Shown here: positions 1-64,000 of the stretch, one piece after another
Layout: each line of letters starts with the position of its first letter
Position numbering within the stretch: the first letter of the stretch is position 1
Assembly: GCA_903839725.1 (NCBI GenBank)
Contig: CAIMDG010000003.1
Span: 31,829-95,828, forward strand
DNA from: an uncultured bacterium
Lineage (GTDB): Bacteria > Patescibacteriota > Minisyncoccia > Phycocordibacterales > PALSA-1337
Length of the DNA stretch: 64,000 nucleotides
Direction: 5' to 3'
Translations under genes and position numbers: made by a program
The notes under the pieces: generated by a model
Told to the model about the DNA's origin: nothing
Database searches by the model: none
What the model saw: only the letters and a program-made list of their open reading frames with translations

Positions 1-1512
1 ACTCTCTATGCAATTTTTGCAACAAAAGAAAGTAAGAAGTCCCGTATTATTTCCGGCTCTATTATTATTCTTATTATCCTTGCAGGAATTATATTCTGGC
101 AAAATCGTCCCGATCATTTCATCAAGAATAATCAGCCACTCAACAGTCTTGCTACATATATCCAAAATCACGAAGTCCTGAATCGACTCGCAACTATTTC
201 GTGGGAAGATAACAAGACTCAAGCCCGCGGGTATATCTGGCCGATGGCAATAAAGGGGGGAATGGAACGCCCACTCTTTGGTTGGGGTCAAGAAAATTTC
301 AACTATATCTTTAATGCAAACTATGAACCAAAGATGTGGTCACAGGAACAATGGTTTGATCGTGCTCACAGTGTGTTTATAGACTGGTTTGTCGCTTCCG
401 GACTTATTGGTTTGATCGCATATCTTGCATTGTATGTTCTTTTCATTGTTGCTGTATGGCGTTCAAAGATAACAGTTGCTGAGAAAAGTGTATTGACTGG
501 TTTGATTGTGGGGTATGCAGTGCACAACGTATTCGTGTTTGATAACATTGCGAGTTATGTGATGTTCTTTATTATGTTGTCGTGTGCCCATGCTTTGAAT
601 GTTGGTACACCTATCAAATTCCTTGGCACCAAAGAAGTTGGTAATGATGCCGCTGAATATATAGTCGCACCAGTGGCAATCATTGCATTGGTCGTAGTTG
701 TATATTTCTTCGTGCTTCGTCCAGCCCAAGCTAACACTGCACTGATTGCCGCATTACAGTCATGTGGTAGTGATAAACCTGACGTCACGTTGTTCCAAAA
801 TGTATTTGAACTCAATCAGTACACAGCAAACCAAGAATCTCGTGAGCAGCTTATAAATTGTGCAGGACAAATTGTTGCGAAGCAGCAAATTCCTGGTCCT
901 ACTAAACAAGCATTTTCTCAGTTGGCTATGAAGGAGATTCAGGCTCAAATAACTGCAACTCCGCAAGATGCACGTATATATGTCCTTGCAGGAGGAATGT
1001 TGGATAGTATTGGACAGACACAAGAGGCTCAAGTCATATTGGAAAACGCCCATAGACTTACTCCACGTAAACAAGGTGTCATGTTTGAGCTTGCAAATAA
1101 TTATGTTAACAGTGGAAAAACTAATGAAGCAGTTGCATTACTCAAGCAAGCATATGAGCTTGATCCAACGTATCCAGAAGCTCAGGTAGTATATGCCACA
1201 GTCTTAATCATTGCAGGTAAGGAAGATGAGGCGCGTACATTGTTCAAGAGTGATCCTGCTATGTTTGAGACTGTTCGTATGGCGCAAATATACACGTCTG
1301 TCAAAAAATATGACAAGGCTATAGCGATTTATACCAAATTTGTTGCTGCAAGTTCGACTGATGTACAAGCCAAGGTTCAGCTTGCCCAAGTCCAGTTTGC
1401 TGCAGGAATGAAATGGGCAGCCACACAGACTCTCGGTGCTATTATCAAGGATCATCCAGAATTGAAAGATCAGGTTGATGCTGCGATAAAACAGATACAA
1501 TCATCGAAATAG
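1..1512 (+). CDS. O-antigen ligase (Wzy_C)-family polytopic membrane protein with C-terminal TPR repeats; 5' end lies outside the window (frame 1 is open from nt 1)
   Basis: Motif RGYIWPMAIKGGMERPLFGWGQENF matches the Wzy_C/WaaL/PglL loop signature. Several TM helices precede it and multiple TPR-like repeats (AxxxYxxA periodicity) fill the C-terminal ~250 aa. No stop in frame 1 between nt 1 and 244. Confidence 0.6.
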   Translation, partial: TLYAIFATKESKKSRIISGSIIILIILAGIIFWQNRPDHFIKNNQPLNSLATYIQNHEVLNRLATISWEDNKTQARGYIWPMAIKGGMERPLFGWGQENFNYIFNANYEPKMWSQEQWFDRAHSVFIDWFVASGLIGLIAYLALYVLFIVAVWRSKITVAEKSVLTGLIVGYAVHNVFVFDNIASYVMFFIMLSCAHALNVGTPIKFLGTKEVGNDAAEYIVAPVAIIALVVVVYFFVLRPAQANTALIAALQSCGSDKPDVTLFQNVFELNQYTANQESREQLINCAGQIVAKQQIPGPTKQAFSQLAMKEIQAQITATPQDARIYVLAGGMLDSIGQTQEAQVILENAHRLTPRKQGVMFELANNYVNSGKTNEAVALLKQAYELDPTYPEAQVVYATVLIIAGKEDEARTLFKSDPAMFETVRMAQIYTSVKKYDKAIAIYTKFVAASSTDVQAKVQLAQVQFAAGMKWAATQTLGAIIKDHPELKDQVDAAIKQIQSSK

Positions 1513-1525
1513 GGAATTAGATTAG

Positions 1526-1567
1526 GCGCAACAAAAAACTCAACTGATGTTGAGTTTTTTGTTGCGC
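1526..1567. terminator. Bidirectional rho-independent terminator (19-bp perfect stem, loop TGATG, A-run/T-run flanks)
   Basis: GCGCAACAAAAAACTCAAC-TGATG-GTTGAGTTTTTTGTTGCGC lies directly after the stop at 1512. Confidence 0.6.
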
Positions 1568-1729
1568 ATGTGATAAACACATGTTACGCCGACTGATGGC
1601 GAGCGAGTGTGAGCTCCAAATAAAAATGTTTAAATTTTATGAGTACATTCGCCCGCCGTCACTTGGAGCAATCTGGTGTAATTATAACGTGTAAGGTATT
1701 CAGAAAACAAGACGCACAAGATACGTGTT

Positions 1730-1839
1730 GAGATGCATTATCACCCAATAGGGTTTTCTTCCGTCGCCTGCGGGCGCTGATCGCTGGCTACCCATCCTCG
1801 GCGCACTTTAGAAAACCCTATTGGGTGATAATGCATCTC
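1730..1839. repeat. Long palindromic element: 29-bp perfect inverted arms (GAGATGCATTATCACCCAATAGGGTTTTC) around a GC-rich 52-nt core
   Basis: Read directly: arm 1730-1758 is the exact reverse complement of 1811-1839. The core 1759-1810 is ~65% GC against a ~38% GC background. Confidence 0.7.
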
Positions 1840-2054
1840 CTCGTACTTAACCATATTCATCCCCATCTTATTTTCTGAAAGTGACGCACGCCCCATCACG
1901 CAAAAGGCCGCCGAGGGCGGCACTTTGCGAAACATTTATTTTGGAGAGTGCCCACACGGGTACTCATGACAATATTATACCACATTAGGTTGTGATTACA
2001 ACACACATATTCACAGTTCTTGGTTCTTTGCGTGATTATTGCTAGAGTTAAGCT

Positions 2055-3068
2055 ATGTCGATTCAAGAACATATTTCTTTGGCCCAATACACTACTTTCA
2101 AAATAGGTGGTAAAGCTCGATTTTTTTGTTCTGTACACTCTGAAGATGAGCTTGTTGAAGCTGTTCGTTTTGCTCAAGAAAAGTCATTACGTATATTGGT
2201 TATAGGTGGAGGATCAAATATGCTCATATCTGATAAAGGATTTGATGGTTTGGTTATCAGGATGAATATAAAGGGAATCGTCTCAAGTGGAGAACAGTTA
2301 ACTATAGGAGCAGGTGAAGTGTGGGATGATCTAGTCGCGTACACCGTTGATGCTGGCATATATGGATTTGAAAATCTTTCAGCGATTCCTGGAACTGTTG
2401 GTGCGGCACCTGTACAAAATATCGGTGCATATGGCGTCGAAACATCCCGACTCATAGTCTCAGTTCGTGCACTCGATACTCAGACTTTGAAATGTGTTGA
2501 ATTGTCGAATAGTGAATGTACGTTCGGGTATCGTGATAGTTTGTTCAAACATCAAAAGGGGCGTTATATCATTACGAGTGTTACATTTTTTGCCTATAAA
2601 GTTGGTCAGGTACATATTGAATATAAAGATTTGAAAGAGTATTTTAAAAAAGAAATTGAACATAAAGTCACACTCAGTGTGTCTCAGGTTCGTAATGCAG
2701 TAATTTCTATTCGTGCTGCAAAATTGCCTGATTGGAAACAGTGGGGGACTGCGGGTTCATTTTTTAAGAATCCAATTGTTTCTCAAAAAAAGTTTGAAGA
2801 TTTGAAAAAGACGTATCCTGATTTACCTCATTTTGTTGAGCCAGATAATAACGTCAAAATTCCACTAGGTTGGATATTAGATAAAATATGTAACATGAAA
2901 GGTCTGAAACATGGTCGCGTCCGAGTATACGAAAAACAGGCATTAGTCCTCGTAAGTGAGCCAGGTGCAACTGCGGACGAAGTTACAAGTCTCGCACGTA
3001 TACTTATGGATTGTGTTAAAGAAAAAACTGGTATTGAGATTGAGGGTGAAGTGGAATGGGTTAATTAG
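2055..3068 (+). CDS. murB: UDP-N-acetylenolpyruvoylglucosamine reductase
   Basis: FAD-binding N-terminus (KIGGKARFF...LVIGGGSNML), a MurB C-terminal domain, 337 aa. Confidence 0.85.
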   Translation: MSIQEHISLAQYTTFKIGGKARFFCSVHSEDELVEAVRFAQEKSLRILVIGGGSNMLISDKGFDGLVIRMNIKGIVSSGEQLTIGAGEVWDDLVAYTVDAGIYGFENLSAIPGTVGAAPVQNIGAYGVETSRLIVSVRALDTQTLKCVELSNSECTFGYRDSLFKHQKGRYIITSVTFFAYKVGQVHIEYKDLKEYFKKEIEHKVTLSVSQVRNAVISIRAAKLPDWKQWGTAGSFFKNPIVSQKKFEDLKKTYPDLPHFVEPDNNVKIPLGWILDKICNMKGLKHGRVRVYEKQALVLVSEPGATADEVTSLARILMDCVKEKTGIEIEGEVEWVN

Positions 3069-3096
3069 TAAATATGTGATATAGTAGGCCGTACAT

Positions 3097-5688
3097 ATGG
3101 CATTTTTAGATATATTAAAGGGGGGTTCACATACCCAGAATGTAAAGAAATTCCAGCCATTGGTTGGCAAAATTAATGCACTTGAATCAGGTATTAAGGC
3201 TCTTTCTGATATAGAATTAAAGGCAAAAACAGCTGAATTCAAGCAACGACTCGCGAATAAAGAGACTATCAATGATCTTTTACCAGAGGCATTTGCTGTT
3301 GTTCGTGAAGCTTCTAAAAGAACACTAGGACAAAGACATTTTGATGTACAACTTATCGGAGGTATGGTTTTGAATGCTGGAGGTATTGCTGAAATGAGAA
3401 CAGGTGAAGGTAAAACATTGGTTGCAACACTTCCTGCATATTTGAATGCACTTTCTGGTAAAGGTGTTCACGTTGTCACAGTTAACGATTACCTCTCGAG
3501 ACGTGATGCGGTATGGATGGGTCAGATATATGATTTCCTCGGACTTTCAGTTGGTGTAATCGGTAGCGAATCAAGTTTCTTATATGATCCTAAACACAAG
3601 TCTGATGTCACCCCGTCGAAGGACGGGGTCCAGAAGAAAGAACAGGATACATCGTCCGTGACTCTGGATTCCGGCCTCCGCCGGAATGACAAGCAAGAGA
3701 GTGGTTCCGACCCTCTCGACAAAGAACGCGATCAACTTGGTTCATTCAAAGTTGTTCATGAATTCCTACGTCCTGTTCCAAGAAGTGAATCATACAGAGC
3801 TGATATTACCTATGGAACAAATAATGAATTTGGTTTTGATTATCTCCGTGACAACCTTGAATACAGTCCTGATCGTTTGCGTCAACGTGAGCCAAATTAT
3901 GCAATAGTCGACGAAATCGATTCTATTTTGATTGATGAAGCACGTACACCACTTATTATTTCTGCACCAACTCGTAATGCTGAGAATATATACAAACAGT
4001 TTGCTTCTTTGGTTACCGCATTCAAGAAAGATGAGGATTATACAGTTGATGAAAAACACAAATCTATTTCTCTGACTGCAGACGGTATTACCAAGGCTGA
4101 GAAAGAGCTCAATATAGAAAATATCTATACAGACAAAGGCATCAAGTATGTGCACCATTTGGAGACTGCAATCAAAGCTCGTGCCATATATACCAAAGAC
4201 AAAGAATACGTCGTTAAAAATAATGAAATTGTTATTGTTGATGAATTCACCGGACGCCTCCAGCCTGGCCGTCGTTGGTCAGATGGTTTGCACCAAGCAA
4301 TTGAGGCCAAAGAAGGTGTGAATATTCAACAAGAATCACGCACATACGCATCTATTACATTCCAGAACTTTTTTCGTATGTATCCCAAGATGGGAGGTAT
4401 GACTGGTACCGCATCAACGTCAGCTGAAGAGTTTTATAAAGTGTATGGTCTCGAAGTTTATATTGTCCCTACAAATAAATCTGCAGTTCGTATTGATTCC
4501 AATGATCAGATTTTCCGTACGGAAATGGGTAAATTCAAGGCATTGGCGCGTAAGGTCAAAGAATTACACGCAAAAGGTCAACCAGTATTGATTGGTACAG
4601 TTTCTATTGAAAGAAATGAAGTGTTGTCAGCATTTTTGAAAGCTGAGGGCATTCCTCATGAAATTTTGAATGCCAAGAATCATGAACGTGAAGGAGAGAT
4701 TATTGCTCAGGCGGGCAAGAAGGGGGCAGTTACTATTGCTACCAACATGGCAGGACGTGGAGTGGATATCAAACTTGGAGGTAACCCAAACACTCCAGAA
4801 TCTGCTGAAGAGATCAAGAAAGCAGGAGGTTTGTTTGTGATGGGTACTGAACGTCATGAAGCGCGTCGTATCGACAATCAACTTCGTGGTCGTTCGGGTC
4901 GCCAAGGTGATCCAGGCGAGACCCAATTCTTCGTATCACTGGAAGATTCTCTTATGCGTGTATTTGCTTCAGATATGTTGAAGTCTATGATTGGCAAGCT
5001 TGGTATGGCTGAAGACGAAGCAATCGAACATAAACTTATTTCACGTTCTATTGAGAGTGCTCAACAAAAGATCGAAGGATTCAACTTTGATGCCCGTAAG
5101 CATGTCCTTGAATTTGATGACGTTATCAATCATCAACGTTCTTCAGTGTACAAGAATCGCCGTATGCTTCTCCTTGGTTCACTCGAACAAGTTGAAAATT
5201 ATTTACGTGAAATACTCACTGGGGATACTGATGCACTCGCCATGGTTGAAAAGAAAATTGCTGAACATGGTCGTGAAGCTTTCATTTCAGCTGTTCGCAT
5301 TATTTTGCTTCAAGCTATTGATATGTTTTGGGTTGAACACCTCGAGGTTATGGATTATACCCGCTCAAGTGTTAATCTCCGCGCCTACGGTCAACGAGAT
5401 CCATTGGTTGAATACAAGAAAGAAGGCCTTCGTCTATTCAAGGAAATGCAGTTCGCTATGAAGGAGCAAGTTGTTCGCATGATTCCTCATGTGGTACCTA
5501 CCAATAATGGTAAGCCTGTTCAAGCCCCTGAAGAAATGAAAGAAATTCAAACAAATGCACAAGAAATTTCAGGTGGTGATGGTTCAGCAACTCCTACAAA
5601 AAAGAAAGAAGGTGAAGTCGGCAGGAATGATCTCTGTCCTTGTGGAAGCGGTAAAAAGTACAAGAAGTGTCACGGAGCGGGGAAGTAG
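3097..5688 (+). CDS. secA: Preprotein translocase ATPase SecA, with an unusual ~65-aa insertion in NBD1
   Basis: DEAD-like motor motifs (MRTGEGKTLVATLPAYLNAL, ADITYGTNNEFGFDYLRDN, VDEIDSILIDEARTPLIIS) and a C-terminal zinc finger CPCGSGKKYKKCHG. Confidence 0.95.
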   Translation: MAFLDILKGGSHTQNVKKFQPLVGKINALESGIKALSDIELKAKTAEFKQRLANKETINDLLPEAFAVVREASKRTLGQRHFDVQLIGGMVLNAGGIAEMRTGEGKTLVATLPAYLNALSGKGVHVVTVNDYLSRRDAVWMGQIYDFLGLSVGVIGSESSFLYDPKHKSDVTPSKDGVQKKEQDTSSVTLDSGLRRNDKQESGSDPLDKERDQLGSFKVVHEFLRPVPRSESYRADITYGTNNEFGFDYLRDNLEYSPDRLRQREPNYAIVDEIDSILIDEARTPLIISAPTRNAENIYKQFASLVTAFKKDEDYTVDEKHKSISLTADGITKAEKELNIENIYTDKGIKYVHHLETAIKARAIYTKDKEYVVKNNEIVIVDEFTGRLQPGRRWSDGLHQAIEAKEGVNIQQESRTYASITFQNFFRMYPKMGGMTGTASTSAEEFYKVYGLEVYIVPTNKSAVRIDSNDQIFRTEMGKFKALARKVKELHAKGQPVLIGTVSIERNEVLSAFLKAEGIPHEILNAKNHEREGEIIAQAGKKGAVTIATNMAGRGVDIKLGGNPNTPESAEEIKKAGGLFVMGTERHEARRIDNQLRGRSGRQGDPGETQFFVSLEDSLMRVFASDMLKSMIGKLGMAEDEAIEHKLISRSIESAQQKIEGFNFDARKHVLEFDDVINHQRSSVYKNRRMLLLGSLEQVENYLREILTGDTDALAMVEKKIAEHGREAFISAVRIILLQAIDMFWVEHLEVMDYTRSSVNLRAYGQRDPLVEYKKEGLRLFKEMQFAMKEQVVRMIPHVVPTNNGKPVQAPEEMKEIQTNAQEISGGDGSATPTKKKEGEVGRNDLCPCGSGKKYKKCHGAGK
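3565..3790 (+). other. In-frame insertion in secA relative to canonical SecA (between LGLSVGV and YRADITYGTNNEF); its core 3606-3722 is GC-rich and forms two 8-bp GC hairpins
   Basis: ACCCCGTC-GAAG-GACGGGGT (3610-3629) and ATTCCGGC-CTCC-GCCGGAAT (3668-3687). E. coli and B. subtilis SecA have only ~11 aa at this position (recalled from memory). Confidence 0.55.
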
Positions 5689-5689
5689 T

Positions 5690-6013
5690 ATGAAAACACT
5701 CAAATTTTCAACAGAATTAGTACCACTCATCCTTTCAGGAGAAAAGACTTCAACGTGGCGTTTGTTTGATGATAAAGATTTGCGAACTGGAGATATTATA
5801 AGTTTGTTGAATAGTGTGACGAAGAAAGAATTTGCAAAGGCACAGATTCTAGCTATTAAAGAAAAAACACTAGGGCAAATTGGTGATGAAGATTTCGTGG
5901 GGCATGAACGATTTGAGAGTAAAGAAAAAATGTTTGATGTATATAAGTCATATTATGGTAATTCTGTGAATAGGGATACAATTGTTAAGATTGTAGATTT
6001 TAAGCTTAACTAA
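5690..6013 (+). CDS. ASCH (PUA-like) domain protein
   Basis: Small beta-barrel-type sequence (LILSGEKTSTWRL...GDII) typical of the ASCH family. The ATG at 5690 is 1 nt after the secA stop and in-frame with the track ORF that starts at 5555 and overlaps secA. Confidence 0.55.
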   Translation: MKTLKFSTELVPLILSGEKTSTWRLFDDKDLRTGDIISLLNSVTKKEFAKAQILAIKEKTLGQIGDEDFVGHERFESKEKMFDVYKSYYGNSVNRDTIVKIVDFKLN

Positions 6014-6017
6014 ATGT

Positions 6018-6572
6018 ATGGCAGAAAAAATACCTCCACCAATTTCATACGAATCATATATTCAAGAAATACAGCAGATGTGTGCTGAAGATCAGGCGAT
6101 GCGTACTCGAGCTTTAGAAAATGACATGATAATTGAATCAGAAGAAGATAATACTCTTGATGCTCGAAACACAAAGAGAATGAAAGAAATTGTTGCTGAA
6201 ATTGGGTGGCCAACTATTTCAAAGGTGGGAAAAGATATTTCAAATGATGCGTGGTTATTGGTTCAACATGCGGATCATGATCTTGCATTTCAAAAACAGT
6301 GTTTGGAAATGATGAAGCAACAGCCTAAAGTAGATGTTGATAGTAGTAATATTGCATATCTCGAAGATCGTATTCGTGTACATGAAGGCAGGCCTCAATT
6401 ATATGGAACTCAATTTTTCAGTGAAAAGATGGGTGACCCAATGATTCCTAGACCAATTGAAGACCCAAATAATCTGGACGCGAGAAGAAAAGCGGCGGGA
6501 CTTGAGCCTTTTAGTGAGTATGAGAAACATTACAAGGATAAGTATAAAAAATATGATAAACCAAAAGCCTAA
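6018..6572 (+). CDS. Hypothetical protein
   Basis: 184-aa ORF tightly packed between the ASCH and NUDIX genes. I recognise no motif. Confidence 0.45.
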   Translation: MAEKIPPPISYESYIQEIQQMCAEDQAMRTRALENDMIIESEEDNTLDARNTKRMKEIVAEIGWPTISKVGKDISNDAWLLVQHADHDLAFQKQCLEMMKQQPKVDVDSSNIAYLEDRIRVHEGRPQLYGTQFFSEKMGDPMIPRPIEDPNNLDARRKAAGLEPFSEYEKHYKDKYKKYDKPKA

Positions 6573-7050
6573 AAAAATCCTTACTCTCTGTCTGATCGTT
6601 AAAGATACTCGTATCCTCCTCGGTATGAAGAAACGTGGTTTTGGTGAAGGCCGCTGGAATGGTTTCGGTGGGAAACTTGAGCAAGGGGAAACCATCGATG
6701 CTGCCGCACGCAGGGAAGTACAAGAAGAGTCAGGTATTACGGTTACAACCATGAATGAAGTTGGTGTACTCGATTTCGAATTTCAAAGTGATCCGACAAA
6801 GCTTATGGAAGTTCATGTGTTTAAAGTCACTGAATTCAGTGGTGAGGCAATAGAGACCGAAGAAATGAAACCTCAGTGGTTCGAAAAGAATGAGATACCT
6901 TACTCACAGATGTGGTCAGATGATGAACATTGGTTGCCATTATTGCTCGCAGGTAAAAAATTCAAAGGTACTTTTCTGTTCGATAGACCGTCAGATGCAA
7001 CATATTCGGCCAAGATTATCAGTAAGAATTTAGTTGAAGTACAAAAATGA
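6553..7050 (+). CDS. NUDIX hydrolase (MutT-like)
   Basis: Nudix box GKLEQGETIDAAARREVQEESG. The start is chosen at MINQKPKK, which overlaps the stop of the upstream ORF by 20 nt. Confidence 0.8.
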   Translation: MINQKPKKILTLCLIVKDTRILLGMKKRGFGEGRWNGFGGKLEQGETIDAAARREVQEESGITVTTMNEVGVLDFEFQSDPTKLMEVHVFKVTEFSGEAIETEEMKPQWFEKNEIPYSQMWSDDEHWLPLLLAGKKFKGTFLFDRPSDATYSAKIISKNLVEVQK

Positions 7051-7919
7051 TTGAATCATCACCTTCAGCACAAGATCCACAAGCACTTGATATTGAGTCA
7101 CAGGCAAATTTTGAAGGTAATGATAGTGTGCTTTTGATTGAAAGGGTGAATAATCCTGTGATCAAAGCTCAGATAGTTGATCTTTTATACCGTAAAGAAT
7201 TACTTGAAGCTGAACGTATAAAAAAGCTGGTATTCACTCCATTTTCAACGCCAGAACTGAAACATCTAACATGCTTCAAAGACCAACATGGCGTTGTGTA
7301 TACTTCAAGAAATCCAAATTATAATCCAACAAATTACATCCTCACCACTCGGGAGGAAATTGAAAATGAATTAGCTGAATCACTCAAACGGATTACCTCT
7401 GAGACACAGATTAGTTTTACTTCGGAAGAACCGACAGAAAATTTTGTTCCAATCAATTGGACGATTCCTTGGACTTCAGAAAAACCGACACCAAAACAAA
7501 TGAGTATAATTGAAGCTCATGAGAAGGGGCATTCTATACGACCATATGCAGCTTTATGGGATCATTTTTCAAAAGGATTTGACCCATCAAATATTTCATA
7601 CACTCGAAAAGATTTTGAAGTAGATGGTTTGATTAGAAATAATTCAGATCATGATACGAATGTGAGCATCGAGAAGATGAAAGCTGATGTAATAGAGTAT
7701 CTTTTTTCTGGACCAGAAATTGCTGAAAGAATGGCTCAATTGAAAAATTATTTTGGCATGAATGGGTCGGAACAGTTTACAAAAGGGCATCTCGACTATG
7801 CACGCACGCATTATGTCACTGATACTGGAATGGACAATCGTATGACACACTTTTTTCAGGCAATAACACCAGAAACCGAAGCGGCATTTCTTGAACTCAT
7901 CAATTCTTCGGGAATATAG
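7047..7919 (+). CDS. Hypothetical protein with an HExxH (HEKGH) motif; possible zincin-like metallopeptidase
   Basis: 290-aa ORF whose start overlaps the NUDIX stop. Contains EAHEKGHS. Confidence 0.45.
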   Translation: MIESSPSAQDPQALDIESQANFEGNDSVLLIERVNNPVIKAQIVDLLYRKELLEAERIKKLVFTPFSTPELKHLTCFKDQHGVVYTSRNPNYNPTNYILTTREEIENELAESLKRITSETQISFTSEEPTENFVPINWTIPWTSEKPTPKQMSIIEAHEKGHSIRPYAALWDHFSKGFDPSNISYTRKDFEVDGLIRNNSDHDTNVSIEKMKADVIEYLFSGPEIAERMAQLKNYFGMNGSEQFTKGHLDYARTHYVTDTGMDNRMTHFFQAITPETEAAFLELINSSGI

Positions 7920-7962
7920 AAATAAGGCCACAATTCTATAGAAATTAGATAAAAAACCAAAA

Positions 7963-8952
7963 GTGCGCTATGGTATAGCCATTATGGCTTTCGTAGACGA
8001 ATTACAATTCCATGCAAAGGCAGGCAACGGCGGTGGCGGCGTTGTACGTTGGTTGCATGAGAAATTCAAAGAATATGGTGGTGCTGCTGGTGGAAACGGC
8101 GGTGCTGGTGGAGATGTGTATGTTCGTGCGGTTCGCGACATCAATATTCTTGCACGTCACAAAGCAAAGAAAGAATTCGTTGCCGGCAATGGTGACGCTG
8201 GTCAAAATCGTAGTCGACAAGGTAAAGCAGGGGATGATCTCTACATCGATCTTCCTATTGGTTCTATCATCACCAACCATGCTACAGGTCGTGTCGTTGA
8301 ACTTGTCGAAGATGCGCAGATCTCAAAGATTCTTCATGGAGGACATGGTGGACTCGGTAATGAATATTTCAAGGCATCTACTAACATTCGTCCTGAACAA
8401 TCAACCCCTGGTGCAGAAGGTGAAGAAGCTGATTTCACGGTTGAGATCAACCTTATTGCTGATGCAGGACTTATCGGTCTTCCGAATGCCGGCAAATCAA
8501 GTCTCTTGAATGTACTCACCAATGCTCGTGCAAAGGTTGGTAGTTATGCCTTCACCACACTCGATCCGAACCTTGGAGCAATTCACGGTTTCATTCTTGC
8601 CGACATTCCTGGTCTTATCGAAGGAGCTTCAGAAGGTAAGGGTCTTGGTCATAAATTCTTGAAGCACGTGAAGCGTACCAAGATGCTCCTGCACCTGATC
8701 TCTCTTGAAAATGAAGACGTGGTTGCCACGTATAAGACTATTCGTGAAGAGCTCAAGAAATATGATGAGACTTTGGCTGAAAAAGATGAGATGGTTATTC
8801 TCACCAAGACTGACATGGTAGACAAGAAGGTGTTGGCTAAGGCAAAAAAAGATCTCAAGCCATTCTGTAAAAAAATACTTTCAGTTACTATTCTCGATGA
8901 TGATTCGGTCAAGAAGCTATCAGAGGAGATCACAAAAAAGCTCCAGAAGTAA
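7963..8952 (+). CDS. obg: GTPase Obg
   Basis: Gly-rich Obg fold (GNGGGGVVRW, GNGGAGGDVYV) and a G domain (GLPNAGKSSLL, DIPGLIEGA, TKTD). Confidence 0.9.
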   Translation: MRYGIAIMAFVDELQFHAKAGNGGGGVVRWLHEKFKEYGGAAGGNGGAGGDVYVRAVRDINILARHKAKKEFVAGNGDAGQNRSRQGKAGDDLYIDLPIGSIITNHATGRVVELVEDAQISKILHGGHGGLGNEYFKASTNIRPEQSTPGAEGEEADFTVEINLIADAGLIGLPNAGKSSLLNVLTNARAKVGSYAFTTLDPNLGAIHGFILADIPGLIEGASEGKGLGHKFLKHVKRTKMLLHLISLENEDVVATYKTIREELKKYDETLAEKDEMVILTKTDMVDKKVLAKAKKDLKPFCKKILSVTILDDDSVKKLSEEITKKLQK

Positions 8953-8988
8953 TTTGCGTCTTTATACTCAAAACGGTACTATTGTTGC

Positions 8989-10458
8989 ATGAAAGAACAG
9001 AGTGAAATTACATCAAAATATGTCACTACAATTGGCTTGGAAATCCATGCCGAACTCAATACTGCCTCAAAGATGTTTTGTGCGTGTAAGAATGATCCAG
9101 ACGAAGAAAAGCCCAATGCAAATGTATGTTCAGTGTGTCTCGGTCACCCCGGAACACTTCCCGTACTCAATAAGCAAGCCATTTCTAGTGTACTCAAAGT
9201 AGGTGTTGCTGTGAATGGTATCATCGCGGATTTCACCGAATGGGATCGTAAAAACTATTTTTATCCTGATATACCAAAGGGTTACCAGATCAGTCAGTAT
9301 GCATACCCACTTGTTTCAGGCGGTACACTTGCAGGTGTAGAACTTGAACGTATTCACCTCGAAGAAGACACAGCTCAATCGACTCACGATACTCACGAAA
9401 AGAGTCTCGTGAATTTCAATCGTGCCGGAGTTCCACTTATGGAATTAGTTACTAAGCCCGTGATTCACGATGCCGCTACGGCCGTCCGTTTTGCAAAAGA
9501 ACTCCAGTTACTGTTGCGCTATCTTGGTGCCGGTGAAGCAAATATGGAAAAAGGGGAGATGCGTGTTGAAGCAAATATTTCAGTTGCTACTGCCGAGAAT
9601 ACCGCTGCTGGAAAGTTTGGTACCAAAACTGAAGTAAAGAACTTAAATTCATTCCGTGCTGTCGAAGGTGCGATAGAGTACGAAGTTGAACGTCAGATAG
9701 AGATGATAGAGAAAGGGGAGAAGGTTGTTCAGGAAACTCGTGGATGGGATGATTCACATAAAGAAACTTACTCACAACGTTCAAAGGAAAGTGCTCATGA
9801 TTATCGTTATTTCCCAGAGCCTGATATTCCAAAGCTCAAGATTTCTGAGATACCAGAGTTTTCTCACGATGCCTTGAAGAAGGTATTACCAGAATTACCT
9901 TGGGCAAAACGTGAACGTTATGCACGTGACTATGGTATGACAGAGAAGGAGGTTGCAGTGTTTGTTGACTCAGCAATTCTCGCAACATATTTTGATACAG
10001 TCGCTCTTACTCTCAAGAATGATCCAAAGATGATACGTCTCGCAGTAAACTATATGCTCACTGACTATCTCGGTATTTTGAAAAAACAGTTCGGTGAAGC
10101 TACATATATTTCAGAGGTTAATAAAATCCAAGCTCAATCATTTGCCCAACTCATACAACTCATCGCTGGAGGTACCGTCAACTCTCGTGGAGCAAAAGAA
10201 GTTCTCGCTATTATGTATGAAAAGGGAGGTATACCTCAGGAAATTGCAGAAAAGAATGGTTTGATCCAAAAGAATGATGAAGGTGAATTGATCAAGATTA
10301 TCGAGACTATCATCGCCAACAATGCTGCTGTAGTCGCTGAATATAAGGCAGGAAAGGCGGCATCACTCCAGTTCCTCATCGGACAAGGTATGAAAGCTAC
10401 CAAAGGCTCTGCAAACCCTGAGTTGCTCAAGAATATGCTTTTAAGTAAGCTCTCCTAG
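8989..10458 (+). CDS. gatB: Asp/Glu-tRNA amidotransferase subunit B
   Basis: TIGLEIHAELNT, CSVCLGHPGTLPVLN and a GatB/YqeY C-terminal domain. Confidence 0.9.
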   Translation: MKEQSEITSKYVTTIGLEIHAELNTASKMFCACKNDPDEEKPNANVCSVCLGHPGTLPVLNKQAISSVLKVGVAVNGIIADFTEWDRKNYFYPDIPKGYQISQYAYPLVSGGTLAGVELERIHLEEDTAQSTHDTHEKSLVNFNRAGVPLMELVTKPVIHDAATAVRFAKELQLLLRYLGAGEANMEKGEMRVEANISVATAENTAAGKFGTKTEVKNLNSFRAVEGAIEYEVERQIEMIEKGEKVVQETRGWDDSHKETYSQRSKESAHDYRYFPEPDIPKLKISEIPEFSHDALKKVLPELPWAKRERYARDYGMTEKEVAVFVDSAILATYFDTVALTLKNDPKMIRLAVNYMLTDYLGILKKQFGEATYISEVNKIQAQSFAQLIQLIAGGTVNSRGAKEVLAIMYEKGGIPQEIAEKNGLIQKNDEGELIKIIETIIANNAAVVAEYKAGKAASLQFLIGQGMKATKGSANPELLKNMLLSKLS

Positions 10459-10498
10459 CGCTACTCCTATTATCTCGGATGAAATAATCGTAATTCTC

Positions 10499-10616
10499 GC
10501 CCTACAGGAGGCATTGTACTTATTTTTGATACAAGTTTAGAGACACTTACATTACACCGCGTACCTCAATGTTTACAAACTTGTATCAAAAATAAGTACA
10601 ATGTCTCCTGTGGGGC
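10499..10616. repeat. PAL-A element copy A (core 10535-10580, same orientation as copy B)
   Basis: The conserved 46-nt core GTTTAGAGACAC(T/G)TACATTACACCGCGTACC(T/A)C(A/G)ATGTTTACAAAC is flanked by ~36-bp mutually complementary arms (two mismatches). Confidence 0.85.
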
Positions 10617-10653
10617 TGAGTCTATTTGTATATTCATCCGAGATAGCTCTTCA

Positions 10654-10932
10654 CTAAGCGCTATCTCGACCGTCAGTTGATCCGTCTAAATGTTTTACTT
10701 CCAACTTTCGTTTCTTATTCTTCGGAGGTAACTTCGGACGAGCTTCTACATTTGATCCTATAATATCCAAAAGTCTATTGATATCTTCAATTTTGTAAGC
10801 ACGGTAGTTATTGAGCGGATGACGGAGGGGGACTAATTTGCCACTTTTATCCCAATTACGGAGTGTAAGAGGAGTTACACCGAGCATGAGGGCTGCTTCT
10901 TTTATATTGACGAATTTACGAGAGGTATCCAT
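10654..10932 (-). CDS. MerR-type HTH DNA-binding protein
   Basis: IKEAALMLGVTPLTLRNWDKSGKL is a classic MerR/excisionase-like HTH. Basic C-terminal tail. Confidence 0.6.
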   Translation of the reverse strand: MDTSRKFVNIKEAALMLGVTPLTLRNWDKSGKLVPLRHPLNNYRAYKIEDINRLLDIIGSNVEARPKLPPKNKKRKLEVKHLDGSTDGRDSA

Positions 10933-11297
10933 ATGAATAGCATATCATATATCAATTTTCTAGGTAATAGTTTGGTAAACCTTGATAAACTTTTATATTA
11001 AATTAGCAAGCTTTAGTAAGGTTTGGTATAAGACTAGTTGTTATTGGTCTTGATTCGCCTTCAACCATTCGAATAGATTTAGTTTAAAAGGTGGTCTTGA
11101 TGGAAGTGGTAGCTATTACAGTAATTTGATAGTTACTGTGTTTGATTAGATCAGATTTTATCGTTTTTTGTTTAAAGTTGCAGATTTCTGATATGTTGGT
11201 AATTCATATTCGATAACCATCTGAAACTTTGATGTATCAGTTATCAACATCTACGTATCCTCCTTCTAAATTGCTATACTATAGGTACGAAATACTC

Positions 11298-12089
11298 ATG
11301 AAAGATTCAATCATTATAGAAGGAAAAGAATACATCTCGTCTCGCCGAGCATCCGAGATGGCCAAGTATTCCAACGATTATGTCGGACAGCTTTGTCGTA
11401 TGAAAAAGGTTGAGTCACGAAAAGTGGGGCGTATTTGGTTCATAGAGAAAGAGTCCCTTTTGGCACATCAACGTGACGCGGAGGTTATTATTCATTCTGG
11501 TCCATATATCAATCCAGCAAAACCCAAAAGTGATGCTAAGAGTTTCATTAAAATGCCTATTTCTTCTATTGCACCATCGCTTCCCACGACGAAATACTCG
11601 TCAATGAATTTGATGACTCATTCAGCGTCTCAGTTAGCTTCATTTCCCGTCATTGTTCCTGATCTCGAATGGAAAATAACAGATTCGACCTCGACTTCAT
11701 CTATTCAAGGCGTATCTCGAGTACGTGACCCACATGATGCAATACAAAAGATCAAAACTCGCACACGGGGGATTCGTCCAGTATTTCATCATGCGCAAGC
11801 ATTTGGAACCATCGCATTAGCTTTAATGTTTGTTGTTGTTGGAACGTATAGTATGACGCATCCTGAACGTACATTTGGTACTGTTGCTTCGATTGGTCAT
11901 ACTTTTGCTCAAAATTTTGTTTCTTCTAGCAAAGAATTTGGAGTTATGTTTGCTTCCATAGGGACAGATACCATGTCCGCTAGCGCTACGGGCGCGATTG
12001 ACCCATTAAAGGGTAATGTCCTTGATGATTCACGAGTGGGAATAGTCTCATCTTTACTGAAAATAATGGGCGCAGATATTTCTGATTAA
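11298..12089 (+). CDS. Hypothetical protein with an excisionase-family HTH at the N-terminus and a C-terminal TM segment
   Basis: YISSRRASEMAKYSNDYVGQLCRMKKVESRKVGRIWFIEKESL resembles the excisionase/HTH_17 family. The track ORF begins at 11229; the start was chosen at MKDSII. Confidence 0.45.
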   Translation: MKDSIIIEGKEYISSRRASEMAKYSNDYVGQLCRMKKVESRKVGRIWFIEKESLLAHQRDAEVIIHSGPYINPAKPKSDAKSFIKMPISSIAPSLPTTKYSSMNLMTHSASQLASFPVIVPDLEWKITDSTSTSSIQGVSRVRDPHDAIQKIKTRTRGIRPVFHHAQAFGTIALALMFVVVGTYSMTHPERTFGTVASIGHTFAQNFVSSSKEFGVMFASIGTDTMSASATGAIDPLKGNVLDDSRVGIVSSLLKIMGADISD

Positions 12090-12107
12090 ATCTCTCAACA
12101 GAGGCGT

Positions 12108-12136
12108 ACAATGCTGATTGACAATCGACTTTTCCT
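12108..12136 (+). promoter_or_regulatory. Sigma-70-like promoter TTGACA-17-TAAACT upstream of the RRM gene
   Basis: Read directly; ~110-nt 5'UTR containing a TGTACAT/ATGTACG palindrome. Confidence 0.4.
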
Positions 12137-12249
12137 ATGCTAAACTACCCCTGTGTACATTTCTCGTCATGTACGCGTTAGCAATTAAGGACTGAGAGAT
12201 TCCGCTAGCGCGTTTACTGTAAAGTGATCCGTTGCGGGTAATAAAGAAA

Positions 12250-12501
12250 ATGTCAAAGAGACTTTTCGTAGGCAGTCTTGCCTGGGGTACAACAGAAGCC
12301 ACCCTGAAGTCACACTTCGAACAGGCAGGTGCCGTTGAGTCAGCAGCAGTTATCATGGATAAGATGTCAGGCCGTTCAAAGGGCTTTGGCTTCGTTGAAA
12401 TGAGTTCTGATGCAGATGCTGAAGCAGCTATCTCAAAGCTCAATGGTTCAGAACTCGATGGTCGCAAGATCGTTGTTTCTGAAGCTCGCCCAAAGGCATA
12501 A
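12250..12501 (+). CDS. RRM-type RNA-binding protein
   Basis: RNP-2 LFVGSLAW and RNP-1 KGFGFVEM. Start at MSKRLFVG. Confidence 0.8.
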   Translation: MSKRLFVGSLAWGTTEATLKSHFEQAGAVESAAVIMDKMSGRSKGFGFVEMSSDADAEAAISKLNGSELDGRKIVVSEARPKA

Positions 12502-12529
12502 TTGCCTACAGGTGATTACCTAGAAAATT

Positions 12530-12569
12530 CCCGCCTTTGATCTGCATCTGCAGGTCGGCGGGTTTTTTC
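12530..12569 (+). terminator. Rho-independent terminator after the RRM gene
   Basis: CCCGCC...GGCGGG stem followed by TTTTTT. Confidence 0.7.
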
Positions 12570-12621
12570 TTGCGCATTATTGTATTTGATAAAAAATTAC
12601 TCCACCCGACGGGTGGAGTTG

Positions 12622-13029
12622 TTATGTTGAGGAAATGTCCTCAGCACATTTTTCGTAGATAATATTTCTGGCCTGAGCACACACTTCTTCATCGAATTTA
12701 CCACCAAACATTTCTTTGAGGTCAGGCACAAAGCTTTTGGAAGTGAGTATGTATTCGTCAACCGATTTTCCTTCTCGAACTGAGAGCTTGTAGGCTTTTT
12801 CTGTTGCGAGCATGATTTGTGACAGGAGAAAGAATTTGTAAAACAAAAAGCGATATTCTTGGCATGCTTCATGTTGTTCATACAAATCACGAATTCCTGC
12901 CCAAGGCGCTTCCGGATCTTTCATCTTCGCCCAGTATTCTAGGCGTTTTTCTTCTAAAGCCGCTTGGCGTTCCATAACCCGTGAAGGCAGGAACACCTGC
13001 GGAGACGGGTTGGGGTTGTTCATAATCAA
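12622..13029 (-). CDS. Hypothetical protein
   Basis: 135-aa ORF with no recognisable motif. Confidence 0.45.
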   Translation of the reverse strand: MIMNNPNPSPQVFLPSRVMERQAALEEKRLEYWAKMKDPEAPWAGIRDLYEQHEACQEYRFLFYKFFLLSQIMLATEKAYKLSVREGKSVDEYILTSKSFVPDLKEMFGGKFDEEVCAQARNIIYEKCAEDISST

Positions 13030-13102
13030 TAGTTCTGCTGAACCCTATACTATACTTATACGTCCTGAAGTCAAATGGTATATTCTGCGATATACTATTG
13101 TC

Positions 13103-13621
13103 ATGAATTCTCCCAAAATAGTCATTGTTGATGATTTGATGCAGAAGAAGTACCGCTATGAATTGACGGAACCTGTAGGCAAAAATTTTGATCCTGAATT
13201 TAAGCCACAGCTAACTCCTAAAGAAATGTTAGAGCTAGGTGTATTTGGTGGTGTGTACCTTCGAGATTGCAAGAATGAATTTCCGGCTGATTGGTTCGTA
13301 CAAGCGAAGTTCGCGCCCGAGGGTAGTGATGTACATGTTGCATCACTAAATTATTTTGGTGTGAATGCAAGTCAGCCACTTTCAGTTTGGCAGGCTAAAG
13401 GCTGGATACATCCAGACGATCCGCGTGGTTGGTTTCAGTGGTATTGTAGATATTATTTGGGACGTCGACATGCAGATGATGTTCGACAGATCAAACGTTG
13501 GAAAGCAATGGTCCGTCACGTTGCCCAAGTTTCACATAACTGTCGACCACGAGATTATTCATGCCATACCAAGCAACGCCAAGCATTACTACACTGGGCT
13601 TACGATAGTCGTAAGCTCTAG
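13103..13621 (+). CDS. Hypothetical conserved protein (Trp/Arg-rich motif GWIHPDDPRGWFQWYCRYYLGRR)
   Basis: ORF with a start chosen at MNSPK. Family not recognised. Confidence 0.45.
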   Translation: MNSPKIVIVDDLMQKKYRYELTEPVGKNFDPEFKPQLTPKEMLELGVFGGVYLRDCKNEFPADWFVQAKFAPEGSDVHVASLNYFGVNASQPLSVWQAKGWIHPDDPRGWFQWYCRYYLGRRHADDVRQIKRWKAMVRHVAQVSHNCRPRDYSCHTKQRQALLHWAYDSRKL

Positions 13622-13644
13622 TCGTCTGAAGGTTTCCGATAGAA

Positions 13645-14340
13645 TTACCACGGATACTTTTCTCCTTTGAACCAAAACTGTCCTGTCTCTGGTCGAGAAA
13701 TTCCAAGTTCGTAAATATATGCCGCCGCTTCTTCGGGAGTAAGTGGGGCATCAGCTCCACCCATGTCTGTACGGACCCAACCAGGATGAACTGAGGAGAC
13801 GGTAATATTGGTATTCTCATGTCGGAGTCTAAGTGCGAGTGTACGAGTGTACATGTTTAAAGCTGCTTTGGATATCTTGTATGCAGGGTAGCGCAATGGT
13901 GCATGTGAATGTTCAAATACTTCGATATCTTGTAGTGAACCTGCTTGAGAAGATATATTCACGATATGCGCATTATTGGATAGGTGTGGGATTGTGTGTT
14001 CGGTAAAATTAATTGTTCCAATGAGATTAACTTCGAGGGTTGTACGTAACTTTTCTACGATAACCTTCGTTTCATTGTCATCTTCGAGTGTACCAATATT
14101 GTTGATGAGGATGTCTATCTTTGAATTGCGATTTTGTATGAGAGAAGAAATATTTGTTACACATGTTTCAATTGAGTCTGTTGAAGTAATCTCGAGTTTG
14201 AATATGTTTAGGTTTTGGTGTGTATAATCGATGGTTCCATTTTGTGAAGTTCCAATGACAAAGTATCCTTCATCTAGGAATTTATGTGCAAGAGCGCAAC
14301 CTATACCACGACTGATGCCAGTTATGAGGATTGTTTTCAT
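13645..14340 (-). CDS. Short-chain dehydrogenase/reductase (SDR)
   Basis: TGISRGIG Rossmann motif and a catalytic YPAYKISKAAL (YxxxK). Confidence 0.85.
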   Translation of the reverse strand: MKTILITGISRGIGCALAHKFLDEGYFVIGTSQNGTIDYTHQNLNIFKLEITSTDSIETCVTNISSLIQNRNSKIDILINNIGTLEDDNETKVIVEKLRTTLEVNLIGTINFTEHTIPHLSNNAHIVNISSQAGSLQDIEVFEHSHAPLRYPAYKISKAALNMYTRTLALRLRHENTNITVSSVHPGWVRTDMGGADAPLTPEEAAAYIYELGISRPETGQFWFKGEKYPW

Positions 14341-14379
14341 GATGCTATTTTAGCATGATAAGACCTATTCTTGTCGACG

Positions 14380-15606
14380 CTATTCGTATCTCAATGCTTC
14401 GATAGGATTGAGTTTTGAGGCTCTGCGAGCAGGGTAATACCCGAACACTATACCGATAGCTGCTGAAACTCCGAAAGCAAGGAGAATAGAGTTTAATGAT
14501 ATTTGTGTAGCAAGAACACCAAAATAGGTAATACCATAACATACAAGCCAGCCGAGAATAACCCCAATTGTTCCACCGATAACAGTAAGTGCAACTGCTT
14601 CAATGAGAAATTGAATATTGATATCACGAGCTTTTGCTCCAATAGCTTTGCGTAGACCGATCTCTCGAGTTCGTTCTGTTACAGTGGTCAACATCATATT
14701 CATGATGCCAATACCACCAACAACAAGTGATATGCCCGCAACTGCACCAAGAAGTATGGTGAATATACCAGTGACGCTTGAAGCTGCCGAAACAATGTCT
14801 GCTTGATTTAATACATTAAAATCAGCATTTGTAGGATTTGATATTTTGTGTCGGGCAAGGAGGAGTGAAGTGATATCTGCTTGAACTTGAGTCATAACAC
14901 TAGAGTCCGTTGCTGATATATTTATTGAGGTGACATATGTTGAATCACCAAGCAAGAATAATTGAGCACTCGTAAAAGGAATATAGATCATATCATCTTG
15001 ATTTCCAAAACCGGTACCACCTTTTGACTTGGTAACACCAACAACCTTGAATTCCATGCCATTGATACGAATAGATTGACCGACAGCTTCTGCTCCAGTA
15101 CCAAAGAGATCGTCACTTGTAGTTGGTCCTATAACTGCGACTTTACTACGATTTGTGATTTGTTGCTCTGATATGAATTCTCCGTCATTCACGGTGACAT
15201 TGTGCACAGACAAGTATGCTGGAACGACTCCAGTCACAGTAGTGTTTGAATTAGTTCCTTTTGCAGTCACTTGGTATCTATTACTGATTTCAGGAGATAT
15301 TGCGCCAATACTCTGAACTTCTTGGGAGATCGCTGTTACGTCTTCAACTTTGAGGGTTTTTGCTGTACCTCTACCACTCGAAGCTCCATATCCGAAGCTT
15401 CGAGTTGCCCCAGGAGAAACGATGATGAGATTTGAACCAATTGATTGAATACTTGATTGAATCGAGCTTTGAGCACCTTGGCCGATCGAGACCATGATGA
15501 TAACTGAACTAATACCGATGATGATACCGAGCATAGTTAAAGATGTTCGCACTTTATTTGCGGTGAGGGCTGAGATCGTCTCGTGAATGATATCTTTTGT
15601 GGTCAT
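14380..15606 (-). CDS. ABC transporter permease, MacB/FtsX family (YknZ-like)
   Basis: N-terminal TM, a large extracytoplasmic MacB_PCD-like domain, then four C-terminal FtsX helices. Confidence 0.8.
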   Translation of the reverse strand: MTTKDIIHETISALTANKVRTSLTMLGIIIGISSVIIMVSIGQGAQSSIQSSIQSIGSNLIIVSPGATRSFGYGASSGRGTAKTLKVEDVTAISQEVQSIGAISPEISNRYQVTAKGTNSNTTVTGVVPAYLSVHNVTVNDGEFISEQQITNRSKVAVIGPTTSDDLFGTGAEAVGQSIRINGMEFKVVGVTKSKGGTGFGNQDDMIYIPFTSAQLFLLGDSTYVTSINISATDSSVMTQVQADITSLLLARHKISNPTNADFNVLNQADIVSAASSVTGIFTILLGAVAGISLVVGGIGIMNMMLTTVTERTREIGLRKAIGAKARDINIQFLIEAVALTVIGGTIGVILGWLVCYGITYFGVLATQISLNSILLAFGVSAAIGIVFGYYPARRASKLNPIEALRYE

Positions 15607-15617
15607 AAAATAATGAA

Positions 15618-16334
15618 TTACGCTTTCTTTTTTGCGTGCTGAATTATACGTTTATTGTGGCTATTACCATCCTCGACAATTTTTCCATCTTTAATATATA
15701 TAATCCTGTCTGCGTGTTCAGCTACTTCTCGTTCATGTGTAATGAGAATGATTGTACGATTGAGTTCTTTATTTAATTTCTGAAAAGTTCCAAGAACGAT
15801 ATCTCCTGTCTGAGAATCAAGGTTTCCGGTGGGCTCGTCAGCAAGAATAAGTGACGGGTTATTGACCAAAGCTCTCGCAATAGCCACACGCTGGATTTGT
15901 CCTCCAGATAACTGGTTTGACATATGATTGTAGCGATCTTCATCGAGGCCTGCGCTTGATAGGGCAGCGTGAGCTCGTTTGATTCTCTCGGCTTCAGGAA
16001 CTTCGGCGTAGATAAGAGGTAGCGTAACATTTCTCAAAACAGTAGCTCGAGAAAGGAGATTGAATGATTGGAAAACAAAACCAATACGATCGCGGCGTAT
16101 GTCAGCGAGTTCATCATCAGAGAGGGTAGAAACATCATGCCCGTCCAAGAAATACGTTCCTGATGTAGGTGTATCGAGTGCTCCGAGTATGTGCATGAGT
16201 GTTGATTTCCCAGAACCAGACGGTCCCATAATTGCAACAAACTCACCGTCTTTGATGGTAAACGAAACCCCGCGAAGTGCATGAGTTTCGTTGTCACCAT
16301 TTATATATGTTTTAGTTATATTTTTTATTTCTAT
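15618..16334 (-). CDS. ABC transporter ATP-binding protein (MacB/LolD-type, YknY-like)
   Basis: Walker [10 protein letters not shown], signature [15 protein letters not shown], Walker [12 protein letters not shown]. Start chosen at MIEIKNITK; the track ORF extends further upstream. Confidence 0.85.
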
Positions 16335-16374
16335 CATAGAGGTAAAACGACTAGCTGCAGTATTCTCATTCGCA

Positions 16375-18108
16375 TTAATTACCCATTCGTGCTCCTGTGG
16401 CTCCAGTACGAGCTCCTCCTGTTGTCCCACGTTGCGCACCAAGACTACTGAGGATACTTGGTGCTGCGGTTGCTGTTGTTCCGCCAGCGGCAACTGTCTT
16501 TGTTATAACAAACTGACCACGAGTCAAACCATCAATTATTTCTGTATTCGCATCATCAGCATCTCCGATTGTTACAATAATTTGAGTAGGTATTGCTGCA
16601 GTTGATAATGTAATGCCTTTTCCTGTGCCACCTGTTCTTGATCCAAAACTTCGAGTAGATGAGCTTGTCGTTGCGTTTGATGTAGGCAATGATAGTGTTT
16701 CAACATAATGTATATTACCGCTTGTTTTTATTGCACCTGATGGAATAATGGTGACACCATCGATTTGTTTGGTAATGATACTTGTATTTATACTCATGCC
16801 TGGCTTAATTCGTGCATCAGAAGTACCAATGATGATTTTGACTCCATATGAAACGACTCCACTGGTAACAGTTCCCACCTGATCAACGGAACTCACAGTA
16901 CCTGTCGCAGCAAGTCCATCGATAGCATCAAAAGTTATATTGACGTTTTGGCCAGCTTGAACTTTTGCGGCATCAACTTCATTTAGAGATATATTTGAGA
17001 TTTTTTGATCACCGACGATTGTAGCGATGACGCTCGAACCACTCGCTTGGTCATATATATTGACGGGAATACGACCAACAGTTCCATCGAAGGGTGCACG
17101 GATAAAATAATTATTGTAGGCTTGTTGTTTCTGTTGAAGTGATAATGCTTGAGATTGAACATCGAGAGCGTCGGCGCCAGTTACAAGTGTGTCCAATGTA
17201 TTCTTACTACTTGAGATTGAGTTTTGTGCCGAAAGAATAGATGCAAGATCAGAATTAATTTGATTTGACCAAGTTGCAATATTTGCGTTGGCAGTCACTG
17301 AATCTTTTGGATAATATTCAGGTTGACTCGTGATAATAAAATTTATAGCATTTTGAGTATTTTGTAATGCTGTAGCAATATTCTTTGTCAAAGAATATGT
17401 GTTAGCGACGAGCTGTTCTATGCTTGAAGTTGCACTTGTCCGACTTAAGTTCTTGTATTCGTTTATGACAACGGCGTATTGATTTGCTGCTATATCATAG
17501 TTTGCACTAGCTTCATTACGATATCGTAGGCCTGTTACTGTGAGGTGTGATGAATTTTGATCACTTAAAAAAGCTCCTTGTCCATAGAGCAAATCTTTCA
17601 TCCCTGATGTAATCGAAGATAGGTCGATAAATGTTGTTGATACAGCACCAAATCCATCGTTGTAAGCCTTAGTAAGATTATTCGTAGCATTTGACATATC
17701 AGCAAGTTTTGCAGGCTGAGTTAATTTTGCATAAGCAATTCGTGCGTTGGCGAGATCAAGAGAGGCTGTTGTTGAATCAATCGTAGCGAGAAGGTCTCCT
17801 TTTTGTACATGTTGACCAACTGATACTTTGATTGATTCAATCGTTCCCGATACCTGACTTTTAACATCAGTTTGATTGGAAGAAGAAACCTGACCACTAC
17901 CTGTTACTGTTTGTATGATTGATCCTATACGAACAGGAGAAAGGGTATATTGTGGAACAGCAGCAGGCACAAATAGAGCTCGATATGAGTAATATCCAAT
18001 AATGATGATACCTATGAGTATGGCAGTGGAATACCACTTGTGTTTCAGTGTCCAATTTTTTGAAATAGAAAATGAAGAAGAAAATATTTTTTTCATATAT
18101 GTTTTCAA
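16375..18108 (-). CDS. HlyD/MacA-family periplasmic adaptor (YknX-like) with a long Gly/Thr/Ala-rich C-terminal tail
   Basis: N-terminal TM, coiled-coil hairpin, beta-barrel region (LATIDS...GDLLATI). The last ~100 aa are low-complexity. Confidence 0.7.
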
Positions 18109-18113
18109 AATTA

Positions 18114-18647
18114 TTATTGTGGATACATCATTCCAGGGCCTTTGTTGATACGTGGGGGGATGGGGAATGTACTTGTTGAAGTAGTAGCAAACATCATAGG
18201 GGGAGGCATGATGCGGATAAGTCGAGCATCTATTTGGCCACGTGAATTTGGTGTACCAATAACAATAATAAAGTCATTCAATCGAACACTCGTAGATGCT
18301 ATTGATTCTCGTGCACTACGAATAATGGTTTCGTTATTTATAATTATACTTTTTTCTAGACCGGTAGCGTCGGAAACAAGTATGTTGGGGAAGTTAACAC
18401 TAATAACTTTTCCTGCAGCACCATGACCACTCACGAGATCATCAGCGTCAGGGCCACCCATCATTGTGATAGGAGAATTCATGTGTTTACCAAATGCATT
18501 GTAGTATCTATCCCCAAATTGAGCAGAGAATTGTGCTTTGTGATACCCGACAAATATTCCTGCTAAAAATATAATAAGAGCTACAAATAACAATCCAATT
18601 GTGTATATAATCGGTGCGTATTTCTTTGAATTAAGTAGTTCTTTCAT
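18114..18647 (-). CDS. Hypothetical membrane-anchored exported protein
   Basis: N-terminal TM helix. Operon position between the putative anti-sigma and the adaptor. Confidence 0.45.
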   Translation of the reverse strand: MKELLNSKKYAPIIYTIGLLFVALIIFLAGIFVGYHKAQFSAQFGDRYYNAFGKHMNSPITMMGGPDADDLVSGHGAAGKVISVNFPNILVSDATGLEKSIIINNETIIRSARESIASTSVRLNDFIIVIGTPNSRGQIDARLIRIMPPPMMFATTSTSTFPIPPRINKGPGMMYPQ

Positions 18648-18663
18648 ATTTTTGTATTATGTA

Positions 18664-19077
18664 TTAAGCGAATGTTTTTATACTAATCTTGGGGACATAT
18701 TTGATGCCTCTAAAAATAGAATTTACACATATAAATAATGCTCCTACGCATGCAATACTTCCGATAACGGGTAGTGATTCTGCAATTAAAAGACTGAACT
18801 CTTTCCAATTATTCATTACCAATGTGCCATCGGAAATGATAAGTGAAACGTATTGCATAAATCCTGAATTAACTGATTCGGTAGTTACGTATTGTATTGC
18901 AGGAATAAAGGCAATAATTGCTATTGCAGTGAATGAAATATGCACAGTGAGATATATACGAGCCTGAACTGCTCTGTAATGTTCAATACGGTGTGTTACT
19001 GCATCAAATACACCCTCAGGTTCTTGTTCCTGAGTGATGTTAGTAAAAAGTCTTTTATAAGATGTTTCAGTAGTCAT
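18664..19077 (-). CDS. Membrane protein immediately downstream of the ECF sigma; putative anti-sigma factor (assigned by position only)
   Basis: 137 aa with a cytoplasmic N-terminus and two TM helices. Sits 45 nt after the sigma gene. Confidence 0.35.
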   Translation of the reverse strand: MTTETSYKRLFTNITQEQEPEGVFDAVTHRIEHYRAVQARIYLTVHISFTAIAIIAFIPAIQYVTTESVNSGFMQYVSLIISDGTLVMNNWKEFSLLIAESLPVIGSIACVGALFICVNSIFRGIKYVPKISIKTFA

Positions 19078-19122
19078 TGTTGTATAGTACGAAGAATATG
19101 GATAATTTGGTGCAAAGGGGCT

Positions 19123-19689
19123 TTATTTCTTCTTCTTTTCCCAATATTCTCTCATTTTAATAAGTGATCTACGGTGCCAACTTTTGACAGTATTCATCGG
19201 TATTTGGATCGTCTTCGATATTTCCTCGAAGGTCATATCTTCATGGTAATACATAAGCATAATTGCTCGATGGTCCGGATGAAGGATCGTGAGCGCTTCA
19301 CGTAATTCCTCAACTATCTCTTTGCGTTCAAATAGCTCTGGCGGAAGTGGTTCAGTGTCAGTGAGAGTATCAGAAAATTCCGTATCATCTTCTCGATTAT
19401 CAAGTTCAGAGAAACGAATAGTTTTTTTCTTTTTTATATGATCAAGTGCGGTATTTCTCGCAATGGTATACATCCACGACTTGAATGTATTGCCAGCCTT
19501 AAATTTTTTGGCATGTTTCCATGCTTTATATAATGCATCCTGCGTCGCATCTTCTGCATCAGCCTCAGTTTTTATGTATTGTCTGACAAAATTGTAAATT
19601 GGTTTGATGTATCTACGCATGAGCTCTGAAAAAGCGGTATCATCGCCTTGTTTGCAAAGAAAAATTAATTCTTCATCAGTCTGGAGCAT
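19123..19689 (-). CDS. ECF-type RNA polymerase sigma-70 factor
   Basis: Region 2 (YIKPIYNFVRQYI...DATQDALYKAW) and region 4 HTH (FEEISKTIQIPMNTVKSWHRRS). Confidence 0.85.
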   Translation of the reverse strand: MLQTDEELIFLCKQGDDTAFSELMRRYIKPIYNFVRQYIKTEADAEDATQDALYKAWKHAKKFKAGNTFKSWMYTIARNTALDHIKKKKTIRFSELDNREDDTEFSDTLTDTEPLPPELFERKEIVEELREALTILHPDHRAIMLMYYHEDMTFEEISKTIQIPMNTVKSWHRRSLIKMREYWEKKKK

Positions 19690-19855
19690 AGATATATCAT
19701 ACTACAGATTCAGTTGATGATATTTAAGTATAAAAATTAAAATGTATACGTTTAGCTTCAAATAAGGTATACTTATTTCATTATGGCAAAAAGAGCATCA
19801 GTTCAAATCAAGGCATCACGTTCACGCAAGACTGCAAAGCGTCTCGCAAAGAAGC

Positions 19856-20419
19856 ATGCTTGGAGAAACAAGAAATAATCACGAAGTGGCAGTATTCGCC
19901 AATGGATGTTTCTGGTGTACAGAAGCAGTTTTTTTGTCGTTGAAGGGTATTTCCTCAGTTACTTCTGGGTATAGTGGTGGGATAGTGCCACATCCAACGT
20001 ATGAACAAGTAAGTAGTGGTAATACCGGACACGCTGAATGTATTAAAATAGAATTTGATTCCTCAGTTATTTCATACGATGATTTACTCGCGGTATTTTT
20101 TAATACACACAACCCGACAACATTAAATAGACAAGGGAACGACGTCGGCACTCAATATCGATCAGCTATTTTTTACACAAGTGAAGATCAAAAACAAAAA
20201 GCTCTTGGATTGGTTGCGGAACTGAATTCATCGAAAGCATACGATATGCTAGTAGTTACTGAGGTTGTGCCATTGCAAGAATTCTATTCAGCAGAAGAAT
20301 ATCATGCGCAGTATTACGCAAAGCATTCAAGCCAGCCGTATTGTCAGCTTGTTATTGCACCAAAGTTAGAGAAATTGCAAAAACAATTTGCGAATTTATT
20401 GAAAGTATCTAGTAATTAA
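19856..20419 (+). CDS. msrA: Peptide methionine-S-sulfoxide reductase
   Basis: GCFWC active site. Confidence 0.9.
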   Translation: MLGETRNNHEVAVFANGCFWCTEAVFLSLKGISSVTSGYSGGIVPHPTYEQVSSGNTGHAECIKIEFDSSVISYDDLLAVFFNTHNPTTLNRQGNDVGTQYRSAIFYTSEDQKQKALGLVAELNSSKAYDMLVVTEVVPLQEFYSAEEYHAQYYAKHSSQPYCQLVIAPKLEKLQKQFANLLKVSSN

Positions 20420-20446
20420 CTTTTGTAATTTTGGTATACTACTTAT

Positions 20447-20854
20447 ATGAACGAAGAAGAACTCAAAAAGAAATTAACACCTGAGCAATATCGTGTACTT
20501 CGTGAAAAGGGAACGGAGCTTCCATTTTATGGTAAGTATGTTCACGAGACTGCTGATGGTATGTATGTGTGTGTTGTGTGTGGCAATCAACTTTTTTCTT
20601 CAAAAGCGAAATTTGATTCAGGGACAGGGTGGCCATCATTCGATCAAGCATTACCGGGAGCTGTTATTCTCAAAACGGATACGTCACATGGCATGAATCG
20701 CACAGAAGTGCTTTGCTCAGGTTGTGCGTCTCATCTCGGACATCTATTCAATGATGGTCCTACAGCAACGGGTCAGAGATATTGTATGAATTCAGTGTGT
20801 TTTGATCTTGTGCCAAAAGACACGAAACCTCGGGGAAAAACTGTGGAATTATAG
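20447..20854 (+). CDS. msrB: Peptide methionine-R-sulfoxide reductase
   Basis: Two CxxC zinc motifs (CVVCGNQLF, CSGCASHLGHLF) and a SelR domain. Confidence 0.9.
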   Translation: MNEEELKKKLTPEQYRVLREKGTELPFYGKYVHETADGMYVCVVCGNQLFSSKAKFDSGTGWPSFDQALPGAVILKTDTSHGMNRTEVLCSGCASHLGHLFNDGPTATGQRYCMNSVCFDLVPKDTKPRGKTVEL

Positions 20855-20883
20855 CTGCCCCCTAGGTACGAAATATATTGAAA

Positions 20884-21825
20884 TTAATTAAGCGGAATCT
20901 GACACGCAGTCTTTAGTTCTGTAATGTCGGCAGTTGTTGGTGTATCATTTTCGCTCGAATTTAGCTTGTACATGATGGCCTTTGGATCATCGACATGGTT
21001 GAGACCGAGTGCATGTCCAAGTTCATGTGCAAGGACTCGAATAAGGCGAGCCTTAGTATCAAATTGGTATATAGCGATAGTCCTCGTACCATTATCTTCA
21101 ATATATTCTCCCTCATTAAACTCTTTTCCAGTTGATGCTCCAATAGTATTGTATGTTTGTACTTTTGTATTCAAGTCAAGTGCCATTCGGTTCAATTTCT
21201 CAGCCAATGAATTAACATCCTGGATCAATTGATTGAGTGTTTGTTGTAAATTTTGAATAGAGGCCATATCTTGTTCCAGATTCATTTTTTTATTTTGTAA
21301 CAAAGCATATTGATTTTTGTCTGCTCCACCACGACTATTCCAGTAAGATACTTCTTGTTCATATGTAGCATTATCTGCTTGGAATGAGGACATGGCATTT
21401 TCTACTGATATTTTTTGTCTCGCATATTCAGCAACTTTTTTTTGATATGTTGCATTGAGTACGTCGTAATTTGTTTTATTTGCATCGATAACGGTCCCGA
21501 TAGTATCTAGTGTATCTGTTGTTTGTTGTCGGGCATCGTAGATGAGATTGATCTCTACACTTCCAGAGTTTGAATATGCAAATAGTTTTCTATTCAACGT
21601 TTTTTCCCATATAGTTGCAGCAGTGTTGATGTCATCAGTAAACTCACTCTGACTTACATTGAAACCTGAATCAATTGATCCAATATGGTATGTGAGAGGT
21701 TTCGTGCAAGGTTGAAAAGATACAAAAATATTTTGATATTGTTGTATCAGAGAGTTTCGAAAAAAATATCCGATACCAAGTATGACGATGACAACTACAA
21801 GTGTCCTCTGGAGATTTTTATTCAT
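20884..21825 (-). CDS. Membrane-anchored metzincin (matrixin-like) zinc metalloprotease
   Basis: HELGHALGLNH (HExxHxxGxxH) followed by a Met-turn (AIMY). N-terminal TM helix. Confidence 0.7.
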   Translation of the reverse strand: MNKNLQRTLVVVIVILGIGYFFRNSLIQQYQNIFVSFQPCTKPLTYHIGSIDSGFNVSQSEFTDDINTAATIWEKTLNRKLFAYSNSGSVEINLIYDARQQTTDTLDTIGTVIDANKTNYDVLNATYQKKVAEYARQKISVENAMSSFQADNATYEQEVSYWNSRGGADKNQYALLQNKKMNLEQDMASIQNLQQTLNQLIQDVNSLAEKLNRMALDLNTKVQTYNTIGASTGKEFNEGEYIEDNGTRTIAIYQFDTKARLIRVLAHELGHALGLNHVDDPKAIMYKLNSSENDTPTTADITELKTACQIPLN

Positions 21826-21904
21826 AGGAGTGTACTACAAGTATACCGTGAAGAACCTCAAAACATAATAGTGAGTTGCGTGTTTCTGTGTATAAAATAT
21901 TGAT

Positions 21905-22285
21905 TTATACAAAATAATAGAGAAGGACCACCACTATAACGATACTCAAGAATAGATACACCGTTGGCTTGAACCCTTTGTCATACACAGCAAGCTCAAC
22001 AGGGCGGTCTCCAGGAAGAAGTAATGAAGGAATATATTCATCAACAATAAGACCAAGACCAAGACCGAGCAGTGCCCAGATGTACATATTTTGGGTATGT
22101 GTCAGTAACATGATGATGACAGCAATCATGGTGAATACTACTCCGAAGTGAAGATGGTGAACCTGGAGACCGCTCTTTGTTCTGGTGAATGGAGTGTTGA
22201 ATGTATGCTTTGCGATATAGAAGAGAGTTCTCCAATAAATCATTGGTGCACAGAAAGCAATCAAGAACAGTAATACGGTGTTCAT
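21905..22285 (-). CDS. Hypothetical membrane protein
   Basis: 126 aa, four predicted TM helices. Confidence 0.45.
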   Translation of the reverse strand: MNTVLLFLIAFCAPMIYWRTLFYIAKHTFNTPFTRTKSGLQVHHLHFGVVFTMIAVIIMLLTHTQNMYIWALLGLGLGLIVDEYIPSLLLPGDRPVELAVYDKGFKPTVYLFLSIVIVVVLLYYFV

Positions 22286-22292
22286 GTATAGC

Positions 22293-23711
22293 TTAATTTC
22301 GCTTCTTCTTTAGCTCAATACCCAATTCTTTGAGTTGTCGGTCAGCGATGATCGAAGGTGCTTCCATCATAAGGTCTTTACCTTCTCCTGTTTTTGCAAA
22401 AGCGATAACTTCACGAATAGAAGATTCATTGTTGAGTAAGGTGACAAGACGATCCAATCCCCATGCAATACCACCGTGTGGAGGAGTTCCTGATGCGAGT
22501 GCGCGAAGCATGTGGCCGAAGTTTGATTCAATTTGTTCATTGGGATATCCCATGATCTCAAAAACACGCTTCAAGGCTTCTGGATTGTGGTTACGAATAC
22601 TTCCACCACCTATCTCAAAACCATTCAAGACAACGTCGTATTGAGTTGTGAGAATTGATCCAACATCCTGTTTACTCATGAGTTTGTCTGCATGCTCAGG
22701 TTGAGGTGCTGAAAATGGGTTGTGTGTGAATGTCCAACCTCCTTCCTCAGTCTTTTCGAAGAATGGGAAATCAATAACCCAACAAAATGCAAGAAGATTT
22801 GGATCATTTTTGTCAGTACGAATATCTGGACGGTCAGATTTGTATTTTTCCATTGCTTCCTTATAGGTGATACGAGGGAATGGAAGAGATTGTATTTTTT
22901 TGTGAGGAAAAAGTTTGGTGACAATTTCGATGAGAAGTTTTTCATTCACAGCCATAACATCTTCACGATCAACGAAACTCATTTCGAGGTCCATTTGTGT
23001 GAACTCTGGCTGACGGTCTGAGCGAGTATCTTCATCACGGAAACAGCGGGCGATCTGGAAGTATTTTTCGAATCCAGCAACCATGAGTAGTTGTTTGTAT
23101 TGCTGAGGTGATTGAGGAAGGGCATAGAATTTACCATTTTCAAGACGAGATGGAACTACATAGTCACGTGCACCTTCAGGAGTTGATTTTGTGAGGATAG
23201 GAGTTTCGATTTCAGTGAATCCTTCTGTATCAAGAAAATCTCGAACATATTTGATGATCTTGTGGCGTGTACGAATATTGTGTTGTGCGCGAGGACGGCG
23301 TAAGTCGAGGTAACGATACTTGAGTCTTGTTTCTTCATTGATATCATCTCCATTACCATGAATATCAAATACTGGAGTTTCTGCTTCGTTCAAAACTTCG
23401 AGTTTTTTTAATTCGATTTCAATGTCACCGTTCATTTCGATTTCGCCAGTCTCTTTGTTCTTTGAGATCATGCGCTCTGGACGTTTGTTGATGATGCCTG
23501 TTACACGGACGACCCATTCTGAGCGAACCTTGTTTGCAACTTCATGAGCTTCTTTATTGTTCGGCAATGCCACTGACTGAACTTTACCTGTCATATCTCT
23601 GAAATCAATAAAAATAAGCTTTCCATGGTCGCGACGAACGTCAACCCAGCCAGAAACTGAGACTTCTTGACCTACGTGATCTTTGAGATCTTTGATATAT
23701 GTTCTTTTCAT
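22293..23711 (-). CDS. aspS: Aspartyl-tRNA synthetase (short archaeal/eukaryal-type; presumably non-discriminating given gatB)
   Basis: Class II motifs (FEKYFQIARCFRDED, GGGSIR) and an N-terminal OB fold. Confidence 0.9.
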   Translation of the reverse strand: MKRTYIKDLKDHVGQEVSVSGWVDVRRDHGKLIFIDFRDMTGKVQSVALPNNKEAHEVANKVRSEWVVRVTGIINKRPERMISKNKETGEIEMNGDIEIELKKLEVLNEAETPVFDIHGNGDDINEETRLKYRYLDLRRPRAQHNIRTRHKIIKYVRDFLDTEGFTEIETPILTKSTPEGARDYVVPSRLENGKFYALPQSPQQYKQLLMVAGFEKYFQIARCFRDEDTRSDRQPEFTQMDLEMSFVDREDVMAVNEKLLIEIVTKLFPHKKIQSLPFPRITYKEAMEKYKSDRPDIRTDKNDPNLLAFCWVIDFPFFEKTEEGGWTFTHNPFSAPQPEHADKLMSKQDVGSILTTQYDVVLNGFEIGGGSIRNHNPEALKRVFEIMGYPNEQIESNFGHMLRALASGTPPHGGIAWGLDRLVTLLNNESSIREVIAFAKTGEGKDLMMEAPSIIADRQLKELGIELKKKRN

Positions 23712-23771
23712 GAGATGTACTATAGCATTTTACGTCTAAAGCTCAAAGATGAGAGGTGATATACTGTATAT

Positions 23772-24062
23772 ATGAATAATGATTCAAAAAAGGAACTTTG
23801 GTTTAGGGCAAAGCGCTATGGTTGGGGCTGGTATCCTATTAGTTGGCAAGGATGGGTTATTACGATCCTATATATTCTTATATTGATTCGATACGGCATA
23901 CGTGCAGATAATTATGCTCATTCGAATAGTGATTTTTTGATAGGTTTTTCCATCCCATTTATTATCTCGACAGTTCTTTTTCTCGTTGTATGTTATTGGA
24001 AAGGTGAGTATCCACATTGGAGTTGGGGTGATTCAAAAAAGGATACTGATACAAATACATAA
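23772..24062 (+). CDS. Small hypothetical membrane protein
   Basis: 96 aa, two TM helices, Trp-rich. Confidence 0.35.
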   Translation: MNNDSKKELWFRAKRYGWGWYPISWQGWVITILYILILIRYGIRADNYAHSNSDFLIGFSIPFIISTVLFLVVCYWKGEYPHWSWGDSKKDTDTNT

Positions 24063-24073
24063 GTGCATTTTGT

Positions 24074-24841
24074 ATGAAAAGGACATCCGCAACCAATTCT
24101 CGGCACACTCCTCATGCATTACGAGCAGAATCAGTGCTCGCTGAACTCAAGAAGCACGCTGATCCTATTAAAGCAAAAATTCTCTCTGGATTTTTCAAGA
24201 CAGGGAAAGGGGAATACGGTGAAGGAGATCAATTCTTGGGTATAACAGTCCCTATTCAAAGAAAGATTGCACAAGAATACAAAGATATAGAATTACGTGA
24301 AGTTGAGAAACTTATGCAAAGCCCATTCCATGAAGCGCGATTGACTGGTCTTCTTATTCTCGTCTATAAAATAAAGAATTCGAATGAATTGACGCACAAA
24401 GCAGTTTTTGATTTTTATTTGCGTCATACTGCATCCGTAAATAATTGGGATTTGGTTGATAGTACCGCTCGAGATATCGTTGGTGGGTATATATTTGAAT
24501 ATACAAAAGATAAAAAGATACTTTACAAACTGGTCCGATCAAAACAGATATGGGAACGACGCATTGCTATTATTGCTACATTTTATTTCATAGCAAGAAA
24601 TGATTTTGAGGATACGATCAAGATTTCAGAGATATTAATGAGTGACACTCATGATTTGATTCACAAGGCTGTTGGATGGATGCTCCGAGAAATGGGAAAG
24701 CGTGATCAAAAAATATTGATTTCATTTCTAGAAAAACACGCACATAAAATGCCGCGAACAATGCTGAGATATTCAATTGAAAGATTTTCACCAGATATCA
24801 GACGAACATATTTACGTGCTACATCTAGTATAATCAAGTAA
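24074..24841 (+). CDS. DNA alkylation repair protein (AlkD/AlkC-like HEAT-repeat glycosylase family)
   Basis: LKKHADPIKAKILSGFFKTGKGEYGEGDQFLGITVP is characteristic of the DNA_alkylation family. Confidence 0.7.
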   Translation: MKRTSATNSRHTPHALRAESVLAELKKHADPIKAKILSGFFKTGKGEYGEGDQFLGITVPIQRKIAQEYKDIELREVEKLMQSPFHEARLTGLLILVYKIKNSNELTHKAVFDFYLRHTASVNNWDLVDSTARDIVGGYIFEYTKDKKILYKLVRSKQIWERRIAIIATFYFIARNDFEDTIKISEILMSDTHDLIHKAVGWMLREMGKRDQKILISFLEKHAHKMPRTMLRYSIERFSPDIRRTYLRATSSIIK

Positions 24842-25299
24842 TGAAAAAAACAATCTTAATTATTGTTGCGATTATTCTGGTAATTGTTGTAGGCATTATT
24901 TTGCTAACAAACAAACCATTAAAGCAGAGTGAAATCCTGACCGTTCATTATTCTGGTACAAATGCTAGTACATCTATACTGGTTGATTCCATAGCTCCTG
25001 GAGATTTTATATCATCTCCATTGAATATAACTGGCAAAGCTCGCGGCTGGTATTTTGAAGGAAGTTTTCCGGTGTCTCTTGTTGATGGTGACGGACTCAT
25101 AATTGCAAATGGCATTGCTCAAGCAAAAGGAGATTGGATGACCAGTGAGTTTGTGCCTTTTGAAACAAAAATCGTCTTCGTAAAGCCAGCCAATGCAAGT
25201 GCTTTTGGAAATAGAGGATCACTCATTCTAAAAAAAGATAATCCTTCAGGAATGCCAGCATATGATGCGTCGATTGAGATTCCTGTTAAATTCAAGTAG
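24841..25299 (+). CDS. Gmad2 immunoglobulin-like domain protein (membrane-anchored)
   Basis: N-terminal TM followed by a Gmad2-like beta domain (ITGKARGWYFEGSFPVSL). Confidence 0.55.
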   Translation: MKKTILIIVAIILVIVVGIILLTNKPLKQSEILTVHYSGTNASTSILVDSIAPGDFISSPLNITGKARGWYFEGSFPVSLVDGDGLIIANGIAQAKGDWMTSEFVPFETKIVFVKPANASAFGNRGSLILKKDNPSGMPAYDASIEIPVKFK

Positions 25300-25308
25300 A
25301 CTAGCACT

Positions 25309-26322
25309 ATGGATATTTCACCAATAATTAAAGAGAAGTCAGCTTCTATTCTCGCAGAAATAAAGAAAGCAAAATCAGTATTACTGCACTGCCACCCATC
25401 ACCAGATCCTGATTCTGTATGTTCTGTATTAGCTATGAAATCAGCACTCGAGCAATTGGGTGTGCACGCAACAATCATTCGCGGGGATTCCACTTCTATT
25501 TCAGGTGGTTTCACTCAGTTTCCTGGAATAGAGACTATTGTTCCTAAAAGTTTTTCAGAAGTTGATCTCAAAGAATTTGATTTGTTCATCATTCTTGATA
25601 GTGGATCACCGAGCATGATTTCGTACAAGAATACTCCCGTATTTCCATTGTCGATCAAAACTATCGCAATTGACCATCATAAGTCGAATCAATCGTATGC
25701 AGATATTAATCTAGTCGATGTGTGTTCATCTACGGCATTTATTCTGCTTCAGTTGTTCATGGAATGGAATATTACAATCACCCGCGATATCGCCTTGAAT
25801 ATCTTTATGGGTATGTACACTGATAGTGGTGGATTCAAGTATGCACCAATTGATTATCGTGTCTTTGAGGCGTGTGCAGCATTGGTCAAAATCGCACCAG
25901 AATATCCTGAGGTGATATTTCACATGGAAAATAGTAATAATAAAGGGTCTGTGTACTTCGAGGCATTAGCATTGAACTCAATTGAACAATTTTTGAATGA
26001 TAATATTGCAATAGCTTCCGTATCATTCAAGCAACTTCAAGAAAAATCGATAGCGCCTGAAGATACGCATAGTGAAATTCCCAATAAACTAAAATCAGTT
26101 GTTGGGTGGAATATCGGTATGGTTCTTACTGAACGAGAGCCTCGATATATTACGGTAAGTATGCGCAGTCGGGATGTGGAAAAGTTTGATGTTTCAAAAT
26201 TAGCAGCAGCTCTTGGCGGAGGAGGTCATCGTGCTGCTGCTGGTATCAGATTTACCGATACGTCACTCGATGATGCAAAGAAGGCAATAGTTGCAAAAGC
26301 CAAAGAATTATATGGCTTGTAA
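25309..26322 (+). CDS. DHH/DHHA1 phosphoesterase (NrnA-like nanoRNase/pAp phosphatase)
   Basis: DHH motif (IDHHKSN) and DHHA1 motif GGGGHRAAAG. Confidence 0.8.
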   Translation: MDISPIIKEKSASILAEIKKAKSVLLHCHPSPDPDSVCSVLAMKSALEQLGVHATIIRGDSTSISGGFTQFPGIETIVPKSFSEVDLKEFDLFIILDSGSPSMISYKNTPVFPLSIKTIAIDHHKSNQSYADINLVDVCSSTAFILLQLFMEWNITITRDIALNIFMGMYTDSGGFKYAPIDYRVFEACAALVKIAPEYPEVIFHMENSNNKGSVYFEALALNSIEQFLNDNIAIASVSFKQLQEKSIAPEDTHSEIPNKLKSVVGWNIGMVLTEREPRYITVSMRSRDVEKFDVSKLAAALGGGGHRAAAGIRFTDTSLDDAKKAIVAKAKELYGL

Positions 26323-26364
26323 AAAATGAGAATCAGAGTGTAAAATAGAGTACGTAATTTTTTA

Positions 26365-27057
26365 TTGAGTAAACATATGAATAAAACAAATATATTGGTA
26401 TGGGGTATTATTATCGTGATTATTGTTCTCGCGGGAATTCAGTGGGTACAGAATTCTAAAGTAAGAGAAACAGTGCCTATTATTTCAAATTCGAGCACTA
26501 CTTTATCAACGGCAACATCATCTAGTACTGATCAATTAATAGCAACTACTACTAAAACTACATCTATGAATCCACAATCAGCTCACACGGTTACTATCGA
26601 GACAAATAAGGGAATTATCGTTATTGAAACATATGATACCGATGCACCAAAGACTGTGCAGAATTTTATTACGTTGGCTCAAAAGGGATTTTATAATGGA
26701 GTGATTTTCCACCGTGTTATCGAAGGTTTCATGATTCAAGGTGGCGATCCAACAGGTACAGGAATGGGTGGGGCAGGATATACAATTCCTGATGAACTTA
26801 ATCCAAATGCACCATCATTTAAGAACGGATATGTTCGTGGTGTAGTCGCTATGGCGAATACTGGCCGACCAAATACTGGTGGTAGTCAATTCTTCATTAT
26901 GCACAAGGATTATCAATTACCTAATACCTATTCAATTTTTGGAAAAGTTATTTCAGGAATGGATGTTGTTGATGCAATTGCAACTACACAAACTGGTCCC
27001 GGAGATAAGCCGGTGAGTGATATTGTGATGAAGAAGGTGACTGTGGCGGCAAAGTAA
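26365..27057 (+). CDS. Cyclophilin-type peptidyl-prolyl cis-trans isomerase, membrane-anchored with a Ser/Thr-rich linker
   Basis: VIFHRVIEGFMIQGGDPTGTGMGG. Confidence 0.9.
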   Translation: MSKHMNKTNILVWGIIIVIIVLAGIQWVQNSKVRETVPIISNSSTTLSTATSSSTDQLIATTTKTTSMNPQSAHTVTIETNKGIIVIETYDTDAPKTVQNFITLAQKGFYNGVIFHRVIEGFMIQGGDPTGTGMGGAGYTIPDELNPNAPSFKNGYVRGVVAMANTGRPNTGGSQFFIMHKDYQLPNTYSIFGKVISGMDVVDAIATTQTGPGDKPVSDIVMKKVTVAAK

Positions 27058-27075
27058 TACATTCAATATTTTTTA

Positions 27076-27107
27076 AAAACAGTAGTTCAGTGAGCTACTG
27101 TTTTTAA
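27076..27107. terminator. Bidirectional terminator hairpin after the PPIase gene
   Basis: AAAAACAGTAG-TTCAGTGAG-CTACTGTTTTT. Confidence 0.6.
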
Positions 27108-27126
27108 TTGGGAACATGCGACAGAA

Positions 27127-27243
27127 CCCCTCCACAACAGCCTGAATAAAACATCCGTGACGATATTAGATACGTGCCTGAAGAATAACGTAATGAGACG
27201 ATATCCCGCTGGGAATTGTTTTATTCAGGCTGTTGTGGAGAGG
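27127..27243. repeat. Long palindromic element: 24-bp perfect inverted arms (CCTCCACAACAGCCTGAATAAAACA) around a ~63-nt core containing a GACGATAT direct repeat
   Basis: Read directly: 27129-27153 against 27217-27240 (plus imperfect extensions). Confidence 0.7.
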
Positions 27244-27280
27244 TTCTTTACACTTGTTATATTTTATTGTAGGATTTGAT

Positions 27281-27670
27281 ATGAAAGGACATATCATGCT
27301 AAAAATCAATACATTCTTTGTGGAAATGTCGGGGACCATTCTTAACAGCCGGATTGCTGAATTGCTTGGGTCAGACGCTAGTGAACTCGCGTGTTCCAAG
27401 CGCCACGCACTAAATGACAAAGAGATTCAAGTATATCCTCTCGACCTCGAGAAGATGAAAAAACTTGAAGAGAGTCGCGTCTCTGAAGGTTTCAAGTTTG
27501 TTGCATACCGTGAAATCCGGGACAGTGGCAAAATTATTGAAATCGAACATCTCGGCAAATATTTGAGTGCCACCTCACAGGCCTCTGAAAATGCTGTTAT
27601 CAGAAGGACTGAATCTCAGTTGCGTAAAGTTTTGAAGCGTCGCAAGAAAAAGCTGCGCACTACCGTCTGA
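27281..27670 (+). CDS. Hypothetical protein with a basic C-terminus
   Basis: The track ORF begins inside the palindrome arm at 27233; the start was moved to MKGHIM. Followed by a terminator. Confidence 0.4.
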   Translation: MKGHIMLKINTFFVEMSGTILNSRIAELLGSDASELACSKRHALNDKEIQVYPLDLEKMKKLEESRVSEGFKFVAYREIRDSGKIIEIEHLGKYLSATSQASENAVIRRTESQLRKVLKRRKKKLRTTV

Positions 27671-27686
27671 ATTAGCCAGCTCGAAT

Positions 27687-27716
27687 TTCAACCCCATCGC
27701 CCAGAAGCGACGGGGT
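27687..27716 (+). terminator. Rho-independent terminator
   Basis: CCCCATCGC-CCAGAA-GCGACGGGG (one mismatch) followed by TATTTTTTT. Confidence 0.65.
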
Positions 27717-27816
27717 ATTTTTTTGGTTATCAACAAATGATGAACATCAGAATATACCGTAATGTGATAATCTACATGTATAAGCGTCATTATTCTAATA
27801 AATTATATCTACATAT

Positions 27817-29019
27817 ATGGATCAAAATCCTTCAGAGCAAGTAAATCCAGCGCCAGTAATAAGTGCCACGCCTCCAATAAGTCCAAAAGCAAAGGGTAAT
27901 ACGATGAAGGAGCTCATATTGATCATAGTTCTCTTGGTGGTTTTGGCCGGAGTCTCATATGGGTCATATTGGGGCTACAGTGTGTATCAAACAAAGCAGA
28001 TTACGCTGAGTAAGGTATTCACCACCATGGCGAATCATATCAAGAATGGTGATATCAAGAGTGCAGAGATTACATCTGCTATTGAAGTTACTGTTGCTGG
28101 AGGAAATTCTGTTGGTGCAGATTCAAGTAGTCAATATTCAGAAGCACTCTCTCAGATAAATAACATAAAAACAAATATTTCTTTTAACGGTATCTTGGAT
28201 GGAACCACAAAAGGATCTGTTAATTCATATGGTAAGTTAACAATAGATTTGAACATTGATGCAAAATCAGGTTCACCATATGCCTCAATATCTGGAGCAG
28301 GACCACTCGCAATTGAACTTGAATATTATGCATTTCCCGGTTCAACATACTTTAAAATAAATAAAGTTCCTTCTTTTGCAGGTATGTATCTTGCTATGGT
28401 TGGTATCAATCTTTCAGAATATCTCAATACGTGGATTCTCGTCGATCAAAAGAGTGTCGATGCTTTCAGTAAAAGTTTTGTGAAAAATGACACTAAGATG
28501 TCTATTGAAGAGGCTGAAAAGGTTCAGGGTGCAGTTGTAGAATTCTTGGATAGAAGTGGGGCTTTCAGTATTACTGATACAAAAGATGAAACAACAGTAG
28601 ATGGTAAGTCTGTCACCGCATTGTATATATCAATGAATAATGAAAAGTTTTTGACGGGGCTTGTTAAGTTGGTAAAAGATATGAAAGAAATATTCCCAAC
28701 AGAGTTGGCAACTGTTGATACTGAAAAATTATCGGATAGTCCAGAGTTACTGAAGAGTTTGAAAGATATTTCTATTACCAACTTTAAGTTACTTGTTGGT
28801 TCTGATGGATATTTCTACGGAAACAGTGCTCTGGTTACTATTGCTGCCTCTGGTTCAACTCCTCTTATTACGGAATCATTGAGTGACAGTATTACGAATT
28901 ACAATAAAGAATTTAATTTGCAAAAACCTGCAGGCGCTAGAGATATCAATTTGATATTGATGGAGATTCAAGCTGCAATGCAGAAGAGTTCAGTAAAGGC
29001 GTCAGTTATAAAGAAATAA
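27817..29019 (+). CDS. Hypothetical membrane-anchored extracytoplasmic protein
   Basis: 400 aa. An N-terminal Pro-rich segment, one TM helix, then a beta-rich Ser/Thr/Asn-rich ectodomain. Confidence 0.5.
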   Translation: MDQNPSEQVNPAPVISATPPISPKAKGNTMKELILIIVLLVVLAGVSYGSYWGYSVYQTKQITLSKVFTTMANHIKNGDIKSAEITSAIEVTVAGGNSVGADSSSQYSEALSQINNIKTNISFNGILDGTTKGSVNSYGKLTIDLNIDAKSGSPYASISGAGPLAIELEYYAFPGSTYFKINKVPSFAGMYLAMVGINLSEYLNTWILVDQKSVDAFSKSFVKNDTKMSIEEAEKVQGAVVEFLDRSGAFSITDTKDETTVDGKSVTALYISMNNEKFLTGLVKLVKDMKEIFPTELATVDTEKLSDSPELLKSLKDISITNFKLLVGSDGYFYGNSALVTIAASGSTPLITESLSDSITNYNKEFNLQKPAGARDINLILMEIQAAMQKSSVKASVIKK

Positions 29020-29028
29020 AAACGGTTT

Positions 29029-29066
29029 ATAAAAATCCCACATCAATAGAGATGTGGGATTTTTAT
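29029..29066 (+). terminator. Rho-independent terminator (15-bp perfect stem)
   Basis: ATAAAAATCCCACAT-CAATAGAG-ATGTGGGATTTTTAT. Confidence 0.65.
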
Positions 29067-29094
29067 ATACATTTAATAATGATAGAATACCTTC

Positions 29095-29862
29095 ATGTCA
29101 GACTATTACAATTCTCGCCGAACCAAATATCTCTTTGATCCAAAGAGCACAGAACCATTCAAAGTCAGTCGTTCAAAGATTGATCTATTCATGAATTGTC
29201 CGATGTGCTTTTATCTTGATTGTAGGCTTGGTGTAGGACGTCCACCAGGTTTTCCATTCGCGCTCAACTCGGCCGTAGATACTCTACTTAAGAAGGAGTT
29301 TGATATTCATCGTGCCAAGAAGCGCCCGCATCCTCTGATGCACGCATACGGCTTGAAAGACGTGGTTCCGTTCATGCACGAAGACCTCGATATCTGGAGA
29401 AGTAACTTCAAGGGTATTCGATATGTCCATGAACCAAGTAATTTGTTGGTAACTGGTGCGGTTGATGATGTGTGGGTTGATTCAAAAGGGGAATTGATGA
29501 TCGTTGATTATAAGTCGACAAGCAAAGAAGAAAAGGTGAATCTCGACAAAGAATGGCAGATTGGTTACAAGCGCCAGATGGAAGTATATCAATGGCTTTT
29601 TAGAAATAATGGTTTCAAGGTTTCTTCAACGGGATATTTTGTCTATTGCAACGGCAAAACTGATCGCGAAGCATTCGATGCGAAACTCGAGTTTGATATA
29701 GATGTTATTCCATACACAGGAGATTGTTCATGGGTAGATGAAGTATTGCCCAACATTCGTGCGTGCCTCATGGCCCCAAAACCACCAAAGCCTTCACCTG
29801 TGTGTGATTATTGTTCATATAGAAAATCTTCACGAGATGTACAGGTTGATATCAAGAAATAA
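29095..29862 (+). CDS. PD-(D/E)XK nuclease family protein with Cas4/AddB-like cysteine clusters
   Basis: A D...(I/V)VDYK motif (GAVDDVWVD...LMIVDYKST), an N-terminal CPMCFYLDC and a C-terminal CDYCSYRK. Confidence 0.65.
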   Translation: MSDYYNSRRTKYLFDPKSTEPFKVSRSKIDLFMNCPMCFYLDCRLGVGRPPGFPFALNSAVDTLLKKEFDIHRAKKRPHPLMHAYGLKDVVPFMHEDLDIWRSNFKGIRYVHEPSNLLVTGAVDDVWVDSKGELMIVDYKSTSKEEKVNLDKEWQIGYKRQMEVYQWLFRNNGFKVSSTGYFVYCNGKTDREAFDAKLEFDIDVIPYTGDCSWVDEVLPNIRACLMAPKPPKPSPVCDYCSYRKSSRDVQVDIKK

Positions 29863-29891
29863 AAGATGTTGTATCAAGTAAAAACTATAGT

Positions 29892-30413
29892 ATGAAGAAA
29901 ATTATTTCAGTAATATTTTTTTGTATAGGATGTATCGTCCTCTATTTTGTCGCGCAGCATCTGATAACTACTCGAGTAGTTCCACCACTCAATGAGTTTA
30001 TAGCAAGTAGTACTCCGATGATTGCATCATCTACTTCAAGTTCATTTTTTCCATCCATGAAAGTTGTGACGATTCATGCCTCTAGTTCAGAAATATATGC
30101 AGTGGTTGCTGATACTGACGCAAGTAGAGCACAGGGATTGAGTGGAATTGTTACATTACCAGATAAAAATGGCATGCTATTTACGTTTTCTAACCCAGGA
30201 ATGTATGGTTTCTGGATGAAAGACATGAATATTCCACTTGATATGGTTTGGATTGATGATGCAAAGAAAGTTATCAGTATTTCAGAGAATGTTGAACCAA
30301 AAACATTTCCAAAGTCATTCTATCCCGCATCTCCCGCTTCATATGTTCTTGAAATCAATGCACATAGTGCACAAAAATTTGGTATAGCCACAGGAACCAT
30401 ACTTTCTTTTTAA
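29892..30413 (+). CDS. DUF192 domain protein (exported)
   Basis: Signal/TM segment and a DUF192-like core (GMLFTFSNPGMYGFWMKDMNIPLDMVWID). Confidence 0.65.
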   Translation: MKKIISVIFFCIGCIVLYFVAQHLITTRVVPPLNEFIASSTPMIASSTSSSFFPSMKVVTIHASSSEIYAVVADTDASRAQGLSGIVTLPDKNGMLFTFSNPGMYGFWMKDMNIPLDMVWIDDAKKVISISENVEPKTFPKSFYPASPASYVLEINAHSAQKFGIATGTILSF

Positions 30414-30802
30414 TTTTTATTGATATTGTGTTACGTACGAATGTCTTAAATGCATCCACTTATTTTTTGTAATGAAAAATATGTGGATAAAGTTGTTTTT
30501 ATCAAACAATTCTCTGAAATGTAGTAAAAATATTTTTTGTCATTAGTATTTTTATAAAAATGTATCTCCGAAACACTAGAAAACACACCTTCGTACAGCG
30601 ACGCTCTTCACGGAATGTTTTTTTTACTTTAGAGTAGGGAAATATCTGTACATATGTCTTGTGAGTAGCATATCGACACGTTACAATGTAATTAAATACA
30701 TAATCTTTGTTGTCATCTCGAGCAGTTCGAATACATCAAAGCAAGTACACGTTCGATTATAAAAATTAGTAGCACTAAGAAACGCATCGCCTGCGTACTC
30801 AT

Positions 30803-33127
30803 ATGCCAAAGAAAAAGAAAACCGCTTCTGGAGCAGCGGCTAAGACTCCAACCATCCCCACGATTATAAAAAGAGACGGTCGTATCGTCCCATTTGATGC
30901 TGAAAAGATTGCTGTTGCCGTCTTGAAGGGCATGACTACAGTTGGCGAGGGAACTATTGATGACGCACGCATCGTTGCACAGCAAGTTTTTGCTGAACTT
31001 TTGCGTATCAAGCGTAAGTTCGACAACTTTGTTCCTACCGTTGAAGGTGTTCAGGATATTGTTGAACAAGAACTTATGCGTGCTGACTATGTGAAGACAG
31101 CAAAGCACTACGTGCTCTATCGTGAAGACCGTGCACAGCTCCGTGCAAAGGGCATTGAAGTTCCTGAGGCAGTTCGTAAGCTTGCTACTGATTCAAAAAA
31201 ATATTTTAGAAATGCACTTGGTGAATTTGTATACTATCGATCATATTCACGTTGGATAGATAGTGAGAGTCGCCGTGAGACATGGATTGAGACCGTCAAT
31301 CGCTACATGGAATTCATGAAAGAAAATCTCGGTGCCAAACTCAAGGATGCTGAATACAAAGAAGTTCGTGAAGCTATTTTGAAACAGGAGGCTATGCCAT
31401 CAATGCGTTTGCTCCAATTCGCAGGCAAGCCAGCTCGTGGAACAAATGTGTGTGCATATAACTGTTCATTCATTGCTCCAGAATCATTCCAGGATCTTGC
31501 AGAAGTTATGTACATCTCTATGTGCGGAACTGGTGCAGGATGGTCAGTTGAAAGTACCAACGTTGAAAAGTTTCCTCAGATACAAATGCAGACAGGTGAC
31601 AAACTTGGATTGCATGTGATTCCTGATAGCAAAGAAGGATGGGCAGATTCATTGGCAATCGGTATGACTGCGTGGGCAGCTGGCAAGGATGTTGAATTTG
31701 ATTTCTCACAACTCCGTCCTGAAGGTGCTCGCTTGAAGACTATGGGTGGCAAATCATCTGGCCCAGCTCCACTTATGCGCTTACTTTCATTTACTCGTCA
31801 AATCATGCTTGCTCGTCAAGGTAAGCGTCTCCGCACTATCGATCTTCATGATATCCTTTGTATGATCGGTGATTGCGTGGTTTCTGGAGGTGTACGTCGT
31901 AGTGCCATGATTTCTTTGTCAGATCTCGGTGATGAACAGATTCGTGATGCAAAGAAAGGTGCGTTCTACGTTACACACCCTCATCGTATGTTGGCCAATA
32001 ACTCAGCTGTATATATCAACAAGCCAACAAATGAAGAATTTTTGAAGGAGTGGATGGCTCTTGTTGAAAGTAGATCAGGTGAACGTGGTATTTTCAACCG
32101 CGGTTCTCTCGCAGCAACTCTTCCTGCACGTCGTATCAAGGCTCTCAAGGAATATAAGGGATACTTTGATCCATCAGGACAGCATATCGTCGGTCCCATC
32201 GGTACAAACCCTTGTGGTGAAATCATCTTGCAATCAAAGCAGTTCTGTAATCTTTCAGAGATAGTTGCACGTTCAACTGATACAGAGAAGTCACTTTTGA
32301 GAAAGATGCGTGTTGCAGCGATTCTCGGAACATATCAGTCGTCTCTTACGAATTTCCCCTATCTTTCAAAGGAATGGAAAGAACACTGTGAACGTGAACG
32401 TCTCCTCGGAGTCTCGATCACTGGTCAGTGGGATTCTCCTGCAGTTCGTAAGCCAGAAGTTATGCGCAAACTCCGTGATGAAGCTATCAAAGTTAACAAA
32501 GAATTTGCAAAGCGTTTTGGTATCGGAGAGTCAACAGCGATCACATGTGTGAAGCCATCAGGAACATTGTCACAAACAGTTGATTGTTCGTCTGGTATGC
32601 ACCCACGTCACTCAAAGTATTACATCAGACGTGTTCGTATCTCAGCGACGGATTCTCTTTTCAGAATGCTCAAGGACCAAGGTGTTCCATATCACCCAGA
32701 AGTTGGTCAGAATGCAGATACTGCTACGACATATGTTCTTGAATTCCCAGTGATGGCTCCAAGTGGTTCAATATTCCGTGATGACCTCTCAGGTATCGAG
32801 CAACTCGAATACTGGAAGATGGTGAAGGAAAATTATACAGAACACAATCCTTCTATCACTATCTCTGTTGGTAATGATGAATGGATAGAAGTTGCAAACT
32901 GGGTGTACAAGAATTGGGATATTGTTGGTGGTCTTTCATTCTTGCCTCGTGAAGATACGGTTTACAAGCTCGCTCCATATGAATCAATCGACGAGAAGAC
33001 ATTCAAGGAACTCTCAAAGCGTATGGAACATGTTGATTACTCAAAGATCATTACCTACGAGAAGCAAAATGAAACTGATCTCAAGAAAGAGTTGGCGTGT
33101 GCGGGTGGGGTTTGTGAGATAGTGTAG
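30803..33127 (+). CDS. nrdJ: Adenosylcobalamin-dependent (class II) ribonucleotide reductase with an N-terminal ATP-cone
   Basis: ATP-cone (IIKRDGRIVPFDAEKIAVAV), the active-site region (CAYNCSF, NPCGEI) and the C-terminal thiol pair CAGGVCEIV. 774 aa. Confidence 0.8.
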   Translation: MPKKKKTASGAAAKTPTIPTIIKRDGRIVPFDAEKIAVAVLKGMTTVGEGTIDDARIVAQQVFAELLRIKRKFDNFVPTVEGVQDIVEQELMRADYVKTAKHYVLYREDRAQLRAKGIEVPEAVRKLATDSKKYFRNALGEFVYYRSYSRWIDSESRRETWIETVNRYMEFMKENLGAKLKDAEYKEVREAILKQEAMPSMRLLQFAGKPARGTNVCAYNCSFIAPESFQDLAEVMYISMCGTGAGWSVESTNVEKFPQIQMQTGDKLGLHVIPDSKEGWADSLAIGMTAWAAGKDVEFDFSQLRPEGARLKTMGGKSSGPAPLMRLLSFTRQIMLARQGKRLRTIDLHDILCMIGDCVVSGGVRRSAMISLSDLGDEQIRDAKKGAFYVTHPHRMLANNSAVYINKPTNEEFLKEWMALVESRSGERGIFNRGSLAATLPARRIKALKEYKGYFDPSGQHIVGPIGTNPCGEIILQSKQFCNLSEIVARSTDTEKSLLRKMRVAAILGTYQSSLTNFPYLSKEWKEHCERERLLGVSITGQWDSPAVRKPEVMRKLRDEAIKVNKEFAKRFGIGESTAITCVKPSGTLSQTVDCSSGMHPRHSKYYIRRVRISATDSLFRMLKDQGVPYHPEVGQNADTATTYVLEFPVMAPSGSIFRDDLSGIEQLEYWKMVKENYTEHNPSITISVGNDEWIEVANWVYKNWDIVGGLSFLPREDTVYKLAPYESIDEKTFKELSKRMEHVDYSKIITYEKQNETDLKKELACAGGVCEIV

Positions 33128-33140
33128 GCGTTGGAAATAT

Positions 33141-33166
33141 AAAATCCCCCTTTAAAGGGGGATTTT
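33141..33166. terminator. Bidirectional terminator (perfect 13-bp palindrome AAAATCCCCCTTT/AAAGGGGGATTTT)
   Basis: Directly after the nrdJ stop. Confidence 0.65.
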
Positions 33167-33233
33167 GTATTGTAGGGGAGTGATTGACATTGAAAGCCTA
33201 AAACTATACTGTTTCCTTAGATCCCTAACAATT

Positions 33234-33776
33234 ATGAAAAAATCAAAAGCTCTCATACTACCGGTTATCACACTTGGCCACCCGACTCTTCGCAAGGTAG
33301 CGAAGAAAGTCAAAAATCCACTCAGCTCTGAAATTCAAGAATTTATTCCGAGCCTGGTTGCTACGATCAATAGCTTCGGGGGAGTTGGCATCGCCGCACC
33401 GCAAGTTAATCGATCACTTCGGATCATTGTGGTTGCCTCAAAGCCGGTGCCACGATATCCGAATGCTCCTCTGATGACGCCGACGGTTATGATCAACCCG
33501 GTTATCGCCAAACGTTCTTCTCGACTCGTCAAAGATTGGGAAGGATGCGGGTCTCTCCTCGGTGTTCGAGCCTTGATTCCACGGTATGTTTGGATTGATG
33601 TATCATATCTTGATCAAGGTGGCCGGCCTCAACAGGTGCGCTTGCAAGATTTTCCGGCGCGTATTGCCCAACACGAGATTGACCATTTGGACGGAATTAT
33701 GTTCGTCGACGGAGTTGCTTCCTCGAAGCTCGTTGCTGATCAGTATTTTCAGGAAGTTATTCTCAAGAAGAAATAA
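33234..33776 (+). CDS. def: Peptide deformylase
   Basis: The three Def motifs: GIAAPQV, EGCGSLLG, HEIDHLDG. Confidence 0.9.
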   Translation: MKKSKALILPVITLGHPTLRKVAKKVKNPLSSEIQEFIPSLVATINSFGGVGIAAPQVNRSLRIIVVASKPVPRYPNAPLMTPTVMINPVIAKRSSRLVKDWEGCGSLLGVRALIPRYVWIDVSYLDQGGRPQQVRLQDFPARIAQHEIDHLDGIMFVDGVASSKLVADQYFQEVILKKK

Positions 33777-33796
33777 GCGACCGCTATCCCTTTCAA

Positions 33797-33823
33797 GCCG
33801 ACCATGTTCATGGTCGGCTTTTC
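33797..33823 (+). terminator. Rho-independent terminator after def
   Basis: AAGCCGACCATG-TTC-ATGGTCGGCTT followed by TTCTTATTT. Confidence 0.65.
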
Positions 33824-33848
33824 TTATTTGAGACTTAATTTCTAAATA

Positions 33849-33877
33849 TTGTCAACATTCATTCCGTATGGTATTAT
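33849..33877 (+). promoter_or_regulatory. Sigma-70-like promoter TTGTCA-17-TATTAT for rnpB
   Basis: Read directly; ~8 nt upstream of the inferred RNase P RNA 5' end. Confidence 0.5.
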
Positions 33878-33885
33878 ATATGCTG

Positions 33886-34200
33886 TCGTATAGACAACTG
33901 CGTTCATCTTCGGATGAATGAGGAAAGTCCGAACACCGGCAAAATTTATTTTGCAGAAGGGTAGCGGGTAATTCCCGTCTGGGCAATCCACGAGGTGCGA
34001 ACAGTGACGCCTAAGTCGAAAGGCAAAGGCTCCGTCGCAAGACGGATGAATCTCATGGCAACATGAGGGTGCAACGGCTAAATCCTTACTTCGGTGCAAG
34101 ATCGTGCTCATCGCAAGATGAGAGAATCGCTTGAGGTGTGTGGTAACGCACATCCTAGATAAATGGTTGTCTTCAACAGAATTCGGCTTATGTACGACGA
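33886..34200 (+). ncRNA. rnpB: RNase P RNA (bacterial type A, compact)
   Basis: The universally conserved P4 strands are present: GAGGAAAGTCCG (33920-33931) and ACAGAATTCGGCTTAT (34176-34191). P1 pairing GTCGTAT...ATGTACGAC. Preceded by a promoter and followed by a terminator. The antisense track ORF 33842..34153 is an artefact. Confidence 0.85.
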
Positions 34201-34204
34201 CATG

Positions 34205-34236
34205 TTAACACCCCGCGATGAGCGGGGTGTTTTCTG
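34205..34236 (+). terminator. Rho-independent terminator after rnpB
   Basis: ACACCCCGC-GATGA-GCGGGGTGT followed by TTTCT. Confidence 0.65.
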
Positions 34237-34317
34237 TATCTATTTTGAGATACGGCTTTTATTTCTTGGTTCTTGTATAGAAGGTAAGGTATAATACAGC
34301 TTCAAATAACAGAGCAT

Positions 34318-35997
34318 ATGGTAAAAAAATGGTTTGCAACTATTGGTAAAGAAATACGAGGCCTTCATGAGGCTGCATACCTTCTCGCTATTTTCGCATT
34401 CCTTTCACAAATATTGGCTTTGGTACGCGACAAACTTCTCGCATTTTACTTTGGTGCAGGACATTCACTTGATGTGTATTATGCTTCATTCCGAATCCCT
34501 GATTTGATTTTCGTATCTGTCGGTTCACTTGTTTCCGCCTCGATCTTGTTGCCGTACTTCATTCAACGTTTTGAAAGTGGTAAAGAGCAAGGTGTTTCAT
34601 TTTCAAATAGTATATTCAGTATATTTTTTGGGCTGATGGTTATTGTGAGTGGACTTGCATATGTTCTGGCACCATGGCTCGTCCCTCATCTCGTTCCTGG
34701 TTTTGCCAACGATAGTGCTTTACCAGAGTTGATACTTTCAATGAGAATTATGCTCTTGTCACCATTCTTCTTGGGACTTTCAAATCTTTTTTCGAGTCTG
34801 ACACAGATGAATCACCGCTTCTTGGTATATGCAGCAAGTCCTGTTGTATATAACGTTGGTATCATTGTTGGTGTTATATTCCTGTATCCACTATTCGGTA
34901 CACACGGTTTAGCTATCGGTGTGGCACTCGGTGCATTCTTGCACATGATCATTCAAGTTCCTTTTATCATGAGTGAACGTTTGATGCCTCGTCTCACTAC
35001 TGTTATTCACTGGGTTGATGTAAAGAATATTGTTTTCACTGCGCTACCACGTATGATCACATTGTCAGCAAATCAAATCGCTTCGTTCGTATTGGTATCT
35101 CTCGCATCACTTATGACAGTCGGTTCTATTTCAATATTTACATTCGCCTTCAATCTTCAAGCGTTTCCGATGACAATTATTGGAGTGAGTTATTCATCCG
35201 CTGTATTTCCGACATTGTCACGTCTGTATGTGAAGGGAAATTTGCAAGAATTTCTTTCAAAAATGATTGCTTCAGCACAGCATATTATTTTTTGGTCAAT
35301 GCCGATTTCAATTTTGTTTATTGTATTGCGTGCGCAAATTGTTCGAACCGTCTTGGGTGCAGGTAAGTTTGATTGGGCTGATACTCGTCTAACCGCTGCG
35401 ACATTTGCACTTTTTACCATTTCTACTATAGGACAGAGTCTTATTATTTTATTTGTTCGTGCATTTTATGCAGAAGGTAAGACCGCACGGCCTTTGTATA
35501 TCAACGCATTGTCGGCGACCGTTATTGTAGGTTCAGGATATTTTCTCACGAAAGCATTTTACCTTTACCCAACATTTAGATATTTCCTTGAAGATTTATT
35601 GAAGGTTGATGGTCAGAGTGGTACAGCAGTTCTTGTACTCGCATTGGCGTATACAATTGGTGTTATACTCAACCTCATTCTTCATTGGTGGATGTTTGAA
35701 CGTACGTACAGAGGATTTACCAGACCCGTTCTTTCTACGATGTTCCACAGTTTCTCAGCTTCGGTCATTATGGGATATGCGGCATTCTTATCACTTCGTA
35801 TTTTTGCGGGAATATTTCCGCTTACCAAGGTGTGGGGAATATTCTTGCAAGGTTTTTGTTCGGGAATTATTGGTTTGATTGTACTTGTGTTGGTATTAGT
35901 TATCTTACAAAACAAAGAGTTGTTGGTTGTATGGAAAACACTTCACAGTAAGATTTGGAAGGCGAGTGTTCCTCCTGCGGAAGTTGAGCACCTCTAG
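34318..35997 (+). CDS. murJ: Lipid II flippase MurJ (MviN family)
   Basis: ~14 TM helices; N-terminal LVRDKLLAFYFGAGHSLDVYYASFRIPD is typical of MurJ. Confidence 0.85.
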   Translation: MVKKWFATIGKEIRGLHEAAYLLAIFAFLSQILALVRDKLLAFYFGAGHSLDVYYASFRIPDLIFVSVGSLVSASILLPYFIQRFESGKEQGVSFSNSIFSIFFGLMVIVSGLAYVLAPWLVPHLVPGFANDSALPELILSMRIMLLSPFFLGLSNLFSSLTQMNHRFLVYAASPVVYNVGIIVGVIFLYPLFGTHGLAIGVALGAFLHMIIQVPFIMSERLMPRLTTVIHWVDVKNIVFTALPRMITLSANQIASFVLVSLASLMTVGSISIFTFAFNLQAFPMTIIGVSYSSAVFPTLSRLYVKGNLQEFLSKMIASAQHIIFWSMPISILFIVLRAQIVRTVLGAGKFDWADTRLTAATFALFTISTIGQSLIILFVRAFYAEGKTARPLYINALSATVIVGSGYFLTKAFYLYPTFRYFLEDLLKVDGQSGTAVLVLALAYTIGVILNLILHWWMFERTYRGFTRPVLSTMFHSFSASVIMGYAAFLSLRIFAGIFPLTKVWGIFLQGFCSGIIGLIVLVLVLVILQNKELLVVWKTLHSKIWKASVPPAEVEHL

Positions 35998-36071
35998 TGT
36001 CATCGTTATGTATTCTCGGTTACCGTCTGCATGTTGGTAAAAACCCTTATTTCTGCTATATTCTCTACACA

Positions 36072-37868
36072 ATGAACCCAGAGCATATACGTAACTTCTC
36101 TATCATCGCCCACATCGATCACGGCAAGTCCACACTTGCTGATCGTTTGCTTGAAATAACAGGTACTATTGAGAAGCGTAAGATGCAAGAACAGGTTCTC
36201 GATTCTATGGAATTGGAGCGTGAACGTGGCATCACTATCAAGATGCAGCCGGTGCGTATGAAGTATAAGCTCAATGGTCAAGAATATATTTTGAACTTGA
36301 TCGATACACCAGGTCATATCGATTTTTCATATGAAGTCTCACGATCTCTCAAAGCTGTTGAAGGTTCTATTTTGCTGGTTGACGCTACTCAAGGTGTTCA
36401 AGCACAAACACTTACAACATTGAACATGGCTCGTGAAGCAGGGCTCAAGATTATTCCAACAGTCAGTAAGATCGATTCTCCATTGGCCCGTACCGAAGAA
36501 GTCATTCATGAAGTGTGTCAGTTGCTCGAATGTTCACCAGAAGAAGTGTTGAGAGTTTCTGGTAAAACAGGTGAAGGTGTCGACACATTGCTTGCTGAAG
36601 TTATTAAGCGTGTACCGCCACCAAGTTCTCCAGATGTAACGAAAGAATTTCGTTCTCTCATTTTTGATTTCCAATACTCGAACCATACTGGTGTCATTGT
36701 GTATATTCGTGTCATGAATGGATCGGTTAAACGTCACGATAAGCTCATATTCAAGATTTCTGAACGAACATTCGAATCTATTGAAGTCGGTATATTCTCG
36801 CCAGACAATATCCCCATGGAATCACTTTCAGCTGGTGAGATTGGCTATATTGTCACAGGAATAAAAGAGCCCGGTGTTGCTTCGGTTGGAGACACTGTTG
36901 CAAGTTTGCGCGATACCATTCCTGCACTTCCTGGATACAAGAGTCCACGACCAGTCGTGTGGGCTTCAATATATCCTGAAAGTCAGGATGATCTTACGTT
37001 ACTCCGCCAGGCGCTCGGACGACTTCGTTTGTCTGATTCATCGTTTACCTACGAAGAAGAATCTTCAGGCACACTCGGTAAAGGATTCCGTTGCGGCTTC
37101 CTCGGTATGCTCCACATGGAAATTATTACTGAACGTTTGCATCGTGAATTTAATCTCGATCTTGTGGTTACATCTCCAAGTATTACTTATGTTGTGGAGC
37201 TCAAAAATGAAAAGAAGGTTACCGTATATTCTCCCGCACTTTTTCCTGATGACGGTGATATCAAGAGTGTCTCTGAACCGATGGTTACCATGAAGATCAT
37301 TACGCCGCCGGCATATTTGAGTGGCATGATGAAAGCATTGTATGAACATGAAGGTGAAGTGCTTGGTACAGAAAACTTTGGTGATAATCGCACCATGCTC
37401 ACACTTTCTATGCCACTCCGTGAATTGATGCGCAACTTCTTCGATGAAGCAAAAAGTATTTCTTCTGGCTATGCATCTATTTCATATGACATTACCGAGA
37501 ATCGTAAAGCGGACGTGGTACGTGTTGATATTCTGGTCGCCGATGAACCAGTTGTCGCATTTACTCGTGTGATCTCACGACGCCGTGTCGAACAAGAAGC
37601 TGAGCAAGTTGTTGAAAAGTTGTATCAAATATTACCTCGTGAATTGTTTAGTTTCAAAGTTCAAGCCAAAGCATTGGGTCGTATCATTTCTTCACGCACT
37701 GTTTCTGGAAAGAGAAAAGATGCTGCAGGAACTCTTTCTGGTGGAGATATTACACGCAAAATGAAACTACGCGAAAAGCAGAAGGAGGGTCGCAAGCGTT
37801 TGAAGGAACATGGATCAGTTAATATTCCTCAAGAAGTATTTGTGAAGATGATGAGAAGTGGAGAGTAG
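36072..37868 (+). CDS. lepA: Elongation factor 4
   Basis: IRNFSIIAHIDHGKSTLADRLL, DTPGHIDF, and the LepA C-terminal domain. The track ORF begins upstream at 35997. Confidence 0.95.
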   Translation: MNPEHIRNFSIIAHIDHGKSTLADRLLEITGTIEKRKMQEQVLDSMELERERGITIKMQPVRMKYKLNGQEYILNLIDTPGHIDFSYEVSRSLKAVEGSILLVDATQGVQAQTLTTLNMAREAGLKIIPTVSKIDSPLARTEEVIHEVCQLLECSPEEVLRVSGKTGEGVDTLLAEVIKRVPPPSSPDVTKEFRSLIFDFQYSNHTGVIVYIRVMNGSVKRHDKLIFKISERTFESIEVGIFSPDNIPMESLSAGEIGYIVTGIKEPGVASVGDTVASLRDTIPALPGYKSPRPVVWASIYPESQDDLTLLRQALGRLRLSDSSFTYEEESSGTLGKGFRCGFLGMLHMEIITERLHREFNLDLVVTSPSITYVVELKNEKKVTVYSPALFPDDGDIKSVSEPMVTMKIITPPAYLSGMMKALYEHEGEVLGTENFGDNRTMLTLSMPLRELMRNFFDEAKSISSGYASISYDITENRKADVVRVDILVADEPVVAFTRVISRRRVEQEAEQVVEKLYQILPRELFSFKVQAKALGRIISSRTVSGKRKDAAGTLSGGDITRKMKLREKQKEGRKRLKEHGSVNIPQEVFVKMMRSGE

Positions 37869-37886
37869 AGATAGTGAAAAATGAAA

Positions 37887-37940
37887 AGTGCAAAGTTAAA
37901 AGTTCAGCCACAGATGTGGCTGAACTTTTAACTTTGCACT
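37887..37940. repeat. 26-bp-arm near-perfect palindrome directly after the lepA stop (possible very long terminator hairpin)
   Basis: AGTGCAAAGTTAAAAGTTCAGCCACA with its reverse complement TGTGGCTGAACTTTTAACTTTGCACT, centred near 37913. Confidence 0.6.
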
Positions 37941-38095
37941 ATAAACTTTTAACTATTTTACTATCTCCAAATAGCAGGGAAATAGAGCAATATCATACTG
38001 ATAATAACGAGCACTGCAATCACGGTGAATCCTACACCTGCGAACTTTCTTGTTTTTTCATGAAATAACATAATAAATCTAGTATACTGTGAGAT

Positions 38096-38479
38096 ATGAA
38101 ATACGGCAACCGTCCTCTATGGCAACGAATAGTACGATCACCACTTATGATGATTGTTGCAATTGTATTGTTTGTCATTCTTGCGAAGGCTGCATGGAAT
38201 ATTCATGAAAAGGCGGCATTGAGTGGTGCACGTTTGGAACAGGCTCATAATGAATTGTTGAAGTTACAAGCTCGACAACAGGATCTTTCGGGTAAAGTTG
38301 CTTTCCTATCGACTGATCAAGGTGTTGAATCAGAGCTCCGTACTAAGTATTTGGCTGTGAAAGACGATGAATCAGTTGCAGTTATTACGGATCCAGATGT
38401 TAGTACGACGAGTACAAGTACTCCTGTAGTTATGCAGGAAGGTTGGTTTACGAGATTCTTGCACGCGCTGGGTCTGTAG
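38096..38479 (+). CDS. FtsB/DivIC-like septum formation initiator (N-terminal TM plus coiled coil)
   Basis: TM helix followed by a leucine-zipper-like coiled coil (LEQAHNELLKLQARQQDL) and the DivIC-family tail motif ELRTKYLAVKDDESVAV. Confidence 0.5.
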   Translation: MKYGNRPLWQRIVRSPLMMIVAIVLFVILAKAAWNIHEKAALSGARLEQAHNELLKLQARQQDLSGKVAFLSTDQGVESELRTKYLAVKDDESVAVITDPDVSTTSTSTPVVMQEGWFTRFLHALGL

Positions 38480-38614
38480 AGGTAAGATATGAGAAAATTT
38501 TGGTCTCGATGTGGGTCTGAAGTACGTTAGAATGTAGAAAAATTCTGGTCTCGATTTAGCTTTGGCTACGCCAAAGCTAAATCTCGATCCGAATTTTCTT
38601 AGGAGAGAAAATTC
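38470..38614 (+). promoter_or_regulatory. tRNA leader module copy 1: tandem ~42-nt repeat each ending AAAATT(T/C)TGGTCTCGAT, a 13-bp hairpin (loop TAC), CTCGATCCGAATTTT, then AAATTC immediately 5' of tRNA-Gly
   Basis: Read directly. The same ordered modules recur upstream of tRNA-Thr at 53321-53429. Confidence 0.6.
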
Positions 38615-38685
38615 GCGGGTGTGGTTTAGTGGCAGGACGCGACCTTCCCAAGGTTGAGGCCCGAGTTCGATTCTCGGCACCCGCA
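38615..38685 (+). tRNA. tRNA-Gly (anticodon CCC)
   Basis: Cloverleaf by hand. Acceptor GCGGGTG/CACCCGC, anticodon stem CGACC/GGTTG with loop TTCCCAA, T-arm CCGAG-TTCGATT-CTCGG, discriminator A. CCA is not encoded. Confidence 0.9.
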
Positions 38686-38862
38686 CAATGATCCGTAAGG
38701 ACTGCTAAACGCAGTCCGAGCGGAGCATCATTGCGACGAGGTGCCGAGAATCGAACGCCGGAACGTGCGAGCTCTAGCAAGAGCGAGCCGTGAGGCGGTG
38801 CCCAGACCGAGCCGAACTGGTGAGGCGAGAGTCGCGGGCGATTCTCGGCACCCGCACACAAA
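38686..38862. repeat. GC-rich ~150-bp segment carrying an inverted copy (38730-38746) and a direct 20-nt copy (38843-38862, CGATTCTCGGCACCCGCACA) of the tRNA-Gly T-arm/3' end. It looks like an att site or integration/excision scar, or a tRNA-derived MITE
   Basis: Read directly. GC ~60% against a ~38% background. The antisense track ORFs 38372..38686 and 38577..38873 are artefacts. Confidence 0.5.
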
Positions 38863-38863
38863 A

Positions 38864-38893
38864 AGAAAGGCATAAGCCTTTCTTTTTTGTGCT
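38864..38893. terminator. Bidirectional terminator (perfect 11-bp stem AAAAGAAAGGC-ATAA-GCCTTTCTTTT)
   Basis: Lies between the tRNA region and the convergent nrdH-like gene. Confidence 0.7.
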
Positions 38894-38910
38894 TACACTT
38901 TTTGCAATTC

Positions 38911-39147
38911 TTATTTTATTTTGAGAACTGACTTAATTTTCTCTTCATTGAAACCAATGACCACTTCACTACCGAGATCAATGACAGGAACACCCATTTG
39001 ACCAGTCTTGTCGATCATGACTTTGCGAGCTTCGAGATCTGATGCGACATTGAGTTCAGTAAAAGGAACATTGTTTGCTTTGAAGAATGACTTTGCCATA
39101 TTGCAGTATGTGCAAGTAGGGGTCGAATAAATAGTTACGTTAGGCAT
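38911..39147 (-). CDS. Glutaredoxin-like protein (NrdH-type redoxin)
   Basis: CTYC active site in a ~79-aa thioredoxin fold. Start chosen at MPNVTIYS. Confidence 0.7.
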   Translation of the reverse strand: MPNVTIYSTPTCTYCNMAKSFFKANNVPFTELNVASDLEARKVMIDKTGQMGVPVIDLGSEVVIGFNEEKIKSVLKIK

Positions 39148-39243
39148 GTATTGTGAGATTGTTATGTTATTTATAAATATCAACCGAAATGTATTGGTAT
39201 TGTAGCATATCTGTATATTACGCAAGTGAACAATATGTTATAA

Positions 39244-40521
39244 TTGGCATTCATGGGATATACACATATTTTCTCGGTCATTGTTAGCCATGTCGAAGCT
39301 ATTATTCTTGCAGGAGGGTATCCCTTTTTGTTTTTGACGGTTCTATTGGAAGGTTTGCCACTTATTGGTACCGTAGTTCCTGGCCACGTCACCATCATTG
39401 CAGGAGGCTTCTTGGCGAGAATTGGCATATTGAATATTTGGTGGGTACTTGGCCTCGCTATTGCAGCTGCTATTCTCGGTGATTTTATTGGATTTAGTTT
39501 GGGTCGTAAATACGGCATGCCCCTCATTGATCGTCTACGTAAGTATTTTTTTATCAAAGATTCTCATATTGCCAAAGTTAACAATTTGCTCGCAAAACAT
39601 ACTGGTAAAGCAATGATTATTGGACGATTCAGTCCGCTTACGAGAGCATTGATGCCTTTTATTGTTGGTACAAGTAAAACTCACGTCAATCGTTTTTGGC
39701 TTTTTAATATTATCGGCGCAGTGAGCTGGATAGGTCTGTCAGTATTGCTCGGATATGCATTTGGGGCTGGATATCATGCGATTGCGGGATATTTTGGTAA
39801 AGTTGTTCTCGTCGCTCTCATTGCAGCAATATTGATAATTTGGGGGTACCGTTTCGTGAATGTTCGTTTTCATATTTTTAGAAGATATGAATTATTTGTG
39901 CTCGGACTCAACCTTGTGGCATTGTATGAACTCGCAAGAATGGTCCAGGATAGAATAAGCGCGAATTCATTCATGGCTAATTTTGATATTTGGGTAAATG
40001 TATTCATGAGTACACACATAACACCTTTACTACAGACATGTGCTACATGGATAAGTGCAGCTACTGATATTGCACCTATGGCTTCGATTGCGATTATTGT
40101 GTCAGCTATCTTTGCTTTGAAACAGAAGTGGCGTTCATCGGCTATTATGTTTTTATCTATTGGTCTGACTGCCTTTTTTGTGGGGTTTATGAAAGTATTT
40201 TTTGCGAGTGCACGACCAGACAATGCACTTCAGTTTCTTACGGATTATAGTTTTCCAAGTGGCCATAGTGCAGTCGCCGCAGCATTTTTCATGATTGTGG
40301 CATATCTTGCAGCTTCAAAAATAAAATCATGGGTATGGCGTGAATTGATCATGGTGGGTTGTGTCGGAGCAGTCATCGTTGTCGGGTTGTCACGATTGGT
40401 TTTGAATGTTCACTGGGCATCTGATGTCATTGCTGGTTGGGCACTTGGTATATTCTTGGCGACAGCTTCTATCTTGTTTGTACGGTATGTTGCAGGAATT
40501 ATATTGCGCAAAGTTGAATAA
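39244..40521 (+). CDS. Fusion protein: DedA/VTT-family membrane domain plus PAP2 phosphatase (undecaprenyl-diphosphatase/PgpB-like)
   Basis: The N-terminal half has the DedA signature (GYPFLFLTVLLEGLPLIGTVVPGHVTIIAGGFLA). The C-terminal half has PAP2 motifs KVFFASARPDN, PSGHS and SRLVLNVHWASDVIAG. Confidence 0.7.
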   Translation: MAFMGYTHIFSVIVSHVEAIILAGGYPFLFLTVLLEGLPLIGTVVPGHVTIIAGGFLARIGILNIWWVLGLAIAAAILGDFIGFSLGRKYGMPLIDRLRKYFFIKDSHIAKVNNLLAKHTGKAMIIGRFSPLTRALMPFIVGTSKTHVNRFWLFNIIGAVSWIGLSVLLGYAFGAGYHAIAGYFGKVVLVALIAAILIIWGYRFVNVRFHIFRRYELFVLGLNLVALYELARMVQDRISANSFMANFDIWVNVFMSTHITPLLQTCATWISAATDIAPMASIAIIVSAIFALKQKWRSSAIMFLSIGLTAFFVGFMKVFFASARPDNALQFLTDYSFPSGHSAVAAAFFMIVAYLAASKIKSWVWRELIMVGCVGAVIVVGLSRLVLNVHWASDVIAGWALGIFLATASILFVRYVAGIILRKVE

Positions 40522-40522
40522 A

Positions 40523-40558
40523 AAAGAGTCGAACATGTATTTGTTCGACTCTTTTTTA
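40523..40558. terminator. Bidirectional terminator between convergent genes
   Basis: AAAAAAGAGTCGAACA-TGTATTT-GTTCGACTCTTTTTT. Confidence 0.7.
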
Positions 40559-40565
40559 TTAATTA

Positions 40566-42092
40566 TTATTTGATGAGTGTTTTTCCTGTCATCGCTTTTG
40601 GTGTAGCTATGCCAAGTAGAGCGAGTGTTGTTGGGGCAAGATCTGAAAGCTCACCATCTCTTATGGTAAGTTTTGTGTCAGTGATGATACAAGGGACTGG
40701 ATTTGTCGTGTGGGCTGTATGTTTTATTCCTGTTATTGGATCAATGTTTGTTTCTGCATTTCCATGATCTGCAGTTATGAGTGCAATACCCCCTTTTGCT
40801 TCAAGGACAGTGATAACACGACCCAATTGTGTATCTACTGTCTCAACAGCAGTAATAATTGCTGGAACATTTGCTGTATGCCCAACCATATCAGGGTTTG
40901 CAAAATTGATGAAAATAAAATCAGTTCCATTATTTATTTCAGCAATTGCAGCATCAGCAATACCCTCGGCACGCATTTCTGGTGCTTGGTCATGTGTCTG
41001 AATATCCTTACGACTTGGGAGCATGATATCTTTTTCTCCAGTATACGCTGCTTCACGGCCACCGTTCAAGAAATAGGTGGCGTGAGCAAACTTTTCTGTT
41101 TCTGCAATGCGAGCCTGAGTCATTCCGGCATTTGAAACCTCCTGGCCAAGTGTCGTTTCTATTTTCATTGGAGGGAAGGCGGTAATACAGGTGAAGTCAA
41201 CACAATATTCAGTAAGTGTTACGAATAGAACGTCTTGTTCTTTTGGAATAGCTATCATCTTTTCTGACATCATACGCGCGCGATCTGCACGGAAATTGAA
41301 GAAGAAGACGGCATCACCTTTTTCAATAGCACAACCAACACCGTAAGGATTTGAACAAACAGTAGGTTCGAGTAGTTCATCTTTTTTGCCATCTTTGTAT
41401 TGCTGTTCTAGATAGAGTGAAGGCTCTATAGGGCAGACATTACCGGTACATTTGAATAGAACCTCCTCAACTTTTTTGAGACGATCCCAATTGTTATCAC
41501 GATCCATAGCGTAGAAGCGTCCAGAAATTGTTGCAATGAAAAATCGTGGGGCAGTTGGAGGTTCATTTGTATTTAGTTCCGCGATAACCGCTTCCAGTTC
41601 TTTGATGTATTCCGCGGCACTTTGTGGAGGTGTATCACGACCATCAGTAAATACGTGAATAGCGACTTTTGGGATATTGTTTTTCTTGGCAAGGCGTAGG
41701 AAAGCGTAGAGGTGACGTTGATGACTGTGAACGCCACCAGGAGAAAGAAGACCTTCGACGTGAAGTGTTGAGTTGTTTTTCTTTACATGCTCAAAAAGAC
41801 TGATGAATGCTTGATTTGTGTCGAAGTTCCCATCCTCGATTGCTTTGTCGATACGTACGAGATCAGTATCAGCAGGACGTCCTGTGCCGATGGTTGTATG
41901 TCCTACCTCACTGTTACCCATCTGACCTTCAGGAAGTCCGACAGCATTACCTGCTGCTTTGAGCAGGGAATGAGGGTATGTGCTCCAGAGTTTATCAAAG
42001 TTTGGTTTCTTCGCTGCGGCAATGGCGTTATTTTTTGTGTCTTCTCGAGAGCCCCATCCATCGAGAACAATAAGCATAATGGTTTTTTTCAT
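40566..42092 (-). CDS. gpmI: 2,3-bisphosphoglycerate-independent phosphoglycerate mutase
   Basis: MKKTIMLIVLDGWG N-terminus and iPGM metal-binding motifs. Start chosen at the internal Met (track ORF 40566..42146). Confidence 0.9.
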   Translation of the reverse strand: MKKTIMLIVLDGWGSREDTKNNAIAAAKKPNFDKLWSTYPHSLLKAAGNAVGLPEGQMGNSEVGHTTIGTGRPADTDLVRIDKAIEDGNFDTNQAFISLFEHVKKNNSTLHVEGLLSPGGVHSHQRHLYAFLRLAKKNNIPKVAIHVFTDGRDTPPQSAAEYIKELEAVIAELNTNEPPTAPRFFIATISGRFYAMDRDNNWDRLKKVEEVLFKCTGNVCPIEPSLYLEQQYKDGKKDELLEPTVCSNPYGVGCAIEKGDAVFFFNFRADRARMMSEKMIAIPKEQDVLFVTLTEYCVDFTCITAFPPMKIETTLGQEVSNAGMTQARIAETEKFAHATYFLNGGREAAYTGEKDIMLPSRKDIQTHDQAPEMRAEGIADAAIAEINNGTDFIFINFANPDMVGHTANVPAIITAVETVDTQLGRVITVLEAKGGIALITADHGNAETNIDPITGIKHTAHTTNPVPCIITDTKLTIRDGELSDLAPTTLALLGIATPKAMTGKTLIK

Positions 42093-42152
42093 AGGAGAAC
42101 ATTGTAACACACAATAGTGATTTGGTGAAATAGGTTTCGATGACAAAAAAAG

Positions 42153-42186
42153 ACCACATAATGAGTGGTCTTTTTTGGAATCTGTT
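42153..42186. terminator. Bidirectional terminator after eno
   Basis: AAAAAAAGACCAC-ATAATGA-GTGGTCTTTTTT. Confidence 0.7.
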
Positions 42187-42190
42187 AGAT

Positions 42191-43480
<1,290 letters not shown>

Positions 43481-43641
43481 TTATTTAATAAATATAATTG
43501 AGTCTCTATTATATGTTTTTTTGGCGAAGATTCAACCCGGTAGGCGAATGTGCCATTTGGAAATAAATGTGGTTTGATTTAGATAGGCTATAAGAAAAAA
43601 AGCCACTCGACTGTTCGAGTAGCTTTGGAAAGATTGCAGTG

Positions 43642-43989
43642 TTAAATTTCTTCGATTCGGCAAGCAGGTGCTCGCTGGCTGATACACCGGACACCTCGTT
43701 GCATTGGGTCTTCAAAAAGAAGTTTCCAACCGACGCCGGGGATGAAGGCGAATTCATCAATTTGTTTTGTTTCCAAGGACTTGATCGTGATCTTGGTCTT
43801 GGTTCCACTGGTAAACGACATCACGACCGCTTTGCAGATAGGACCTTCAGGGTCACTAATCTGAACTTTAACACTGGTTTTGATTGGCATTGCGTTCAGT
43901 GGCACATCCACAGTTGTTGAACGTTTGGGTTTCAGTGAGGATCGGGATACTTTTCCTTTTCCACGTTGTCCGCGTTTTTTTGTTGTCAT
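43642..43989 (-). CDS. Hypothetical small protein with a highly basic N-terminus
   Basis: 115-aa ORF. A terminator-like hairpin plus T-run lies downstream on the minus strand (~43595-43618). Confidence 0.4.
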   Translation of the reverse strand: MTTKKRGQRGKGKVSRSSLKPKRSTTVDVPLNAMPIKTSVKVQISDPEGPICKAVVMSFTSGTKTKITIKSLETKQIDEFAFIPGVGWKLLFEDPMQRGVRCISQRAPACRIEEI

Positions 43990-44095
43990 AGAGTATTCAA
44001 GTGTTGAAGGCTATTTAAGCTGATATTAACAACTAATTATTTGTTTTGTCAATATGCATCACAGAATTAAATCGTATCTCATTTTGGATAATTAA

Positions 44096-44142
44096 AAACC
44101 GCCCGCGAACACAAGGTCGATTTTTGTGTTGCGAGCGGAGAG
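44096..44142 (-). terminator. Rho-independent terminator for the minus-strand operon ending at 44150
   Basis: On the minus strand, CCGCTCGCAACAC...GTGTTCGCGGGCGG followed by TTTTT. Confidence 0.6.
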
Positions 44143-44149
44143 ATAGACG

Positions 44150-44449
44150 TTACTTCTTGATTTCCCAGAGCAATGTGCAGACTGCATCGTCTTCGCCGGT
44201 TTGAGTGGCAAAAGATTTTCCTTCCGTCACCAATGTTTCCACGAATGGACGAAGTGCTTCGTCATCCGCAATGAAGTCAAATTCCGAAGTGATACTCGGA
44301 ATATAATCAGGCTCGATAGATCCGATGATTTCACGACCGTCCCAAAGATCGATTCTAACAGCAACCAATCCACGTGACTCTCCATCGGTGTTACCAGCGG
44401 CAATCGCATCTACCAATTCGGTCATGTTTTCAACACGATATTTTGTCAT
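44150..44449 (-). CDS. Hypothetical protein
   Basis: Start chosen at MTKYRVEN, which gives a 4-nt overlap with the upstream gene. Confidence 0.4.
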   Translation of the reverse strand: MTKYRVENMTELVDAIAAGNTDGESRGLVAVRIDLWDGREIIGSIEPDYIPSITSEFDFIADDEALRPFVETLVTEGKSFATQTGEDDAVCTLLWEIKK

Positions 44450-44451
44450 AA

Positions 44452-44730
44452 TTATTCCTTCGCTGTGGCTTTGTTTGTGTTTTCCGATAGAGTTGACCAC
44501 CCATCAGTGAGTGGTAAACCAGCCTCTCGGTTTTGTTTGATTTTTTCAATTATCGCTTTCAGAAGGGCGCAGGTCTTTGCAATATCTTCCTTCTGCGCGG
44601 CAACTGTTTGTTTGAGTTCGATATTTTCTTGCCGGAGAGCAGAATATTGCGCTCCTAGACTAACTATTCCAGTAGCAATACACATGTAGAGCAGAACCAG
44701 AATTACCCAAAATGTTTTTTGTTTATTCAT
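44452..44730 (-). CDS. Small membrane protein with a coiled coil (DivIC/FtsL-like architecture)
   Basis: N-terminal TM helix followed by a heptad-repeat segment (RQENIELKQTVAAQKEDIAK). Confidence 0.35.
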   Translation of the reverse strand: MNKQKTFWVILVLLYMCIATGIVSLGAQYSALRQENIELKQTVAAQKEDIAKTCALLKAIIEKIKQNREAGLPLTDGWSTLSENTNKATAKE

Positions 44731-44890
44731 TTTTATTGTGTTGTTTGTGGTTGACCGTATCTTTCAAGGCACGAAAATGCCCTCAAAGATACCGTCAAAT
44801 AAACAACATATGTCAAAGACCCAGTAGAGCCGTACAATAGCACTTTTTGATATACTTGTCAATATATAGAGAATATGCTACGGTTAAGCC

Positions 44891-45658
44891 ATGAAAGTAA
44901 CACAAACCTCATGGGGTGGCGTAGCTGACTGGTATGATGATGTCGTGAATAGCTCCGACTCATACCAGAAGAATGTGCTCATGCCCAACATTGTTCGTAT
45001 CGTTGAGCCCAAGAAAGGCATGACGGTTGTTGATGTTGCATGTGGACAAGGATACTTTTCTCGCGCATTCGCAAGTGCTGGTGCTACTGTTATTGCCTCA
45101 GATATTTCTTCAGAACTTATCAAGATTGCAGAACAGCAAAAAGGTGAAAAGATTGAGTATCATGTCGCATCAGCTGATCTACTTCCATTTGTAAAAGATT
45201 CAAGTGTCGATGTCGTAACAATCATTCTCGCTTTGCAAAATATCGAACGTCTTTCAGAAACTATGGCCGAAGCCGCACGAGTCCTCAAGCTCGGTGGTCG
45301 TTTTGTTATTGTTATCAATCACCCCGCATTTCGCATACCACAAAAATCAGATTGGGGTTGGGATGAAAAGCTTGGAAAACAATTCCGTAAACTGTTTTCA
45401 TACATGTCTGATGATTCTATCAAGATCGATATGACCCCTGGTGAAAAAATAGCATCAAAGAAAAAATTCACTATTTCATTCCATAGACCATTGCAATCAT
45501 ATTTCAAAGCCTTCGCCAAGAATGGATTTGGTGTTGTTCGTCTCGAAGAATGGATTTCTCACAAAAAGAGTCAGGTTGGTCCACGTGCCGCCGAGGAAGA
45601 TCGTAGTAGAAAAGAGATACCGATGTTTATTTGTATTGAGGCTGTTAAGTTATACTAG
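44891..45658 (+). CDS. Class I SAM-dependent methyltransferase
   Basis: VVDVACGQGYFSRAFA (motif I) and LKLGGRFVIV (post-I/II). Confidence 0.8.
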   Translation: MKVTQTSWGGVADWYDDVVNSSDSYQKNVLMPNIVRIVEPKKGMTVVDVACGQGYFSRAFASAGATVIASDISSELIKIAEQQKGEKIEYHVASADLLPFVKDSSVDVVTIILALQNIERLSETMAEAARVLKLGGRFVIVINHPAFRIPQKSDWGWDEKLGKQFRKLFSYMSDDSIKIDMTPGEKIASKKKFTISFHRPLQSYFKAFAKNGFGVVRLEEWISHKKSQVGPRAAEEDRSRKEIPMFICIEAVKLY

Positions 45659-45662
45659 TAGT

Positions 45663-45911
45663 ATGAATATTATTCTGTATACAAAAACAGGTTGTCCGTG
45701 GTGTATAGGAGTTCTTGATCTATTCAAGGAAAAAAATGTGAAGTTTGAAGAACGTGAAGTTCGCAGCAATCCTGTATACTTCGCCGAACTTGTTGCAAAG
45801 TCAGGTCAGAATAAAACACCAACATTCGATATTGATGGTGAAATCATCGCCGACTCAGACAAAGAACAAATCTCTGCTTTTCTCAAGAAGAAAAATTACC
45901 CTGGTTTCTAG
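45663..45911 (+). CDS. Glutaredoxin
   Basis: CPWC active site, ~82 aa. Start at MNIILYT. Confidence 0.8.
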   Translation: MNIILYTKTGCPWCIGVLDLFKEKNVKFEEREVRSNPVYFAELVAKSGQNKTPTFDIDGEIIADSDKEQISAFLKKKNYPGF

Positions 45912-45924
45912 CGAAATCTCGGTC

Positions 45925-46050
45925 CGAACACAGGAGGAACTGTGCATACTCATTTTCCACAGAAGTTTAGAGACACGTACATTACACCGCGTACCACGAT
46001 GTTTACAAACTTCTGTGGAAAATGAGTATGCACAGTTCCTCCTGTGTTCG
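45925..46050. repeat. PAL-A element copy B (core 45965-46010; arms a perfect 40-bp complement)
   Basis: Read directly. The track ORF start at 46022 lies inside this element. Confidence 0.9.
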
Positions 46051-46081
46051 CCCCTCAAAACGATATGGTATAATTATCCCC

Positions 46082-48874
46082 ATGAACGCGCCTCGCTTTG
46101 AGCAGCAGACAAAAACCGAAACACCGGAGCAAGAACTTTCTCGTATTCGTGAAGTTGCTTCGAAACATGTTGAAACTTCTCGTGAAAGTGGTATTGAAAT
46201 AAGTCCACGCACTGCTACCCATGAAGTCGTCAAAGCATATGCCGATACGATCACCAGTGAGGTATTGCATCCTAACTACGCTCTTGAGCACAAGGAAGTT
46301 GAAGCTATTACATTACAACTATCTCCGGAACCTCATGATAAACAAATAGAACAACTCCTCGGCATTATGGAAGAAAAGGGTATTAAGAATGCCTTGAATG
46401 TTGCCATGAAGATGAAAAATCCTCATTTACTTGATGATTTTTTTCGTGTACTCGTACAATGCGTTGCTTCCGGTTTTCCTATTCATGGACTTACAGAATC
46501 TGATCCACTCTGGAGACCGCTTCACATGACCCTATTCGAAGTCAGTCTTCCTGAGACATCAGAAGATGACAAGAAGAAACAGCTCAAAGAATTGATTTCG
46601 GGCATGCAGCAATTTTATGCTGGCATGATGACTGTATCCTCAGATGCGTGGTTCACTATTGAAATTGCAAATTCAAATGGAAGCGAAGAATCCATCTTCT
46701 ATGTTTCGGTGCCGACGATTCACGAAGAATTGTTCGAAAAACAAATTATTTCAATCTTTCCTGACGCTACACTTCGTGAGCATAAAAATGATTACAATAT
46801 TTTCAATGAATCAGGAATTTCGGTTGGTTCATATGCGACACTCGCCAAGCATCCACTATATCCGCTCAAACCTTACGAAGAGTTTGATGTCGATCCACTT
46901 AACTCACTATTAAGTAGTTTTTCAAAGATAAATAAAGACGGCGAAGGAGCCGCAATACAACTTGTTATTGGTGACAAGAGAGATACGTATGCCAAACAAG
47001 GCGCCAAAGTGCTCGAAAAGATTCGCAAGGGTGAAAAAGTCAAAGATGCACTGAGTGATGTGTACAGTGGTATTGCTCGTACATTTTTTAAAGAAGTTGG
47101 GTACATGTTCAAGAGTCAGGAAAAAATTGATAAGGAAAAAAGTGAGAAAGAAAAGCGTGCAAGTGCAGTCGATCAGATATCGATTGATCAATTTACAGAA
47201 AAATTGAAGTCACCATTTGTGTCAGTGAATATCCGTATCGTTGCATCAGCAGCAACTGTTGATGAATCAACTGGTCTGTTGCTCGATTTGCAATCAAGTT
47301 TCCATCAGTTCGAGAATGGTCACGGCAATGCCTTGAATTGGAAAGCGGTTAGTCCAGCTGTGTTGCCGGATTTCTTGGAAGAATTTTCATTGCGTACGTT
47401 CAGTAAAGAAGAAGAGATTATTCTCAGTCTCAAGGAAATGACAACATGTATCCATTTCCCAGCTTCTACTGTCGGTCGTGCCGCACCTGGTCTCAAGCAG
47501 AGCAAGGCCGGTACATCTCCTGTTCCTTTGGAAATTTCGAAACAAGGAACACTTATTGGTTTGAATAAACATCGCGGTGTTGAGTCAAAGGTATATATTG
47601 CCCCTGAGGATCGTATGCGTCACTTCTATGTGATCGGTCAAACTGGTACCGGTAAAACTGGCTTGCTCAAAAATATGATTGTTCAAGATATCCAAGCAGG
47701 ACACGGTGTCTGTTTCATCGATCCACACGGTTCGGATATTATGGATATTTTGGCGAATATTCCGCCAGAACGTTATGAAGATGTTATCTATTTTGATCCC
47801 GCATCTGTTGATCGTCCGATGGCACTTAATATGCTCGAGTATGATCGCTCATCTCCTGAGCAGAAGACATTCGTGGTCAATGAAATGTTTAGTATATTCC
47901 AGAAGCTCTACGGGGCTACACCTGAGTCCATGGGTCCAATGTTCGAACAATATTTCCGTAACGCTACGATGTTGGTGATCGAGGATCCTGATACTGGTTG
48001 TACATTGCTCGACGTATCTCGTGTTATGTCGAACAAAGCATTTCGTGATTTGAAGATAGCCAATTGTAAGAACCCGGTTATCGTTCAATTCTGGAAAGAG
48101 ATTGCCGAAAAAGCTGGAGGTGAAGCATCTCTTGCAAATATTGTGCCATATATCGTTTCAAAGTTCGACGTCTTCTTGGCGAATGAAATCATGCGACCAA
48201 TCATTGCTCAAGAAAAGTCATCATTCAATATGCGTGACGTGATGGATAATAAAAAGATTTTGCTCGTGAATCTCGCAAAGGGAAGACTCGGCGATATCAA
48301 CTCACATTTGATTGGTCTTATTCTCGTCGGAAAAATTTTGATGGCAGCATTGTCACGTGTTGATTCATTTGGTAAGCCAATGTCTGATTTCTTCTTGTAT
48401 TTGGACGAGTTCCAGAATATCACCACTGATTCGATCGCTACGATTCTTTCTGAAGCTCGTAAGTATCGTTTGTCGATGACTATCGCGCACCAATTCGTTG
48501 CACAACTCGAAGATAAGATCAAAGATGCTGTATTCGGTAACGTCGGTTCGATGGCGGTATTCCGTGTAGGTACCGAAGATGCTGAATTCTTCGAAAAACA
48601 GTTTACGCCAACATTCAAGCAGAACGACATCATCAATCTCGACAATCGTAATGCCTATGTGCGCCTATTGTCTGGTGGACGTCCAACCAAACCGTTCAAT
48701 ATTGTGACTGTGCAAGCAGAAAAAGGTGATCCAGCTCAAGTAGACAAGTTGAAAGAACTCTCATCATTGATTTTTGGTAGACCACGCGCTGAGGTTGAAG
48801 AAGAAGTCATGAAGAAGTACAATTCTATGAAGAAGCCGTTGGCTATACCAGAAGTGCCTCTTGCTAGAAAATAA
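46082..48874 (+). CDS. TraD/VirD4-like (TrwB/TraG family) P-loop NTPase with a ~500-aa N-terminal domain of unknown function
   Basis: Walker A YVIGQTGTGKTG, then FIDPHGSDIMD and a Walker B-like FFLYLDEFQNI, resembling T4SS coupling-protein/DUF87-type ATPases. Start chosen at MNAPRFEQ, downstream of PAL-A copy B. Confidence 0.5.
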   Translation: MNAPRFEQQTKTETPEQELSRIREVASKHVETSRESGIEISPRTATHEVVKAYADTITSEVLHPNYALEHKEVEAITLQLSPEPHDKQIEQLLGIMEEKGIKNALNVAMKMKNPHLLDDFFRVLVQCVASGFPIHGLTESDPLWRPLHMTLFEVSLPETSEDDKKKQLKELISGMQQFYAGMMTVSSDAWFTIEIANSNGSEESIFYVSVPTIHEELFEKQIISIFPDATLREHKNDYNIFNESGISVGSYATLAKHPLYPLKPYEEFDVDPLNSLLSSFSKINKDGEGAAIQLVIGDKRDTYAKQGAKVLEKIRKGEKVKDALSDVYSGIARTFFKEVGYMFKSQEKIDKEKSEKEKRASAVDQISIDQFTEKLKSPFVSVNIRIVASAATVDESTGLLLDLQSSFHQFENGHGNALNWKAVSPAVLPDFLEEFSLRTFSKEEEIILSLKEMTTCIHFPASTVGRAAPGLKQSKAGTSPVPLEISKQGTLIGLNKHRGVESKVYIAPEDRMRHFYVIGQTGTGKTGLLKNMIVQDIQAGHGVCFIDPHGSDIMDILANIPPERYEDVIYFDPASVDRPMALNMLEYDRSSPEQKTFVVNEMFSIFQKLYGATPESMGPMFEQYFRNATMLVIEDPDTGCTLLDVSRVMSNKAFRDLKIANCKNPVIVQFWKEIAEKAGGEASLANIVPYIVSKFDVFLANEIMRPIIAQEKSSFNMRDVMDNKKILLVNLAKGRLGDINSHLIGLILVGKILMAALSRVDSFGKPMSDFFLYLDEFQNITTDSIATILSEARKYRLSMTIAHQFVAQLEDKIKDAVFGNVGSMAVFRVGTEDAEFFEKQFTPTFKQNDIINLDNRNAYVRLLSGGRPTKPFNIVTVQAEKGDPAQVDKLKELSSLIFGRPRAEVEEEVMKKYNSMKKPLAIPEVPLARK

Positions 48875-48903
48875 AGCGTTTTATACATAATCAATTAAAT
48901 TTT

Positions 48904-49482
48904 ATGACTATTGAAGACCAGCAAAATAGTATTGAAGGTGAAGTAGCAATTCTTTCCTTGCAAGCAATACAAGCATCATTGGAAAGCGGTAAACCTATCG
49001 AGGTCAAAGTTAAACGTTCTGATGGCAAGATTGAATCGGGGTGGAGTATCGTGCAAATGTTTTTGGGCGAAGGGGATGAACCAGTAAAAGTGAAAGTCGT
49101 TGGTGAATCTGGTTCAAAGATTGTCTCGCTTGATAGTGTACAAAAATGGAATAATCCGGAAGAGGTTCCAAGAGGAAAGGAAGCTATCCTTACTCCAGAA
49201 TCGATCCATGATTTACTCGGAAAAAATCAAGACATAGAAGTGAGTGTCAAACGTTCTTCTGGTGAAATAGAGCCAGGATGGAAGGTTACCGATCTATATG
49301 TTGGGGTTGGCAATGAACCAGTAAGAGTTAAAGTTGTGAACGGTCTAGCATCAAAAATTGTTTCACTTAATGATTTGAAGGAATGGAACATTCAAGATGA
49401 AATTGATAATGCTGAAGAACGACCGGCACGTGACTTTAATGTTCGTCCACCAACTGAAGGAGAAATAAATAGGGGAGTATAA
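48904..49482 (+). CDS. Hypothetical protein with a tandem-duplicated ~70-aa domain
   Basis: The internal repeat IEVKVKRSDGKIESGWSIVQMFLGEGDEPVKVKVVGESGSKIVSLDSVQKWN aligns with IEVSVKRSSGEIEPGWKVTDLYVGVGNEPVRVKVVNGLASKIVSLNDLKEWN. Confidence 0.5.
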   Translation: MTIEDQQNSIEGEVAILSLQAIQASLESGKPIEVKVKRSDGKIESGWSIVQMFLGEGDEPVKVKVVGESGSKIVSLDSVQKWNNPEEVPRGKEAILTPESIHDLLGKNQDIEVSVKRSSGEIEPGWKVTDLYVGVGNEPVRVKVVNGLASKIVSLNDLKEWNIQDEIDNAEERPARDFNVRPPTEGEINRGV

Positions 49483-49514
49483 TGAAGAATAAATAAGTTT
49501 GTATAAAAAAGTAC

Positions 49515-49545
49515 GGCGAGCAGGTTTTGAAGTCTGCTCGCCGGG
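49515..49545. terminator. Bidirectional terminator hairpin (GGCGAGCAG...CTGCTCGCC) between convergent genes
   Basis: Read directly. Confidence 0.5.
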
Positions 49546-49546
49546 G

Positions 49547-49795
49547 TTACAGTTTGTTGTGCAACCAAGTGCACAGTTCCGCGATTGTCTTAAGGACTCC
49601 CTTAAGAAACAGTCGCCCGATGTTGATTAGGCTCTTGAGGATCGGCTTTCCGATTTTCTTCAAGAATTTGAGTTCCCAATCAGCGATTTTCTTGCCTCTA
49701 CCTATCCCACACCCCCTGAGGACCAGTGCGAGGGCTACGGATATGAATAGCAGGGCAAGACCTGCTCGGACGAGTTCGGCGAAAAGAGCGTTCAT
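49547..49795 (-). CDS. Small cationic protein with one hydrophobic helix and Lys-rich amphipathic helices (holin- or bacteriocin-like features)
   Basis: AGLALLFISVALALVL is followed by KKIADWELKFLKKIGKPILKSLINIGRLFLKGVLKTI. Confidence 0.3.
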   Translation of the reverse strand: MNALFAELVRAGLALLFISVALALVLRGCGIGRGKKIADWELKFLKKIGKPILKSLINIGRLFLKGVLKTIAELCTWLHNKL

Positions 49796-49867
49796 TTGGT
49801 AAAATTATAGCATATTATATATGCTATTGTCAATCTCCATATTTTAGATTAAATATATAGGGTTTTT

Positions 49868-50000
49868 GGGAGCAGACTCCACAGGAGGTGCTGTACTCAT
49901 TTTCTGCACAAGTTTGTAAACATTGTGGTACGCGGTGTAATGTACATGTCTCTAAACTTGTGCAGAAAATGAGTACAGCACCTCCTGTAGGGTCTGCTTC
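49868..50000. repeat. PAL-A element copy C (core 49912-49957, inverted relative to copies A and B)
   Basis: Read directly. Ends 19 nt before the 3' end of the MFS gene. Confidence 0.9.
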
Positions 50001-50018
50001 AACTGACTAATATGGAAA

Positions 50019-51188
50019 TTATTTTACCTCCTTCATCGTCATGATCGGATAGATGGCGACAAAACAGAATAGACCGACGAGTACGAATACATATTCATGT
50101 GTAGTGAACATGAGACCGATGCCGGTAATAAGAGGTGCTAGAAAATATGAAATAGGACGAGTGATGCGGAATGCACCAAGAATAGGAGCATCCTTTAGAG
50201 AAACTTTTTTAAAGAAATATGATTCGATCATAATCTCTGCACTCGCTGCACCGACGCGAGTTATGAATAGGAAGATTGCCCATATGATGACACTTTTGGC
50301 AGTGATGAGGGCGAGTGCGATCGTTGATATACCCATGATTATAAAACCCCATGACATGATTTTCTTTTCACCGATCTTGTCAGACATGACACCGAGAGGA
50401 TATTGGATGAGTGGAAATGGGATAAGCATGATAACGAGAATGATACCGATGTCTTCCCAGGTGAATCCAATAACTGTATTCAAATAAATAGGACTGTAAA
50501 TAACCATCCATGCATAAAATGTCTGAAGGATGGTGTTCACTGAAAACAGTCTGACCCAATTTGCATCTGAACCGATATGTCTCACGAGTTGTAATGGAGA
50601 TGGGTGGTCATACTTTGGATCCTTGAATCGAGGAAAGTTGCGATATATAAGGTATAGAAGTGGGAAAAGCATCGCTAATGCTGCTACGTATGTATTGTGG
50701 TAGTTATAGTTACCATTGATGAGCATTGTTCCGAGTAGAGGTGCAATAACCCATGAAGCATTGAGAGTTGCAGTATATAGACCACGGATTTTCCCGACAT
50801 GAATACCATCCGTATAGGCTTCAAGGAATAAGTCGAGTGTAAATCCTATAAGTGAGACAACGGCATATTGTAGTATAAAGGCTATGACAATGATTGTTGG
50901 ATCTGATGCAGTTATGAGAACCCATAGAAGTAGTATCTGTATACATACAAGCCACAATGAGGCTGTATAATTGCCCACGCGGCGAATCATGTGTGGGGTA
51001 AAAAGAAAACCGAGTATTGAAAGAGCAGAACCAATCATGTAGATAAACCCAACAGTTCGTTCGTCGGCAAAGAGAGAGAGGAAACTTGAGTTCGAATACA
51101 TCGGTATGACCAGATGCAATGTATAGATAAAACCAATGATAGCGATTGTATAAATAATGTGACTTCGGGGGATTCGTGGAGTAGACAT
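50019..51188 (-). CDS. MFS transporter
   Basis: 12 TM helices with the MFS loop motif between TM2 and TM3 (GFLFTPHMIRRVG). Confidence 0.75.
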   Translation of the reverse strand: MSTPRIPRSHIIYTIAIIGFIYTLHLVIPMYSNSSFLSLFADERTVGFIYMIGSALSILGFLFTPHMIRRVGNYTASLWLVCIQILLLWVLITASDPTIIVIAFILQYAVVSLIGFTLDLFLEAYTDGIHVGKIRGLYTATLNASWVIAPLLGTMLINGNYNYHNTYVAALAMLFPLLYLIYRNFPRFKDPKYDHPSPLQLVRHIGSDANWVRLFSVNTILQTFYAWMVIYSPIYLNTVIGFTWEDIGIILVIMLIPFPLIQYPLGVMSDKIGEKKIMSWGFIIMGISTIALALITAKSVIIWAIFLFITRVGAASAEIMIESYFFKKVSLKDAPILGAFRITRPISYFLAPLITGIGLMFTTHEYVFVLVGLFCFVAIYPIMTMKEVK

Positions 51189-51206
51189 GAGAATAGTATA
51201 TCAGAG

Positions 51207-51338
51207 TATCAAAACCGTGGCAGGGGTGTGTACTCATTTTCTGCATAGGTTTGTAAACATTGAGGTACGCGGTGTAATGTACGTGTCTCTAAACTTATGC
51301 AGAAAATGAGTACACACCCCTGCCACGGTTTTGAGATA
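51207..51338. repeat. PAL-A element copy D (core 51249-51294, same orientation as copy C)
   Basis: Read directly. Begins 19 nt beyond the MFS start codon. Confidence 0.9.
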
Positions 51339-51393
51339 TGGTGCTGTAAACGGTTGACTTTGAGGCAATATATTGATAAGCTAGCCTTCACCT

Positions 51394-52080
51394 ATGGAAA
51401 CAAAGAAAACTATTGAAGCTATGTTCGGAGCAGGAGCTCATTTCGGTCTTGGCCGCTCACGCCGTCATCCGACTGTAGCACCATTTATTTTCGGTACGAA
51501 AAACAGCACAGATATCTTCGATCTTGAAAAGACCGAGGTTCTTCTTGCAAAAGTAAAGCTACATATCGCTCAATTAGCAAAAGAAGGTAAGACTATTTTG
51601 TTTGTTGGAGGCAAGAAAGAGGCTGCGGCTGCTATCAAGGCTTCTGCTGATGCTCTCAATATGCCGTATGTCGATGGTCGCTTCATCGGAGGTACTATGA
51701 CAAACTTCGGACAAGTTCGTAAGCGTGTTGAACGTTACGAAAAACTCATTTCTGATCGTGAGAAGGGTGAATTGCTCAAATATACCAAGCGTGAACGTGC
51801 ACTTCTCGACAAAGAGATTGCAAAGCTCGAAAAAATGTTCCTCGGCATCGTTTCTTTGAAGAGAATGCCTGATGTCCTTTTTGTTATCGATCCTCGCCGT
51901 GAAAAGAATGCCGTCAAAGAGGCTGCTGATATGAATATTCCCGTTATTGCTCTTGCAGGATCAGACTGTGATATTAGAGAAGTCAAATATCCTATCGTTG
52001 GAAATGATTCATCAAAGGCAAGTATTCAGTTTTTCATCGAAGAGATCGCAAGTGCCTACAAGAAAGCAAAGGTCGCTTAG
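51394..52080 (+). CDS. rpsB: 30S ribosomal protein S2
   Basis: MFGAGAHFGLGRSRRHP and conserved S2 core blocks. Confidence 0.95.
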   Translation: METKKTIEAMFGAGAHFGLGRSRRHPTVAPFIFGTKNSTDIFDLEKTEVLLAKVKLHIAQLAKEGKTILFVGGKKEAAAAIKASADALNMPYVDGRFIGGTMTNFGQVRKRVERYEKLISDREKGELLKYTKRERALLDKEIAKLEKMFLGIVSLKRMPDVLFVIDPRREKNAVKEAADMNIPVIALAGSDCDIREVKYPIVGNDSSKASIQFFIEEIASAYKKAKVA

Positions 52081-52278
52081 TCTGTCGGTTAGCTTAACTA
52101 TTCCTATTATCGGACAATTACCATGATCAGCCCATTTTTTTTGTGGCAACGAGGTCAGAAAAAACCTATTCAGCCCAAAGTTCCAGATACGTCACATAAA
52201 GGGAAACAGATCGAAGAAAAGAAGCCAGTTCAATCCACATCACAACCATTAGTAGCGCAATCACATAAAACATCATCT

Positions 52279-52866
52279 ATGATCACTACAGACCAAATCA
52301 AGAATCTTCGAGACCAAACAGGTATTTCTGTTATGCAGTGTAAGAAAGCCCTTGAAGAGGCTGGAGGCGACATGGAAAAGGCTCTCGTTATTCTTCGTAA
52401 GAAGAGTGGTGAACTTTCTGCAAAGAAGGCAGATCGTACATTTGGTTCTGGAACTATTCAAGCCTATGTTCACGCAAATGGTAATGTTGCCGCACTCGTT
52501 GAACTCAACTGCGAAACTGATTTCGTTTCAGGAAATGATGAATTCAAGACACTTGCACGCGATATCGCTATGCATATCACCGCTTCGAACCCAAAGTTTT
52601 TGAAGAAAGAAGATATTACTGAGGCTGATCTTAACGTTGCTCGTTCAGTATTTGCTGAAGAGGTCAAGAATAAGCCTGCTGCAATGCAAGAAAAAATTCT
52701 CCAAGGTAAACTCGATACTTATTTTGCTGAAATGGTATTGCTCAATCAGCCATTTATCAAGAATCCAGAAATTACTATTCAAGGACTTATCGATGCTGCT
52801 GTTCAGAAATTTGGAGAAAAGACAGCAATTGCTCGTTTCAAGAGATTCAAAGTTCTCGAGAATTAA
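52279..52866 (+). CDS. tsf: Elongation factor Ts
   Basis: UBA-like N-terminus IKNLRDQTGISVMQCKKALEEAGGDMEKAL. The track ORF begins at 52123; the Met that aligns with canonical EF-Ts N-termini was chosen instead. Confidence 0.85.
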   Translation: MITTDQIKNLRDQTGISVMQCKKALEEAGGDMEKALVILRKKSGELSAKKADRTFGSGTIQAYVHANGNVAALVELNCETDFVSGNDEFKTLARDIAMHITASNPKFLKKEDITEADLNVARSVFAEEVKNKPAAMQEKILQGKLDTYFAEMVLLNQPFIKNPEITIQGLIDAAVQKFGEKTAIARFKRFKVLEN

Positions 52867-52890
52867 TTTGCAAGTTGGTGTGTTCACCCT

Positions 52891-53268
52891 ATGTATACAC
52901 TTATTACATTATTCTATCTCTCATTCTTGATCATGATCGTCATGGTTTGGAACAAGAGGCGTGAGCTACACACGGGTCATCCGAGCATGGCCTCTCGTTT
53001 GGGTGTAAAAACGGATCATATATTTCAGAAGGCGCATGTCACTACCAAGAAGGGACTTTCATATATTAATAAACATACATTCATTGCCTTGGCGCAATGG
53101 ATGGCTTTTCATGTACTTGTACGTGTGCGAAAAGTATATGTTCAGCTCAAGCACCACTTCATATCAAACCCACATGGTAAACGTATGATCGATGCAGTAC
53201 GTGGTCGTGGGGAAATAAAGAAACATGGTGCATCTTTCTATTTGAGAAGGATTTCAGGAGAAAAGTAG
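52891..53268 (+). CDS. Hypothetical small membrane protein
   Basis: ORF with an N-terminal TM helix and a basic remainder. Confidence 0.3.
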   Translation: MYTLITLFYLSFLIMIVMVWNKRRELHTGHPSMASRLGVKTDHIFQKAHVTTKKGLSYINKHTFIALAQWMAFHVLVRVRKVYVQLKHHFISNPHGKRMIDAVRGRGEIKKHGASFYLRRISGEK

Positions 53269-53320
53269 GAAGGAGGTTGCTGATATTGTGAAAATAAGTT
53301 AATCTAGGGAGCAGTAGAAA

Positions 53321-53429
53321 TAGGGAAAATCTGGTCTCGCTTTCCCTGGGAGAGGAAATTCTGGTCTCGTCTTCATCATTGCTTACGCAATAATGAAGAC
53401 TCGATCCGAATTTCGCAAAGCCGAAATTC
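53321..53429 (+). promoter_or_regulatory. tRNA leader module copy 2: GGGAAAATCTGGTCTCG, GAGGAAATTCTGGTCTCG, a 14-bp hairpin (loop TTAC), TCGATCCGAATTTC, then GAAATTC immediately 5' of tRNA-Thr
   Basis: Same order and spacing as the module upstream of tRNA-Gly. Confidence 0.6.
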
Positions 53430-53502
53430 GCCACCTTAGCTCAGTTGGTAGAGCAACGCTTTTGTAAAGCGAAGGTCCCCAGTTCAAGTCTGGGAGGTGG
53501 CT
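53430..53502 (+). tRNA. tRNA-Thr (anticodon TGT)
   Basis: Cloverleaf by hand. Acceptor GCCACCT/AGGTGGC, D-arm GCTC-AGTTGGTA-GAGC, anticodon loop TTTGTAA, T-arm CCCAG-TTCAAGT-CTGGG, discriminator T. Confidence 0.9.
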
Positions 53503-53546
53503 CAGAAACAAATACTTTTAAGTAGCCCGTATGTTAAAATGGCTAC

Positions 53547-54329
53547 ATGGAGAGAATACGTAAGGGAAAAGAAAATATGGCAACCATTTTCGCTTTGAGC
53601 TATCAGATGGCGAAGGCCAATTTTAAAGTACGAAATGAAGGTAGTTATTTGGGTGTCATCTGGTACCTATTGAATCCGATATCATATTTCGTTGTGCTAT
53701 TGTTTTTGGGTGGTTCTATTTATAACAATTCGATACCGTATTATCCTGCATATCTTTTGCTTGGTTTGATCATGTTCAATTTCTTTTTATCAGTTACCGG
53801 ATCTTCTTCTTTGGTTATTTCGGGTAATAAAAATTTTATTAAATCAATAAAAATTAATCCTCTTACGTTCATATTTGCGAATATTCTCACCAATATTTTT
53901 TCTCACGCAATTGAAGTTATTCTTTTTATAATTGTGCTTCTGTTCCTTCATATAAATCCTATTTTTGTAGTATTTTATCCTTTGATATTTTTATGTTTGT
54001 GTTTATTTACGACTGGTATTTCGCTTATATTTGCCACTATTGGAGTATATGTTTCTGATTGGCAGAATGTGTGGAAAGTGCTTGGAAGTTTGTTGTGGTT
54101 CGTTACACCAGTATTTTATGTTATTAAGAAAGCAGATAGTGCTATCGGACACATAAACTACGTTAATCCATTCTTTCATTTCTTGACGATTGCTCGCAAT
54201 CTGATCATATATGAAAAGGCACCAACACTATTCTCGGTATGTGGCATTATTGCTTTTGGTATAGTAACTTTTGTAGTTGGTTTGTATATTTTTAATAAGA
54301 AGGCCCGTTCATTTGCTGAGAATATCTAA
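53547..54329 (+). CDS. ABC-2 type polysaccharide/teichoic-acid exporter permease (Wzm/TagG-like)
   Basis: Six TM helices and the N-terminal block YLGVIWYLLNP typical of ABC-2 permeases. Confidence 0.75.
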   Translation: MERIRKGKENMATIFALSYQMAKANFKVRNEGSYLGVIWYLLNPISYFVVLLFLGGSIYNNSIPYYPAYLLLGLIMFNFFLSVTGSSSLVISGNKNFIKSIKINPLTFIFANILTNIFSHAIEVILFIIVLLFLHINPIFVVFYPLIFLCLCLFTTGISLIFATIGVYVSDWQNVWKVLGSLLWFVTPVFYVIKKADSAIGHINYVNPFFHFLTIARNLIIYEKAPTLFSVCGIIAFGIVTFVVGLYIFNKKARSFAENI

Positions 54330-54330
54330 T

Positions 54331-55086
54331 ATGAATACACAAGCACATAAAAATAGAATAGAAGTGCAGGACGTCTCAAAGGTTTTCCGAGTCAAAACCA
54401 AAGGTACAGATGTAGCCCTATCTCATCTCGCTCATTTTTTTCAAGATAGTAAAAAGAAGTCATATATTCGGGTACTCAATAATATTTCTTTTACTGTTGC
54501 ACCTGGTGAAATTTTGGGGATCATAGGCAAGAATGGGTCGGGGAAAAGTACATTATTACAGATTATGGCAGATGTATATTCACCAAATTCAGGATCTATC
54601 GTACGTAATGGTGAGGTATTTTATTTAACGTCTATGGGTATAGGTATTATAGAAAAATTATCAATGAAAGATAATATCTTCTTGGTGGGAGCTATTATGG
54701 GTATGAGTCAGAAAAAGATTAAAGATATATACAATCAAATTGTGGATTTTTCTGAACTTGGCGACTTTGTTGATATGAAGGTATGTCATTTTTCCAAAGG
54801 TATGATTGGTCGTCTCGGTTTCTCAATAAGTGTTTTCTGTTTACAGAATAGAATGACAGAAATATTACTTCTCGATGAAGTGTTCGGCTCAGGTGCGGAC
54901 TTCGAATTTGAGAAAAAAGCTATAAAAAAGATGGAAGAACTCATACAAGGAGGAGCAACTGTTGTTATGGTGAGTCATAGTTTACCAACTATTGAAAAAT
55001 ATTGTGACCGAGTTATTTGGCTCGATAAAGGGAATATCAAAGCGATAGGAGCCGCACAGGATGTGATTAGTAAATATGTTGCATAA
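54331..55086 (+). CDS. ABC exporter ATP-binding protein (Wzt/TagH-like)
   Basis: Walker A GKNGSGKSTLL, signature FSKGMIGRLGFS, Walker B LLLDEV. Confidence 0.8.
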   Translation: MNTQAHKNRIEVQDVSKVFRVKTKGTDVALSHLAHFFQDSKKKSYIRVLNNISFTVAPGEILGIIGKNGSGKSTLLQIMADVYSPNSGSIVRNGEVFYLTSMGIGIIEKLSMKDNIFLVGAIMGMSQKKIKDIYNQIVDFSELGDFVDMKVCHFSKGMIGRLGFSISVFCLQNRMTEILLLDEVFGSGADFEFEKKAIKKMEELIQGGATVVMVSHSLPTIEKYCDRVIWLDKGNIKAIGAAQDVISKYVA

Positions 55087-55092
55087 TATCGC

Positions 55093-56061
55093 ATGATTTT
55101 TCTTAAGAAAAAACCGATTTCGCAAGATAGGTATTTGATTGTAAAAGGCAATAGTGGCTTTGGTAACAGGATATCTCTGGTAATAAAAGCAATGCTATAT
55201 GCCGAAATTACAGATCGGCGAGTTGTTATTGATTGGAGAGATGGAATGTATGCTGATAAGGGGATAAATTCATTCTTTCTTGCCTTTGACGTTGAAGGAG
55301 TTACGCCTTTTGAAGAAGATGGTAACTATGGAAAAGATGTATTTCCTCGTATATGGGTACGAAATATGGAAAAGGATGTTCACGACATTATGGATGAGTA
55401 TTATCCCAATACATATCCTTTGATTGATAAGACAGGGATTGATCCTTTTAAACTGGATTATGAGGAAAAAGTAGTTGTTATGACAGGTTTTGGTATGTCT
55501 GGTGAAGAGTTTGAATTTTACAAAAAAAATAGCAATGGAAAGATTGCAGATGGGAATATGTATGAGTGCATGACACGTATATTGCAGTCGAACATCAAAC
55601 TAAAACCATTGTTGAAAAAAGAGATTGAAGATTACGTAAAACAAAATTTTGTTGGAGAAACTATCGGTGTGCATATTCGTAACACTGATTGTGCTGCAAT
55701 AATGAAAGAAGATGGTGGTAAATTGACCAATGACTCAACATATACAGCAGTGCATATGATGGCTCACGCGCATCCACACGCTCAGATATTTATTGCTACA
55801 GACAGTGTAGAAGTCTTGAATAGCTATATCGATATATATAAAGATAGGGTTATATATATTGATAAATATTTTAATGATGATCCCAAGAAACCTATACACT
55901 TCTTTAATGAAGATACAGAGAAATCATTTTTTGAAGCTTTAAAAGATTTGTATCTTCTTGCACAGTCAGAGTATCTTATTTATTCTCATCGCACTTCTTT
56001 TGGTAGAATTGCACGATTACTGTCGAAAACTAGTAAAGATAAGATTATTAAGATAGTATAG
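55093..56061 (+). CDS. Hypothetical; possible GT-B glycosyltransferase of the fucosyltransferase-like superfamily
   Basis: N-terminal block GNSGFGNRISLVIKA resembles the G-(G/F)-GN-(Q/R) motif of GT11/O-FucT-like enzymes. Weak. Confidence 0.3.
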   Translation: MIFLKKKPISQDRYLIVKGNSGFGNRISLVIKAMLYAEITDRRVVIDWRDGMYADKGINSFFLAFDVEGVTPFEEDGNYGKDVFPRIWVRNMEKDVHDIMDEYYPNTYPLIDKTGIDPFKLDYEEKVVVMTGFGMSGEEFEFYKKNSNGKIADGNMYECMTRILQSNIKLKPLLKKEIEDYVKQNFVGETIGVHIRNTDCAAIMKEDGGKLTNDSTYTAVHMMAHAHPHAQIFIATDSVEVLNSYIDIYKDRVIYIDKYFNDDPKKPIHFFNEDTEKSFFEALKDLYLLAQSEYLIYSHRTSFGRIARLLSKTSKDKIIKIV

Positions 56062-56079
56062 GTTTTCACGTTTGAAGTT

Positions 56080-59070
56080 ATGAAAAAAGATTCAGTTGCA
56101 GTAATAATAGGCATTAAAAACAGATATGACTACAGAATAGTCAATGCCTTGAAGAGTATCCGAAATCAAGACTACGATGCAGATCTTATTGAAATTATTC
56201 TGGTTGATTATGGTAGTGAGGAGAAGTACAAGGAGTATTTTGACTCACTGTGTCAAAAATTTAATATACATGGTATTTGGATCGGAGTTGATAAAGTCTG
56301 GAATAAATCAAACTGTCTCAATATAGGCATAAAAAATTCCTCTTCTGAATACTTGTTGAATAGTGACGTTGATATTGTATTTAGTCGTGATTATATATCT
56401 TCCTGCATAAAAATTATTAAAGAAAATGAGCGACAAGCCCTATATTGTAAAATGCTCGATTCGCACAAAGATGATATAACCGCTGAAATACATGTGTCAG
56501 ATGTACCGATACTTAAGGAAAAGTGTTTCTATAGAGATAGAGGAGGAGGATTTAAATATGGATCAAGTATTATTTTCTTGAAGAAGACATATTTCGAAGA
56601 AATTAATGGATATGATGAATTTTACAAGATGTGGGGCAATGAAGATGGTGACTTTATCTTTAGATTGTCAAAAATTGGTCTTGATTTGAATGAAATAAGT
56701 GATATTACATATCATATACATCAGTGGCACCCAAAATTTGAAGGTGTTGGTCACGTTGAAGGATTCGATGAAGTAAAAGAAGCTAATAGTTTATATTATA
56801 GAAAAAATTATTCGATTATCAGAAATCTCAATGGGTGTGGGCAGATAGAGAATCCTGCAGAACAGCAGATAGTCGAGAAGCGACCACAGAAACTCGAAGG
56901 TACGATATGGGGGATTACGACCTTTTTCAACCCAACACAATATACTATTAAATATGAAAACTATAAGATATTTCGAGAAAAAACAAAAAGACAAGGACTT
57001 AAGCTCATAGCTGTAGAATTGGTATTTGGAAATACTCCTTTTGAATTAAAAAATCAAGATGCAGATATCGTAATTCGACTGAGAACAGATAAAGACAATA
57101 TATTGTGGCAGAAGGAAGCAATGTTAAATTGCGCCTTGAAAAGATTACCTAGAAATTGTGACAAAATTGTATGGATTGATTGTGATGTTATTTTCAAAAA
57201 TGAAAATTGGCTTACAGAGACATGTGCTCTTTTGGAGCAATACGTTGTAGTTCAACCGTTTGAAAAAGTTGTGAGATTGAAAAAAGGTAAAACTGACATC
57301 AGTGTATTCCGAAAAATTCCAGAAGGTACAGGCGATGGTCATATGTATCAGGGTATTGCATATGGCATGATCAATAGTAATGGGGGAATTATTGAGTCCA
57401 AATGGACAGGTCTCACTGGTTTCGCGTGGGCCGCTCGAAGAAGTATATTTAAGGATCAGACATTCTATGACCGAATGATTTTGGGTGGAGGTGATTTGTT
57501 GATGGCCAATGCCTTTTACGGATTGAATAACTTTAGAAAAAATGCAGATCACCCATTCGGTATGGTTCTGCTTGAAGATTCGTGGATATATGCAATGTAT
57601 CAAAAAGTAAAAGGAAGTGTGTATTATACGAATGGCAATGTATTGCACCTATGGCATGGAAATCAAAAAAATAAAGCCTATACAGCCAGAGATTCTGTAC
57701 TAAGGTTATATGATTTCGAACCTCGAGAAGATGTGAAGATCGATGATGATGGTGTGTTGGTATGGAATACAGATAAATATGATTTGCGAGATGCGGTACG
57801 TACATATTTTTGGAGCAGAAATGAAGATGGAAGTTTCGTGAGATATGTTACATCAGTCGCACATCATGCATCGGGGGTACAAGATAAACATAAGATTGAA
57901 TATACACCTCGGCCTGCACTGGTTCCTCATCAATATCCAGAAAAACTTCCAGGAACTATCTGGGGTATAACAACCTTTTTTAATCCTGCAGGATATGAAA
58001 ATAAATACGAGAATTTCAAGATATTCAGACAACACATAAAGAGACAAGGACTAAAATTATTGGTTGTTGAACTTTCTTTTGAAAAAAATTCCTTTGAGTT
58101 GAAATATACTGATGCTGATATAGTGATACGGGTTCAGGGGGATGCAAAAAATATTATGTGGCAGAAAGAAGCCTTGCTTAATATTGGCTTAGATAATTTG
58201 CCTAAAAAATGTGATAAATTTGTGTGGCTTGATGGCGACATTATATTTCAGGATAATGAGTGGGTTATAGAAACAAAAAGACTTCTTGAAAAATATCGTG
58301 TTGTTCAGCCGTATAGTTTGTCAGTTATGATGAAAAAAGGGCAAAAAATTGAACGTGTAAAGCCGGAACATTTGAAATATGGTGATTCGTTGAATACGAA
58401 AAGATATGGGTATGCATATACAAGGACCAATCTTCATGATCGAACAGGTCACCCCGGTCTTGCGTGGGCAGCACGAAGAAGTGTATTTAAGGATATAAAA
58501 CTATATGACAAAATGATACTCGGTTCAGCTGATGTCGTTATAGCAGATTCAATGTACTCATCACATATTGGTCTCTATAAAGAATTTTACTCGCACCCCA
58601 TGATAGCTGACATAAAAGAGTGGATGGTACATTCATTTGAAAAAATTGGTGGGAGCGTATTTTATAGAAAAGGAACAGTGTTGCATCTGTGGCATGGTAA
58701 TCCGCGTAAACGTCAGTACATGGAAAGAAATCTTGTTCTTAGGAAGAATGATTTTAATCCAAAAAGCGATATTATAAAAAATCGTGCAGGTATCTGGCAG
58801 TGGAAAACAAAAAAAGATACCATTGTTGCATACGTGAAGTCGTATTTCTTTTTGAGAAATGAAGAGAATTCATTTTCTCCATCATATCTGCGTCTCTATT
58901 TTCAATTTTTGATTGGTAGAATACGACAAGGTCGTATGCGTAGGGTTCTGAATCTCAAGAAGGATAGATTACTGGGAAATACTGGATATGTAATAAAAAA
59001 AATAAGTCCACGTATGTACAGGTTCCTTGTTAAGAGGAAGCCTGGATGGGCGCAACCTCTCAATTATTAG
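56080..59070 (+). CDS. Multi-domain glycosyltransferase: N-terminal GT2-like domain plus two tandem homologous ~300-aa GT-A-like domains with DxD motifs
   Basis: GT2-like N-terminus (VIIGIKNRYDY...LVDYGSEE). Internal repeats at ~aa 268-560 and ~aa 625-915 both begin GTIWGITTFFNP and contain DADIVIR, WQKEA(M/L)LN, W(I/L)D(C/G)D(V/I)IF and VVQP(F/Y). Confidence 0.65.
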   Translation: MKKDSVAVIIGIKNRYDYRIVNALKSIRNQDYDADLIEIILVDYGSEEKYKEYFDSLCQKFNIHGIWIGVDKVWNKSNCLNIGIKNSSSEYLLNSDVDIVFSRDYISSCIKIIKENERQALYCKMLDSHKDDITAEIHVSDVPILKEKCFYRDRGGGFKYGSSIIFLKKTYFEEINGYDEFYKMWGNEDGDFIFRLSKIGLDLNEISDITYHIHQWHPKFEGVGHVEGFDEVKEANSLYYRKNYSIIRNLNGCGQIENPAEQQIVEKRPQKLEGTIWGITTFFNPTQYTIKYENYKIFREKTKRQGLKLIAVELVFGNTPFELKNQDADIVIRLRTDKDNILWQKEAMLNCALKRLPRNCDKIVWIDCDVIFKNENWLTETCALLEQYVVVQPFEKVVRLKKGKTDISVFRKIPEGTGDGHMYQGIAYGMINSNGGIIESKWTGLTGFAWAARRSIFKDQTFYDRMILGGGDLLMANAFYGLNNFRKNADHPFGMVLLEDSWIYAMYQKVKGSVYYTNGNVLHLWHGNQKNKAYTARDSVLRLYDFEPREDVKIDDDGVLVWNTDKYDLRDAVRTYFWSRNEDGSFVRYVTSVAHHASGVQDKHKIEYTPRPALVPHQYPEKLPGTIWGITTFFNPAGYENKYENFKIFRQHIKRQGLKLLVVELSFEKNSFELKYTDADIVIRVQGDAKNIMWQKEALLNIGLDNLPKKCDKFVWLDGDIIFQDNEWVIETKRLLEKYRVVQPYSLSVMMKKGQKIERVKPEHLKYGDSLNTKRYGYAYTRTNLHDRTGHPGLAWAARRSVFKDIKLYDKMILGSADVVIADSMYSSHIGLYKEFYSHPMIADIKEWMVHSFEKIGGSVFYRKGTVLHLWHGNPRKRQYMERNLVLRKNDFNPKSDIIKNRAGIWQWKTKKDTIVAYVKSYFFLRNEENSFSPSYLRLYFQFLIGRIRQGRMRRVLNLKKDRLLGNTGYVIKKISPRMYRFLVKRKPGWAQPLNY

Positions 59071-60176
59071 ATTTTCTCGATACGCTTTCTTATTTTCTCT
59101 GTGAATAGAGTGAGGTCAAACTGTTGAGCATGTTGCATGCAGATATCTTTGTATTTCAGTGGTTCACGAGATAATTCATCTCCAAGTTTTTGTATTGTCG
59201 TCAGCAGTTTTTCTACATCGATATCCTGTATCAATATTCCTGTCTTACCATCAAGTACTGTTTCTTTGTAGCCACCTTCATTTGGCGCAATAACTGGTTT
59301 TCCTGAAGCCAATGCTTCAACTACACTTAAACCGAAATCTTCATCTTTCGATGTGGTAATAAAGCCCTTACAATTAGCATAGAGTCGAATGAGCTCTTCG
59401 CGAGAAACCCAGCTTCGTATTTCAACGTTAGGTGTTTTGATTGTATTGCAGTGCTCGGCATATTCAGTGAAGTGGCGGGCCTGTTCATAGCTGCCAACAA
59501 TAATAAGTTTTTCATGGGGAAGTCGCGCGAATGCTCCAAGCTGCACATCGATCCTTTTCATATTGAGTAAACGATTGACTGAAAGCCAATAATCTCCTGT
59601 TTTCCCAAAATAGAAATCGGATGTTTTTACAGGAGGATGTATGACTTCTGCTTCTTTACCCAAGTATTTTTTTACTCGATTTTTTGTATTTACTGAATTA
59701 CATACAAGGGTGCCTACTTTTTCTGTATATTTTTTGTTGAGATATCTATTGTACCTAACCCATACGTCGAATATTGGACGAAGAATCCAAGGCACATTAT
59801 TGTTGCGAACATATTCATATAGATCCCATATCTCGCGAATAGGTGAGTGGACATACCAGAGGTTCGGTTGATTGTTCACTGCTCCCGACATGGCCCAGTC
59901 GCCATCAATGATATAAAAATCATATGCTGATTTGAGATTGAGTAGTCGAAATTTCCAGAGTGCGAATTGTTGTTTGAAAGGGGCACTGATAGGAATAGTT
60001 CCTATCGAATGTATTCTCGGTAATACATCTTTGAAGCCCATTTTTTTAATTTGTTCAGGGTTTATATTTGTCGTGTAGATATCGGCATTGAATTCACGAG
60101 CAAGATATAGTGCCACCATCTCAGCACCTCCGATATTGTCCATGTAATTGTGGAATAGAGCGATTTTTTTGTTCAT
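59067..60176 (-). CDS. Glycosyltransferase family 4 (GT-B)
   Basis: EDFGLSVVEALASGKPVIAPNEGGYKETV (E-x7-E motif). Confidence 0.8.
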   Translation of the reverse strand: MNKKIALFHNYMDNIGGAEMVALYLAREFNADIYTTNINPEQIKKMGFKDVLPRIHSIGTIPISAPFKQQFALWKFRLLNLKSAYDFYIIDGDWAMSGAVNNQPNLWYVHSPIREIWDLYEYVRNNNVPWILRPIFDVWVRYNRYLNKKYTEKVGTLVCNSVNTKNRVKKYLGKEAEVIHPPVKTSDFYFGKTGDYWLSVNRLLNMKRIDVQLGAFARLPHEKLIIVGSYEQARHFTEYAEHCNTIKTPNVEIRSWVSREELIRLYANCKGFITTSKDEDFGLSVVEALASGKPVIAPNEGGYKETVLDGKTGILIQDIDVEKLLTTIQKLGDELSREPLKYKDICMQHAQQFDLTLFTEKIRKRIEKI

Positions 60177-60187
60177 ATAGTGCAGTA

Positions 60188-61315
60188 TTATTTTTCTTTG
60201 ATGGCTAGAATACTCAACATAAATGCGGATGATATGGTTTGAACACCGATAACAAGCAATATAAGACCAAAAATTGATCCTTGTATTCCGTTATTGTATA
60301 TCTCATTTAAAATCCCGATGATGAGAAAGAGCATACCAATAATACCAGCTCTTTCGAGGGTGATATAGTTGAATAATTTTTCAAATAATATATTTTTTTC
60401 ACCAAGATGAGTGATGGCGTAAATCTTTGCGAAAAAAGTGAAGTATATAAGTTGATATCCGATAATAGTACAACCCGCTGATAGGAAAAGCTGATGAAGA
60501 TATACTGATGCATTCAAGGTACTTATAATTCCAATAAGAAATATAACTATTCCTGGAATTAAAAAAATAACCATAGGGGAATAGATAAGAATAAACCGTA
60601 GATGCCTCCAGCCGTCTTGGAATGAATTGAGTTTGGAAGAACCGAAACGCTCAGTATATGTCACTGGAATTTCCGAGATACTAAGATGTGATTTGGTAGC
60701 CTTGATAATCATTTCAGAAGCAAATTCCATACCGCGAGCCTTCAAGTTTAGTGTAACTAGTTTTTCTTTTGTTATAGCGCGAATACCACAGTGTATATCT
60801 TTTATTTTTACACCAAAGAAAAGACGAACAAGTCCTGAAAGCACCGGGTTCCCAATGTATTTGTGATGCCATGGCATAGAGCCGAGTTTGTTCGTAGTAT
60901 TTTTTTCAGTAACTTTCGCAAAACGATTTCCAATAATCAAATCATTTCCTTTTTTTAGTAGATCAATGAATTTTGGTATATCCCTGAAATCATATGTGCC
61001 ATCGAGGTCGGCCATGAATATATATGTTCCTCGAGCAATTGAAAAACCTTTTTGGTATGCAGATCCATATCCACGAATTGGTTCATGTACTAATTTCATA
61101 TCTACCAAAGAGGTATGTTTATTGGCTTCTATTATTTTTTGTATAATAGAAATACTCGCATCCTTTGAGCCATTATCAACAATAATAATCTCCATGGAAA
61201 TAGCATATGTTTGTATCGTGTGGATGATTTGATCAATACACGTTTCTATAGCTTTTTCCTCATCGAGACAAGGGAGGACTATGCTTAATTCAATTTTTTT
61301 ATTTGTAACAGGCAT
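60188..61315 (-). CDS. Glycosyltransferase family 2 with C-terminal TM helices (polyprenyl-phosphate sugar transferase/GtrB-like)
   Basis: IVLPCLDEE...IIVDNGSKD, a DLD motif (MADLDGTYD), then ~4 C-terminal TM helices. Confidence 0.8.
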   Translation of the reverse strand: MPVTNKKIELSIVLPCLDEEKAIETCIDQIIHTIQTYAISMEIIIVDNGSKDASISIIQKIIEANKHTSLVDMKLVHEPIRGYGSAYQKGFSIARGTYIFMADLDGTYDFRDIPKFIDLLKKGNDLIIGNRFAKVTEKNTTNKLGSMPWHHKYIGNPVLSGLVRLFFGVKIKDIHCGIRAITKEKLVTLNLKARGMEFASEMIIKATKSHLSISEIPVTYTERFGSSKLNSFQDGWRHLRFILIYSPMVIFLIPGIVIFLIGIISTLNASVYLHQLFLSAGCTIIGYQLIYFTFFAKIYAITHLGEKNILFEKLFNYITLERAGIIGMLFLIIGILNEIYNNGIQGSIFGLILLVIGVQTISSAFMLSILAIKEK

Positions 61316-61329
61316 AGTATACTTGGCTT

Positions 61330-63117
61330 ATGGTTTTAACTTTCGGGATAATCCTTCTCTGTGCACCTTTTGTATTGGTATTTCTGTATTCTAATACATT
61401 TAAGGATAGTATACGAATGATAGGTTCTATCGCTGCATTTCATGTAACTGTTTGTTTTTTGACACAACTTTTTCATGTATTTAATTACCCAGTTATATTC
61501 ATACTCAATATTGGGTTCATTGTTTCGCTGTATTATCTTTCGGGGGGAATATTGAACAAAAAGTCATGGAGTGTATTCAAAGATAATTGGTTTGTATTTC
61601 TTGTCCTTGTTGTCATTATTTTACAATTGGTATCAATACGTTTTTCTTATACTGGTCCAGTGCAAACCATGAGAGGAACAACACAAGTTGAGAATAGCAA
61701 TTACCCATACCCATATTTTTCTGATGAATGGGTAAATGTATCCCTCATCAAATACTGTATTTCGAACCATTCATTGTCTACAGTGAATCCACTGTATCAT
61801 GATGTGTCTTCGCCAAATATTTTATTTATTTTTACGGGAACAATTTCAGAATTTTTTGTATTGACCGGACTTGATCCACTTACTGCGTATGCTATTTTGC
61901 AGATGCTTGTTGTATTGGCTATATGTATATCGTTTTATATTTTATTGCGATATTACGGTATTTCTATGTATATCGCGGCCGTAACAGTTATAGGCTTCAT
62001 GTATATAACAAATAGTGGCAATTTACCGGCAATGTGGTCTCTGCTACCTGTTACATTGTCCGCCCTATTCTTGCCATGGATCATTCTTGCTCAGAAACAC
62101 AATATGAAAATATGGGCAATGGTATACAGTCTATTTGCGCTCATTATATATCCACCGATGCTTGTGTTTGTTGTGCCCATTCTAGGTATTGAGTTATATA
62201 CGTTGTATGTTCAGAAAAGTAAAAAAGAGTATATGGCATATCTTATAAAATTGTCTGGAATTGGTCTAGGAGCATTCATCGTTATTTTCTCTGTAGCATT
62301 TTTCCATTTTCATGTGTCTATTGGACAATTTTTCAGTAGATATATCGTTCGTTCAAATTTGGATTTCGGGATCCCTGATTATTCGTTTTGGCACGTATTA
62401 CCAGTGTTGATTATTTTGTGTTCTCTGTGCGGGATCTATGTTGCTTATAAGAAAAAATATTCTGAGATACTTATTCCAACTGTAGTTGGTGGCATCTTCT
62501 GGATAATGTATCTCTTTACTAGTAAGGTTTTTATCATAGAATATCCTCGAGTCGTTTTTATTACATCAATATTTCTTGTTGTTCTTGCCGGGTTCGGTAT
62601 TGAATATTTAGTTAGCGAATCGATTCGTAGAATACATATTGTGAAGGTAGATGCGGGTATGTATCGATATGTCGGTATGTTTATTCTTGTTCTGTATGTA
62701 GTACTTCTTGCAACGTATCCAACACAAGCTTCTTGGCAAGGAATAAATTCACGATTTCAAGACAGTCAAGGAAGCATACATATAATCCCGCCTGCCAATA
62801 TACTAAATAGATACCTACAAGATGATGATATGAAGATCTTCAAAGATATTCATGAGGTAAATTTTATTTCGATTCCGTGGAAGGCATTGGTCGTCGGGTC
62901 AGCAACACATAATTTCCCTCTAGAATCAAAATCTTCCACTATTTCAAGTCAGATATATTCATTTGCAAAATTTATGAATTTGAATTGTGCTCAAAAAGCT
63001 GAAATGGCAGGTACATACAAGGTTGCTTATGTCTATTCAGGACCATTCTCGTGCCCAAATTTCAAAGAGGTAACAAGAAGTGGTGAAGGTTTTGTATTAT
63101 ATTCATCTACTCACTAA
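61330..63117 (+). CDS. Large polytopic membrane protein (>=12 TM helices) with a C-terminal soluble domain; candidate GT-C-type glycosyltransferase or polymerase
   Basis: Topology only; family not recognised. Confidence 0.4.
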   Translation: MVLTFGIILLCAPFVLVFLYSNTFKDSIRMIGSIAAFHVTVCFLTQLFHVFNYPVIFILNIGFIVSLYYLSGGILNKKSWSVFKDNWFVFLVLVVIILQLVSIRFSYTGPVQTMRGTTQVENSNYPYPYFSDEWVNVSLIKYCISNHSLSTVNPLYHDVSSPNILFIFTGTISEFFVLTGLDPLTAYAILQMLVVLAICISFYILLRYYGISMYIAAVTVIGFMYITNSGNLPAMWSLLPVTLSALFLPWIILAQKHNMKIWAMVYSLFALIIYPPMLVFVVPILGIELYTLYVQKSKKEYMAYLIKLSGIGLGAFIVIFSVAFFHFHVSIGQFFSRYIVRSNLDFGIPDYSFWHVLPVLIILCSLCGIYVAYKKKYSEILIPTVVGGIFWIMYLFTSKVFIIEYPRVVFITSIFLVVLAGFGIEYLVSESIRRIHIVKVDAGMYRYVGMFILVLYVVLLATYPTQASWQGINSRFQDSQGSIHIIPPANILNRYLQDDDMKIFKDIHEVNFISIPWKALVVGSATHNFPLESKSSTISSQIYSFAKFMNLNCAQKAEMAGTYKVAYVYSGPFSCPNFKEVTRSGEGFVLYSSTH

Positions 63118-63205
63118 TATTCCTTGTTACCAGAGCAACTACTTGAGCACGGTACTATTTTCAAAGCTGTCCACACTTGTACGGTAAATTATGGGGGGTA
63201 TTTTG

Positions 63206-63214
63206 TGATATAAT
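63206..63214 (+). promoter_or_regulatory. Extended -10 element TGATATAAT 10 nt upstream of the Ser/Thr-rich protein start
   Basis: Read directly. Confidence 0.3.
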
Positions 63215-63223
63215 CTGGGTAAT

Positions 63224-64000
63224 ATGGTAGCCAAACTCCTCAATTTACGCCCTGAACCCAAGCCAATCATCATCGAAAAGGTGATACAGGTAAAACGAAT
63301 ATGGTGGCTGGAAATATTGAAGATGGTTACAGTCATTACTGTGGTCTCTAGTATCGTATATGGTATCTCCAAGGCTGACATAACTATCCCAACTTCATCA
63401 GTACAAAGCTTCAGTGCATTCGGTACTGTATCTGACATGTCTCCGGAAGTTATTTCTATTGAAAATGCACGATCCTCTGAAAAAGCAGGAGCAGTTTCAT
63501 ATACCTTCAAACTGACAGATGTTAAGAAGATTGAAAATCGTATACACGTAGCACTCCTCATGTCTGATATCCATGTTGGTGACAAAATTGTTGCTATGGG
63601 TATGTCGAATGATGGTGCAGTGACCATCAACCGAATTATTTCATTCTCATCTACTGCCACAACTAGTGATGTAGTTGCAATTCCACTCACAGCAAGTACC
63701 ACTGCTACATCAACTCTTGAAAATGCAACTTCAACAGCATCAACTACTTCAGTGGTAGCTACTTCTACTGCAACATCTACCGCATCTTCAACTCAATCGG
63801 GAGATTCAGTAAACATTTCAACAACCACCGCATCAACAACTCTTGAGATTGCAAGTTCAACAGCATCAACTACTCCAGTAGTGGCTACATCTACAGCTAC
63901 TACAACTGATAGCACCGCGACAACAACTCCAAGTAGTGCTACTTCAACAGATACAACAAATATTTCGACGACTACTTCCTCGGGATCAACGGCTCCTGCA
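63224..64000 (+). CDS. Ser/Thr-rich surface protein (N-terminal TM/signal anchor, small folded domain, then a long ATSTASTT-type low-complexity region); runs off the window end
   Basis: Frame open from the ATG at 63224 to nt 64000. Absent from the track because it has no stop. The antisense track ORF 63139..63702 is probably an artefact. Confidence 0.6.
   Translation, partial: MVAKLLNLRPEPKPIIIEKVIQVKRIWWLEILKMVTVITVVSSIVYGISKADITIPTSSVQSFSAFGTVSDMSPEVISIENARSSEKAGAVSYTFKLTDVKKIENRIHVALLMSDIHVGDKIVAMGMSNDGAVTINRIISFSSTATTSDVVAIPLTASTTATSTLENATSTASTTSVVATSTATSTASSTQSGDSVNISTTTASTTLEIASSTASTTPVVATSTATTTDSTATTTPSSATSTDTTNISTTTSSGSTAPA

Follow-up and report, generated by a model that had tools for sequence, protein, structure and literature searches.

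A lineage-specific two-hairpin module, probably a transcribed leader, flush with the 5′ ends of unrelated tRNA genes and of tmRNA genes in CPR bacteria

The 5′ leaders of bacterial tRNAs are normally regarded as disposable, unconserved spacers. Structured RNAs can be linked to tRNAs or tRNA-like elements, as in MALAT1-mascRNA, which ends via RNase P, in plant tRNA-snoRNA and MHV68 tRNA-miRNA, which end via RNase Z, and in E. coli 3′ETS-leuZ. Small palindromic repeats include REP/BIME, pneumococcal BOX, the Neisseria Correia elements and the Rickettsia palindromic elements, and two-hairpin cis-acting leader RNAs are known from phage HK022 (put) and from rRNA leaders (boxB/boxA). Among eukaryotic retrotransposons, Ty3 and Dictyostelium TRE5-A target tRNA genes. 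Finally, in T-box leaders, which lie upstream of aaRS or amino-acid genes, the specifier and T-box sequences pair with the cognate tRNA.

Here we describe a module that occurs twice in a 64,000-nt stretch of DNA from an uncultured bacterium (the window), upstream of a tRNA-Gly and a tRNA-Thr gene. The first-pass annotation of the window had reported that the same ordered elements precede both genes, and we found all four elements in place at both. Two places in the window match the composite motif TGGTCTCG-N25-35-CTCGATCCGAATTT, against 0/100 shuffles, which rules out a chance origin, and the other three matches to TGGTCTCG in the window lie within coding sequence and lack the partner elements. 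The features of the two loci, together with the RNase P RNA gene of the window, are:

38459-38488, + strand: putative promoter of the tRNA-Gly unit, with TTGCAC (38459-38464), an 18-nt spacer and TAAGAT (38483-38488)
38494-38538, + strand: decayed upstream unit of the Gly locus (the ‘first box’ of the first-pass annotation), AAAATTTTGGTCTCG followed by a degenerate remainder
38539-38545, + strand: 5′ flank of the Gly module, AAAAUUC, the 5′ strand of the alternative helix P0
38546-38590, + strand: P1 rod of the Gly module, U-GGUC-UCG-(14-bp hairpin, loop UAC)-CUC-GAUC-C
38591-38614, + strand: P2 hairpin of the Gly module, GAAUUUUCUU-AGGA-GAGAAAAUUC, its last base being position -1
38615-38686, + strand: tRNA-Gly(ccc), identified by ARAGORN and Rfam, with no encoded CCA
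53277-53305, + strand: putative promoter of the tRNA-Thr unit, with TTGCTG (53277-53282), a 17-nt spacer and TAATCT (53300-53305)
53324-53354, + strand: decayed upstream mini-unit of the Thr locus (likewise a ‘first box’), GGAAAAUCUGGUCUCG followed by a short hairpin, without P1
53355-53361, + strand: 5′ flank of the Thr module, GAAAUUC, the 5′ strand of P0
53362-53407, + strand: P1 rod of the Thr module, U-GGUC-UCG-(13-bp hairpin, loop UUAC)-CUC-GAUC-C
53408-53429, + strand: P2 hairpin of the Thr module, GAAUUUCG-CAAAGC-CGAAAUUC, its last base being position -1
53430-53503, + strand: tRNA-Thr(tgt), anticodon UGU, identified by ARAGORN and Rfam, with no encoded CCA
33882-34205, + strand: RNase P RNA (rnpB), reduced type A with P15-P17 collapsed (Rfam RF00010, 107.5 bits, and alignment)

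The unit is a cassette of ~70 nt that reads, from the 5′ flank through P1 and P2 to the tRNA, (R)AAAUUC / U-GGUC-NNN-(variable stem, small UU(A)C-type loop)-N'N'N'-GAUC-C / GAAUUU-NN-loop-N'N'-AAAUUC / tRNA +1. It comprises two hairpins with a single unpaired C between them: P1, a rod of ~20 bp with a variable interior and often one bulged base on the 3′ strand (predicted fold -24.1 kcal/mol at the Gly locus and -19.3 kcal/mol at the Thr locus), and P2, an 8–10-bp hairpin terminating at -1. The variable 13–14-bp hairpin noted at first is thus real but forms merely the upper part of P1, the base of which is GGUC/GAUC; its loop is UAC at the Gly locus and UUAC at the Thr locus. The third and fourth elements, in contrast, are not separate, since GAAUUU(Y) pairs with (R)AAAUUC as the two strands of P2, which ends at -1. 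GAAUUU also has an alternative partner in the 5′ flank, with which it would form helix P0 and lengthen the P1 rod. At the Gly locus the repeat scan found a perfect 10-nt inverted repeat (38590-38599/38606-38615) whose final base is tRNA G+1, and the linker C38590 is able to pair with tRNA G38615. The repeat scan also gave 28-nt inverted repeats surrounding the variable hairpin, at the Thr locus 53355-53382/53387-53414, where the MFE fold of the leader uses P0 and P1.

The boxes are repeated at both loci, as claimed, but their spacing is 45 rather than ~42 at the Gly locus and 30 at the Thr locus, and just 21–26 nt are still alike: the repeat scan matched the upstream unit to the module as a direct repeat of 26 nt (81% identity) at the former and of 21 nt (86% identity) at the latter. 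The boxes are not paired sites belonging to a single signal: the upstream one is left over from a tandem unit that has decayed, and the Thr mini-unit is missing from the orthologous locus L070. A recent segmental duplication, the refuting scenario named in the first-pass annotation, was rejected because similarity ends at the module cores: the cores are 89–100% identical, whereas the flanks, the P1 interior and the distal P2 are 33–58% identical, the background level for the scoring used. The sequence upstream of rnpB carries no copy of the module. The reading of the module as a structured leader that is conserved, specific to a lineage and common to unrelated tRNA genes is supported.

Scans of public genomes and metagenomes yielded 39 distinct module sequences in CPR contigs. 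An exact-pattern scan of one genome per species gave eight true loci in six assemblies, labelled Candidatus Paceibacterota (three), Saccharibacteria (one) and ‘uncultured bacterium’ (two), and six more matches that are GC-rich, have neither hairpin nor tRNA and are chance hits (by our own estimate, ~3.5 were expected). A looser pattern applied to metagenomes, in which the P1 base triplet and the interiors of P1 and P2 were freed, gave 31 true loci and 13 chance matches. Several copies are present per genome, and five assemblies are identical across the Gly locus.

All 42 instances are in the sense orientation, and among them there are no antisense copies and none away from a tRNA/tmRNA junction or another unit. 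The module directly adjoins +1 of an ARAGORN tRNA or tmRNA in 30/42 instances; in the remaining 12 it is followed by a tandem next unit (n=1, L001), a 2-nt GC spacer (n=3; L007, L013, L051), a pseudo-5′ tRNA fragment (n=4; L031, L037, L041, L058), an intron-bearing tRNA (n=1, L035), the end of the contig (n=2; L029, L045) or a tRNA-Lys-like fragment (n=1, L026). The tRNA genes downstream represent 12 anticodons: Gly(ccc, tcc), Thr(tgt, ggt), Val(tac, gac), Trp, Ile(gat), Lys(ttt, ctt), Ala(tgc) and Leu(gag). Three tmRNA genes also follow a module (L012, L030, L043), and at one of them (L030) the Rfam tmRNA start coincides with the module end. The AAAUUC/G junction is invariant in the copies collected.

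The module is not a general feature of tRNA genes. Some 25 neighbouring tRNA genes in the same CPR loci lack it, including Tyr, Gln, His, Arg, Met, Asp, Phe, Pro, some Leu/Ile and the second genes of operons, and at most orthologous loci it is absent or decayed. Most module-less genes have a -10-like hexamer ending 8–12 nt before +1, so their transcripts would be almost leaderless. A role restricted to tRNAs that share a transcript with an upstream gene was rejected, because the orientation of the neighbour is alike in both groups (co-oriented for 19/27 module-bearing and 13/21 module-less genes, with eight module-bearing genes facing a divergent ORF). No 3′-trailer partner and no difference in encoded CCA was seen for module-bearing tRNAs.

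Because GGUC/GAUC and GAAUUU/AAAUUC were held constant in the scan patterns, evidence of pairing can come only from the remaining positions. Just inside the fixed part of P2, position 7 is U-A in 16 and C-G in 21 copies (37/39 paired), and position 8 is C-G in 13 and G-C in 23 (36/39). The P1 base triplet falls into the classes UCG/CUC (with two Y.Y mismatches), GAA/UUC and AAA/UUU, and is GGA/UCC in L070. A covariance model was built from six gap-free copies and aligned to the 39 sense matches. In this alignment, which is fitted to the model, 93.8% of cells are paired versus 77.6% in shuffles, and both-sided changes occur in 16/27 pairs (173 cells versus 49). Slid registers collapse, with covariation scores of at most 0.092 versus 0.418, and sense matches score far higher under the model than antisense ones. 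P2 and the P1 base exist in just three to four sequence classes and so represent few independent compensatory events. The P1 base contains an invariant G.U, and the junction bases and P1 apex are conserved while the stem is variable; almost all conserved bases are paired, and the loops differ in both sequence and length, with no evident pseudoknot partner. As judged from these alignments, the module is a real, covariation-supported element. G.U pairs at free P1/P2 positions are rare (4 versus 11 A.C, most C.A cells being one recurrent apex mismatch), and for this reason constraint at the RNA level is not proven against constraint on a DNA hairpin.

Orthologous loci were fetched by synteny, independently of the module, using the FtsB-like ORF at 38096-38476 as the anchor for the Gly locus and the ORF at 52891-53265 for the Thr locus. 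The Gly loci are:

Window and L027: module intact; flanks of L027 ~95% identical at the nucleotide level
L063 (anchor identity 84%): unrelated GC-rich leader
L064 (anchor identity 79%): module decayed (20 bits; fold z = 0.2)
L066 (anchor identity 68%): nothing
L065 (anchor identity 65%): P2 remnant only, against a pseudo-5′ fragment
L067 and L068 (anchor identity 53% and 50%): conserved -10 (TAAGAT and TAATTT) 14 and 8 nt from +1

The -10 hexamer that follows the ORF stop (TAAGAT/TAATAT/TACTAT/TAATTT) is kept in 7/7 fetched orthologous Gly loci that have the tRNA, both with and without the module, and in the window TAAGAT directly follows the stop of the FtsB-like ORF (38477-38479). Its retention directly after the ORF stop in all Gly loci therefore identifies it as the probable tRNA promoter, and because the module sits between this conserved -10 and +1, it appears to be transcribed and to have been inserted into an ancestrally short leader. 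At the Thr locus, L070 (anchor 82%) has the module intact behind TTGCTC-17-TAATCT, the counterpart of the putative window promoter in the same place after the upstream ORF; L071 and L072 have no module. Both putative window promoters score below the threshold of the consensus promoter scan. With the module absent, decayed or replaced in 6/6 synteny-sampled Gly loci and 2/3 Thr loci, the sampled sequences portray it as lineage-restricted and evolutionarily labile.

P0 and P2 are predicted to be near-isoenergetic (median ddG 0.7 kcal/mol), with P0 favoured in 17/39 copies and several copies unable to form P0 or forming it poorly. The 5′ flank RRRRUUC is conserved although it was a free position in the scans, and 85–100% of P0 cells can pair with GAAUUU (33 of them as G.U). 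P0 covariation is not significant in the 39-copy set, where one pair is informative (G-C 16, A-U 7, G-U 8, other 7). In L070, which was found independently of the module, a core U-A has changed to C-G, and the change is matched in both possible partners (flank GGAAUUC, 5′ strand GAAUUCCG, 3′ strand CGGAAUUC); its module folds at -38.2 kcal/mol (z = -6.9). This double-partner change fits both helices, and could also have arisen if the flank is a unit end copied there by conversion. The core substitutions of L064 were discarded as covariation evidence, that copy being decayed.

To our knowledge, no factor other than RNase P acts on the 5′ ends of tRNA and tmRNA alike. The module lies immediately 5′ of the mature +1, and the genome has an RNase P RNA, whose collapsed P15–P17 fits both the lack of encoded CCA and the reduced RNase P RNAs reported for CPR (PMC8172020). 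Among the possibilities raised by the first-pass annotation, covariation, abutment to the RNase P site and the place downstream of the promoter favour a small structured leader RNA or processing signal. The module very probably belongs to the precursor and is removed at AAAUUC/G: RNA polymerase would read through it on the way from the promoter to +1, and RNase P would then cut it off. We further propose, tentatively, that alternative pairings of this excised leader gate the cleavage site. Pairing of C-GAAUUU downstream would form P2 and bury positions -1 to -8 and, via the linker C, G+1. Pairing upstream with RAAAUUC would instead form P0, extend P1 and leave ~15 nt of single-stranded leader before +1, so that the toggle between P0 and P2 would set how easily RNase P reaches the cleavage site.

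The analysis shows the anatomy of the module, its covariation, its confinement to the 5′ ends of RNase P substrates, its place downstream of a conserved promoter and its gains and losses. We infer transcription of the module and RNase P cleavage at the junction from its position; the gating role would follow by pure inference. A helix reaching -1 should hinder cleavage by bacterial RNase P, and such a helix would fit a gate and a merely tolerated insert equally well. The tRNA-proximal unit alone stays intact while upstream units decay, which argues for a role in cis. Selection on pairing is suggested by the comparison of the window with L027, in which the core, P2 and the tRNA are unchanged and the four changes in P1 are two compensatory pairs. 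The loss of the module is tolerated at given synteny-sampled loci and the module is thus dispensable there. Across the loci compared, the cassette behaves as a repeat family that is inserted into ancestrally short leaders, tandemly duplicated, exchanged and lost by decay. A bolder version, that the module is a new class of element confined to the RNase P site, (self-)copied to -1/+1 junctions, with the P0/P2 toggle and capture of G+1 timing the maturation of a subset of tRNAs and tmRNA, we regard as doubtful.

The main alternative, possible but in our estimate unlikely, is that the cassette is a selfish, non-autonomous palindromic insert with no host function, which is selected or repaired as a DNA hairpin and finds a safe harbour in leaders that RNase P trims away. 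The short leaders of outgroup loci mark the module as an insertion, and presence, decay and replacement are all seen at orthologous loci; L001 carries an intact, identical tandem pair of units, L027 has an extra 46-nt decayed unit in its Gly leader, and unit-sized indels separate ~95%-identical genomes. Between the Thr loci of the window and L038 (flanks 95–97% identical), the P1 interior and distal P2 have been replaced wholesale by a variant that is also carried by Trp, tmRNA and Val loci in other contigs (L001, L012, L051), a sign that copies undergo gene conversion. The near-perfect Watson-Crick stems with no excess of G.U and the several copies per genome also speak for an insert. The REP/PATE/MITE-like traits found are an imperfect palindrome with a conserved foot, multiple copies, and filled, empty and decayed sites; dispersal to extragenic places in both orientations was not among them, as 42/42 copies are sense and lie at a tRNA/tmRNA 5′ end or another unit. 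Against a selfish insert, there is no known mobility mechanism that targets the -1/+1 junction of different tRNAs and tmRNA, and comparison with module-less loci revealed no target-site duplication and no AAATTC in the empty sites. Among the copies collected, none sits antisense or elsewhere between genes, though hairpin repeats are normally tolerated in 3′ regions. The viral contigs scanned contain no copies, which also led us to reject a phage origin. Weaker evidence, from partial genomes, is that no recurrent transposase-like family lies within 4 kb of 40 modules and that an approximate query found no IS200-type TnpA in ~400 kb.

It is less probable still that the module is a small RNA gene hitch-hiking on tRNA genes, with the leader itself as the product, for example a protein-binding RNA that would owe its transcription to the tRNA gene and its 3′ end, flush with P2, to the RNase P cut. 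Exact abutment means that a released RNA would end in a terminal hairpin; any RNase P substrate would serve, tRNAs and tmRNA alike, and precedents exist in MALAT1/mascRNA, plant tRNA-snoRNA genes and E. coli 3′ETS-leuZ. Redundant copies would explain why individual loci can lose the module and why the copies evolve in concert, the decaying upstream units are those without an RNase P site, and conserved junction bases and P1 apex on a varying stem would also suit a product RNA. However, among the copies collected none stands alone with its own terminator, and the neighbours of 40 modules include no linked partner protein gene: no recurrent non-housekeeping family, transposase or other, was found near them. 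The family is patchy even among close relatives, and P1 offers neither a conserved stretch that is single-stranded or target-like nor complementarity to the tRNA it precedes.

A DNA-level signal, that is, the lineage-specific promoter or transcription-factor site for tRNA genes that was the first option of the original annotation, is highly improbable. The repeated AAATTCTGGTC boxes with the inverted copy GATCCGAATTT, and the upstream partial box that runs into a TGnTAnnnT-like extended -10 in L008, L015 and L044, would suit it. However, a consensus scan found no sigma-70 -35/-10 inside the module, the spacing between the elements and +1 changes with the length of P2, and it is upstream of the module that the conserved -10 hexamers are found. 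In the same genomes, most tRNA genes rely on an ordinary -10 next to +1, and a site bound as duplex DNA would give a variable 20-bp stem no reason to covary. Least probable of all is a self-cleaving ribozyme that makes the tRNA 5′ end, for which one might cite the tandem units with identical junction sequences and the invariant G.U at the P1 base, but which is at odds with the lack of any Rfam ribozyme match at E<=10, with conserved bases that are nearly all paired, variable loops and no apparent pseudoknot partner, and with the presence of an RNase P RNA.

What we describe is a conserved, covarying structure whose end matches, to the nucleotide, the RNase P site of tRNA and tmRNA genes. Its hosts are tiny-genome CPR/Paceibacteria in which RNase P RNAs are reduced and the other tRNA genes are nearly leaderless. 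Should the proposed gating hold, the module would be the first cis-regulator dedicated to the 5′ maturation of tRNA and would offer a handle on how CPR bacteria balance their tRNA supply. If it is selfish, it would represent a new safe-harbour strategy, inside a segment removed by a universal ribozyme. In either case, its covariance model can improve the annotation of CPR genomes.

The module is apparently previously undescribed. Rfam 15 gave no match at gathering score for the window loci, searches at E<=10 or E<=1 with both window loci and four other copies returned only chance miRNA-hairpin look-alikes, and a known RNA family was rejected because no Rfam family matches any module class. No description was found in the literature searched, where GAUCCGAAUUU as a search string retrieves only animal miR-10, a coincidence. 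By eye, UCCGAA in the module resembles the P4 strand of the window rnpB, and the module cores resemble a T-loop; both resemblances are short and not conserved across module classes.

Several known systems were considered and set aside. An intrinsic terminator or attenuator was rejected since the module has no terminator-like site, P1 being followed by CUCGAUCC and P2 by the tRNA. A T-box leader was rejected since there is no RF00230 match and the module lies before the tRNA genes themselves. Complementarity between module and tRNA is not cognate-specific (-15.2 versus -15.5 kcal/mol), and sensing of the cognate tRNA by P1 or the P2 loop was rejected on this ground. In TIGR arrays (TIGR-Tas), many 36-nt units carrying box C/D motifs and split spacers are strung together beside a Nop-domain Tas gene (PMC12045711). 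The module differs in its ~70-nt units, present in one or two copies, its self-complementary interiors and the absence of a recurrent neighbouring protein family.

The closest systems each share some of its features. Ordinary pre-tRNA and pre-tmRNA leaders occupy the same position and end exactly at the RNase P site, in a genome that likewise encodes RNase P RNA, but they are short, unconserved and largely unstructured near -1, whereas the module is a conserved ~70-nt element with a helix to -1 and is confined to a subset of genes. The tRNA-linked RNAs resemble it in joining a structured RNA directly, with no spacer, to a tRNA(-like) element, from which a tRNA-processing enzyme would release it with a precise end; the module differs in being bacterial, multi-copy, on the 5′ side and attached to genuine tRNA genes rather than mimics, and any product RNA or function is hypothetical here. 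Like the palindromic repeats, it forms a family of short hairpins that recur within a genome as modular or tandem units, shows presence/absence polymorphism and decay, and has a reduced genome as host; those repeats are scattered through intergenic or coding sequence, often in both orientations, whereas the module is found in sense only at -1/+1, with no cognate transposase seen. The put and boxB/boxA leaders share adjacent stem-loops with about one unpaired base between them, a transcribed leader, and a variable stem with kept structure, but act on RNA polymerase for terminator read-through in long operons, whereas the module precedes a 75-nt tRNA and is registered to the processing site. With Ty3 and TRE5-A it has in common insertions confined to just upstream of tRNA genes as a safe harbour; these elements are autonomous, targeted by Pol III factors and inserted tens of bases upstream, outside the precursor, whereas the module is non-coding and flush with +1. 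In position the module matches ordinary RNase P leaders, in logic the tRNA-linked RNAs and in behaviour the palindromic repeats, and it lacks at least one defining feature of each.

In most tRNA genes that lack the two-hairpin module (upstream regions of the fetched CPR loci L003, L006, L007, L013, L028, L035, L067 and L068; all coordinates given with L handles are locus-internal), a -10-like hexamer ends just 8-12 nt before +1, and, as read from sequence, their transcripts would begin at the mature 5′ end or a few bases from it. Such predicted starts suggest low RNase P dependence for many tRNAs of these CPR organisms. Immediately 5′ of the true gene, pseudo-5′ tRNA fragments were observed in L072 (2967-3037, in tandem), L058, L031, L041, L006, L025, L037, L065 and L066, each consisting of tRNA nucleotides 1-12 followed by GTYTTGGTAG(N)AATGCA. 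Roughly 10 nt from +1, the mutated D-arm (TGgTAGAAT) amounts to an extended -10 box, so these fragments appear to be promoters derived from a duplicated tRNA 5′ end. At four loci it is the pseudo-5′ fragment, not the real tRNA gene, that the module adjoins.

An additional GC dinucleotide separates AAATTC from the tRNA start (GC|GCGCG...) in three copies, probably through slippage within the GC repeat:

L007, 972-973: extra GC between module and tRNA
L013, 1249-1250: extra GC between module and tRNA
L051, 271-272: extra GC between module and tRNA

The rule that the module lies flush with the tRNA start is therefore strong, not absolute. At L063, the orthologous Gly locus, a GC-rich leader of ~75 nt (3385-3458, GCGGGCctGCCCGC..GCGATAGCGAAGCG) occupies the place of the module and is similar to GC-rich blocks 3′ of other CPR tRNAs.

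In the window, a GC-rich block of ~170 nt lies immediately downstream of tRNA-Gly (38687-38889), has no Rfam match and contains the following elements:

38687-38733: hairpin
38740-38756: inverted copy of the tRNA-Gly T-arm/acceptor 3′ strand
38840-38858: direct copy of the tRNA-Gly 3′ end (first copy, 38669-38687)
38860-38889: clean terminator, the last element of the block

Among the fetched loci, 9 of 56 CPR tRNAs have their own 3′ end repeated directly 60-155 nt downstream, both with and without a 5′ module. The block with its 3′-end copy looks like either a second insertion family, unrelated to the module, or an att-like duplication.

Two other tRNA 3′ trailers (L051, 122-197; L034, 5540-5614) open with AAATTTTGGTY.TTGCAAAATYTGCG, a P2-like hairpin with UGGUC inside the loop, which the covariance model of the module matches weakly on the opposite strand. 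Separately, tRNA-Thr(ggt) is split at the anticodon-loop region in L035 (~2896-3150) and L041 (~1673-2070) by an insert, estimated at about 190 nt in L035, that is possibly a group I intron; ARAGORN made no call for either interrupted gene.

The RNase P RNA of the window (33882-34205) scores 107.5 bits, barely over the Rfam threshold of 100. Only a 20-nt hairpin remains of its P15-P17 region; the L15 GGU loop, which in RNase P RNA binds the tRNA 3′-CCA, therefore seems to be absent. This apparent loss agrees with tRNA genes that do not encode CCA.

Follow-up and report, generated by a model that had tools for sequence, protein, structure and literature searches.

A folded unit behind tRNA-Gly(CCC) in a Patescibacteria genome as a candidate integrase-less cassette docked at a tRNA gene

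The segment at positions 38686-38858 of the analyzed DNA (a stretch of 64,000 nucleotides, named the window) follows a tRNA-Gly(CCC) gene directly, and we see about an even chance that it represents a solitary, cargo-less unit from a family of integrase-less insertion cassettes behind Patescibacteria-like tRNA and tmRNA genes. Units of this family are gained and lost between close relatives, are joined in mixed arrays, and carry one and the same core behind different tRNA species. The folded unit is probably an attC-like recombination site; its structure and strand bias fit an RNA equally well. Our search of the literature found no description of such elements.

The genome of the window belongs to the Patescibacteria. 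Relatives of its LepA protein come from Paceibacteria/Nomurabacteria-type MAGs, and a neighboring protein has a homolog annotated as Candidatus Taylorbacteria. The gene order at the locus is LepA, an FtsB-like gene, tRNA-Gly, the terminator, and a glutaredoxin gene, which lies on the minus strand and converges on the tRNA-Gly locus. The initial annotation had placed here a tRNA-Gly(CCC), a GC-rich segment after it, an inverted and a direct copy of the tRNA end, and a perfect bidirectional terminator. All of these features are present, with coordinates shifted by 4-10 nt. The parts of the site and of the predicted fold are as follows.

38615-38685/6, plus strand: tRNA-Gly(CCC), called by ARAGORN and by the Rfam tRNA model (62.4 bits)
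38668-38687, plus strand: direct repeat copy 1, CGATTCTCGGCACCCGCACA, from C56 of the T-loop to the discriminator base plus 2 nt
38686-38733, plus strand: spacer hairpin, with three stacked helices, 38686-38691/38728-38733, 38692-38696/38720-38724, and 38699-38705/38711-38717 taken from folds
38737-38755, plus strand: 5' strand of helix P1, made up of the inverted start of the acceptor 3' strand, T-stem, and T-loop (CGA-GGTG-CCGAG-AATCG-AA)
38740-38761: inverted copy of the T-arm, starting 54 nt past the end of tRNA-Gly
38756-38797, plus strand: P2 arm, with the helix CGCC/GGCG at its base, a GGA/GA internal loop that is conserved, and an inner hairpin whose loop is of the C(U)AGCA(A)G type
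38800-38839, plus strand: P3 arm, GCCC-A-GACC ... GAGTC-GC-GGGC
38839-38858, plus strand: direct repeat copy 2, CGATTCTCGGCACCCGCACA, matching 38668-38687 at 20/20 positions
38860-38887, both strands: perfect 12-bp hairpin with A and T tracts on either side

The tRNA, which has no encoded CCA, serves as the anchor or target gene of the unit. The high GC content after it was borne out, at 0.58-0.67 over 38650-38850 against 0.31-0.43 in the flanks. The direct copy of the tRNA end is as perfect as had been described, though it had been placed at 38843-38862, and two matches of the repeat occurred in 0/100 shuffles. Likewise, the inverted copy exists, though it had been put at 38730-38746 with an offset of about 45 nt, and the perfect hairpin had been assigned to 38864-38893. 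This hairpin is the original bidirectional terminator of tRNA-Gly (plus strand) and the glutaredoxin gene (minus strand) and belongs to the host, not to the unit. It lies directly 3' of the tRNA at the empty site of relative L221 and is kept in L001 and L220. With its T run inside the stem, it escaped a simple terminator scan. The 170-bp unit in the window contains no open reading frame.

Several further observations were made around the tRNA genes of the window. A short hairpin, GATCCGAATTT...AAATTC, occurs at 38590-38615 and 53405-53429, where it abuts the 5' ends of tRNA-Gly and tRNA-Thr; L001 and L221 have it ahead of tRNA-Gly as well. The tRNA genes of this lineage may share it as a conserved leader or as a promoter-proximal element. 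Two copies of a TGGTCTCGAT-type repeat lie upstream of tRNA-Gly at 38501-38597, together with a 28-nt inverted repeat (38539-38566 / 38570-38597, 86%). A bacterial class A RNase P RNA was identified at 33882-34205 (plus strand) with 107.5 bits against a gathering score of 100, consistent with a divergent RNase P of the Patescibacteria type.

Folding of 38686-38858 on the tRNA-sense strand gave -92.2 kcal/mol (z = -8.4 against shuffles), and the opposite strand folds less well. The pairing of the inverted with the direct tRNA copy, a relation absent from the initial annotation, closes the structure. Specifically, the inverted copy at 38737-38752 and the second direct copy at 38840-38854 form the 15-bp helix P1, which closes a three-way junction whose arms are P2 and P3. 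Repeat copy 2 thus doubles as the P1 3' strand, after which come the remainder of the acceptor 3' strand and CA. P3 abuts repeat copy 2 through its own 3' strand, with zero unpaired bases between them. The edge of tRNA identity coincides exactly with this P3/P1 junction in most members of the family, with none left of C56; identity starts at C56 in most members and at T54 in those of core type D. The spacer hairpin is not a terminator, because it has no U tract, and it recurs in L107 and L188 with compensatory stem changes (GGACTGC/GCAGTCC vs ACAGGC/GCCTGT). Since no terminator lies between tRNA-Gly and the unit, the two must be transcribed together.

The three-part pattern of T-loop, inverted T-loop, and T-loop was identified at at least 120 loci in a metagenome collection. 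Among the matches listed, the units follow tRNAs for Gly (CCC, GCC, TCC), Glu, Pro, Leu, Cys, Thr, Ala, His, Lys, Phe, and Arg as well as tmRNA. In their common anatomy, the tRNA from C56 to its 3' end is followed by a spacer hairpin that mostly resembles a terminator and often forms a long perfect palindrome, and then by the inverted T-stem with AATCGAA, the core, and the repeat; a conserved hairpin, P0, is present in many members. The cores are 75-100 nt in length and fall into at least five types, A to E, of which the window unit represents type A. Nearly all copies seen stand behind a tRNA or tmRNA, or in arrays or cargo stretches that start at one, and in one orientation; the sole exception is an ectopic second copy in L117 (7815-7992) with no adjacent tRNA. 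The arrays start at tRNA genes with housekeeping genes on either side. We searched for an upstream signature common to the unit-bearing tRNAs and found none.

The architecture of the core is conserved by compensatory change. RNAalifold analysis of 21 type-A sequences recovered the same three-way junction, with compensatory changes at 16 of 28 pairs. A covariance model (R1) built from these sequences gave 71 matches at E<0.01 in 0.73 Mb of element-bearing loci and 0 in 1.03 Mb of control loci; among the 71 are units of types B and C as well as copies missed by the pattern. Across 69 distinct sequences, 94.4% of cells are paired (68.6% in shuffles). The covariation score reaches 0.617, whereas shuffles give 0.17 and slid partners no more than 0.09; these figures are biased towards structure because the alignment was fitted to the model. 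Compensatory changes were found at all pairs of P2 in this set. Types D and E adopt the same topology as type A, again with covariation.

Comparison with known RNAs and collections placed the units in no described class. Rfam 15, run on the window region (gathering thresholds and E<=10) and on 20 family loci, reported only tRNA, tmRNA, and RNase P and left the units uncovered, so that identities as a known ribozyme or as tmRNA-like, Y-RNA-like, or omega/bridge RNAs are unsupported. Searched by BLAST against phage and plasmid collections, the core had chance matches only. Three pattern scans of viral contigs returned 0, 17, and 0 matches; on inspection and under the covariance model, the 17 turned out to be fortuitous and to lie within coding sequence. 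The three-part pattern itself had no instance in the viral contigs. Two viral contigs share the motif GAATCGAA(C/A)GCCGGA...GACAGCC(C)GGAGAGACGG, which lies on the minus strand in both, at 4481-4522 in L201 and at 420-464 in L204 when positions are counted on the reverse-complemented locus. In L204, a tRNA-like T-arm precedes the motif by about 90 nt. The motif is not recognized by the type-A model.

Relatives of the window genome differ in what they carry between tRNA-Gly and the terminator.

L218, L219: same species, site identical to that of the window
L221: empty site, the exact tRNA of the window followed directly by the same terminator
L220, L222: one type-D unit, second repeat copy with one substitution
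L003: two tandem type-D units at this site
L002, L225: empty site
L001, L224, L228: unrelated inserts bearing open reading frames, 1.85, 0.7, and 0.34 kb

In the occupied relatives, repeat copy 2 and its flank equal the tRNA end and flank of the empty site. The tRNA of L220 and L221 is identical to that of the window, and the flanks of L220/L222 are 98.7% and 93.6% identical to those of L221. The leader upstream of the tRNA also differs between L220 and L221, and allelic replacement by homologous recombination could therefore explain this polymorphism. In L220, the entire leader is replaced by a 64-nt GC-rich segment, GCGGGCCTGCCCGCCGAAGCT...AGCGTAG, which is also found upstream of tRNA-Gly in L132.

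Other insertions were observed at the same tRNA. L001 represents the closest other species in the genome collection, with a LepA protein 96% identical and flanking DNA about 74-83% identical. Its 1.85-kb insert (5543-7390) fills the gap between tRNA and terminator and holds three open reading frames, one with a weak HIT-domain match. At its start, the tRNA 3' end forms part of a hairpin, after which lies what may be a collapsed remnant, CGAGAATGGCTCGGCA; its far end has no unit and no tRNA repeat. Furthermore, in L225 and L228 (2882-2960 in both) the first 18 nt of tRNA-Gly (GCGAGATTAGTTTAGTGG) are partially duplicated about 25 nt upstream of the gene, which suggests another kind of event at the same tRNA.

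Arrays of the family contain 1-4 units. Types are mixed in L083 (D then C), L174 (D then A), and also L173, and distal units are often truncated or collapsed (L175, L184). About 80 nt past the tmRNA-linked unit of L184 (minus strand) lies a collapsed mini-unit, GAATCGAAAGCGTGACCGATTC, in which the inverted copy is almost directly joined to the repeat and P2 and P3 are deleted. Cores 85-93% identical stand behind different genes, namely Glu in L103 and Gly in L163, Glu in L117 and Leu in L123, and Glu in L099 and tmRNA in L184. The cores of L117 and L123 are 93% identical, with different spacer parts; modules therefore recombine, which counts against a simple cassette model. In L092, a partial tRNA-Pro continues at the T-loop into a tRNA-Gly 3' end, the native Pro 3' end comes after the core, and the inverted copy fits the upstream (carried) repeat better than the downstream one. 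Gly-like repeats are likewise found inside a tRNA-Thr array in L175. Both arrangements are what a T-loop crossover by an element with a foreign 3' end would give. The foreign or chimeric repeats of these two loci and the variation in repeat length disfavor a fixed-length target-site duplication, as by a transposase or a Cas1-like enzyme. Between the tRNA-Pro of L092 (minus strand) and the chimeric Pro/Gly T-arm, an 85-nt spacer with the hairpin CAGAAGTCTGGGAGACTTCTG, similar to type-D P0, precedes a partial tRNA-Pro copy (positions ~41-55). This spacer may represent another type of small insertion linked to tRNA genes, in which the crossover would lie upstream of the T-arm.

The repeats follow the local tRNA closely. 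Among the 123 units listed, identity from C56 to the discriminator base is 18/18 in 86 and 17/18 in 10 more; roughly 27 of the 123 downstream repeats listed are reduced to the T-loop and T-stem, which counts against insertion as a cassette. Elsewhere in the family the T-loop reads TTCGAGT, TTCAAGT, TTCAAAT, or TTCGAAT, and both strands of P1 are altered to fit, so that P1 holds the exact local tRNA sequence and not the product of compensatory drift. In L100 and L103, the inverted copy mismatches both repeats and the tRNA is intact, which contradicts a simple model of a carried left copy. The right edge of the repeat lies 1-3 nt beyond the mature tRNA 3' end in most members. The repeats of L081 and L083 extend through the end of the host terminator, an extent that a cassette leaves unexplained.

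At three loci (L117, L116, and L082), cargo of 2.7-6.1 kb is bounded by units. L117 carries a unit, 6.1 kb with a MazF-like toxin and a DinG-like helicase, and a second copy of that unit, 97.8% identical. In L116, tRNA-His is followed by two units, 3.5 kb encoding DUF305, LigT-like, and MauE-like proteins and two pyrophosphatases, and then an identical unit. In L082, tRNA-Pro is followed by 2.7 kb including a DNA methylase, and then by P0, the inverted copy, the core, and the Pro 3' end. Genes of the cargo are found on both strands. The 6.1-kb cargo of L117 is itself bounded by an inverted repeat of 55 nt (1711-1765 and 7755-7809, 94.5% identical), and by comparison with it the long palindromic spacers of cargo-less units might be what is left after loss of cargo. 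The cargo of L117, L116, and L082 and the L001 insert showed no recombinase domain, and none of the 10 mid-size window open reading frames tested is a recombinase, which counts against the cassette interpretation, as does the lack of any circular or free form of the unit among viral contigs, phages, and plasmids. The initial annotation had proposed that related genomes would reveal a full element with an integrase. No integrase-bearing version was found at this or any related site, nor any long one among the loci fetched.

On these observations we propose how a docked cassette could work. It would enter at the T-loop by site-specific recombination, with a recombinase encoded elsewhere, and would supply a replacement 3' end for the tRNA and, in many members, a terminator. 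The original tRNA 3' end would be pushed downstream and become the 3' strand of P1. The folded unit would then act as the recombination site, like an integron attC or the att of CTX phage, in which P3 and P1 may stack as a quasi-duplex with the exchange point at their junction. In the window, the unit would in addition be transcribed as the 3' trailer of tRNA-Gly, because no terminator precedes it.

Each of several known systems matches the family in part. Integrative elements that target tRNA and tmRNA genes were reportedly classified by Williams (2002, NAR) according to sublocation, including the T-loop, with tyrosine integrases. The units resemble such islands in the direct repeat from the T-loop to the tRNA 3' end, the tRNA kept intact by a replacement 3' end, the use of tmRNA, the arrays of tRNA 3' fragments from successive insertions, and the accessory cargo; flanking direct repeats and both empty and occupied alleles are present. 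The att-type signature of the initial annotation stands as regards the extent of the repeat, from C56 of the T-loop to the tRNA 3' end; an element with the integrase that it implied was not found at this or any related site. In contrast to the islands, units and cargo have neither integrase nor excisionase, units can be only about 150-190 bp, their att-proximal arm is a conserved single-strand structure with an inverted T-arm copy, and one core lineage stands behind many tRNA species.

The comparison with integrons, including integrase-less attC clusters, rests on a candidate site that is conserved in structure and not in sequence, spans about 60-140 nt, folds on a single strand, and has as its closing element an inverted repeat that shares its outer part with the next site. 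The stacking beside a fixed entry site, the optional cargo, and a recombinase outside the cassette are further points in common. The unit sequences ATCGAAC and GTTCGAT each differ from the attC core sites RYYYAAC and GTTRRRY by one mismatch, but the downstream site of types A-C lacks GTT. Unlike in integrons, entry is at a tRNA T-arm instead of an attI beside intI, the common repeat measures 18-20 nt instead of 6-7, the unit is a three-way junction and not a bulged hairpin, the arrays are short (1-4 units), the cargo genes lie on both strands, and IntI was not found. CTX-type phages, which use the host XerCD, offer another parallel: two inverted target copies anneal to a duplex site for a host recombinase acting in trans. 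The target of the units, however, is a tRNA T-arm and not dif, phage genes are missing, and evidence for a single-stranded replicative form, as in CTX-type phages, is absent for the units. The family has a single-strand fold conserved in structure, but the core-site consensus and the hairpin form are lacking, as are attI beside the arrays and intI among the 10 window open reading frames tested, and the resemblance to attC and to CTX-type att is for this reason functional only. We take the family to be a variant of tRNA-targeted integrative elements; the chance that it forms a separate, integron-like system is nevertheless substantial. Only tentatively do we consider that Patescibacteria and some other bacteria possess an undescribed integron-like mode of gene capture, in which cassettes, empty or with defence or accessory genes, would dock at tRNA and tmRNA genes through a folded mimic (about 110 nt) of half a T-arm, be inserted into the T-loop by a chromosomal recombinase or a nucleic-acid-guided enzyme, and repair the tRNA.

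The remaining comparisons are more distant. Like MITEs and CIMEs, the units are small, multicopy, variably present, devoid of open reading frames, and dependent on functions supplied in trans; unlike them, they lack a transposase-type terminal inverted repeat with a short target duplication, are much smaller than CIMEs, and have their place strictly downstream of tRNA genes, with a single orientation. What precedes the inverted copy does not directly repeat what follows the T-stem strand; where the two are related, it is an inverted acceptor. A scaffold joined to about 20 nt of target-identical sequence recalls the scaffold and guide of IS200/IS605 omega RNA, yet the target is present in the occupied site; no TnpA or TnpB was seen, and IS605-family Rfam models gave no match in the window and 20 loci. 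As for a tRNA or a pseudogene, ARAGORN and the Rfam tRNA model call the upstream tRNA only, and the units have no D arm or anticodon arm and hold the core in place of the T-loop. A minus-strand tRNA or pseudogene was rejected, with the T-stem of the inverted copy unpaired and the minus strand folding worse.

We regard as doubtful, though well short of implausible, that the unit is a functional structured RNA gene, either a tRNA 3' trailer or a tRNA-like small RNA, whose closing helix copies the T-arm of its neighbor, and in about 20% of units the acceptor stem as well, and is matured by the usual tRNA 3'-end processing, with spread between tRNA loci as a secondary matter. The strong covariation and the purine-rich junction and loops would suit such a gene, and so would the transcription of the window unit together with its tRNA. 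The tRNA-sense strand is the more stable one in 108/118 cores with RNA parameters and in 105/117 with DNA parameters; the cores are richer in GC than their own loci (0.58 vs 0.46), and an inverted acceptor strand is present in 25/123 members listed, against 14 in the control. At this frequency, a tRNA-like minihelix was rejected as a general rule. A strong terminator-like hairpin separates tRNA and core in most members, which argues against a trailer RNA, as do the P1 helices that match the local tRNA exactly without drift, the decay of the downstream repeats in many copies, the unexplained unit-cargo-unit arrangements, and the lack of an Rfam match. GNRA and UNCG tetraloops are typical of RNA, and GNA triloops are a hallmark of stable DNA minihairpins. 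The hairpin loops of the family are dominated by C(GNA)G triloops and GACG/AGCA loops, with few of the GNRA/UNCG kind, which speaks against an RNA and is a weak hint towards single-stranded DNA. The counts of G-U and A-C in the modelled pairs (40 vs 31) are uninformative.

A related view, which we think unlikely, holds that the unit controls tRNA maturation as a switch acting in cis. The inverted copy would pair either with the T-arm and acceptor 3' strand of the tRNA, causing misfolding, or with the decoy copy, giving release, while the core senses a ligand or protein. The 5' strand of P1 does have two alternative, mutually exclusive partners of similar strength, the tRNA itself (38660-38681; 22 nt, 91% complementary to the inverted T-arm copy) and repeat copy 2 (38834-38852; 19 nt, 89%). 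The minimum-energy fold of the whole window transcript disrupts the tRNA, and throughout the family the match of the inverted copy to the tRNA equals or exceeds that to the downstream copy, without exception. Against the switch stand the terminators between it and the tRNA in most members, together with features that a regulator would not lead one to expect: the stacked arrays, the cargo-bounding units, the ectopic copy in L117, and near-identical strains with and without the unit.

Quite unlikely, in our estimate, is an RNA-mediated insertion, in which a tRNA or pre-tRNA would be cut at the T-loop, its 3' fragment linked to the core RNA, and the product reverse-transcribed and brought into the gene by recombination. 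A reverse transcriptase was not seen, known ribozymes gave no match, and kilobase DNA cargo between units is hard to account for in this way. Such a route would nevertheless place the repeat edges at RNA landmarks, as found on the left in the T-loop and on the right just past the mature end or, in L081 and L083, at the end of the terminator, and snap-back copying would leave spacers of the kind often seen, long perfect palindromes centered on the terminator loop.

Very unlikely is the scar of an integrase-bearing prophage or island with a deleted interior: the direct tRNA 3'-end repeat has the classic T-loop-type att extent and the site is a hot spot for insertions (those of L001, L224, and L228), but no occupied version holds an integrase or phage gene, phage and viral collections give no matches, and the explanation fails because random deletion does not yield the same conserved, covarying architecture of 110 nt in more than 100 loci. 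The initial annotation had offered a deletion remnant, an excised-element scar, or a miniature non-autonomous element. The first two are unsupported, since the interior is a conserved, covarying three-way junction behind many tRNA species, and the third fits best, given the empty relatives, the cargo-carrying versions, and the att-like extent of the repeat. It had also stated that the scar idea would fail if relatives carried exactly this segment as a conserved structured RNA, with no larger element anywhere; the segment is indeed conserved and structured, but some relatives lack the unit.

Patescibacteria make up a large share of bacterial diversity. To our knowledge, classical mobile elements are scarce among them, and their exchange of accessory genes is poorly understood. 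Tools that predict tRNA fragments and islands would misread units of this family as integration scars. If the units are RNA, they would form a large new class of tRNA-linked structured RNA. If the interpretation as docked cassettes is true, a three-way junction that mimics the T-arm would be a new kind of recombination site, and GC-rich "orphan" segments behind the tRNA genes of AT-rich genomes would be accounted for. Should an enzyme acting in trans recognize the folded site together with the near-universal T-loop, a programmable or broad integration tool may become possible. For Patescibacteria themselves, integrase-less cassettes defined by structure and docked at tRNA genes would constitute a new route of gene flux.

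Follow-up and report, generated by a model that had tools for sequence, protein, structure and literature searches.

A family of repeated noncoding palindromes with gain, loss, exchange, and inversion among close relatives of a CPR bacterium

ERIC/IRU, YPAL, and Correia (NEMIS) elements are imperfect palindromes of ~100–170 bp known from enterobacteria, Yersinia, and Neisseria. They are intergenic, likely cotranscribed with their neighbors, and present in some strains but absent from others; ERIC has been described with a conserved central inverted repeat, and Correia elements end in defined 26-bp repeats, come with a TA duplication, and carry an IHF site. REPINs likewise form hairpins with compensatory changes (PMC3116915), and IS elements insert into REPs in a palindrome-targeted manner (PMC1525189). 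Template switching is documented to homogenize the arms of an inverted repeat, to invert its spacer, and to extend it; arms homogenized in this way display multibase "compensatory" changes without intermediates (PMC8604942, PMC8794818, PMC13100816).

Four copies of a palindromic repeat, PAL-A, are present in the stretch of DNA analyzed here, from a tiny-genome bacterium of the CPR/Patescibacteria (64,000 nucleotides; the window), all at the places and with the near-identical center given in the initial annotation (Table 1). The 18-mer GGTACGCGGTGTAATGTA occurs four times in the window, compared with 0.03 expected occurrences, and a count of four was reached in 0 of 100 shuffles. Gene distances and folding bear out that the copies are intergenic and form hairpins: whichever strand is folded, every copy gives a single hairpin, with energies of −66 to −91 kcal/mol for RNA (z = −12.7 to −17.4) and −53 to −54 kcal/mol for DNA (z = −14 to −17). 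The proposed location within 15–40 nt of gene ends roughly holds for A, B, and C, but not for D, which lies upstream of both its neighbors. Three further copies, on three other contigs of metagenome Ga0194062, bring the known distinct loci to only seven. In addition, contigs begin inside the element in L009/L160, L015, L016, L017, L023, L024, L025, and L028, and one record begins 65 nt before rpsB. With four copies in the window, three in one metagenome, and several independent assemblies breaking within it, PAL-A is a dispersed family, as had been supposed.

Table 1. Long hairpins of the window; for PAL-A, the strand is the orientation of the asymmetric core, and distances are to the genes named.
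Feature	Position	Strand	Setting	Details
PAL-A copy A, whole hairpin, 118 nt	10499..10616	−	Between 3′ ends of gatB (+) and MerR-family gene (−); 40 and 37 nt	82-nt module 10517–10598; locus-specific outer arms 10499–10516 and 10599–10616
PAL-A copy B, whole hairpin, 126 nt	45925..46050	−	Glutaredoxin gene end to VirD4/TraG-like gene start; 13 and ~32 nt	Module 45947–46028; perfect stem ~44 bp
PAL-A copy C, whole hairpin, 132 nt	49869..50000	+	19 nt past 3′ end of MFS transporter gene (−)	Module 49894–49975; 46-nt core 49912–49957
PAL-A copy D, whole hairpin, 130 nt	51207..51336	+	Between divergent starts of MFS gene (−) and rpsB (+); 19 and 56 nt	Module 51231–51312; outer arms patterned A-run/GC stem ... 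GC stem/T-run
Non-PAL-A long hairpin, same architectural class	1727..1842		Upstream of murB	~30–38 bp stem, 40–50 nt loop
Non-PAL-A long hairpin, same architectural class	27121..27249			31–33 bp stem, 63-nt loop

Each copy is a long inverted repeat with arms of 47–53 nt that are 89–94% complementary, the imperfect inner part included. What is repeated, however, is an 82-nt module (TAC...GTA; the unit measures 82–86 nt) with a mean pairwise identity of 0.90, placed exactly in the middle of a longer, locus-specific palindrome. In the 20 nt beyond the module on each side, identity between copies is 0.58–0.59, compared with 0.53–0.56 for unrelated flanks; the same stretches are 16–20/20 complementary within every copy. 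Thus, the arms, previously described as homologous between copies, are homologous inside the module, whereas their outer ~20 nt are specific to the locus and close to background identity. The module contains the inner inverted repeats TACTCATTTTCTGCACAAGTTT / AAACTTGTGCAGAAAATGAGTA, perfect over ~22 bp, and an imperfect box pair, GTTTGTAAACA / TGTCTCTAAAC. The view of the 46-nt core as a conserved loop was correct in that the center is more conserved than the stem; the stem nevertheless runs into the core, with two conserved mismatches and a G-T, so that the truly unpaired tip comprises just ~22–24 nt. The mismatch and G-T positions of the box pair are identical in PAL-A and a diverged L020-type member. 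Because unrestricted arm-to-arm correction should erase such irregularities, their retention indicates some constraint on the core. All PAL-A copies, and the L009 variant as well, have a TA on either side of the interior, but this TA belongs to the palindrome, and no target-site duplication is demonstrable.

The layout of conserved loop and variable stem applies to PAL-A but is not unique to it. A second, unrelated family, PAL-B, shares it: at different loci of two species, its loops match at 96.8% over 63 nt, whereas its arms have diverged. The window itself contains two more long hairpins (Table 1). The one upstream of murB is nested within a degenerate outer palindrome, and the relative L154 carries a different hairpin there; the other is single-copy in the sequences examined. 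Turnover is also seen for further long hairpins, each of a single family, in the gatB/merR spacer and in those upstream of murB and downstream of enolase.

Comparison of orthologous sites in relatives demonstrates that PAL-A is a real family of repeated noncoding palindromes: between close relatives, copies appear and disappear, are exchanged for others, and change orientation. At site A, L154/L155 lack the interior and have a short hairpin with only the basal stem sequences left on both sides, and some long hairpin occupies this gatB/merR spacer in three lineages. Site B is a simple 44-nt hairpin in L020/L021, with only CGAACAC/GTGTTCG in common with copy B; in L159, it is a half copy whose core is inverted, and the former place of the tip is taken by a hairpin from another family. 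Copy C is present in L009/L159 with mirrored substitutions and absent from L020/L021, where a short terminator-like hairpin with a T-run stands instead. Site D is the most variable. In L009, confirmed by the independent assembly L159, the outer arms are identical but the inner module is different, with little sequence in common with PAL-A at its edges; in L020/L021/L022/L027, the orthologous outer arms show mirrored changes around an inverted and diverged core; in L031/L032, the 62-nt intergenic spacer contains no hairpin whatever. The asymmetric core therefore flips between orthologous copies at B and D, although its orientation is constant across the assemblies of each species (D in five assemblies and the window; the L020 type in six). 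No clean empty site, that is, the same outer palindrome with nothing inside, was found among the relatives. Such gain, loss, swapping, and flipping among close relatives resembles the behavior of selfish or unstable DNA rather than that of a selected RNA gene. The initial annotation had also noted that B and C bracket a segment of 3.8 kb and that C and D flank the MFS gene; neither a mobile segment bounded by B and C nor a C/D cassette is supported, as relatives without B or C have an unchanged gene order.

The mirrored differences between the arms are clearly not fortuitous. In an alignment of 10 distinct family members (440 cells, 45 pairs), standard pairs make up 98.4% of the cells, both-sided changes occur in 31/45 pairs, and doubly changed cells number 96, compared with 26 ± 4 after shuffling (reached in 0/500 shuffles); controls with slid alignments were just 32–55% paired. 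Among ~400 cells of the long stem, only four are variable G-U and two A-C, and wobble pairs accordingly show no strand bias. Of the two causes proposed for the mirrored changes, a selected RNA/DNA hairpin or a mechanism templating one arm from the other, templating fits better and a selected RNA hairpin worse, because the stems are almost purely Watson-Crick on both strands, the core takes opposite orientations in orthologous copies at B and D, and a half copy persists in one strain.

The reading that best accommodates the four window copies, the orthologous sites of relatives, and the covariation is that of a MITE/REPIN-like module. PAL-A is, we conclude with moderate confidence, a young family of dispersed, noncoding palindromic DNA repeats in a CPR bacterium of the Paceibacteria type, centered in older local palindromes, with DNA-level processes, template switching among them, maintaining the symmetry of the arms. 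The module may spread by insertion or copying into the tip or center of preexisting intergenic hairpins, including terminator-like ones, whereupon older palindrome layers would move outward and then decay. Either an enzyme acting in trans or repair/gene conversion of hairpin tips from other copies could drive this spread. The near-perfect Watson-Crick symmetry would be a property of the DNA, partly inherited from palindromic targets and presumably also maintained when replication switches template from one arm to the other. Effects on the host would be secondary; copy C, for example, which took the place of a short terminator, could serve as a transcript-end hairpin. Several observations count against a mobile module: the enzyme domains sought were not found in the 54 scanned window ORFs or the neighbor annotations of ~250 kb of relatives, a target-site duplication is not demonstrable, only seven loci are known, a clean empty site is lacking, and the box-pair irregularities are retained. 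Loops outlast stems even across species, which could mean function, and the same spacers carry hairpins in different lineages, which selection for a hairpin would predict likewise.

That the copies are instead selected RNA hairpins, transcribed with their neighbors as transcript-end structures (terminators devoid of a U-tract, or 3′ stabilizers) or RNase III sites, with compensatory evolution as the source of the mirrored changes, is unlikely. It would account for the extreme stability, the strong covariation, and the core conserved down to its asymmetric mismatches; three of the four copies lie just past the 3′ end of a gene, C stands where relatives have a short hairpin with a T-run, and the gatB/merR spacer repeatedly has a long hairpin. 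However, the stability exists on either strand, G-U pairs are nearly absent, and template switching generates equal covariation without selection (PMC8794818). A terminator scan yielded nothing at the elements, with no T-run (U-tract) after any copy, and an Rfam search produced no match at threshold. Copy D does not follow a gene, the core flips relative to the flanking genes at B and D, close relatives with the same genes have empty sites or short hairpins, and the half copy in L159 was retained.

Rather unlikely, too, is true transposition, by which the module would be the substrate of a hairpin-recognizing enzyme encoded once elsewhere in the genome, either REP/RAYT-like (HUH Y1) or a TA-targeting DDE enzyme (IS630/Tc1 type). 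This is a refinement of the preferred explanation, the enzyme excising the module and inserting it at palindrome tips or centers. The unit has a sharp boundary in all copies (TG|TA...TA|CA), two different modules occupy exactly one position within identical outer arms at D, and the tip of a PAL-A copy carries another nested hairpin at site B of L159. The subterminal imperfect box pair with its conserved irregularities is reminiscent of the hairpins that IS200/IS605-type enzymes recognize (PMC3333891), and targeting of palindromes is known for IS elements (PMC1525189). On the other hand, scanning 54 ORFs of the window revealed no domain of transposase, HUH, recombinase, or integrase type, and neither did the precomputed neighbor annotations covering ~250 kb of relatives. 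A TA duplication is inseparable from the palindrome, the L020-type member at D has no TA at the junction, and each of several unrelated hairpin families would have to be recognized.

It is improbable that the elements are not mobile at all, the hairpins arising locally by template-switch inverted duplication, with the centers of old resident PAL-A copies kept alike by interlocus gene conversion. Identity between copies does peak at the tip and drop outward to background, inner parts have been swapped within unchanged outer arms at D, the same genomes contain many hairpin families of one copy each, and template switching is able to create and extend perfect stems. Yet gene conversion requires homology already at each locus, so the first arrival at C or D, where relatives lack the element, is not explained; moreover, the L009 module at D has little PAL-A sequence at its edges, and the contig breaks point to a higher copy number than conversion between a handful of residents requires. 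Very improbable is a dedicated system in which a protein would recognize the element as a DNA or RNA site, be it an integron attC-like site, a solitary stem-loop guide unit of the TIGR type, or an invertible promoter switch: inverted repeats do surround an asymmetric segment found in both orientations between species, and in the TIGR stem-loop arrays of CPR bacteria a loop is enclosed by palindromic stems that vary (PMC12045711), but the orientation is constant within each species, the spacer of just 24–46 nt contains no promoter-like match, no integrase, invertase, or Nop-domain match occurs among the 54 scanned ORFs, the copies are not in tandem, their loops are ~90–98% identical instead of differing like spacers, and the outermost ends vary, unlike attC R boxes.

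Compared with known repeats, PAL-A, taken as a mobile palindromic module, shares much with REPINs, the RAYT-mobilized REP doublets (PMC3116915, PMC3333891). These are also ~100 nt long, intergenic, noncoding, and dispersed; in ssDNA or RNA, their inverted halves pair into a long hairpin, compensatory changes are common, and singlet or half relics exist. REPINs have invariant ends (16-mers at the hairpin base) and a variable spacer, whereas PAL-A has a conserved center and a locus-specific base; furthermore, no RAYT/Y1 gene was seen, seven loci are known instead of hundreds, and there is no sequence similarity. ERIC, YPAL, and Correia elements are similar in size, intergenic location, and long imperfect palindromy, but come from a different phylum, and no sequence relationship was found. 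In contrast to Correia elements, PAL-A lacks defined conserved termini, the palindrome continues into unique DNA, and its center is swapped or inverted at orthologous sites. With classical MITEs, which are nonautonomous IS derivatives, it has in common that it is small, noncoding, multicopy, built of inverted repeats, polymorphic in presence, and a cause of assembly breaks; it differs in having neither a demonstrable target-site duplication nor a parent IS with matching ends, in the conservation of the interior instead of the termini, and in its apparent target, the center of an existing palindrome. Template-switch evolution (quasipalindrome correction; PMC8604942, PMC8794818, PMC13100816) predicts the homogenized arms, the spacer inversion, and the outward growth of the stem, but what it describes is a process of mutation and not a family of elements, and alone it explains neither the dispersal of the 82-nt module nor the conserved mismatches next to the tip. 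Finally, IS1397, ISKpn1, IS621/IS110-family members, and others that insert into REPs (PMC1525189) also place mobile DNA inside extragenic palindromes and create nested structures; those are full elements with transposases and known targets, whereas the PAL-A insert, for which no enzyme is known here, is a small hairpin itself.

All four copies of PAL-A, the hairpin family described in the initial annotation, were recovered where that annotation had placed them, and each lies between genes, as it had claimed (copies A to D in the table). The central 18-mer, GGTACGCGGTGTAATGTA, occurs four times in the 64 kb (0.03 occurrences expected), on the minus strand in copies A and B and on the plus strand in copies C and D. 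Every copy (118–132 nt, without an ORF) is a long inverted repeat, for which one single hairpin was predicted on either strand. Predicted folding energies ranged between −66 and −91 kcal/mol for RNA (z, −12.7 to −17.4) and were about −53 kcal/mol for DNA. An assembly artefact or chimera was rejected as an explanation, because the same structures, including an odd module at site D of L009 (L-numbers denote contigs of relatives or of other assemblies), recur in independent assemblies from different projects.

Positions of PAL-A, of other long hairpins and of neighbouring features (coordinates refer to the window unless a contig is named)
Feature	Sequence	Position	Context
PAL-A copy A	window	10499-10616	between the 3′ ends of gatB and a MerR-family gene
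PAL-A copy B	window	45925-46050	between the glutaredoxin gene and the VirD4/TraG-like gene
PAL-A copy C	window	49869-50000	19 nt beyond the 3′ end of the MFS transporter gene
PAL-A copy D	window	51207-51336	between the divergent starts of the MFS gene and rpsB
PAL-B hairpin	L159	1363-1491	site B
PAL-B hairpin	L020/L021/L022	about 460-592	
Long hairpin	window	1727-1842	
Long hairpin	window	27121-27249	
Long hairpin	L154	2157-2297	
Long hairpin	L157	12148-12274	
Long hairpin	L029	10482-10602	
Conserved blocks	window	1583-1700; 1905-1990	upstream of murB
Conserved blocks	L154	about 2030-2150; about 2330-2415	upstream of murB
Ordinary gene-end hairpins	window	33136-33171; 40515-40562; 1526-1567; 29021-29074	
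Lineage-specific cargo	window	48904-49802	gap from the VirD4/TraG-like gene to the MFS gene
Sigma-70-type promoter match	window, minus strand	49804-49833	
ORF faced by the match	window, minus strand	49547-49795	
ORF on the other strand	window, plus strand	49527-49802	
tRNA-Gly (CCC)	window	38615-38686	
tRNA-Thr (TGT)	window	53430-53503	
Pre-tRNA motif	window	38541-38614; 53358-53429	ahead of the two tRNA genes
Pre-tRNA motif	L006	2098-2174	
Pre-tRNA motif	L009	3479-3556	
tRNA-Gly 3′-end repeats	window	38667-38858	direct copy at 38839-38858, inverted copy at 38740-38761
PD-(D/E)XK / Cas4-like nuclease gene	window	29095-29862	among housekeeping genes

The unit that is alike between loci is an 82-nt module (TAC...GTA), centred in locus-specific palindromes. 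Identity among copies was 83–98% within the module (mean 0.90). That of the 20 nt flanking it on each side was 0.58–0.59 between copies, compared with 0.53–0.56 for unrelated flanks in the same alignment; the dispersed unit has a sharp boundary. Within each copy, the same flanking 20 nt are complementary at 16–20 of 20 positions. Because the modules are alike, whereas their flanks are locus-specific yet complementary, each module forms the precise middle of a longer, locus-specific palindrome. The homology between the arms of different copies, proposed initially, therefore applies to the module part and not to the adjoining 20 nt, which are at background similarity; a CAGGAGG/CCTCCTG block immediately outside the module is common to copies A, B, and C. 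The 46-nt core was correctly described as a near-identical centre, and stem pairing extends into it: apart from two mismatches and one G-T, GTTTGTAAACA is paired with TGTCTCTAAAC, so that ∼22–24 nt remain unpaired at the tip of stems of ∼50 bp. Conservation peaks at the centre, and no conserved terminal inverted repeats mark the ends; the interior of every copy is flanked by TA...TA, which itself belongs to the palindrome. Outside the hairpins, the four window copies showed no direct repeats.

Comparison with syntenic loci of relatives, which were fetched via close RpsB and GatB homologues, revealed that modules come and go, are swapped inside unchanged outer arms, and invert. At site C (sites being the positions of the copies and the orthologous spacers in relatives), a strain with ∼91% DNA identity (L009/L159) carries a copy with substitutions mirrored in both arms; in the species represented by L020 and L021, the copy is absent, and a short hairpin followed by a T-run is found instead, with ∼160–170 nt fewer. 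At site D, L031 and L032 have a 62-nt spacer without any hairpin. The outer arms of this site in L009 are identical to those of the window over ∼25 nt on each side and enclose a palindromic interior of ∼80 nt that is completely different from the window's, which is again the case in an independent assembly (L159). In L020, L021, L022, and L027, orthologous outer arms with mirrored changes surround an interior that is ∼65% similar to PAL-A and has its box pair and tip inverted. At site B, the 44-nt hairpin of L020 and L021 has only the basal CGAACAC/GTGTTCG in common with the window copy. L159 contains only the left half of a PAL-A copy there, with the box orientation opposite to that of the window, and a 129-nt hairpin of another family where the PAL-A tip would be; one hairpin family can occupy the tip of another. 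At site A, basal sequences alone remain on both sides in L154 and L155 (TCTCGCC.../...GGGCTG), a further outer palindrome, CTCGGATGAA...TTCATCCGAG, is present in these contigs and in the window, and the corresponding spot of L157 is occupied by an unrelated long hairpin of 116 nt. Both basal arm halves are already present in relatives at sites A and B, and the change there may have been enlargement of a small hairpin by insertion or shrinkage of a large one by central deletion. A clean empty palindrome, that is, outer arms without content, was not found among the relatives' sites compared. At site D, there was no support for the outer arms being inverted copies of the local flank made upon insertion, as the empty site of L031 bears no similarity to them. 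The core had the same orientation across all assemblies of any one species; whether it is oriented consistently relative to transcription can be judged from copies B and C only, and the orientation is flipped between orthologous copies.

The suggestion that B and C delimit a mobile segment, or C and D a cassette, in the manner of a composite transposon had to be abandoned, because gene order is identical in relatives without those copies. The stretch between the VirD4/TraG-like and MFS genes appears to be a variable hot spot, as it and its equivalents contain lineage-specific cargo: the window encodes a 192-aa repeat protein and a small ORF, L020 a 415-aa protein, L031 a PemK-type toxin, and L029 a nucleotidyltransferase, among others. 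Beside copy C, a sequence that matches a sigma-70-type promoter perfectly (TTGACA, 18 nt, TG-TATAAT) faces the minus-strand ORF, so the small gene at this position is probably that one and not the plus-strand ORF; in relatives, too, it is called on the minus strand.

The layout of conserved loop and variable stem was borne out for PAL-A but is not peculiar to it, since an unrelated family, PAL-B, is built in the same way. Its two members, the site B hairpin of L159 and a hairpin downstream of enolase in L020, belong to different species and loci and have opposite orientations; they are 96.8% identical over the 63-nt segment comprising the loop and its closing part, and their 40-bp arms have diverged. 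Five further hairpins with long stems and large loops vary by lineage, each being found in one and missing or replaced by a different one in another (see the table). In the region upstream of murB, two ultra-conserved blocks enclose a degenerate outer palindrome, within which a variable hairpin is nested. What seems to be a hairpin between rpsB and tsf in L021-type contigs was not counted because it overlaps conserved tsf coding sequence. The blocks upstream of murB are themselves ∼98–100% identical in the window and a relative, compared with ∼80% for other intergenic DNA of the two; a hairpin is predicted in the first (z about −5), neither block matched Rfam, and both are candidates for unannotated small RNAs or regulatory sites.

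Covariation was assessed in an alignment of ten distinct members (seven PAL-A copies and three diverged D-site members of relatives). Standard pairs occupied 98.4% of the 440 cells, and changes on both sides were found in 31 of 45 pairs. Doubly changed cells numbered 96, compared with 26 ± 4 in shuffles (0 of 500 reached 96), and pairing fell to 32–55% when the partner was slid by 1–3 columns. The mirroring of arm differences, first noticed in the initial annotation, is thereby confirmed. Apart from a G-T that adjoins the tip and is invariant, variable G-U cells numbered only four and A-C cells two, an A-C cell on one strand being a G-U on the opposite strand. As these cells are so few, the stems are Watson-Crick on both strands and lack the wobble intermediates and the strand bias that selected RNA usually shows. 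Such a signature is expected from DNA-level templating, not from selection on RNA. PAL-A is, therefore, a clear example of, and a natural warning about, strong covariation, probably of DNA-level origin, that occurs alongside spacer inversion, module swapping, and strand-symmetric pairing; covariation-based RNA discovery in metagenomes would misread elements of this kind.

Selection for an RNA hairpin (as stabiliser, terminator, or processing site) is a less probable explanation, which may apply especially as a secondary role at copy C, and the recurrence of hairpins at the same spacers is in its favour. Against it speak the flipped orientation at orthologous sites, the empty sites in relatives, the half copy kept at site B of L159, and the position of D upstream of both neighbours, in addition to the scarcity of wobble pairs and the lack of strand bias. 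Intrinsic terminators consist of a short GC-rich stem with a small loop, followed by a U-tract, at the 3′ end of a gene. PAL-A was rejected as such, given its ∼50-bp stems, its ∼22-nt tip, the lack of a T-run after copies A to C, and the location of D; a terminator scan returned nothing at PAL-A elements. Ordinary gene-end hairpins of the window are palindromes with (nearly) no spacer, in the order A-run, stem, T-run; they are bidirectional terminator-like and may represent the insertion-site type for long hairpin modules.

A known RNA family was likewise rejected, since no Rfam model matched PAL-A at gathering score; in E-value mode, only sub-threshold miRNA-precursor models were obtained, which amount to generic long hairpins. 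In the whole window, only RNase P and two tRNAs passed the gathering score. Both tRNA genes are preceded by the same ∼75-nt motif, in which conserved AATTCTGGTCTCG ... CTCGATCCGAATTT ... GAAATTC surround a 13-bp hairpin of varying yet complementary sequence. The motif had no Rfam match and may be a tRNA leader, a promoter, or a processing element. A direct copy of the tRNA-Gly 3′ end, CGATTCTCGGCACCCGCACA, lies ∼170 nt downstream, with an inverted copy in between, an arrangement resembling the scar of a small insertion or integration. The window also contains a stand-alone gene for a PD-(D/E)XK / Cas4-like nuclease, but neither a CRISPR array nor further cas genes were seen there.

The PAL-A module is most likely selfish or unstable DNA that would enter, by insertion or copying, the tips or centres of intergenic hairpins already in place, including terminator-like ones. 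Candidate targets are the outer arms of D, which terminate as an A-run and a T-run around a GC-stem between two gene starts, and the AAAAGGGGG...CCCCCTTTT hairpin at site B in L020. Insertion into palindromes has a precedent in IS elements (PMC1525189). Complementarity of the arms would be kept perfect by replication template switching between them, a process that homogenises the arms of inverted repeats, inverts the spacer, and extends perfect stems (PMC8604942, PMC8794818, PMC13100816); of these signatures, arm homogenisation and spacer inversion were both observed in PAL-A. Dispersal might be brought about by a single-copy hairpin-recognising enzyme from elsewhere in the genome, or by repair of breaks at the hairpin tip from other copies, for which identity between copies would fall from tip to base, as observed. 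Pure gene conversion without mobility is a rival to this insertion model but leaves unexplained how hairpins arrived at sites that are hairpin-free in relatives. PAL-A and the diverged L020-type member share the positions of mismatches and G-T beside the tip, which argues against a purely neutral picture; this sequence pattern hints at a core that is under some constraint, be it for mobility or for the host. There is also a hint of tip-specific mobility. A far-reaching and rather improbable version of the insertion model is that PAL-A and its sister families constitute a distinct form of mobile DNA: short asymmetric tip modules would specifically enter the apex or centre of existing hairpins, and palindromes would grow inside-out like tree rings (young, perfect layers inside; old, decaying ones outside), driven by a structure-specific enzyme of host or element that is not recognisable as a transposase, in genomes otherwise almost repeat-free. 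If apex targeting were true, a tractable system for the building, targeting, and tolerance of palindromes in minimal genomes would be at hand.

RpsB and GatB assign the window to Patescibacteria (CPR), the nearest named proteins being those of Paceibacterota, Parcubacteria, and Taylorbacteria MAGs (73–77% identity for RpsB). PAL-A was compared on the basis of seven loci and ∼316 kb of related sequence, including the window. Collections were scanned for exact matches to the 18-mer: 185,579 species-representative genomes yielded two matches, both by chance in unrelated GC-rich or coding contexts, viral contigs yielded none, and metagenome contigs yielded 12. Three of the latter (L004, L006, and L009, all from one metagenome) are real, and their PAL-A copies are likewise intergenic. 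In viral contigs, the gapped box-pair pattern was also without match, and >120 chance matches to the 15-mer inner repeat all lacked a palindromic partner; copy C had no blastn match in plasmids and phages. With four copies in the window and three in other contigs, the family is dispersed, in agreement with the initial annotation. Contigs of several independent assemblies start inside PAL-A, as is usual for repeats with multiple copies or with polymorphism in the population; PAL-A-type elements break metagenome assemblies of this lineage. CPR genomes are small and usually described as repeat-poor; it is therefore noteworthy that one Paceibacteria-type lineage has several families of long intergenic hairpins with fast turnover.

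Among known systems, a switch, an attC-like element, or a guide-RNA element fails as an explanation, the defining features of each being absent. Invertons occur in both orientations in a population, have a promoter in the invertible segment, and are accompanied by an invertase gene; PAL-A had one orientation per species in all assemblies, no promoter-like match in the core, and no recombinase domain among the window ORFs scanned. Integron attC sites have conserved R''/R' boxes at their outer ends and form same-orientation cassette arrays with intI nearby, whereas the outer ends of PAL-A are variable, its orientations mixed, gene order unchanged without the copies, and no integrase was found. 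TIGR units are arranged in tandem next to a gene for the Nop-domain protein Tas, and their loops contain two variable spacers between box C/D motifs (PMC12045711). PAL-A copies are solitary, kilobases apart, and near-identical in their loops. Transposase, HUH (Y1_Tnp), integrase, invertase, recombinase, and Nop domains had no match among the 54 ORFs scanned in the window (Pfam may miss Tas proteins), neighbour gene tables of relatives listed no mobility genes, and neither the window ORFs nor the relatives' loci examined contained an autonomous IS with PAL-A ends. PAL-A resembles MITEs in being small, non-coding, multi-copy, and dispersed, and in breaking contigs. MITEs, however, have conserved termini and target-site duplications, neither of which is demonstrable for PAL-A. 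In REPINs, conserved ends flank a variable spacer (PMC3116915); PAL-A is the reverse, with a conserved centre and a variable base. The REPIN system also includes a gene for RAYT, a Y1 HUH transposase, flanked by the repeats; the 54 window ORFs scanned gave no Y1_Tnp match. No sequence similarity to known systems was detected in the sequences compared, and, though a member of none of these classes, PAL-A is most like REPINs, ERIC/Correia-type palindromes, and MITEs.

Follow-up and report, generated by a model that had tools for sequence, protein, structure and literature searches.

Among the nearest known systems, gp27.4 of phage SPO1 and orf201 of phage 0305phi8-36 have been proposed as anchor-less coupling ATPases encoded beside a relaxase, and for gp27.4 one paper proposes this role within the "DNA translocation operons" of phages (PMC3357382). 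Orphan homologues of type IV coupling proteins (T4CPs) have already been published for Patescibacteria, where most of the 5,713 homologues described lie far from virB4 and without a relaxase; relaxases are rare in these bacteria (109 in 103 genomes), and their type IV secretion systems (T4SSs) are widespread, chromosomal and apparently co-opted for non-conjugative roles (PMC12102498). Here we compare with these systems an ATPase gene in a 64,000-nucleotide stretch of DNA (the window) from a Paceibacteria (Parcubacteria, Taylorbacteria-like) bacterium of the CPR. A preliminary description had likened the segment with this gene to a composite mobile cassette bounded by two inverted copies, B and C, of a hairpin repeat, PAL-A. 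With high confidence, we instead read the segment as part of a vertically inherited Paceibacteria chromosome with a conserved translocation-type ATPase, the PAL-A copies being independent of it. The ATPase gene comprises the following features:

46082..48874, + strand: ATPase, 930 aa, soluble; DUF8128 / PHROG 5156, with a VirB4-NTD-like N-terminal half and a T4CP (VirD4/TraD)-like P-loop motor
46082..47476, + strand: N-terminal half (aa 1–465), with a helical extension (aa ~15–130) and an alpha/beta core (aa ~145–460) that is DUF8128
47636..47659, + strand: Walker A, GQTGTGKT (aa 519–526), invariant in 35 homologues
48395..48418, + strand: Walker B region, LYLDEFQN (aa 772–779), read in the ATPase sequence

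The open reading frame (ORF) extends over 46022..48874, and homologues back the ATG at 46082 as its start, giving 930 aa. The coupling-protein/TrwB-like P-loop motifs that the preliminary description had reported in the C-terminal half are present (VIGQTGTGKTGLL, CFIDPHGSD and FLYLDEFQNITT), with Walker B residues D775, E776, F777, Q778 and N779 invariant across 35 homologues. The three Pfam families it had named for checking (TrwB_AAD_bind, T4SS-DNA_transf and DUF87) all match, as does TraG-D_C; these matches are genuine but weak, T4SS-DNA_transf reaching 1.8e-7 and a score of 30.8 against a gathering score of 20.1. An identical protein (P0001) is annotated PF26449 + PF02534 + PF12696, and phrog_5156 aligns to residues 173–919 (E 1.1e-87). 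By sequence HMMs (PF02534, PF12696, TIGR03743, NF045973), the C-terminal RecA-like motor is closest to T4CPs (VirD4/TraD/TraG), with NCBIfam scores for the TraD and CD1115 similarities far under their curated cut-offs (53 vs 366 and 40 vs 250, respectively).

The N-terminal domain proved long, as first described, and soluble; it is not unrecognised, since the existing Pfam family PF26449 (DUF8128) covers it. Hydropathy analysis detected no N-terminal membrane anchor, the sole value above 1.6 falling in the ATPase core at aa 739, and shorter relatives of ~800 aa are without aa 1–140. Modelled by itself (pLDDT 79, pTM 0.72), the N-terminal domain (NTD) gave 14 best Foldseek matches in the PDB that were all TrwK/VirB4 chains (E 1.5e-5 to 1e-3, TM ~0.35), the following match being unrelated (E 0.047). 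On the predicted structure, the alpha/beta domain folds like the N-terminal domain of VirB4, a remote similarity (TM ~0.35, rmsd ~8 Å), and TrwK/VirB4 is the only family it resembles in this way, while the motor is T4CP-like by sequence. The full-length model was moderate (pLDDT 70.6), with a poorly predicted helical insert (aa 586–720) that sits where TrwB bears its all-alpha domain. Its top PDB match was TrwK/VirB4 (E 2.7e-14, 910 columns), and its motor domain also matched TrwB (TM 0.57–0.61), Cag-beta and HerA.

We found 645 homologues at E ≤ 1e-5, and relatives in at least 595 species-representative genomes; the best 120 of the 645 are mostly full length, with few partial, at 57–88% identity. 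The commonest position is where the ribosomal operon ends, by secY-adk-map: across 83 loci the most frequent upstream neighbours were map, adk, secY, L15, S5, L18, L6 and S8, and the most frequent downstream neighbour was NDK, with L20/L35, RmuC-like and YqeY-like proteins as further neighbours. No recurrent T4SS partner stood beside the ATPase in these loci. In Paceibacteria the ATPase gene is embedded in the chromosome and widely conserved; plasmids and phages also carry relatives of the family.

A canonical T4CP (VirD4/TraD), bringing DNA with its bound relaxase to a conjugative T4SS whose genes lie elsewhere in the genome, would share with our protein its Walker A/B motor, the T4SS-DNA_transf, TraG-D_C and TrwB_AAD_bind matches, the NCBIfam similarities and the TrwB-like motor fold (TM ~0.6). 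We nevertheless regard this role as very unlikely, as a 465-aa VirB4-like half replaces the transmembrane anchor of VirD4/TrwB/TraD, the NCBIfam equivalog scores lie far under cut-off, relaxase or MPF genes were neither present among the window ORFs scanned nor recurrent in the 83 loci, and Patescibacteria seldom encode relaxases at all. A setting far from virB4 and free of a relaxase is also that of most published patescibacterial T4CP homologues (PMC12102498).

The protein could alternatively be a second VirB4-type ATPase, energising or assembling a patescibacterial MPF-FATA-like T4SS or pilus for host-cell interaction, with protein, not DNA, as its substrate. Like VirB4/TrwK, the T4SS assembly ATPase, it is soluble and joins an N-terminal alpha/beta domain to a RecA-like motor; VirB4/TrwK is its best fold match along the whole length and the sole one for the N-terminal half, and chromosomal, apparently co-opted T4SSs are widespread in Patescibacteria (PMC12102498). 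Against this, the Pfam search reported no VirB4-type family (CagE_TrbE_VirB or AAA_10), VirB4_plasma of NCBIfam matched at just E 0.006, TM-scores to VirB4/TrwK are low (0.25–0.35), the motor sequence is nearer to T4CPs, and analogues of VirB3, VirB6 or VirB8 adjoined the ATPase in 0/83 loci. We consider this second role unlikely.

The phage coupling ATPases SPO1 gp27.4, 0305phi8-36 orf201 and GBK2 gp32, from Bacillus phage DNA-translocation operons (PHROG 5156), share ~730 aligned positions with the window ATPase, across both DUF8128 core and motor, while being only 20–25% identical to it; in hhalign comparisons, SPO1 gp27.4 gave 98.7% (E 3e-16, 731 columns) and gp32 of Geobacillus phage GBK2 gave 98.2%. 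They are of similar size (856–906 aa vs 930 aa), and both they (PMC3357382) and the window ATPase, by hydropathy, are without a transmembrane N-terminus. Unlike the phage genes, which adjoin a relaxase or nicking initiator and a partition/MreB-like protein, and in 0305phi8-36 also a VirB6-like one (PMC3357382), the window gene stands alone in the chromosome amid housekeeping genes, and its product has an extra ~140-aa helical N-terminal extension. In SPO1, the gp27.4 gene has as neighbours one for a nicking replication initiator and one for a partition protein.

The ATPase is most likely a domesticated hexameric translocation motor. It would probably form a hexameric ring, as VirB4, TrwB and HerA do, and would use ATP to pump a polymer via its central channel, most likely a DNA or nucleoprotein substrate; that the substrate is DNA we hold to be an even call. 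Docking of the ring on a membrane or protein partner would fall to the VirB4-like N-terminal domain, in place of a transmembrane anchor. The family probably derives from "DNA translocation" modules, of plasmid or phage type, in monoderm bacteria and was probably domesticated later in Paceibacteria as a stand-alone core gene. We infer a possible link to a T4SS or to DNA uptake; a role in energising a patescibacterial T4SS-like apparatus is a tentative proposal, on the doubtful side.

Four PAL-A copies, two of them flanking the ATPase segment, were located in the window:

10499..10616, + strand: PAL-A copy A, 41 nt past the gatB stop codon, with no relation to the ATPase segment
45925..46050, + strand: PAL-A copy B, 126 nt; 51-nt arms, 94% complementary; 24-nt loop
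49871..49998, − strand: PAL-A copy C, 128 nt; 53-nt arms, 91% complementary; 22-nt loop; 138.7 bits
51209..51334, − strand: PAL-A copy D, in the spacer of the divergent gene pair MFS/rpsB

Copies B and C do lie in opposite orientations, as first described, and are 90% identical over 82 nt; A and D are additional to them. Copy B (−87.7 kcal/mol, z −19; 137.7 bits with model R1) begins 14 nt past the glutaredoxin stop codon (45911), upstream of the putative ATPase promoter, and copy C follows the stop codon of the MFS transporter gene (50019, minus strand) at a distance of 21 nt. Predicted folding energies span −62 to −88 kcal/mol over all copies (z-scores −13 to −19), the loop core ACATTACACCGCGTACC occurs four times in the window vs 0.02 expected by chance, and no Rfam family reached its gathering score at the PAL-A sites. 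Copy D has a conserved core of ~82–86 nt between TA dinucleotides, centred in a locus-specific outer palindrome; at the orthologous site in relatives this core is swapped for a different palindromic core, or inverted. ERIC/IRU, REP/BIME and Correia/NEMIS are MITE-like intergenic palindromic repeats. PAL-A resembles them as a multicopy, ~125-nt imperfect palindrome that is confined to intergenic sites, occurs in both orientations and varies in presence among close relatives, but it belongs to a CPR lineage, has no sequence similarity to them and forms unusually long, near-perfect stems (47–53 bp).

On the cassette reading, B and C would be terminal inverted repeats that mobilise as one unit the genes for all three proteins between them (ATPase, repeat protein, small membrane protein). 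Their inverted arrangement, the plasmid and phage relatives of the ATPase and a 4,010-bp contig from another sample (L010), which starts inside PAL-A B, 142 bp ahead of the ATPase start, could all be taken in this sense, although the contig start most likely reflects assembly breakage at the hairpin repeat. The observation that the preliminary description had named beforehand as refuting a cassette, synteny in relatives without PAL-A borders, is what we found. In L001–L003, whose ATPases are 88% identical to that of the window, the order is enolase, three small genes, methyltransferase, glutaredoxin, ATPase, repeat protein, small protein (minus strand), MFS (minus strand), rpsB and tsf, with no PAL-A at the B and C junctions (glutaredoxin–ATPase spacer 88 bp, small gene–MFS spacer 59 bp); at the B site L001 has a short hairpin only, with the same outer 7 bp (CGAACAC/GTGTTCG). 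The cassette reading is contradicted because this order is kept without PAL-A. At 72–86% identity (L004, L011, L012), the ATPase still stands between methyltransferase and MFS, followed by zero to three variable genes.

Composition agrees: in nucleotide divergence the ATPase gene (81.6%) matches its flanks, enolase (85%) and MFS-rpsB-tsf (81.5%), and the GC content of the B-to-C segment (0.41–0.43) is that of its flanks. No target-site duplication or direct repeat flanks B...C, and copy C is closest to D (94%, direct orientation), not to B. The window ORFs scanned included no transposase, integrase, relaxase, VirB6, VirB8 or T4SS channel gene, and were housekeeping or uncharacterised (SecA, MurB, Obg, GatB, AspRS, RNR, MurJ, LepA, iPGM, enolase, S2, EF-Ts). 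A cassette is therefore exceedingly improbable; B and C are independent intergenic elements, not its ends. They belong to a species-level hairpin repeat of ~125 nt that has at least four copies, placed at transcription-unit boundaries and gained or lost independently of the genes lying between. L001 has a diverged PAL-A-like hairpin at the D site, so the element family predates the window species, and loss of B and C in L001 is indistinguishable from their gain in the window lineage.

Between the ATPase start and copy C, the following further features were annotated:

46066..46074, + strand: candidate extended −10-like box TGGTATAAT, read from sequence; 7 nt separate it from the ATG at 46082
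48904..49482, + strand: acidic protein, 192 aa, in which a ~75-aa domain (IEVxVKRSxGxIExGW...KIVSL...WN) occurs twice
49547..49795, − strand: 82-aa protein; a single hydrophobic helix at the N-terminus (KD19 2.5), and a tail that is cationic and amphipathic
49804..49833, − strand: sigma-70 promoter with a perfect consensus match (TTGACA, 18 nt spacer, TG + TATAAT; 12/12 matches)

The box at 46066..46074 is missing from a simple promoter scan because it has no −35 match, but it suggests a separate promoter for the ATPase and an mRNA with little or no leader; the block AAAACGATATGGTATAATT in this promoter region is kept in L001. A 9-nt gap separates the sigma-70 promoter from the 82-aa gene start, and this promoter block is likewise kept in L001. 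These predicted promoters bear on whether recombination between B and C could invert the 3.8-kb segment in a programmed way, as a phase-variation switch for which their inverted orientation at 90% identity and the contig end inside PAL-A B in one assembly might speak. The two genes nearest the hairpins both have promoters of their own within the segment, so that expression would not be switched by its inversion; moreover, all junction-spanning contigs, in other samples and in relatives, show a single orientation, and no invertase gene was found. We give such a switch next to no credence.

The small genes downstream of the ATPase differ among relatives, L004 having an NTP_transf_2 gene there, and could be seen as effectors of an anti-phage defence ATPase of HerA-like or MADS mad8-like type, in line with a PADLOC mad8 match (E 9e-14, residues 511–898) and weak HerA matches. 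The mad8 match, however, spans the generic motor domain only, no other defence components are adjacent, and the near-universal conservation of the ATPase, at 57–88% identity across orders and in a position within or beside the ribosomal operon, is unlike patchy, fast-evolving defence islands; a defence function is highly unlikely.

The 82-aa ORF is a real gene, with a 70-aa orthologue in L001 that aligns to it. Its product is the small cationic amphipathic minus-strand protein first described (pI 10.4; 14 K+R vs 4 D+E), but the proposed holin- or bacteriocin-like role found no family support in Pfam, NCBIfam, PADLOC or PHROG, the sole match being the uncharacterised phrog_35987 at a marginal E 0.0037. 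The 192-aa gene begins 30 nt past the ATPase stop codon, and the internal duplication noted earlier in its product is borne out by a local alignment score of 178 vs 29 ± 6 for shuffles. This protein is lineage-restricted and variable: it matches no family in Pfam, NCBIfam, PADLOC or PHROG, has only 3 homologues among 5.8 billion proteins, and gives way to unrelated genes in L004, L011 and L012; its L001 orthologue has 415 aa and three domain copies.

The preliminary description had likened the stretch between the hairpin repeats PAL-A B and PAL-A C to a composite mobile cassette carrying a TraD/VirD4-like ATPase gene. Its individual observations were reproduced here. The large open reading frame encodes the P-loop ATPase motifs VIGQTGTGKTGLL, CFIDPHGSD and FLYLDEFQNITT; a repeat search recovered copies B and C in opposite orientation (90% identity over 82 nt); the halves of the 192-aa protein align with a score of 178 versus 29 ± 6 for shuffled sequences, confirming two domain copies; and the small cationic minus-strand protein has 82 aa, one hydrophobic helix, a cationic tail and a pI of 10.4. 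The analysis confirms what was observed but refutes its interpretation as a mobile cassette. The segment contains the following features:

45925-46050, PAL-A B, hairpin with 51-nt arms (94% complementary) and a 24-nt loop
46022..48874, + strand, ATPase open reading frame, start ATG at 46082, 930 aa; homologues begin at MNAPRFEQ...
48904-49482, + strand, 192-aa repeat protein
49547-49795, - strand, 82-aa protein
49871-49998, PAL-A C, hairpin with 53-nt arms (91% complementary) and a 22-nt loop

Three loci from relatives with an 88%-identical ATPase (L001-L003) retain these genes in the order enolase, three small genes, methyltransferase, glutaredoxin, ATPase, repeat protein, small protein (-), MFS (-), rpsB and tsf, and lack PAL-A at both junctions, where searches with the PAL-A loop motif and with its covariance model both detected no copy. 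In a pairwise junction alignment with L001, a gap of ~80 nt falls exactly at PAL-A B; the relative has only a short hairpin there, sharing the outer CGAACAC/GTGTTCG stem, and a 59-bp spacer without PAL-A at the C site. Nucleotide identity to the relative was similar for the ATPase gene (81.6%), enolase (85%) and MFS-rpsB-tsf (81.5%), so the segment has diverged together with its housekeeping flanks. In three more distant relatives (L004, L011 and L012; ATPase identity 72-86%), the ATPase gene retains its position between methyltransferase and MFS, and variation is limited to 0-3 small genes between ATPase and MFS, which places the indel boundaries elsewhere than at B and C. In the relatives compared, the segment was thus not gained or lost as a unit with PAL-A at its junctions. 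Its GC content is unremarkable and matches the flanks, no direct repeat or target-site duplication was found flanking B and C, and the open reading frames scanned in the 64-kb window, all housekeeping or uncharacterised, included no transposase, integrase, relaxase or T4SS channel gene. The copy closest to C is D (94%, direct orientation), exceeding the B-C similarity (90%). On these grounds, with no presence or absence as a unit, no transposase among the reading frames scanned, no duplication and no atypical GC, and with B and C not the closest pair, we rejected a composite transposon or mobile cassette; a mobile TraD cassette in this CPR genome is not real, and hence without importance as originally posed. 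Contigs from other samples that encode an identical protein agree with the window in their arrangement through both hairpins. One contig of 4 kb from another sample starts inside PAL-A B, most likely because the assembly broke at a strong hairpin repeat.

The ATPase itself belongs to a large family. A database protein 100% identical to it (P0001) and all 120 homologues listed carry PF26449 (DUF8128) followed by T4CP-type domains, an assignment taken from precomputed Pfam annotation, the local Pfam copy having given no such match. In total, 645 homologues scored at E ≤ 1e-5, the best 120 of which were 57-88% identical and mostly full length, with a few partial proteins; relatives are encoded in at least 595 species-representative genomes, and one is carried by OY970290.1. 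Where record titles give a taxon, it is patescibacterial, mostly Paceibacteria/Parcubacteria (Taylorbacteria, Nomurabacteria and Zambryskibacteria included), many titles reading just "uncultured bacterium" or bearing a generic Saccharibacteria label. Column identity averages 68% across 35 diverse family members, in which Walker A (GQTGTGK) and Walker B (DEFQN) are invariant. We called and clustered neighbouring genes within +/-10 kb of 83 ATPase loci. The commonest context was ...S8-L6-L18-S5-L15-secY-adk-map-ATPase-NDK; further recurrent neighbours were L20/L35, L21, and RmuC-like, YqeY-like and beta-lactamase-fold proteins, and no T4SS component, relaxase or mating-pair-formation gene recurred. 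Such a pattern is characteristic of a core gene inherited vertically. A putative extended -10 box, TGGTATAAT (46066-46074, +), ends 7 nt before the ATPase ATG within a block conserved in L001, so that the gene appears to have its own promoter, and the spacing suggests a leaderless or near-leaderless transcript. Two DUF8128 ATPase genes, 58% and 52% identical to the query, occur on separate contigs of one Nomurabacteria MAG (L021 and L081; CALRBL010000059 and CALRBL010000034), reflecting either true paralogy or a mixed bin.

The long N-terminal domain that the preliminary description did not recognise is DUF8128, which by structure prediction remotely resembles the VirB4 N-terminal domain (NTD). 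The N-terminal half is predicted to fold as a soluble alpha/beta domain, and no hydrophobic segment or N-terminal transmembrane anchor was found in residues 1-700, the sole KD19 window above 1.6 being a core helix at residue 739. In Foldseek searches, the full-length AlphaFold model (pLDDT 70.6) matched TrwK/VirB4 best (910 columns, E 2.7e-14), with its C-terminal half also matching TrwB (TM 0.57-0.61), Cag-beta and HerA. For a model of residues 1-465 (pLDDT 79, pTM 0.72), the best 14 matches were all TrwK/VirB4 chains (E 1.5e-5 to 1e-3) at a TM of only ~0.35, and the next match was unrelated (E 0.047). Sequence models of the motor pointed weakly to coupling proteins instead: PF02534 (T4SS-DNA_transf; 1.8e-7, score 30.8 vs cut-off 20.1), PF12696 (24.9 vs 22), TIGR03743 and NF045973. 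The NCBIfam TraD and CD1115 models remained far below their cut-offs (53 vs 366, 40 vs 250 and 37 vs 648), and DUF87 was borderline (23.8 vs 23.2, over 50 residues around Walker A). PDB sequence searches, whether started from the protein alone or from the family profile, returned only Walker-A-level matches to TrwB and DotL (E 0.002-0.1), a level at which VirB4 and VirD4 are inseparable.

Established classes accommodate the protein only in part. A canonical VirD4/TraD/TraG coupling protein is very unlikely, as there is no N-terminal anchor and no relaxase or mating gene among the window reading frames scanned or recurrent in the 83 loci. A housekeeping FtsK/HerA translocase is not supported: no FtsK_SpoIIIE Pfam match was obtained, DUF87 is borderline, no NurA-like neighbour was seen, and HerA is a lower-ranked fold match covering only the motor. 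PADLOC mad8 and HerA matches were judged generic motor similarity. The two-domain VirB4 fold (NTD plus C-terminal ATPase) is present by Foldseek, with low TM, and would suit a second VirB4-like energiser of a patescibacterial T4SS-like apparatus, the main alternative to a motor acting on DNA. Against membership of the VirB4 sequence family, no CagE_TrbE_VirB or AAA_10 match was obtained in Pfam at E ≤ 0.01, VirB4_plasma reached only E 0.0059 (14 bits vs a cut-off of 590), and no VirB3, VirB6 or VirB8 neighbours were found in the clustered ATPase loci; we rejected that membership and regard the energiser role as unlikely. The ATPase is best described as a VirB4-type architecture with a T4CP-like motor.

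Homologues also exist outside the CPR. The match to PHROG 5156 (E 1.1e-87) pairs residues 173-919 with positions 51-814 of the 824-position profile, and tblastn detected proteins of 20-26% identity in SPO1-like Bacillus phages, phage G and Geobacillus phage GBK2, as well as on Bacillus, Streptomyces, haloarchaeal and Sulfolobus plasmids. Profile alignments (hhalign) of the family with SPO1 gp27.4 (98.7% probability, E 3e-16, 731 columns) and GBK2 gp32 (98.2%) both span the DUF8128 core and the motor. These full-length homologues lie within replication or recombination regions: in SPO1 (L095 92636-95356), between a partition protein gene (gp27.9) and gp27.3, annotated "replication initiation by nicking", and in GBK2 (L094 23270-25840), upstream of RecE/RecT/SSB/DnaD-like genes. 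Pathria et al. (2012) proposed that gp27.4 and 0305phi8-36 orf201 are anchor-less VirD4-like coupling ATPases, whose genes belong to a phage "DNA translocation operon" adjoining a MobC-type relaxase and dispensable in the laboratory (PMC3357382). In Patescibacteria, Quinonero-Coronel et al. (2025) counted 5,713 VirD4-type homologues in 2,918 genomes, 148 of them near virB4, with relaxases rare; a t4cp homologue was non-essential in Ca. Southlakia epibionticum, and exaptation was suggested as possible (PMC12102498). The window ATPase gene fits this orphan-T4CP picture.

The analysis established intact ATPase motifs, strong purifying conservation and a stand-alone chromosomal context for the protein, together with a VirB4/TrwB-like motor fold and a soluble VirB4-like NTD in the structure models. 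By analogy with TrwB, VirB4 and HerA, it would form a hexameric ring that translocates a polymer, the N-terminal domain probably replacing a membrane anchor through docking to a partner. Whether that polymer would be DNA or nucleoprotein, as opposed to something else, we regard as an even call; this substrate is favoured because the phage homologues lie beside nickases or relaxases and the motor is closest to T4CPs. Tentatively, and with more doubt than confidence, we propose that DUF8128 could be a third VirB4/VirD4 lineage, combining a VirB4-type docking NTD with a T4CP-type motor. Its source would be the relaxase-linked "DNA translocation operons" found in phages or plasmids of monoderm bacteria, and it would have become fixed as a stand-alone gene, often linked to ribosomal operons, across Paceibacteria, where it might power an essential, non-conjugative import or export of DNA or nucleoprotein in the episymbiotic lifestyle. 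The family is already known, as DUF8128, PHROG 5156 or orphan patescibacterial T4CP homologues, and the ATPase is a new member of it. We found nothing in the literature under the name "DUF8128", a cluster look-up of ~800-aa family variants returned almost no names, and searching for FtsK in CPR did not yield a decisive result. The added value is modest and consists of the VirB4-like NTD, the full-length homology to phage "coupling ATPases" and the frequent ribosomal-operon linkage. For a very abundant and uncharacterised family, often encoded at the end of the secY-adk-map ribosomal cluster in Paceibacteria, this narrows the hypotheses for the "orphan T4CPs" of the 2025 Patescibacteria T4SS survey, with SPO1 gp27.4 as a tractable Bacillus-phage homologue for experiments.

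The segment also carries two smaller genes. The 192-aa repeat protein is confined to the closest relatives, with only three homologues found; in L001 the orthologue is 415 aa long and has three repeats. The protein has no Pfam, NCBIfam, PADLOC or PHROG assignment. It does not accompany the ATPase as a conserved partner, since in L004, L011 and L012 its place is taken by unrelated genes. As for the 82-aa protein, it is a genuine small membrane protein, with a 70-aa orthologue in a relative. A perfect consensus promoter (TTGACA-18-TG-TATAAT; 49833-49804, -), conserved in L001, lies 9 nt upstream of its start, a position that suggests a leaderless or near-leaderless mRNA. The holin- or bacteriocin-like character once suggested for this protein found no backing: there was no Pfam, NCBIfam or PADLOC match, no endolysin is adjacent, and the only PHROG match was a function-unknown family (E 0.0037). 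In the 86%-identity relative L004, the ATPase-MFS slot (5080-6803) holds unrelated genes for a 151-aa protein, a 92-aa protein and an NTP_transf_2/Polbeta nucleotidyltransferase, where the window has the repeat protein and the 82-aa protein; the slot is a small variable islet, possibly a toxin-antitoxin-type module. Upstream of the segment, a 92-aa protein with an N-terminal hydrophobic segment (44452-44730, -) weakly matches Rz-like spanin/LysB families (PHROG 739, E 9e-5; TIGR03495, E 0.006); given that its neighbourhood holds no lysis genes, this likeness is probably only compositional.

PAL-A is a lineage-restricted family of ~125-nt intergenic hairpin repeats, which also includes copies A (10499-10616) and D (51209-51334), left unused in the preliminary description. 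The window contains four occurrences of the loop core ACATTACACCGCGTACC versus 0.02 expected, and each copy folds at -62 to -88 kcal/mol (z-scores -13 to -19), with energies so alike on both strands that the transcribed strand cannot be read from them. The stop codons of gatB, glutaredoxin and MFS are followed after 41, 14 and 21 nt by copies A, B and C, respectively, each oriented like the gene it follows; D is located between the divergent MFS and rpsB genes. No T-run follows any of the four. At gathering thresholds, the only Rfam matches in the window were RNase P RNA and two tRNAs; PAL-A thus corresponds to no described RNA family. The exact loop pattern had 0 matches in GTDB species genomes, indicating that the species of the window is not represented there and that the element is lineage-restricted. 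A metagenome scan yielded only three short contigs, all in one sample, from a relative ~91% identical in DNA, and the covariance model (R1), run over 27 other loci, matched only the D site of L001 and these three contigs, with no match in the 23 loci of other relatives.

All copies share a core of ~82-86 nt, TA-CTCATTTTC...GAAAATGAG-TA. The outer stems differ between copies while remaining complementary within each, 29 of 53 pairs being changed on both sides. At the D site, the outer stem AAAACCGTGGCAGGGGTGTG...CACACCCCTGCCACGGTTTT is common to three genomes (window 51209-51334; L093 1332-1457; L001 13578-13704), whereas the inner ~80 nt differs: the window has the PAL-A core, L093 a different palindromic core inside the same TA...TA, and L001 a PAL-A-like core in opposite orientation with a different loop. 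This pattern suggests that palindromic modules may insert or exchange at the centre of a pre-existing palindrome, in a MITE-like manner possibly involving TA duplication, and independently of the ATPase. Apart from the ATPase, PAL-A is of minor interest in its own right, as a repeat of MITE/ERIC-like type that is specific to CPR and has an apparently swappable core. The variable outer stems of A, B and C all have ACAGGAGG in one arm and CCTCCTGT in the opposite arm; these resemble a Shine-Dalgarno and an anti-Shine-Dalgarno sequence and could be an older layer of the element or coincidence. Three further long intergenic hairpins of unrelated sequence occur at 37871-37956, 27123-27247 and 1730-1839. 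The arms measure 42 nt in one, which begins 3 nt past the lepA stop codon; 31 nt, at 97% complementarity, in another; and 30 nt, perfectly complementary and separated by 50 nt, in the third. This genome seems to have a tendency to carry long hairpins after its genes.

Two other repeated features were seen in the window. A common motif (...CTCGATCCGAATTT) at 38555-38596 and 53372-53413, ~20 nt upstream of tRNA-Gly (38615) and tRNA-Thr (53430), also matches upstream regions in loci L092 and L093 and is a candidate promoter or leader element of tRNA genes. Towards the right end of the window, at 63693-63900, a pair of 82-nt direct repeats (82% identical, 126-nt spacing) may form a tandem coding repeat.
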